A DNA stretch of 20,000 nt from an uncultured virus (IMG/VR IMGVR_UViG_3300020045_011964). Lineage: Duplodnaviria > Heunggongvirae > Uroviricota > Caudoviricetes. The notes below the pieces were generated by a model. That model saw only the letters and a list, made by a program, of their open reading frames with translations. It was not told where the DNA came from and did no database searches. The stretch lies in IMG/VR virus record IMGVR_UViG_3300020045_011964; one strand, 5' to 3'. The translations under genes were made by a program, and so were the position numbers. Position 1 is the first letter of the stretch; the number at the start of each line of letters is the position of its first letter. Below, piece by piece: positions 1-20,000 of this stretch.

Positions 1-725
1 TTCTCCTCCTCTAAAATTACACTTTTCCACGCTTTGCCTGTGTTAATAGCTGACACTCGTTTATCCGTAATTCCTATTTCAACAGCAATTCGTGGTTGTG
101 GGATGCCGTCACGCAACATTTGTTTTATTTTTTTTACTTGTTTATTGGTAAGTTTCGCATACGAACATTTGTCACCTACGGGCTTTCGTCCTCTTTCTAT
201 GCAATCATTAATATTGTCTTTCTGTGTTCCTTCTCGTAAATGTTTAGGATTAACACATATTGGATTATCGCAAGAATGAAGCAAAAACATTTGTGGCTCT
301 ATTCCTTTTACGAGCAACCAAGCAAAACGATGTGCGTAATACCGTTTGTTATTTCGTTGTATTTTCCCGTAGCCTTTTTCATTTACACAACCTTGCCACT
401 CCCAACATCTTTCATCATCAGCAGTAAGTTTGACTTTTGACCAAAATTTTTCTTCTGATGTGCTACCTTTTCCAAATCGAGGATGAAGGTAAAGTGGATC
501 ACCATATCGTATAAACAAACGGTAATGCTTATTACAATAACCTTTACTTATCGTTTTTAATTCACAAGTTTCTATCAAACAAATTGGGTTTGAAAATGTT
601 ACTTTTAACGCAAAGGGGTCTTTCCAAAGATAATGTCTGCGACAAAAGGTTTTTGCATAATGACGATTATTACAGTCAGAAATTGAACAAAACCGCGCAG
701 GCTTGTTAGTATATTGATTAGCCAT
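1..725 (-). CDS. Free-standing HNH homing endonuclease with two N-terminal C-x4-C-x9-C-x2-H zinc-finger repeats and a C-terminal HTH; 3' end runs off the window
   Basis: Manual translation from ATG 725 (SD AGGAG upstream) is open to the edge: MANQYTNKPARFCSISDCNNRHYAKTFCRRHY...CLIETCELKTISKGYCNKHY...FWSKV...CWEWQG...GYG...YAHRFAW...LHSCDNPICVNPKHLREGTQKDN...AKLTNKQVKKIK...QPRIAVEIGITDKRVSAINTGKAWK. These are typical phage HNH (HNH_3-like) motifs. Missing from the ORF track because no stop lies in the window. Confidence 0.92.
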   Translation of the reverse strand, partial: MANQYTNKPARFCSISDCNNRHYAKTFCRRHYLWKDPFALKVTFSNPICLIETCELKTISKGYCNKHYRLFIRYGDPLYLHPRFGKGSTSEEKFWSKVKLTADDERCWEWQGCVNEKGYGKIQRNNKRYYAHRFAWLLVKGIEPQMFLLHSCDNPICVNPKHLREGTQKDNINDCIERGRKPVGDKCSYAKLTNKQVKKIKQMLRDGIPQPRIAVEIGITDKRVSAINTGKAWKSVILEEE

Positions 726-756
726 ATATTTACTCCTATTTAGTAGATTTTGGTTA

Positions 757-791
757 GGAATAAACAGGTGCGGAAACACCTTGTTTATTCC
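757..791. promoter_or_regulatory. Stem-loop upstream of the HNH gene (possible + strand terminator or RNA regulatory hairpin)
   Basis: GGAATAAACAGGTG-CGGAAA-CACCTTGTTTATTCC, 14-bp stem with one bulge, followed by GTTTTTGTT on the + strand. Confidence 0.6.
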
Positions 792-819
792 GTTTTTGTT
801 ATACATTAAATCTTGCATA

Positions 820-1473
820 TTAAGCGTCTGTTACCGCATCACTTGTCCAAAATATCTTAATTCCAATTAAACGGCTATCTTCTGACATATCGTCATTTCC
901 GTCTGATACGTCTCTAAACAATCGGAAAAAGCATAAATCCCCGACTGCCGGTGAACCCGCTATCGTTACGGCTGATGACTCCGAAGTGATATACACTTCG
1001 CCCGCCGCCGATTGAGCATCATCGGTGACAACTACCGGTGTTCCGAAAGCGGTATCAATCGCTTCGTTATCAGATAATGCTCCCGCTTCCAATGCCCAGG
1101 CTACCCCGTCTGTATCCGTCGCGGTTGAACTCCAATAAACCTGAAAGGTTATTGTGCCTTTATTCCACCTCTTGGGTAATGCCCATTGAAAATGAACGCT
1201 CTCATCGGTCGTCGCGTCAAAGTCATAGACCTTGTAGTTGACCTTATTGGTTGTGCTTTCCAATGTTCCGACCGCCGCGCCGTTGGTCGTTGCCGGAACA
1301 AAATGCGGAAAATAGAACCACTCCTGCTGTTTTCCGACACTTTGCGTTTTAACGTAATCGGAAATCTGCGAGCCTGTCGCTTTTTTAGAAGTTCCGCTTT
1401 CATTAACCGCAAACTCGTTAGTTCCCGCTACCGATGCTACTGCTGTCAAATCCGAGATTTTGCTGTCTGCCAA
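820..1473 (-). CDS. Virion structural / fibre-like protein (217 aa)
   Basis: TTG start with AAGGAAGG SD. The N-terminal ADSKISDLTAV motif is common in phage fibre proteins. C-terminal domain is beta-rich (YDFDATTDESVHF...FRLFRD). Confidence 0.6.
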   Translation of the reverse strand: MADSKISDLTAVASVAGTNEFAVNESGTSKKATGSQISDYVKTQSVGKQQEWFYFPHFVPATTNGAAVGTLESTTNKVNYKVYDFDATTDESVHFQWALPKRWNKGTITFQVYWSSTATDTDGVAWALEAGALSDNEAIDTAFGTPVVVTDDAQSAAGEVYITSESSAVTIAGSPAVGDLCFFRLFRDVSDGNDDMSEDSRLIGIKIFWTSDAVTDA

Positions 1474-1539
1474 AATACACCTTCCTTTTCAACGACTTAG
1501 CGTTGATTTGTATAAAAATATAATAACTGTCAAATAAAA

Positions 1540-2262
1540 CTAATCCGCCGCCGCGTTAGCCGAACTCTGATTGGACGGCAATGACGGAAGAGTTGTTTCC
1601 CTCATCTTCAAACGATTGATACAGGTATCAACAAAACCGCCGTAAAAAGACGCTTCGGGAATAAACCACCCTTCCTGTGCTAAAAACTGTAAAGTTCTTG
1701 CCACCCACAAACTTTCAACCGAAATCGGTAACGGCGATAAATCCGATGAACTGAATCTCGCCAATGCCGCCGTCCTTGAAAATACACATCCTTCCAAATA
1801 AACATTTGTCCGCGTATGATAAATCCGCCCGTTGAACATCTTGTATTTACGGATGTCGGTTGTGTAACGGCTCGCCCCGCGTCTCAAATACCTCCATATT
1901 TCCTGTATCGCGCCTTCGGTGACGGGCAAATGGTCGGTTGCATCATTAACTCCTGAGAACATTCCAATAAACTCGATATTCCCGTTTGAAACCGACGGGA
2001 TTAAATCCTCGCTGGCAAGGTCGCTTGAACGTCCGTAAAGTGCCGCTCTGTAAGGATGATTGCGGTCATTGGCTATCAGTTCGGCAATTTCCGCTTCAAC
2101 CGCGATAACAGCATCAACTAACCCAGACGCCGGAACCTGCTTGCCGTCTAAATCCGTGTATCCGGTCGTGTAGCTCGCTTCCAACTCGGATTGATTGTCA
2201 CCTTCGAGTTGAAGGCTTCTGACTGCGACCTGAACGGCCACCCTCTTAGGCGAAATACTCAT
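1540..2262 (-). CDS. Hypothetical virion protein, possibly head-tail connector-like (240 aa)
   Basis: Long ORF with GGAGG SD, overlapping the upstream gene end, in the structural operon. Function inferred from position and size only. Confidence 0.5.
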   Translation of the reverse strand: MSISPKRVAVQVAVRSLQLEGDNQSELEASYTTGYTDLDGKQVPASGLVDAVIAVEAEIAELIANDRNHPYRAALYGRSSDLASEDLIPSVSNGNIEFIGMFSGVNDATDHLPVTEGAIQEIWRYLRRGASRYTTDIRKYKMFNGRIYHTRTNVYLEGCVFSRTAALARFSSSDLSPLPISVESLWVARTLQFLAQEGWFIPEASFYGGFVDTCINRLKMRETTLPSLPSNQSSANAAAD

Positions 2263-3838
2263 TCAAATACCTCCAAGTGTTTAATGCGAACAAACTAAAA
2301 GAGCCAAAAACAAATCCGTATGAACGGGCTGTTCCGCTAGGTGCTGTAATCGAAATCGTTATGCGCGGCGTAACCGTGTAGGTATTAACAACCGCGCCGT
2401 TTCGATAAACTTTGAAATCTATTGTATCGCCGTCGGCTAATTCGGCGGCTTTCAAAGTCAGCGCATAAAGCAATTCAGTGTAGTTGCTTGCCGTTATTTG
2501 GAGATTGTCAACTTCTCCATCCTCTGAGATTTTACCCGCGACAAAAGAGTTTGTTCCGCCTGTCAAACGATTGGTCGTAGCGTTGCCGTCTGTTAAATTT
2601 GATGAATTAAAACTGTCGGTTTTCGGCAAAGTATTGATTTGGAATACGATGTCTTTATCGGTAAATTCATACCATAAAGGGTCACTGTTAGATTTCTTAA
2701 ATCCATTGCCGCTATGAGTGGGCGAAGTGGAGTCTGCACTAATAGCGATGGAGGTTAAAAAATCGTTAGTATATTCCAAAGCAAAACAATAATTGATGCC
2801 GCTCTCTAAGGAGATTTGATTCGCCCCACTAAAATTTATTGTGGTTTCTGTTTCAGTTGTTGTCAGAGTTGAAACATCTAAATTATCAGAGGATGCCAAT
2901 GCCGTCCCTGTTGGGATTGAAGTTGTTCCAAAAGTGCCTGAATGTGCATAAATCCTGACAACCGCATTACCTGTTGGTAATCCGGTTTTTCTTAACTTAA
3001 GCACTATACTTTTTAATGTTCCATTACTACTCGCCGTAAAAGATTGACCTATTGCAATATCGGGAGTGTCATAAAAATAAATATTTGCGCTAAAATTAGA
3101 AAAAGCATAACTATCTATGATTGCAAACGCTCCAATCTGATAGTAAGCATTAGTGTTAAAGGAAGCATACAAATGATAATCGTCCGTCGAAGCACCAGAG
3201 GTGTCACCTCCATCCTCTTCAACCATTACCCGAAGTAATAAATTTGAATCTCCGCCTGTTAAATCCCGTGTAATGTTCGTGTTTTGCGTATCAATTGCGG
3301 TAGAACCTGCTTCTGTCCCATCCTCGTAAAACCGAAAGGCTTTTTGTTCTGCTTTGAATGGAACTGTGTAAGTTACTTCAACTTTGACGTAATCAAATGA
3401 AAATGTAACTGCGGTTGACGAATTGCCCCGAATAGCGTGAAGTTCAACAAAAAAAGTTCCGTCTAATAAATCCGCCCGCACCCAACTTCTTTCGGCTGTG
3501 ATGTCATAAGTGTTGGTCGTATCGGCGGCGGGTTCGGTTGCATCGTCGTGGTTTGTGCCGTCAGTTGTAACCACACTTGACCGGATTCTTGCGGTAGCAA
3601 TTGAACCTGTTGTGCTACATTTCCACTCATAAATAAGTTGAACTTTGGTAATAGTTGCATCGGTTGGAATAACTCCGTCAAAACCAAATGTTCCGTAACG
3701 TGTTCCTAACGTGGTATTTTTAGCAGCAGGTGCGGCGGTTGTATAAGTGCCATCGTCGGCATAAACATTGGTCGGATTAGTTAAACCCGCGCCCACATCA
3801 GCCGCATTAGAACTTGGAAATTGTGTGACTACTGCCAT
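2246..3838 (-). CDS. Multi-domain beta-rich virion surface / fibre protein (530 aa)
   Basis: Thr/Ser/Gly-rich. N-terminal jelly-roll-like segment (TNPTNVYADDG...DYVKVEVTY) and an internal GQSFT...KTGLPTG module. Confidence 0.65.
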   Translation of the reverse strand: MAVVTQFPSSNAADVGAGLTNPTNVYADDGTYTTAAPAAKNTTLGTRYGTFGFDGVIPTDATITKVQLIYEWKCSTTGSIATARIRSSVVTTDGTNHDDATEPAADTTNTYDITAERSWVRADLLDGTFFVELHAIRGNSSTAVTFSFDYVKVEVTYTVPFKAEQKAFRFYEDGTEAGSTAIDTQNTNITRDLTGGDSNLLLRVMVEEDGGDTSGASTDDYHLYASFNTNAYYQIGAFAIIDSYAFSNFSANIYFYDTPDIAIGQSFTASSNGTLKSIVLKLRKTGLPTGNAVVRIYAHSGTFGTTSIPTGTALASSDNLDVSTLTTTETETTINFSGANQISLESGINYCFALEYTNDFLTSIAISADSTSPTHSGNGFKKSNSDPLWYEFTDKDIVFQINTLPKTDSFNSSNLTDGNATTNRLTGGTNSFVAGKISEDGEVDNLQITASNYTELLYALTLKAAELADGDTIDFKVYRNGAVVNTYTVTPRITISITAPSGTARSYGFVFGSFSLFALNTWRYLNEYFA

Positions 3839-4039
3839 TTATGTTATGCTCCGTGATGACCACCACGCCTGATATTCCTTGTAATCCCAATCAGGCTTGC
3901 CAAAAGTCAAAATAATAAAAATCAAGTGAAAATCAATATATTTTAATGCCCGGTCAATATGGATCCCTAAACTAAAAAATATCGGTTTTCCCCATTGCAC
4001 CATCCAATATTTGCCGTGTTTTATTTTCCATTCTGCCAT
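3839..4039 (-). CDS. Small aromatic/hydrophobic hypothetical protein (66 aa), moron-like
   Basis: Exactly fills the gap: its stop abuts the ATG at 3838. AT-rich and Trp/Phe-rich. No clear SD. Confidence 0.55.
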   Translation of the reverse strand: MAEWKIKHGKYWMVQWGKPIFFSLGIHIDRALKYIDFHLIFIILTFGKPDWDYKEYQAWWSSRSIT

Positions 4040-4047
4040 TTTAGTAG

Positions 4048-4090
4048 TAGGAAAAAAGTCCTGTTTTTGTATAGGAAAAAAGTCCTATAC
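4048..4090. repeat. Two identical 15-bp direct repeats TAGGAAAAAAGTCCT, each an AGGA-N6-TCCT dyad (operator-like)
   Basis: Copies at 4048-4062 and 4072-4086. The second extends to a perfect GTATAGGA-N6-TCCTATAC inverted repeat (4069-4090). Confidence 0.85.
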
Positions 4091-4092
4091 GT

Positions 4093-5499
4093 TTAAGTTT
4101 TCGTCACCTTCAAAATCAAAGTAACCCTTTGAATCGTTGTCACCGAATCCACGTTAAATCTCAAAGTATCTCCGGCTGAAATTGTTGTTGTCCATCCCGT
4201 CAATGTCGCATCCTGTGATTTGGTTGCTGTTGAAATTGTCGGCGGTGCTGCCGCCGTTATCGAGTCAGCGTCCGTCGGTGGATAATTTGCGTATGTATCT
4301 TTCCAAATATCAATGACAATCGAACCCGATTGATCGGCCAACAAAGTAACCTGGGTAATTGTGCATCCAAACTCAATAGATAGATCGCCTTTAATGCCGG
4401 TAGTAATGGTTGAACCACCACCGTCTATAATAAAACCGATAACACTTGTTTTAGCCGTAGTGGTTAATTTAGTGTTGGAAATAGACGCGTCTTTTACATC
4501 GGCGGTAATTTCCGGCGTAGCATCCGCATAAGTGAAATCAATTGTTGCGGTATCGGTCAAAATTCCGCCAACAGCATCTTGCGCGAGTTCGTCCGTGTAT
4601 TGAGTGACATCACCCAAATATAAAAAGTTACCGTCCGAACACGCTGTATCAAATTCTGCTTTAGTGCCGGAAATCCCGACAATCGAGGTCTGATCACCGG
4701 AATTCGTTCCCGTAAGGCTCAAATCTGTTTTGACCTGTGCTATCGTCCGGTTTGCCCAACTTCCCGCCTTACGCTGCAAAAAATCATCATTTGAAGGCGA
4801 TAGCCCCGCAATCACTCCTAAATCCGCATCGTAGGCTTGCACGTCCGTTCCGATAACAAGTCCTAGTGCAGTTCGTTGCGCCGAAGCATCTGCCGCTGCA
4901 ATAATGGTTCTGCCTGCCGCAGTGCAAGCCACTTCTTCTCCCGCTCCCGCTCCGCCGGTAGAGCGTCCGAATAAAATATCCGTAGCGGTTGCGGTCAACT
5001 TTCCCGCACCTAACGAATTATCTTTAACAATTGCTGTTATTTCCGGGGTAACGTCAGTATAAGTAAAATCAATTGTAGTTGAATCTGCTAAAATTCCGCC
5101 AACGGTATCCTGCGCCATTTCATCGGTATATGCGGAAGGAATTCCGGCAACTACTGTTTCAATCTTGTCATAGACATCATTTTTAGTCGGAACTTCATCA
5201 GAACCGTTCCACCCCACTCCGTAAGCCTCTGCCGGAACAACCACATCTCCCGTAAATGTCACGCCGTCCAAAATATCTTCTATTTTGTCTCTGACCGCGT
5301 TTTTGGTCGGAACTTCCAGCAAACCGTTCCAAACCCCCGCGTCATAGGCTTCATCAGGCACAAGCGGAGTTTCAAGAAAAGTCTTGACTCCGCCGATACT
5401 CTGATCATCGGAAACATTAACCGCTTCCGTCAGCCATTGACTCTGCGATTGAAGCAACGGAACGGTTCTTTTTCCTCTGTAAATATGCGGTTTCGGCAT
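4093..5499 (-). CDS. Tail-fibre-like protein with internal repeats (probable start ATG 5499, MPKPH...)
   Basis: Duplicated VPxEAY..WNG..EVPTKN.V.DKIE and YTDE.AQD.VGGIL...IDFTY.D.TPEITA.VKD repeats. Contains the RTALGLVIGTDVQAYDADL fibre motif and a C-terminal IDGGGS...ADQSGSIVIDIWK...LRFNVDS beta domain. The track's start (5595) overlaps the upstream gene and runs through a hairpin. Confidence 0.75.
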   Translation of the reverse strand: MPKPHIYRGKRTVPLLQSQSQWLTEAVNVSDDQSIGGVKTFLETPLVPDEAYDAGVWNGLLEVPTKNAVRDKIEDILDGVTFTGDVVVPAEAYGVGWNGSDEVPTKNDVYDKIETVVAGIPSAYTDEMAQDTVGGILADSTTIDFTYTDVTPEITAIVKDNSLGAGKLTATATDILFGRSTGGAGAGEEVACTAAGRTIIAAADASAQRTALGLVIGTDVQAYDADLGVIAGLSPSNDDFLQRKAGSWANRTIAQVKTDLSLTGTNSGDQTSIVGISGTKAEFDTACSDGNFLYLGDVTQYTDELAQDAVGGILTDTATIDFTYADATPEITADVKDASISNTKLTTTAKTSVIGFIIDGGGSTITTGIKGDLSIEFGCTITQVTLLADQSGSIVIDIWKDTYANYPPTDADSITAAAPPTISTATKSQDATLTGWTTTISAGDTLRFNVDSVTTIQRVTLILKVTKT

Positions 5500-5513
5500 A
5501 AGATATTTTGGTT

Positions 5514-5543
5514 TGACAGGTCTGAAATAAAACAGACCTGTCA
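5514..5543. terminator. Perfect 11-bp inverted repeat between structural genes (terminator or processing/stabilising hairpin)
   Basis: TGACAGGTCTG-AAATAAAA-CAGACCTGTCA. No strong U-tract on either strand. Confidence 0.5.
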
Positions 5544-5567
5544 GGTTAAGGTAGTGAAAATAAAGGA

Positions 5568-6176
5568 CTAAACGACATTTCCGCCCCAAGTCCACTCAAG
5601 CCATATTGCTCCCGTGAAATAAACGTTATCGCCTGCCGCAGCGTCCGCCACATCAGCATCATCAATGATGACGTTGAGATACGCGGTAACAGCAGTCACG
5701 TTGCCGTTCAAGCCGACAGGTGCAGCCAAAACTGACGAAACATTGGAAGTGCCGACACCAACCACAAACGGGTCAAGCATTGCGGTCGAAGGCAAGATAT
5801 TGACATCTGTGCTGCTAAGTGTCGCATCGGCGGTTGCGGTCGAACCTATCGAATAATCACCCGAACCCGCTCCGGCAATGTCGCCGTCAGTTCCACCCGT
5901 AGTATTAAAAGAAATCCGTGTGAAATAAGCGTTGCAAAACCCGATCTTAATACCGCCTTCGGGGAAGGTATAAAGTCCGGCTGAACCGAAAGATGCGCCG
6001 GTCGTGTTGCCGGTCGTAACAGGCATCGCCGAAAGCGCGAAAACGGTAACGTGATTAAGACCGTCACCGTATTCTGTAACAGACGCATAAGACGATGCGT
6101 TTGCGTGTAATGCACCGACATTGTTATCGGTAATGCGTGTGGCTTGATTAAGCCTGTTCGCGATATTAAGTGCCAT
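5568..6176 (-). CDS. Virion structural protein, possibly capsid decoration (~202 aa; probable start ATG 6176)
   Basis: SD AAGGAG precedes ATG GCA (MALNIANRL). Gly/Ala/Thr-rich, beta-type sequence. Confidence 0.6.
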   Translation of the reverse strand: MALNIANRLNQATRITDNNVGALHANASSYASVTEYGDGLNHVTVFALSAMPVTTGNTTGASFGSAGLYTFPEGGIKIGFCNAYFTRISFNTTGGTDGDIAGAGSGDYSIGSTATADATLSSTDVNILPSTAMLDPFVVGVGTSNVSSVLAAPVGLNGNVTAVTAYLNVIIDDADVADAAAGDNVYFTGAIWLEWTWGGNVV

Positions 6177-6269
6177 AATAATTGCTCCTTTTGGAAAAGA
6201 ATCCAAGTAATTATTGTTATTGCTCTCGAACTCCCACCATTAGGCGTTCATAGAATTTGTATAAAACTT

Positions 6270-6635
6270 TTATAAAACGCGGTAATTTCTCTTGACCGTT
6301 AAATTTTGCCCTGAATTGTTAAAAACACGGTAAAACCCTAAAAGCGTCTCTCCTGCCGCCCACGAACGGAACCATTCTGCGGTAATGGTAATTGTTTCGT
6401 GCGTGTCAAAACTTGAACCCGGACTTGTCGAACCCGCCCGTTCAATAACCAATGTGCCGGTCGCTTCCGCCGCAAAATCAAAAGCGAAGCAAAGCTCTTT
6501 ACCGCTATGACCGGCCACCCAAACCGTGTAGGCTTGGTCAGCAATAGTAGTTGTATTGGCCAGCGCATTATTAGTGCTTGATGTTGCTTTTTGAATTAAT
6601 TCGCCGACACCGGCAGTAATAAATTGACTTTGCAT
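6270..6635 (-). CDS. Hypothetical structural protein (121 aa)
   Basis: AAGGAG SD, operon context, beta-sandwich-like composition. Confidence 0.6.
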   Translation of the reverse strand: MQSQFITAGVGELIQKATSSTNNALANTTTIADQAYTVWVAGHSGKELCFAFDFAAEATGTLVIERAGSTSPGSSFDTHETITITAEWFRSWAAGETLLGFYRVFNNSGQNLTVKRNYRVL

Positions 6636-6653
6636 AAAAATTTCTCCTTAAAG

Positions 6654-7394
6654 CTATTCCCACCACATTCCGACTTCCTGAATCGCCGGTGTATTTTGGG
6701 GAAATCTGATAAACGGTTGCCAGAGTTGGATATGTGCCGCAAGCTGCGCGACCAAATCCTCGCGTATCTCACGCCGGTAAGCCATACTTTCCTGCCTTGA
6801 ATAGCCTTCCCACTCACAGGATTTAAGCGACATTATCGCGGCTCTTAATTGACGGAAATCCGCGAATTCGGGAAATGCCGGAACGTCTGACCAGGCAAAA
6901 GATGTCCAATCCAATATCCCCGAAGCATAGGTGATAACATAAGTCTTGACTTCTTCGGGAATCGGAAATATCCGCATTTTGACCGTGCTGTTGTCGCGGT
7001 AAAAAGCTACCTTCTCGCCTGAAAACGGATAGGTGTCGCCACCGTCATACGGCGCGATCCAGAACTGATATTTCTGATTGGAAAATTCCGTCAGGTAATC
7101 CGTCATCGGAACGGACATAATGTTGCTGTTATCCAAAACCCTGTGAACTTCCAATGCTTTACCAAAGGTCGAACCTGAATTGGCAGTAACGGTGTATTCA
7201 GCCTGATCAACTACCGAAGGAACGGAAACGGTTTCGATTGACCACGCCTGATTCATCGAATTTGCTTCATTGAGCATTTGCCGTTCGGTTTTTAAGAGAT
7301 TTGAGACGATAATATCCGGCGACGGTTTTTGTTCTTTCGGTTCTGCCAAAAGCCGTCTCACTTCTCTAAAATCCTGTTCCCTCGTAATTGACAT
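6654..7394 (-). CDS. Putative head-tail adaptor / connector protein (246 aa)
   Basis: Helical N-terminus, central SVVDQAEYTV and MRIFPIPEEVKTYVITY segments and a PAFPEF motif, resembling podovirus adaptor (tubular protein A-like) proteins. Lies downstream of the capsid gene. Confidence 0.6.
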   Translation of the reverse strand: MSITREQDFREVRRLLAEPKEQKPSPDIIVSNLLKTERQMLNEANSMNQAWSIETVSVPSVVDQAEYTVTANSGSTFGKALEVHRVLDNSNIMSVPMTDYLTEFSNQKYQFWIAPYDGGDTYPFSGEKVAFYRDNSTVKMRIFPIPEEVKTYVITYASGILDWTSFAWSDVPAFPEFADFRQLRAAIMSLKSCEWEGYSRQESMAYRREIREDLVAQLAAHIQLWQPFIRFPQNTPAIQEVGMWWE

Positions 7395-7401
7395 AACTTA
7401 C

Positions 7402-8547
7402 CTACACTTCCGCTTTAGCCTGTGCCTGATGGAGGCCGCAGTAACCATTCGGCGACGGACTTCCTTTACACGGAGTTCCCGCTTTGGTAAAACCCTTGCA
7501 TCTGTTTTCCGTTTCAAGCTCCGCGTCCAGAATGGTTTCGGGCTTGAACGGACTTTCCGCATCCACCTTCATCTTGGCTTGCTGTTCTTCCATTTGCTTG
7601 AATCTCAGGTAGCGTTCCCATTCCGTAGGGTCAATGTCCGGTGCATTTTGAACAGGCGGTGGCGGCGGTTGCGGTGCCTGAAATCCACCTTCATTTTGTC
7701 TGACAGCCGTTTGCGCCAAAATATTCAATGCTTCGGTCATTTTGTCCATTTGCTGTGCCTGCTGCTGCTGGACGTTATCGCGGCGTGAGATACCGGTTTG
7801 CTCAAAAGCGATCTCCGCTTCCGGTCCCGCCGTCCACGCCCATCCTTTAGCCTGCGCCTGAGATAATTTTGCGTTAGCGTCATTGGCTTTCCAATTACAC
7901 CAAATCAGAAAATCATCACAGGATTTAATGGCTGCGCTGGCGACATCACGTTCAAAGTCATTGTTTGCCTGCTTATATCTTTCGGCGAAATACTTCTTGA
8001 GGTCGTAAGTCTTTTCGAGAATTACTGCCTGCCCCGAAAGAATATCCATCCAGTTCGGGAATAAAAAAACCTGTGCCTGTGCCGCTTCCTGCACATTCTG
8101 GCAGGGAAGGCGAACAATCCCGGTCGGTTGGTCATTTTTCGGCGCACAGAGACGGTCTATCTCATCAACCGGAAAAAACTGTTTGCGGTAAAGTCCATCC
8201 CATACTCTCCCGCCTTCTTCGCCTTTTCTGGTTCCGCAAACGATTTCACGCCCGTTTTCTAAGATGGAATAGGTTTTAATAAAATGTTCGCGTTGCGACG
8301 GTTTGACGTTAGTTGCCGCTTCCGACTGCATTTGCGGTCTTAATTGGGTAACTTCACAGCGACGGATAAATCCCCGATGCGGTTCAAGTGTCAAAAAGTT
8401 AGTCCGTAAAATCCCGCCCTGATTTAGAAAAGGTTCGCGGGATTTCAGTTCCTTTGAAATCCGGTTGCCGACAAAAAAGACGAAAAACTCGCCCGCCGTA
8501 GCTTTTGTCGGTATCTTAATCTGGTATTCAGCAATTGCCGTAGTCAT
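7402..8547 (-). CDS. Hypothetical protein (381 aa) with Gln/Pro linker and C-terminal C3H zinc motif (DUF5763-like)
   Basis: C-terminus CKGFTKAGTPCKGSPSPNGYCGLHQ. SD AACAGGGAG upstream. Confidence 0.65.
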   Translation of the reverse strand: MTTAIAEYQIKIPTKATAGEFFVFFVGNRISKELKSREPFLNQGGILRTNFLTLEPHRGFIRRCEVTQLRPQMQSEAATNVKPSQREHFIKTYSILENGREIVCGTRKGEEGGRVWDGLYRKQFFPVDEIDRLCAPKNDQPTGIVRLPCQNVQEAAQAQVFLFPNWMDILSGQAVILEKTYDLKKYFAERYKQANNDFERDVASAAIKSCDDFLIWCNWKANDANAKLSQAQAKGWAWTAGPEAEIAFEQTGISRRDNVQQQQAQQMDKMTEALNILAQTAVRQNEGGFQAPQPPPPPVQNAPDIDPTEWERYLRFKQMEEQQAKMKVDAESPFKPETILDAELETENRCKGFTKAGTPCKGSPSPNGYCGLHQAQAKAEV

Positions 8548-8553
8548 ATAAAA

Positions 8554-9435
8554 TTATCTCCCTGTTGTGATCCCGTCACGGGATTCTTTTCTTAGTTTTT
8601 TAGCAAACTGTTCGGTTGCTCTTTCGACATTTTCTTTTGCTTCTCGGTGAATGTCCTTAACAGACGCCCCTTTAACCAACGTCTCATCCGAGACTGCCAG
8701 AAACGGATCCTCCAAAAGAATATGAGAAGCCCGTTCGGTAAATCTCCGCAAAGCCTGATCCTCATAGTTTTCGTTCTGCCGTTCTCTCAGTCTGCGTTCA
8801 ATCGCTGACGGTGAATCGAACGGAGAGTTTTCAGGCTGTTTGATAAATTCCATTCCTTTACGGATTTGTCTGGCAACTTCGACAAACTTCATCGGATCGG
8901 CATAAGTGCCGTAACACGAGACACCGACTTTGGCTGACCTTTGACAGCACCCCAATGAATGATTGGCAATGGTCGCGAACCAAACATAAACATCCGTTGG
9001 CGGAATGGCCGGACGAAAAGGAACTGTCCTTTGCCGTTCCGGGCAATAAAAGCGCGTTGACTGTTCCCAATCAAGCGCGTATTGTTCGGGTTCTAACCGT
9101 GTCAAAACAATGTAACGCGGAACAAAGACATCTTTGACAAATTTTCCGTCATTGGTAAAAACCGATTTGTATAGAACGAACGGTCGTTTTATCTTCTCTG
9201 TCGGTCTGCCGTATAAATCCCAATCAATAAAAATCTCTTTCCAGAAAGACGTATCACCGTTCCAGACGATTTTGGCAATGGATTTATTGTCACGGGTGAC
9301 TCCCAAAACAGAGTCAAGCTCCTTTTGAACCATTGCCAGATATTCTTTTGACTCAGGCGCGGAGTAATCCAACCCCTGCACCCACGAATCGGGATTGTTC
9401 AAACTGACAAAAAATTGTGGTTGAACCGCTTCCAT
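8554..9435 (-). CDS. Hypothetical protein (293 aa)
   Basis: Long ORF tightly packed between neighbours. Contains a His/Cys cluster HSLGCC...SCYG. Confidence 0.65.
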   Translation of the reverse strand: MEAVQPQFFVSLNNPDSWVQGLDYSAPESKEYLAMVQKELDSVLGVTRDNKSIAKIVWNGDTSFWKEIFIDWDLYGRPTEKIKRPFVLYKSVFTNDGKFVKDVFVPRYIVLTRLEPEQYALDWEQSTRFYCPERQRTVPFRPAIPPTDVYVWFATIANHSLGCCQRSAKVGVSCYGTYADPMKFVEVARQIRKGMEFIKQPENSPFDSPSAIERRLRERQNENYEDQALRRFTERASHILLEDPFLAVSDETLVKGASVKDIHREAKENVERATEQFAKKLRKESRDGITTGR

Positions 9436-9437
9436 TT

Positions 9438-9656
9438 TTATTCGTTACAGGCAATCGTGGCATTTGCCAACATTCTTACTAAAGCGATTTGCCGAATCGC
9501 TACCGTTTGGTCGGCACAAGGCGGAGTATTATCCAAAACCACTTGTGCAAAATATTTTCCCGCTTCGGAAATCTTGGCATATCTTTCCGCTTGATCGCCT
9601 TTCGGGGCGTGATATGTGAACAAATTATCTAAATCCTGTGTGCTGTATCCAGCCAT
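9438..9656 (-). CDS. Acb2/Tad1-hairpin-like small protein, candidate nucleotide-signal sponge (72 aa)
   Basis: NLFTYHAPKGDQAERY..I...K.FA..V....P..ADQT.AI......MLANATIA matches the widespread phage FTYHxP...Y..IR...K.LA.....P.SRE..LA...L....MWANA.IA family, which I recall being annotated as Acb2/Tad1-domain proteins. Good GGGAG SD at 7-nt spacing. Confidence 0.7.
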   Translation of the reverse strand: MAGYSTQDLDNLFTYHAPKGDQAERYAKISEAGKYFAQVVLDNTPPCADQTVAIRQIALVRMLANATIACNE

Positions 9657-9662
9657 ATATTT

Positions 9663-9790
9663 TCTCCCTGTTTTTATTCATTTGTATCCCTGTTGCCTGC
9701 AAAGAAACGGAAAGACAAACAGGGATGTAAATTTCCTTCCGTTTCCTGAGTTGAGAGGAGTTGCAGGCTCCCGACCGCAAAACCCCTCAA
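9663..9790 (-). promoter_or_regulatory. Structured intergenic RNA (hairpin plus pseudoknot / alternative anti-SD pairing) between the capsid and Acb2/Tad1-like genes
   Basis: Hairpin at 9751-9790. Stem A 9734-9746 : 9703-9715 (13 bp). Segment B 9717-9726 is complementary to both 9686-9694 and the SD-containing 9665-9673. Confidence 0.6.
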
Positions 9791-9807
9791 ATACCTATAA
9801 ACCTTTA

Positions 9808-11148
9808 TCACACAAGACTTATGCCTTCGGAAATTTGGCTTAACGACGGGGTCGTTAAATTATGGATGTATGCCGAACTGTTCGGTGCGCCACCCATTTT
9901 ATTACTTCCGTCATCACCGCGCATATCAAAAGCAAAGTTGTAGGCTTCGCCCCAATTGCGGTATTTTTCGGTTGAACCGACAAAGTTGGTTCCGACATAC
10001 TGCGTTGCGCCTTCCGAAATTTCCTGCATATCCGACTGACGGTATTCAAAGTAGGAATTCCGGTCTCGCAAGTCAATGAAGTTATCTTCAAAATCCGCGT
10101 CCTGAATAAATTCCGTATCTTCGTCCTCGTAGTTGTTCGGATGTCCGTAAGTGGTATCAGCCTGTCCTTTTTCAGCGTTATAATCCCGCAAGGCATACCC
10201 GAAGGACGCAAGGGTTTTATAGTTGCCAATGGTCAGATGACAAATACGTTTTTTACGCGCATCAACATCATTGGCACGGGTTTGCAGAGAACCTTTAAGG
10301 GTGTCCATTGTGGTCGGATTGACAAGTGCCGCTCCGCCGTCAACCGCACGGGAATTCAAAAAAGCGGTAGTTGAAGCAGAAGTGGAAATGCCCTGATAAA
10401 GCCTCGCGGTTGACGAGAAGTGATAAGCGTGACCGTAGGGAACTTTTTTATAGTGACCGTATTTGACGACTACTTCTCCGGCTGTAATCGTTCCGCCGTC
10501 AGTGATGACAGTGGTTGCGGTTGTCGCCGAAGTTTTAGCGGTGATATAAAAGGTCGCACCGAGCGCATCGGTCGAAGTGTTGTAGGATTGATACAAAATC
10601 CGTTTACCGGCGGTAGTAAATGGCGATACCGCAAGTCTTAAACTACCCTTGCTTCTGCCTCTCGCGGTTCCGTCATTGGTAAAAGTAACGGTTGCTCCCG
10701 AAACGCTTGAGACTACTCCCAATGCTCCGTTGCCCGAACCCAACCGATAATAATTATGGTGCTGCATATAGGTTTTCAAGGCATCGTCACGCAGTTTCGA
10801 CTGGCCCCACGGCAGGTTGCCGTTCATCGCGTCTTTTTCGTGGAAATGCTCGAACTCGACCGTAAATCCGGTAAAGGTCAAACCGACATACATTTTATTG
10901 GTCGTCGGAGCATACATTCTTTCAAATGATGTTCCTCCGTTGTATGGATCAAGGGCGGTTTCGCCGTGAACCAATCCTTCCTGAATAGGAATTTCCAGAC
11001 CCGCGAGTTGTCCTTGTTCGCCCGCCGCTCCGCGTCCTGACTTATACGAATTTTTCGTAACGGCCATTTGTGATTGATATTTAATGATAGTCTTTCGCAA
11101 TTGCGCCCTGACGGCTGCCGAGAGACTCTCGTTGACATTTAGATACAT
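9808..11148 (-). CDS. Major capsid protein (446 aa)
   Basis: Directly follows portal and scaffold. Strong AAGGAG SD, double stop TGA TAA, downstream hairpin. Size fits an HK97-fold capsid with a central beta-rich insertion. Confidence 0.75.
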   Translation of the reverse strand: MYLNVNESLSAAVRAQLRKTIIKYQSQMAVTKNSYKSGRGAAGEQGQLAGLEIPIQEGLVHGETALDPYNGGTSFERMYAPTTNKMYVGLTFTGFTVEFEHFHEKDAMNGNLPWGQSKLRDDALKTYMQHHNYYRLGSGNGALGVVSSVSGATVTFTNDGTARGRSKGSLRLAVSPFTTAGKRILYQSYNTSTDALGATFYITAKTSATTATTVITDGGTITAGEVVVKYGHYKKVPYGHAYHFSSTARLYQGISTSASTTAFLNSRAVDGGAALVNPTTMDTLKGSLQTRANDVDARKKRICHLTIGNYKTLASFGYALRDYNAEKGQADTTYGHPNNYEDEDTEFIQDADFEDNFIDLRDRNSYFEYRQSDMQEISEGATQYVGTNFVGSTEKYRNWGEAYNFAFDMRGDDGSNKMGGAPNSSAYIHNLTTPSLSQISEGISLV

Positions 11149-11195
11149 ATAATTGCTCTCCTTATAAAAATATAAAACCCCTTGTCTAAAAATTC

Positions 11196-12791
11196 CTAAG
11201 TTGCCTGCGTCCGTCTTTTACGGGCTTCTTCGGCGATATATTTATTCAAATCCTCCAATGACATATCATTGAAGGTCTTTTCGATATTGGTCGAAACCGA
11301 AGTATTGGCGGCGGCGATCTTCGGACGGACGACTTCTTTCTTCTTTAAGGTCGGAACTGCCGTGATTTTCTTTTTCAGGGCTTCACCGCTATCCGTTACT
11401 TTTAGTGCCAAAAATTGTCCTTTGACCGATTTTTCGTGCTTGGTCAGCTCGCGGATAAAGTTTTCTTTATTGCCGGTTTCAAGCTCGACGGCACGATGCG
11501 ACATTTCAATTCCTTTGGCTTTCTGATCCGCTCTGATCTTTTCAAGATATTTTATCTTGCACTCGGTTTGATAGATCTGATTGATAATTTTAGCGACCGT
11601 TGCCCATTCCGCTTTAATGCCGATAGCTTCCAATTGTTTTTGGGCTAATTTGGCAAAATCGTCCGCATCCGAAAAGGCATTGATCATTAGTTGCGCAAAC
11701 GCGGCGGCATCTGCTTTGGCGGCAATCTCACCGACAGTCGGGGCAAGTTGTTTGGCTAAATCTTCAACCGATGACTCGATAAAGGAAATGATAGTGCCGT
11801 TATAAGCGGCCAGACCCTGCTCACGGGCATAAGACTCGTTATCAACCGGAATCTGCCGTTCGCGTTCCCATTTTTCGCGCTCACTGTCCATCATTCTCTG
11901 TTCACGGGCAAGTTTTTGATTTAAGTTGATTAATGACTGTTTAGCGGCCATCTTTTCGGTTTCAAGTGCCTGCGGATCACGCCAGATGATCAATGCCTGT
12001 TCACGCTGATCTTCAATTTCTTCGCGTTCGGATGAATACCAGTAAGCGTCAAGATATTTTCTGTCAATTCCTTCGGGCAAATAGCTTGGTCGCGGAAAGT
12101 TTCCGCCGTTTCTCAGCACAAGGTCAATGACTTCCATCTGCTGTTCGGAAATCCCGAAATCATCCATTATAATTTCGTGGAGACGTGAAAATGACGGGTA
12201 TTTAGCTGACCGTTCTGCCAAACGATCTTCAACCAATTGACTGAATTCCTTCGGATAAGTTTTTTGCAAAAGTTCTCTAGCCGGTGCGGTGTCGGGAACC
12301 CAACTGCCGTCCTCCGCCTGTTTATATTCCGAGGCAAGATGGTTAAAAGCGGTCATGTGCTGTTCAGCGACCTTATCCATCGGTTGAACCTGCGACAATC
12401 TTTCAATTTCGGCATCCCGGCGGGTTATCATTGCCGTCAAAGGCGCGGGAAGCTCGACAAGTTCAAGGTATTCGGTTTCTTCTGCCTGAATCGTTTCAAC
12501 CGGCGCATTTTCCGTAAAGGTAAATTCTGCGACTCGTTTTTCGATAGCGGCGATTTCTTCCGCTTCGGGAATTTTGGTTTCTTCAACCTTATCGCCTTCT
12601 TTTTTATCATCATCCAAAACGACTTCGCCTTCGATAACGTCGTCTGTTTTGGCTTCGGGTGTGGAAGTATCGGTAGTTGCCGTATCTTCTGTTTTTGTTT
12701 CCGGCACTTCTTTTCCGCCCGACGCGATAAACGCATCCAGTTCGGCATCCGGCATTGCATCAAAATCTAAAGTTGGAATTTGTCCGTCCAT
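11196..12791 (-). CDS. Putative capsid scaffolding protein (531 aa)
   Basis: Lies between portal and capsid. Very acidic low-complexity N-terminus, coiled-coil body, C-terminal helix FNDMSLEDLNKYIAEEARKRR. Confidence 0.65.
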   Translation of the reverse strand: MDGQIPTLDFDAMPDAELDAFIASGGKEVPETKTEDTATTDTSTPEAKTDDVIEGEVVLDDDKKEGDKVEETKIPEAEEIAAIEKRVAEFTFTENAPVETIQAEETEYLELVELPAPLTAMITRRDAEIERLSQVQPMDKVAEQHMTAFNHLASEYKQAEDGSWVPDTAPARELLQKTYPKEFSQLVEDRLAERSAKYPSFSRLHEIIMDDFGISEQQMEVIDLVLRNGGNFPRPSYLPEGIDRKYLDAYWYSSEREEIEDQREQALIIWRDPQALETEKMAAKQSLINLNQKLAREQRMMDSEREKWERERQIPVDNESYAREQGLAAYNGTIISFIESSVEDLAKQLAPTVGEIAAKADAAAFAQLMINAFSDADDFAKLAQKQLEAIGIKAEWATVAKIINQIYQTECKIKYLEKIRADQKAKGIEMSHRAVELETGNKENFIRELTKHEKSVKGQFLALKVTDSGEALKKKITAVPTLKKKEVVRPKIAAANTSVSTNIEKTFNDMSLEDLNKYIAEEARKRRTQAT

Positions 12792-12822
12792 TTGTATAAA
12801 TATCTCCCTGTTTATTTACTGC

Positions 12823-15477
12823 TTATTTTTTAGCTGCTTTAGGGCGATTTCTGCCCTGCACCTTTAATTTCTCAATTTCCAATGACCTTTTGTGGTCACG
12901 ATTTGCGCGTTCTTCGTCTCTTTGAAACTGCATATCCGCGCCTTCCTGTTCACGACTGAAACTTTCTTCTTCGGCGATCTGTCCGCCAAGCGCACCCATT
13001 AGTTCGCCCTGCATCTGTTGTTCGCCCTGCATTTGCATTTGCTGATTTTGCTGGTCAATCATCGGTTGCTGAATTGCCTGAGTAGCAATCGCCGCCTGTG
13101 CCTGCAACGCAAGTTGAACTCCCTGCTGCATCGCCATCAATCCGCCCTGAAACTGAACTTCCGAACGATAATGCCGCCAGATCAGTGATTGAACGGATGC
13201 CGCCTGCAACGGAGTCCACGAATCTGCCGCTTCGTCGTCAACGTATTCGCGTAAGATTTCCGCTTTGATGGTGGCGTTATCTTCGGTTGGCTGAACGGGC
13301 GGAACGACCTGATTGACAACCTGTTCGGCGGCCATCTCGACCGGTATCTGAATACCTGACAACATCATTATCTGTTCTTCTTCAAGTGCTTTTTGGAGAA
13401 CAAAATCAATCCGTTTCTGACAGACCATTAAAATTTCGGTGTAATTAAAAATTGGCAAATCAACGTCAAATTCTCTGGCAATAAAAGCGGCGAGACGCGG
13501 TTTCATATCAATCAAACCCATCACGTCAATGCCCGCACCGCCGAGTTTTTCTAAAAGACGTTCAAAGTTAATCCGTTTGATCATCCGGTTTGTCGGTTGT
13601 TCGCTGCCGCCGACCGCATCACAATAAATTTTTTCGGGAAGCTCTGCGCCGGAAATAAATTTGCCTTTGGTGAGCGAGAATTTATCGTTTGAACCGATTA
13701 ATTTCGGGATTTTTATATGAGTTCTGAAAAGTTCCAGAACATCCTCAAAAACTCTGGCTCTCAGATAGGCTTTCATCCTCAAGGTCGCCGCGCTTCTCTG
13801 CATATTTTGGGCTTGCAGCATTTCCTGTCCGCCGAGAGTATTGATGTCAACCTTGTCGGACGCCACCCCATCAGTAAAATTTGTGGTTTGAAAGACAATG
13901 TTCAAAAGGTTTGATAATTGGGCGACGTATTGAAGGTTGCCGTTGTCTATCGGCCCCATCTCTAATCGCTTAATAGCAGCCTCGACCCCGTTATAGTTCG
14001 TTCCGCGCATTTTGATGCCGACCAAACCGCCGGGCTTCATCAGGGCTTTAGCCTGCGTCGCGCTCATCACATCCGAGTCATACCACGTTCCCGCACCTGC
14101 CGCAAAGCGTTTTAATTGAGCCATTGCCGCCGAATGAGCAATATTGAGATGTTCGGAAACTTCAATTGAATCCTGAGTTCCTTTACCGACACCGGAGTTA
14201 GCCTGAATATGATAAACGGTTGAATTTGTCCGGCATTTCTCATTAAAAACTCCGGGCATTACCGTCATATCATTAAACCCGAAGCAGTACATCCCATCCG
14301 GGAAAATATCCGAATAGAGTTGTCCTTTTTTGATGGAAATACCCGAAACGGTCTTTTCGTTTTCTTCGGCACGTCTCCCTGCATAAAAATCAGGCTTAAG
14401 CCACAGCTCGTGAAGGATAGCCGTGCCGGGCTTGAATTCGTAATTGCCGATAATATTGTCGCGTCCCCATCCCCGAACCGAACCGCCGCGTGTTCCTAAA
14501 GCATTGAGAACTCTTAACCCGTCATCAAAATCACCGTCCTCATCCTGAATGTCAATGTTCAGGAGAGAACGGACAACGTGGCTTGATACTTCGGTTTGCT
14601 GATGAGTCCAGAGGTTTCTATCATCCTGAATAAGATACCGCATATCCCAGTTAAGACAACCAATGTCAATCAAGTCAATAGCAATGTCGCCCTGCGTAAA
14701 TTCTTCGGCAGCAACAACTACGGGTGCTTTAACAATTTGTTCGGGAACAAGGTCGGAAATATTAAATGAACCGCAATGCGGGCATTGTGGCATCATCATC
14801 TCGCTTTTCGGCTGGAATTCCTTTGGCGTTCCTTCATACCCGCAGGTCGCGCAATAGCCGTAACCGTCGTAAATTTTCTGTTCTTTATCTTCTAAAATCG
14901 GCGAGATTTGTTTGAGAGTATTTAATTTTTCATCATATTGAACTCTGATAGCGATTGTTCCCCAATCCATTGCTATCAACGATTCCTGCTGATGAAAGAG
15001 TTCGGTTATCTGCGACGTGTCGTAATGCTGAATGATTTGTTCAATTGTCGCCTGAATGATTTTTGACTCGTTGGTATTGCCGAAATCACGGGGAATAACT
15101 TTCGGTTTGGAATCCGACCAAATTGAAGTTAAAGAAGTGGAGTTGACCTGTGCCAGAGGATGATTGTGGCGGTCTGAATTGGTGGTTCGGGGAAGGTTTT
15201 TAATTAGCGAATAATGTCCGTAAACGGGGTCTTGAAACATTATCAATTTGCCTGACCTGAGAGACGCCATCAATCTCGCACCTTCCGCGTGTTCGCGTCG
15301 TTCAATCACATTTCTATATCGCAAATCCGAAAAAACTTCTTTCAGATACGAGTGAACGGACGATTCCCTATAAGCGGTATCGGATTGCTTTTTTGCTTTT
15401 CGCAAAGATTCCAACGGGGCAAAATTTACCCTGTCAGCCGGATTTTCGGTCTTTAAGTCAAACACGCCAAAGTTCAA
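12823..15477 (-). CDS. Portal protein, P22-like, with zinc-ribbon insertion and Gln-rich C-terminal coiled coil (884 aa)
   Basis: Largest gene between terminase and scaffold/capsid. Contains KPGGLVGIK and NTLGGQEMLQAQNMQRS segments and a QQQNQQMQMQ-type barrel tail typical of podovirus portals. TTG start, exact start uncertain. Confidence 0.78.
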   Translation of the reverse strand: MNFGVFDLKTENPADRVNFAPLESLRKAKKQSDTAYRESSVHSYLKEVFSDLRYRNVIERREHAEGARLMASLRSGKLIMFQDPVYGHYSLIKNLPRTTNSDRHNHPLAQVNSTSLTSIWSDSKPKVIPRDFGNTNESKIIQATIEQIIQHYDTSQITELFHQQESLIAMDWGTIAIRVQYDEKLNTLKQISPILEDKEQKIYDGYGYCATCGYEGTPKEFQPKSEMMMPQCPHCGSFNISDLVPEQIVKAPVVVAAEEFTQGDIAIDLIDIGCLNWDMRYLIQDDRNLWTHQQTEVSSHVVRSLLNIDIQDEDGDFDDGLRVLNALGTRGGSVRGWGRDNIIGNYEFKPGTAILHELWLKPDFYAGRRAEENEKTVSGISIKKGQLYSDIFPDGMYCFGFNDMTVMPGVFNEKCRTNSTVYHIQANSGVGKGTQDSIEVSEHLNIAHSAAMAQLKRFAAGAGTWYDSDVMSATQAKALMKPGGLVGIKMRGTNYNGVEAAIKRLEMGPIDNGNLQYVAQLSNLLNIVFQTTNFTDGVASDKVDINTLGGQEMLQAQNMQRSAATLRMKAYLRARVFEDVLELFRTHIKIPKLIGSNDKFSLTKGKFISGAELPEKIYCDAVGGSEQPTNRMIKRINFERLLEKLGGAGIDVMGLIDMKPRLAAFIAREFDVDLPIFNYTEILMVCQKRIDFVLQKALEEEQIMMLSGIQIPVEMAAEQVVNQVVPPVQPTEDNATIKAEILREYVDDEAADSWTPLQAASVQSLIWRHYRSEVQFQGGLMAMQQGVQLALQAQAAIATQAIQQPMIDQQNQQMQMQGEQQMQGELMGALGGQIAEEESFSREQEGADMQFQRDEERANRDHKRSLEIEKLKVQGRNRPKAAKK

Positions 15478-15480
15478 AAA

Positions 15481-15882
15481 CTATCTAAGATACTTTTCGG
15501 GGTGCAGAACAAAAATGTCGCCTCTTAAGGCTGCCAGATATTCGTCCGAAATCGGGATACCCCGGTCTTTAGCGGACGTGACCATCTGAGCATAAACATC
15601 TTCAAGTTCCTGCAACTCGATTGAACTCAAGCCGTGGGGATTTTCTGGATTTGGGGTAGGATCATCGTTGACGTAAAGGGTAGGTGCGTCAAGGACGTTT
15701 TGGGTTAAAGGGGTTCTTTGTCCGGGTCGGGTATGTCCGGGAAACTGTTCTAAAAAACGGTTTGCCCATTCGCTCTCGCGGACACGGTTGGAGTCAATCT
15801 CACTAAAAAGCTGCCGTTCTAACAGACGGCAACGCTCACAGTTGACTGCCTCCAAACCGAATAATCTTGCAAAGAATCCCAT
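15481..15882 (-). CDS. Hypothetical protein (~133 aa, CxxC near N-terminus)
   Basis: Tightly packed between the 100-aa gene and portal. ATG at 15882 (alternative TTG 15885). Confidence 0.65.
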   Translation of the reverse strand: MGFFARLFGLEAVNCERCRLLERQLFSEIDSNRVRESEWANRFLEQFPGHTRPGQRTPLTQNVLDAPTLYVNDDPTPNPENPHGLSSIELQELEDVYAQMVTSAKDRGIPISDEYLAALRGDIFVLHPEKYLR

Positions 15883-15887
15883 CAATA

Positions 15888-16190
15888 TTAGTAACGGGTA
15901 GCGCGACCGCGACCACCGTTGCTGATAGCCAGCATCGTCGCTTTGTCCACATCGCTGCCGGTCAGATAAGTAGAATCAAAATTGTCTATTAAATCCAACG
16001 AACCTTTGATGCGATTGCCCCACGTTCGCTGTGAAACGTGACCGGCATCGTTATCGGTGTCAACCGCCGCTTTAGCCGCCGCCAGAGACGTTAAATCTCC
16101 GTCCGCTAAATAATCGGTGTCGTCTCCGAACAGCAAACCGCCTTTGATAACAGCCTTCAAAGGTTCTTCCGAAATATGTGTTGTAGCCAT
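15888..16190 (-). CDS. Hypothetical protein (100 aa), first gene of the head operon
   Basis: AGGAG SD and ATG. Asp/Ala/Gly-rich, virion-protein-like composition. Confidence 0.7.
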   Translation of the reverse strand: MATTHISEEPLKAVIKGGLLFGDDTDYLADGDLTSLAAAKAAVDTDNDAGHVSQRTWGNRIKGSLDLIDNFDSTYLTGSDVDKATMLAISNGGRGRATRY

Positions 16191-16223
16191 AATTACTCCT
16201 GAATAATTGCGCTTAAAATAAAT

Positions 16224-16318
16224 GAAACGGATGGTATCGCGTAAAAATCAGTAAGTCCATCCGATTAAGCATCATTGTCCTGAAAAATAACGCTATCTCA
16301 AACGATACCACCCATTCC
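16224..16318 (-). promoter_or_regulatory. Long G-U-containing RNA stem in the 5' leader of the head operon
   Basis: Minus-strand GGAAUGGGUGGUAUCGU (16318-16302) pairs over 17 nt with GCGAUACCAUCCGUUUC (16240-16224). The four DNA mismatches are all G-U pairs on this strand. Confidence 0.6.
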
Positions 16319-16388
16319 GAAAAATAACACGAAAAAAATAATTTATCAATGAAAAAATAAAATTCACATAAAAAAGATTGTTGCAGAC

Positions 16389-16418
16389 AAAAACCCGCTT
16401 GTGCTAGCCAAACGGGTT
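16389..16418 (-). terminator. Intrinsic terminator-like hairpin just downstream of the minus-strand promoter
   Basis: AACCCGUUUG-GCUAGCA-CAAGCGGGUU-UUU on the minus strand. Confidence 0.6.
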
Positions 16419-16458
16419 GGAGAATAAGAAAAAAAAACAAATTTACACTGCAATCCGT

Positions 16459-16487
16459 ATCTTAAGCCAATATTTTTGAAAAAGCAA
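16459..16487 (-). promoter_or_regulatory. Sigma70-like promoter facing the head operon
   Basis: TTGCTT (16487-16482), 17-bp spacer, TAAGAT (16464-16459). Confidence 0.55.
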
Positions 16488-16499
16488 CAGTTTTTTTAT

Positions 16500-16528
16500 T
16501 TGACAGTTTTATGTTTTTTGTTTAGGGT
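16500..16528 (+). promoter_or_regulatory. Sigma70-like promoter, divergent, antisense to the terminase transcript
   Basis: Perfect TTGACA (16500-16505), 17-bp spacer, TAGGGT (16523-16528), with a T-rich upstream tract. Confidence 0.5.
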
Positions 16529-16571
16529 TACAGATAGATGAAAGCCTAATGGGGATTAGCTTACAAACTGC

Positions 16572-16601
16572 AAAGAGTCAGGAAATTTCCTGACTCTTTT
16601 T
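16572..16601. terminator. Bidirectional intrinsic terminator (perfect 28-bp palindrome)
   Basis: AAAGAGTCAGGAAATTTCCTGACTCTTT (16572-16599), ending in a T5 run on + and TTT on -. Sits 60 bp past the last gene of the terminase unit. Confidence 0.8.
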
Positions 16602-16659
16602 GCATAAAGGAGATCCACGTTCAATGAAAACTAAAACAAACGCGAAACTTGTCTTTAAT

Positions 16660-16938
16660 TTACGATGGAATTAAGGATTTGTCAGTCCTTTCTTTTTGAC
16701 AATCATTTTCATCATCAATTATATGTTGTCGCCACTCTCTCGCCAATCGTTGTTGCACATAATCCTCGTCAAAATCCATTAAACCTTTCTGCCGTCCACA
16801 ATTTCGGCAATGATATGGATAAATAGGCGGTGACATATCCAAAACCACCCCATCTTCCTTAAAACTCATTCGATTGCCGCATTTTGGGCAACTGTAATAT
16901 TTGATTTTCAGTTCTTCCACTTCTTCATTTCTCCGCAT
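16660..16938 (-). CDS. Small zinc-ribbon protein (92 aa)
   Basis: CPKCG...PPIYPYHCRNCG motif. SD AAGGAG. Confidence 0.8.
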   Translation of the reverse strand: MRRNEEVEELKIKYYSCPKCGNRMSFKEDGVVLDMSPPIYPYHCRNCGRQKGLMDFDEDYVQQRLAREWRQHIIDDENDCQKERTDKSLIPS

Positions 16939-16948
16939 TTATTCTCCT

Positions 16949-17137
16949 TTAGCTTTTTTGACAATCATTCTCCATTATTTGTTCAAGGCGATTCCACAAC
17001 GCCTTTCCTTCCCTTCGGGTTAAATGCTTTTCCCGGCGATAATGGTTGATTGTATTCCGTCTGAACCGCCACCGGCGAAATGAAGCATACGCTTTATTAT
17101 AATAAGCAAGCACACAGGTTATGTAATTACTTTGCAT
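16949..17137 (-). CDS. Small basic hypothetical protein (62 aa)
   Basis: SD AAGGAG. Start overlaps the upstream ORF end. Confidence 0.6.
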   Translation of the reverse strand: MQSNYITCVLAYYNKAYASFRRWRFRRNTINHYRREKHLTRREGKALWNRLEQIMENDCQKS

Positions 17138-17339
17138 TTATTCTCCTTCTTTTTTTAATAAACTTTTTCAAACCCCGTCGCGATTTACCTAGCGGATACC
17201 CCTTTTGCCGATACTCAATTATAACTAAATGAGCAGCCAAACCGGTCATCAGTCTGACACTGACCGGTTGTTCGTTATGAGTGACAACCGCGCCGGACAG
17301 CTCATTAACAGCATTGGTAACTAATCCTTGATAAACCAT
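17127..17339 (-). CDS. Small basic hypothetical protein (70 aa)
   Basis: Overlaps the terminase 3' end and the next gene start, in the manner of translational coupling. Confidence 0.5.
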   Translation of the reverse strand: MVYQGLVTNAVNELSGAVVTHNEQPVSVRLMTGLAAHLVIIEYRQKGYPLGKSRRGLKKFIKKRRRINAK

Positions 17340-20000
17340 AAAAAATCGTCCTCATTACCTGCATCTTCTTCTAAAAAATCTTTGCCGAACTTTTCTTCCA
17401 GATCAAGTTTGGCAAGCATTGATGCCGCCGCCACTCTCTGCTGAATAGCGTGTGTCATTGTTCCTTCCCTCTGAATTTTTTCCAGATCGTGAGGAAAGTA
17501 TTTTTTCACGGCAAGATCAATTTCTTCTTCCTTTGTATAGGACTCCGCATAAGTTCTGAACCGGTAACAAAGGATTCTCAGGCAATCAATGACCTGTCCG
17601 ATCTGTGTCGGTTCGCCCTTATCGTTAAACCCCCACGTTTGAATTTCCTGCCGGGCGTGATAAAAACTTTGGGGTTCGTTTTCGTTCTCAATTGACGCAC
17701 CGTAAAAATATTTGTCATCAACAATAAAATAAAGATGTGCGCCTTCGGTGCTTCGCTCAAACGGATGATTCTCGCCGGTCGGCATCAGATACCAGTTCAT
17801 TTCTTCGTGACCGGCTAAATTATCCTCTTTGAAAACCGCCACTTTATACGGCAATTTATCACAGATAGTCGAGTGATACTGCTCACTATCACCGTGGAGA
17901 TAAATAACCGGTTCGGTCTCTGTCTGCCATTTTGTCAGACACTTTTTTAACCAATCAAAAAGCGCATACATATTCGCGTCATAGCGTTTGTATTCATCCA
18001 GAACAAACAGTGATTCAGGACAATCCGAATAAGCGGGTGCGCGGGCAACAATAACGGCAGAAGTCGGTTTGGATTGGTCGTTATTGATTTTAACAGCAGC
18101 ATAAACCGCGAACTTGGGCGGCAAAGTAAAGGTTTCCGAACCTTTCCCGAACTTCTCCATAAATTCCGATACCTTGATAAAATTCCGTTGCCATTTATAG
18201 TTTTTAACCACCGTTCCGCGAGTCAGAATTTCGTGCAAAGCATTATAACCATCCCCCGTCGCATCGGCAATGTCATCGTATTGATCCTCTCCCCCCAAAC
18301 CAAAGTCACGAAGCTCTTTCTTAACCTCTTTGTTCCAATTATTGCCGTCCGCATCGTCAGCCACGATAGCCATTCCAACCAATCCTTCATTGACCGCAAC
18401 CGAAAAATTATAAGCACGTTGTTTTTTCGCACCGGATGTCGGACGACCGACAACGGTATGGTTTTTCAAGTCCTGTTGAATGTAATAAACGGTTGAACGT
18501 CCTGCTGCGCCGGGATCAATCGGCACAACAACAATACAATTAGTTCCGTCCTGTTCAGCCAGATATTTTTGGGCACGAACCCGTTCGGCGGTATCAACTT
18601 GTTTGCGGTAAACGTCAAAAATTACCACCCGGCCTGACGCGGTAATACCCATTTTTGCGCCAACCGAATAATCACCGTCATTATCGGTAGCGGCAAAATC
18701 CCAACTGCGAACCATTGCGATACACTCTTTTTCAAGTTCTTTAATTTCTTCGGATGTGAGCATCTTGATCTTACCGACATTAAAGAAATCACCGAATTCC
18801 GACGACGGTCTGCCTTGAAACATTGACAACCAGACACGGTTATTTTTTCTGGATTTATCGTAATAATGAGGCGGCCTGACTTCCGGCCAGATATATTCAC
18901 CAACCTGTCTGCCGATTGGATCGTCAAACCGCTTACCCGTTTCTTCGTGGATGTAGGGTCCGTCGTAAAGAGTCGCATACCGCCAATAATCAAAATCCCC
19001 CGTGTCTAAGAGGTATCCTGCGAGATCGTCGCAATTATGAACCGTCATCCCGCAGGAAATAAAATCGTGACAAGGTGTAGTAATATCCCATACATCACCT
19101 TCATATTCTTCAATTTCAATAGATTTAACCCGCACATACAAAAAATCCTTATCTAACTGAAAAAAACGCGGAAGTGCTTCGTGAGTTTCTTCGCCATTTC
19201 TTAAAAGCCACGGTGCTTGATAAACCGCAACTCGCAATTCGTAAGCTGGATATTTAGACTGAATTGAACTTTCAGGTTTATTTGGATACAACTTTCCGCC
19301 AACAATGGAAGCGATTAAACCCAACTTTAAACATAATCGCTGAAACCCTTTAATTAGAGGAAGGGAACAGGAAGAAAATCGTGCTAAATCTATCTTTCCA
19401 TCCTTTTCATTTTTACTTAAACAGCCGTCTCCCGCCAAATAACCCTTTAATAATTGCTGTGCCAATGTTGGCGGCAAAGTAACCGCCCATTCGGGTAAAA
19501 ATTTATTGATTGCTCCGCATCCGAACTGTTTAACAAAGGCAACCATCTGTTTTGATGAAAATTGCAATTTAACGACTTTCTTATCGGTCTTATCAGGATA
19601 AACACTTAAAGGAATGTCGTATTTGGCTAAAAATTCCCGCACGTCCTCAACAATGTATTGCTCAGTTTCCGAATTGACCGCTAAACCAATATGCTCTTTA
19701 GTCTGCTTACCTTTTCGATTAACCCATCCATCCGAAAGCCAATAGCCGAGAAAACGCCAAAAGGCAGGGTCAAGAACAGGGTTTTCACTGAATTTATGAG
19801 CGTGCGTGCGATTCAAACCCCAAAGTGTAACGTATCTCTGCATTGCCTGACCTGATTTATAGCCAAGTTTGTCAGCAATTTGTTGGCAAGTCATCCCTGA
19901 TTGATACATTTTGGTAAATTCTTCCTGATTAACCTTGTTTTTTTCGCCGGTATTTCTGGAAGGATAAGCAACCCTCGGTTTAGGCGCGTCCGGCCATAGT
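17321..20000 (-). CDS. terL: Terminase large subunit, intein-containing, 5' end outside the window
   Basis: The frame is open from the edge (LWPDAPKPRVAYPS...). After the intein: CDDLAGYLL (from the TRWHxDDLAG motif), DPIGRQVGEYIWPE, WLSMFQGRP, nuclease motifs RSWDFAAT...DYSVG, IDPGAAG and DDIADA. These are Terminase_6/6C-type features. Confidence 0.93.
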   Translation of the reverse strand, partial: LWPDAPKPRVAYPSRNTGEKNKVNQEEFTKMYQSGMTCQQIADKLGYKSGQAMQRYVTLWGLNRTHAHKFSENPVLDPAFWRFLGYWLSDGWVNRKGKQTKEHIGLAVNSETEQYIVEDVREFLAKYDIPLSVYPDKTDKKVVKLQFSSKQMVAFVKQFGCGAINKFLPEWAVTLPPTLAQQLLKGYLAGDGCLSKNEKDGKIDLARFSSCSLPLIKGFQRLCLKLGLIASIVGGKLYPNKPESSIQSKYPAYELRVAVYQAPWLLRNGEETHEALPRFFQLDKDFLYVRVKSIEIEEYEGDVWDITTPCHDFISCGMTVHNCDDLAGYLLDTGDFDYWRYATLYDGPYIHEETGKRFDDPIGRQVGEYIWPEVRPPHYYDKSRKNNRVWLSMFQGRPSSEFGDFFNVGKIKMLTSEEIKELEKECIAMVRSWDFAATDNDGDYSVGAKMGITASGRVVIFDVYRKQVDTAERVRAQKYLAEQDGTNCIVVVPIDPGAAGRSTVYYIQQDLKNHTVVGRPTSGAKKQRAYNFSVAVNEGLVGMAIVADDADGNNWNKEVKKELRDFGLGGEDQYDDIADATGDGYNALHEILTRGTVVKNYKWQRNFIKVSEFMEKFGKGSETFTLPPKFAVYAAVKINNDQSKPTSAVIVARAPAYSDCPESLFVLDEYKRYDANMYALFDWLKKCLTKWQTETEPVIYLHGDSEQYHSTICDKLPYKVAVFKEDNLAGHEEMNWYLMPTGENHPFERSTEGAHLYFIVDDKYFYGASIENENEPQSFYHARQEIQTWGFNDKGEPTQIGQVIDCLRILCYRFRTYAESYTKEEEIDLAVKKYFPHDLEKIQREGTMTHAIQQRVAAASMLAKLDLEEKFGKDFLEEDAGNEDDFLWFIKD
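19034..20000 (-). mobile_element. Intein with LAGLIDADG homing endonuclease (N-terminal splice junction off-window)
   Basis: LAGLIDADG blocks FLGYWLSDGWV and LLKGYLAGDGC. Block F VWDITT. Block G VHN/C, with the Asn codon at 19036-19034 and Cys+1 at 19033-19031. Confidence 0.95.

Follow-up and report, generated by a model that had tools for sequence, protein, structure and literature searches.

The minus-strand RNA between the stop codon of a capsid-like gene (9810-9808) and the ATG at 9656 of a 72-aa open reading frame is 151 nt long, and it raises the question of whether its structure sets the translation of the small gene that follows. The sequence-only reading of this locus proposed that it does, by way of a switch that gates a putative sponge gene. 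Positions below refer to the window, the whole 20,000-nt stretch of DNA that was analysed, and the features on which the argument depends are listed here in order of descending position.

17321-19909: terminase large subunit gene, assigned by PHROG matches
9808-11148, minus strand: gene of a 446-aa capsid-like protein (probable major capsid protein), stop codon at 9810-9808
9751-9790, minus strand: hairpin 1, 3' of the capsid stop, present in both the MFE and the centroid structures
9703-9746, minus strand: hairpin 2, formed by stem S1 (A:A', 13 bp, two of them G-U) and an 18-nt loop
9746-9734, minus strand: A, GGAAACGGAAGGA, the 5' arm of S1
9726-9717, minus strand: B, AUCCCUGUUU, an anti-SD sequence in the loop of hairpin 2, on its 3' side and separated from A' by 1 nt
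9715-9703, minus strand: A', UCUUUCCGUUUCU, the 3' arm of S1
9694-9686, minus strand: B', AACAGGGAU, a second SD-like copy, 8 nt after A'
9625-9681, minus strand: putative upstream open reading frame (uORF) of 18 codons (MNKNREKIYGWIQHTGFR), with its ATG at 9681, 4 nt after B'
9673-9664, minus strand: B'', AAACAGGGAG, SD region upstream of the acb2-like gene, separated by 7 nt from the ATG at 9656
9438-9656, minus strand: 72-aa gene of the Acb2/Tad1-hairpin family according to Pfam, profile and model; putative cyclic-oligonucleotide sponge
8554-9435, minus strand: 293-aa conserved gene, whose homologs lie directly behind the capsid gene in the related contigs L065, L066, L068 and L074

The gene upstream of the spacer probably encodes the capsid protein. 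It follows a terminase gene, an 884-aa gene and a 531-aa gene in that order, and the ESM Atlas clusters nearest to its product carry the name phage major capsid protein (score 0.98, TM 0.73), with SU10_MCP present in 34-37% of their members. The 446-aa protein gave no Pfam, PHROG or PDB profile match, and its structure prediction was unusable (pLDDT 30).

The gene downstream of the spacer had been proposed to encode a sponge for nucleotide signals, and this proposal was upheld at the level of family membership. The 72-aa protein matched Pfam PF24729 (Acb2_Tad1_hairpin) with 29.6 bits (E 7.9e-7; cut-off 27), the match running from residue 14 to residue 70 and covering profile positions 1-58 of 58, and it also matched phrog_1454 (E 2.1e-11). 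Relatives with 38-63% identity numbered 64 in viral contigs. A profile built from 41 sequences matched PDB entry 9ptq_A, 'Acb2 homolog 43' (E 2.4e-5); the same profile reached Tad1 chains at an E value of about 0.05 and Vs.4 at 0.9, and a search of the PDB with the single 72-aa sequence found no Acb2. In the AlphaFold2 model (pLDDT 91.5) one short helix (residues 6-12) is followed by two long ones (23-43 and 48-71), and the Acb2 protomer has been described with one short and two long helices as well (PMC12043709). A Foldseek search of the PDB with this model gave no match at E ≤ 0.001, such a search being uninformative for a short helical protein, and a wider fold search returned generic helical bundles only (best Z 8.6, below the level that is meaningful for helical models). 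Complex prediction for two copies of the protein (score 0.08, mark 0.42) counts neither way. The 72-aa protein thus carries the hairpin domain of the known sponges Acb2 (anti-CBASS 2; gp24 of Pseudomonas phage PaMx33 and Vs.4 of T4) and Tad1, and it is shorter than T4 Vs.4 (89-aa chain). We accept it as a member of the Acb2 family on these sequence and model comparisons, with the binding of cyclic nucleotides as a putative activity.

The five segments and hairpin 1, first picked out by the sequence-only reading, were all verified in the sequence at the positions listed above. A and A' form 13 pairs with no mismatches, and B forms 9 pairs with either B' or B''; as had been noted, the only non-Watson-Crick pairs (two in A:A') are G-U pairs on the transcribed strand. 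Duplex energies were -17.5 kcal/mol for A:A', -12.4 kcal/mol for B:B' and -12.9 kcal/mol for B:B''. The earlier statement that B'' is the SD of the 72-aa gene and can be paired by B over 9 bp holds. The segments follow one another as A, B, A', B'/B'', the H-type interleaving that had been described for the 13-bp A:A' and the 9-bp B:B' helices. As an H-type pseudoknot, the element would have an S1 of 13 bp, an L1 of 7 nt, an S2 of 9 bp, an L2 of 1 nt and an L3 of 29 nt if B pairs with B'' or 8 nt if it pairs with B'.

Folding of the spacer with ViennaRNA is pseudoknot-free and shows what nested structures alone can do. The state that contains A:A' was the best of those compared, at -49.5 kcal/mol, against -43.8 kcal/mol with B:B' enforced and -45.5 kcal/mol with B:B'' enforced, a penalty of 4 kcal/mol for the latter. 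Both hairpins are enclosed by an outer helix (9802-9797 paired with 9681-9676), which starts 6 nt past the capsid stop and has a high predicted probability. B is 66% unpaired in the nested ensemble. The SD region B'' is 98% unpaired in such folding, and masking of the SD therefore requires A:A' and B:SD to be present together, as a pseudoknot.

The pairing of the hairpin-2 loop with the SD region exceeds chance, and the structure is specific to one strand. At -14.2 kcal/mol, the loop:SD pairing was equalled by 5 of 5000 shuffles of the loop and, among the 6621 other 18-mers on that strand, by 4. When the region upstream of every gene was tested for an anti-SD sequence, the acb2 start gave a P value of about 0.01, and 19 of the 20 other starts tested in the window lay at P values of at least 0.09. 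The spacer folded at -49.2 kcal/mol in the sense direction (z -2.77) and at -33.4 kcal/mol in the antisense direction (z -0.79), a strong sense fold beside a weak antisense fold, which marks the structure as a property of the transcript. The SD partners themselves belong to a wider pattern. The sequence AACAGGGA occurs six times in the window against 0.73 expected, a count reached by none of 200 shuffles, and ribosome-binding regions consisting of AACAGGGAG(A) also precede the genes starting at 12791 (531 aa) and 8547 (381 aa). With this motif at three of the 22 gene starts in the window, B' and B'' are two copies of the phage's house ribosome-binding motif, and, since AACAGGGAG recurs in the phage, B would match several sites.

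Relatives of the locus were sought widely, and the phage lineage is rare. Positions 9300-10400 had no blastn match among 50,697 phage records, exact-word scans with the capsid protein came up empty in both the viral contigs and the genome collection, and a capsid profile found no relative in viral contigs. Capsid relatives came from metagenome contigs (four) and from a metagenome-assembled genome (MAG) reached through the 293-aa protein (one); MAG G001 is the sole carrier among the 135 genomes of its phylum. The following relatives hold the junction behind the capsid gene.

L065: capsid identity 68%; junction present, without acb2
L066: capsid identity 64-65%; junction present, without acb2
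L074: capsid identity 49%; junction present, without acb2
L068: capsid identity 33-34%; junction present, without acb2

Contig L067 ends before the capsid end and was left out of this count. In all four relatives that hold the junction, a homolog of the 293-aa gene lies directly behind the capsid gene and acb2 is absent, which indicates that acb2 was inserted there. The simplest history would be an insertion between the ribosome-binding site of this slot and the start of the 293-aa gene, the direction of the event being the one suggested by the four relatives. In the window, the 293-aa gene lacks its own SD, and its start lies 2 nt past the acb2 stop (UAA-AA-AUG). In the more distant L069-L073, the slot is occupied by an unrelated gene of 83 aa. 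The junctions of L066 and L074 each hold one GC-rich hairpin that resembles a terminator and comes with a U-tract, and in L068 the spacer is almost missing; given these other arrangements, the paired element is restricted to a narrow clade and is kept in one of the four relatives, L065. A 9-nt direct repeat that flanks acb2, GAAUAAAAA (9679-9671 and 9443-9435), was considered as an insertion scar and rejected as not above chance, since the 20-kb window holds 88 such 9-mer repeat pairs 50-300 nt apart.

The spacer of L065, 107 nt long, holds two hairpins in the same order as the window, with the first at a position equivalent to that of hairpin 1, and its fold is again strong in the sense direction (z -3.77) and weak in the antisense direction (z -0.76). 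Hairpin 2 of L065 has 10 bp; it shares the base GGAAACG/CGUUUCC with A:A', and its upper stem is different yet paired. On the 3' side of its loop lies an 11-nt anti-SD sequence, ACUCCGGUUUU, joined by a 1-nt linker as in the window, which forms 11 pairs, one of them G-U, with AAAAUCGGAGU, the SD region of the next L065 gene. AAAAUCGGAGU stands 7 nt before its ATG and aligns with B'' of the window in both sequence and register. The H-type dimensions in L065 are S1 10, L1 8, S2 11, L2 1 and L3 17, so that L2 (1 nt) and the distance from SD to AUG (7 nt) are the same in both sequences and L1 is 7 nt in the window versus 8 nt in L065. The L065 loop:SD pairing was equalled by 1 of 5000 loop shuffles and by none of the 4608 other 20-mers of the contig, and in the upstream anti-SD test the start of this gene (282 aa) gave a P value of about 0.005.

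The pairing in L065 is conserved through compensatory change. Counting from the linker, positions 4-6 of S2 are G-C, U-A and C-G in the window and U-A, G-U and G-C in L065; these three positions are altered on both sides with pairing kept, and the same holds for the upper part of S1. Each loop fits its own SD: the cognate pairs reach -14.2 kcal/mol in the window and -14.5 kcal/mol in L065, and the crossed pairs reach -3.5 kcal/mol (window loop with L065 SD) and -9.2 kcal/mol (L065 loop with window SD). The pairs were listed by script for the two sequences; a MAFFT alignment of both leaders misplaced the helices. Covariation drawn from the window and L065 is anecdotal, two sequences being too few for R-scape. 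The covariation that the sequence-only reading had asked for in relatives is seen in L065, but in a single relative, where another gene follows the element and B' is absent; the pairing of the loop anti-SD with the SD, for its part, has been kept in the one informative relative. The gene that follows the element in L065 is not a defence gene, and outside B the loop of L065 is unlike that of the window, with no conserved unpaired pocket visible. By sequence comparison, the RNA element is older than the acb2 insertion and is not acb2-specific. The idea of a switch that evolved to gate the sponge gene is not supported, given the different gene behind the element in L065 and the absence of acb2 from all four relatives.

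The wider family of Acb2-like loci was examined for the same feature. An upstream anti-SD sequence at P ≤ 0.01 was found in none of the 62 testable loci (of 64), and at P ≤ 0.05 in five of the 62, which speaks against an acb2-specific switch. The median distance from these Acb2-like genes to the upstream open reading frame is 9 nt, and it is at least 100 nt in 12 of 60 loci. Closer to the window itself, seven public sequencing runs share at most 0.13 of the stretch's words, with no RNA run among the listed holders, and four runs were compared with the window at the level of contigs. One contig of a relative in run X2 joins 9663 to 9696, so that 32 nt containing B' and B'' (9664-9695) are skipped, possibly with intervening letters, which suggests that the SD partner is dispensable or replaceable. 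Its pieces over acb2 (two records) show 12 differences from the window across 281 aligned positions. Judging from bin depths, this contig matches the window only up to 9733 and is unlike it farther upstream, and the leader thus seems to be a recombination-prone mosaic.

Collectively, we tentatively read the spacer as an inherited, structure-set translational damper behind the capsid gene, into whose slot acb2 was inserted, and we give this reading somewhat less than an even chance. The 151-nt spacer would be a structured mRNA element inherited within the phage lineage, in which the loop of hairpin 2 (A:A') exposes the anti-SD sequence B at its 3' edge. This sequence would then pair with the SD of the first post-capsid gene to give an H-type pseudoknot, which we infer to form physically and to lower translation: part of the ribosome-binding site would be hidden, and the next cistron would be initiated less often in comparison with the capsid protein, which is made in great abundance. 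An Acb2-family gene would later have been inserted exactly between the SD and the AUG that starts the 293-aa gene. Inserted behind the SD of the slot, acb2 would have inherited the damped slot, and the 293-aa gene would have become translationally coupled to acb2 through the UAA-AA-AUG junction. B' may be a window-specific extra ribosome-binding motif that competes for B; it would either relieve the damping or be a leftover start site with its small uORF. The element would on this reading be a fixed damper rather than a sensor.

An explanation that needs no such function is that hairpins 1 and 2 are ordinary post-capsid hairpins involved in termination, processing or stabilization, and that B, B' and B'' are copies of a favoured motif, in either orientation, left by recombination around acb2, their complementarity being non-functional. 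Intrinsic terminators or stabilizing hairpins after the capsid gene are known from tailed phages, such as T7 T-phi after gene 10, and the hairpins of the window occupy the same position, right after the most highly expressed structural gene. The canonical hairpins with U-tracts at the junctions of L066 and L074, the recurrence of the motif at gene starts, the polymorphic leader of the X2 contig and the free SD in nested folding all agree with this explanation. So does the finding that no promoter-like site was found in the spacer, so that transcription of acb2 probably continues from the capsid gene. However, a scan for terminators on the minus strand between 9700 and 9800 returned no sites. 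Neither window hairpin has the U-tract directly behind a GC-rich stem that defines an intrinsic terminator; the letters behind hairpin 1 are CUCAGG and those behind hairpin 2 are UUGCAGG, and, unlike known post-capsid terminators, hairpin 2 carries a covarying anti-SD sequence. This explanation accounts neither for the rarity of the loop:SD pairing nor for the different SD of L065 with its matching anti-SD sequence at the same loop position behind a 1-nt linker. We consider it unlikely, although it keeps real weight.

A second alternative retains a function for the element and makes B' an active partner, in a kinetic or translation-coupled three-way switch. In the kinetic form, B' would capture B during transcription across an L3 of 8 nt and leave B'' free. 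In the coupled form, ribosomes arriving at the capsid stop would melt the outer helix, freeing the start of the uORF and the 3' half of B', so that Acb2 output would follow capsid translation. The near-equal energies of B:B' and B:B'' are compatible with such a competition, as are the synthesis of B' before B'' and its position closer to B. The highly probable outer helix, which begins so soon after the capsid stop, would suit the coupled form. B' and the ATG behind it are spaced like a real start, with AUACAAAUG common to this site and the start region of the 531-aa gene, and a small hairpin with the same AUCCC/GGGAU pairing lies directly before the AACAGGGAG SD of the 381-aa gene. The uORF itself is putative: it is out of frame with acb2, overlaps the acb2 start, ends at 9625 inside the 72-aa gene and begins at the inner ATG of an open reading frame at 9625-9780, and its start codon lies in the predicted outer helix with an unpaired probability of about 0.02. 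Against the switch stands the comparison with L065, in which B', the uORF and the outer helix are not seen, B' and the uORF being features of the window only. B' is also skipped in the X2 contig. In pseudoknots, an L3 of 8 nt across a 13-bp stem, as pairing with B' would require, is sterically tight, whereas the 29 nt to B'' and the 17 nt in L065 leave ample room. We regard the three-way switch as improbable. The suggestion of the sequence-only reading that B' is a decoy copy of the ribosome-binding site stands in so far as B' is a copy of that motif; the decoy role is not supported, B' being absent from L065 and skipped in the X2 contig.

The most elaborate version of this idea is a three-partner switch in which B chooses between a decoy B' (with the uORF) and the real B'', the choice being set by terminating ribosomes or by a small molecule or protein of the infected cell. 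We consider it very improbable. If it were true, sponge production would be timed to late-gene translation or to an immune signal, and the element would be the first known riboregulator of a phage anti-defence gene.

A ligand-controlled switch, as also suggested by the sequence-only reading, is unlikely, since nothing points to a ligand and an Rfam scan of the 20-kb window gave no matches at the gathering score. This result agrees with the earlier remark that the element is not a recognized riboswitch class; a relaxed scan gave only matches to unrelated families at E values of about 0.3, and neither a match to a curated class nor a conserved aptamer core was found. The least probable of the alternatives, a riboswitch or operator that responds to cyclic nucleotides or to a phage repressor binding AAACAGGGAGA at three ribosome-binding sites, can draw on the likeness of the interleaved alternative pairings to the expression platforms of small pseudoknot riboswitches and on the identical 11-nt motif at three gene starts, but it runs against the empty Rfam scans, the lack of a conserved unpaired pocket in loops that differ outside B, the non-defence gene behind the element in L065 and the absence of a comparable anti-SD sequence at P ≤ 0.01 from the 62 Acb2-like loci.

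The damper reading places the element among known ways of controlling initiation. The SAM/SAH, SAM-II/V and preQ1-II riboswitch classes sequester the SD. As in these small H-type riboswitches, the 3' side of a hairpin loop in the window can pair with a downstream purine-rich SD, with a junction of 0-1 nt that allows coaxial stacking; the SAM/SAH riboswitch is one with an H-type fold (PMC7367207). The present element differs from them in that it has no indicated ligand or pocket and no Rfam match, in that its S1 of 10-13 bp is much longer, and in that it is drawn from two sequences only. Leader pseudoknots near the ribosome-binding site have been described as setting translation initiation in the mRNAs of T4 gene 32 and of E. 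coli L20 and S15 (PMC535899, PMC3014915, PMC1888825). These autogenous operators act through a protein repressor that binds the pseudoknot; for the window no such protein was identified, and the downstream gene differs from that of L065. Sequestration of the SD by a hairpin-loop pseudoknot is already known, and the candidate described here would be a new form of it.

Sponge proteins of the Acb2 type act stoichiometrically, so that their amount and timing decide whether a phage escapes CBASS or Thoeris. To our knowledge, very little is known about the expression of sponge genes, and none of the Acb2/CBASS titles and abstract openings that were listed concerns RNA control of acb2. Because the evidence for the element comes from two sequences, its value is that of a hypothesis and not that of an established new class. 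As such, this small element outside Rfam makes it possible to test whether a hairpin-loop pseudoknot sequesters an SD in the late operon of a phage. With an Acb2-family gene sitting precisely in a pre-controlled slot behind the capsid gene, the locus would also illustrate how an incoming anti-defence gene may borrow regulation that is already in place.

In the leader, the 151-nt minus-strand spacer between the stop of the capsid-like gene (9810-9808) and the acb2 start codon (9656), variation was found in public sequencing run X2, which contains a contig of a relative. This X2 contig, which carries a near-identical acb2, skips positions 9664-9695, and depth arithmetic shows its match to the window running up to 9733 and lost further upstream. 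The skipped segment and the lost match together indicate that the leader is polymorphic or mosaic among close relatives.

A start region with a small hairpin belongs to the following gene:

7402-8547, minus strand: 381-aa gene, whose C-terminal 30 residues match DUF5763, a cysteine-rich motif.

The hairpin (AUCCCG-UGA-CGGGAU, minus strand, 8569-8585) is located directly before the gene start at 8547, 4 nt upstream of the AACAGGGAG Shine-Dalgarno (SD) sequence; the SD region of the homolog of this gene in the relative L065 is AAAACAGGAG. The hairpin is a miniature version of the leader's B/B' pair (the anti-SD at 9726-9717 and the SD-like copy at 9694-9686), adjoining the same SD motif. Family searches returned no match for the 381-aa protein outside its C-terminal 30 residues and none for its 293-aa neighbour.

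The SD region of a 70-aa gene (start 17339, minus strand) is unusually strongly complementary to its own upstream 146 nt (-16.7 kcal/mol; P value about 0.01). This start was the sole one to reach that level among the 20 other gene starts tested in the window besides that of acb2. The terminase gene was annotated as follows:

17321-19909, minus strand: terminase large subunit, 862 aa, with terminase PHROGs matched by residues 288-576.

Residues 39-170 of the same protein match PHROGs annotated as endonuclease and anaerobic ribonucleotide reductase, and may represent an inserted segment of homing-endonuclease or intein-like type.

L074 was the only relative found in the genome collection; its contig measures 11,988 bp and was assigned by binning to a metagenome-assembled genome (G001) of Candidatus Hydrogenedentota. 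No capsid was found in the 134 further genomes from this phylum, and the binning is at best a weak hint of the host.

Finally, the region downstream of the capsid was compared among relatives. In L066 (1328-1390) and L074 (2141-2176), both of which lack acb2, a GC-rich, terminator-like hairpin and U-tract are followed 12 to 14 nt on by the start of the 293-aa homolog, for which no recognizable SD was seen in either. In the more distant relatives L069 to L073, an unrelated 83-aa gene (for example, L069 1884-2135) lies between the capsid-like gene and the 293-aa homolog, which makes the junction a variable slot for small genes.
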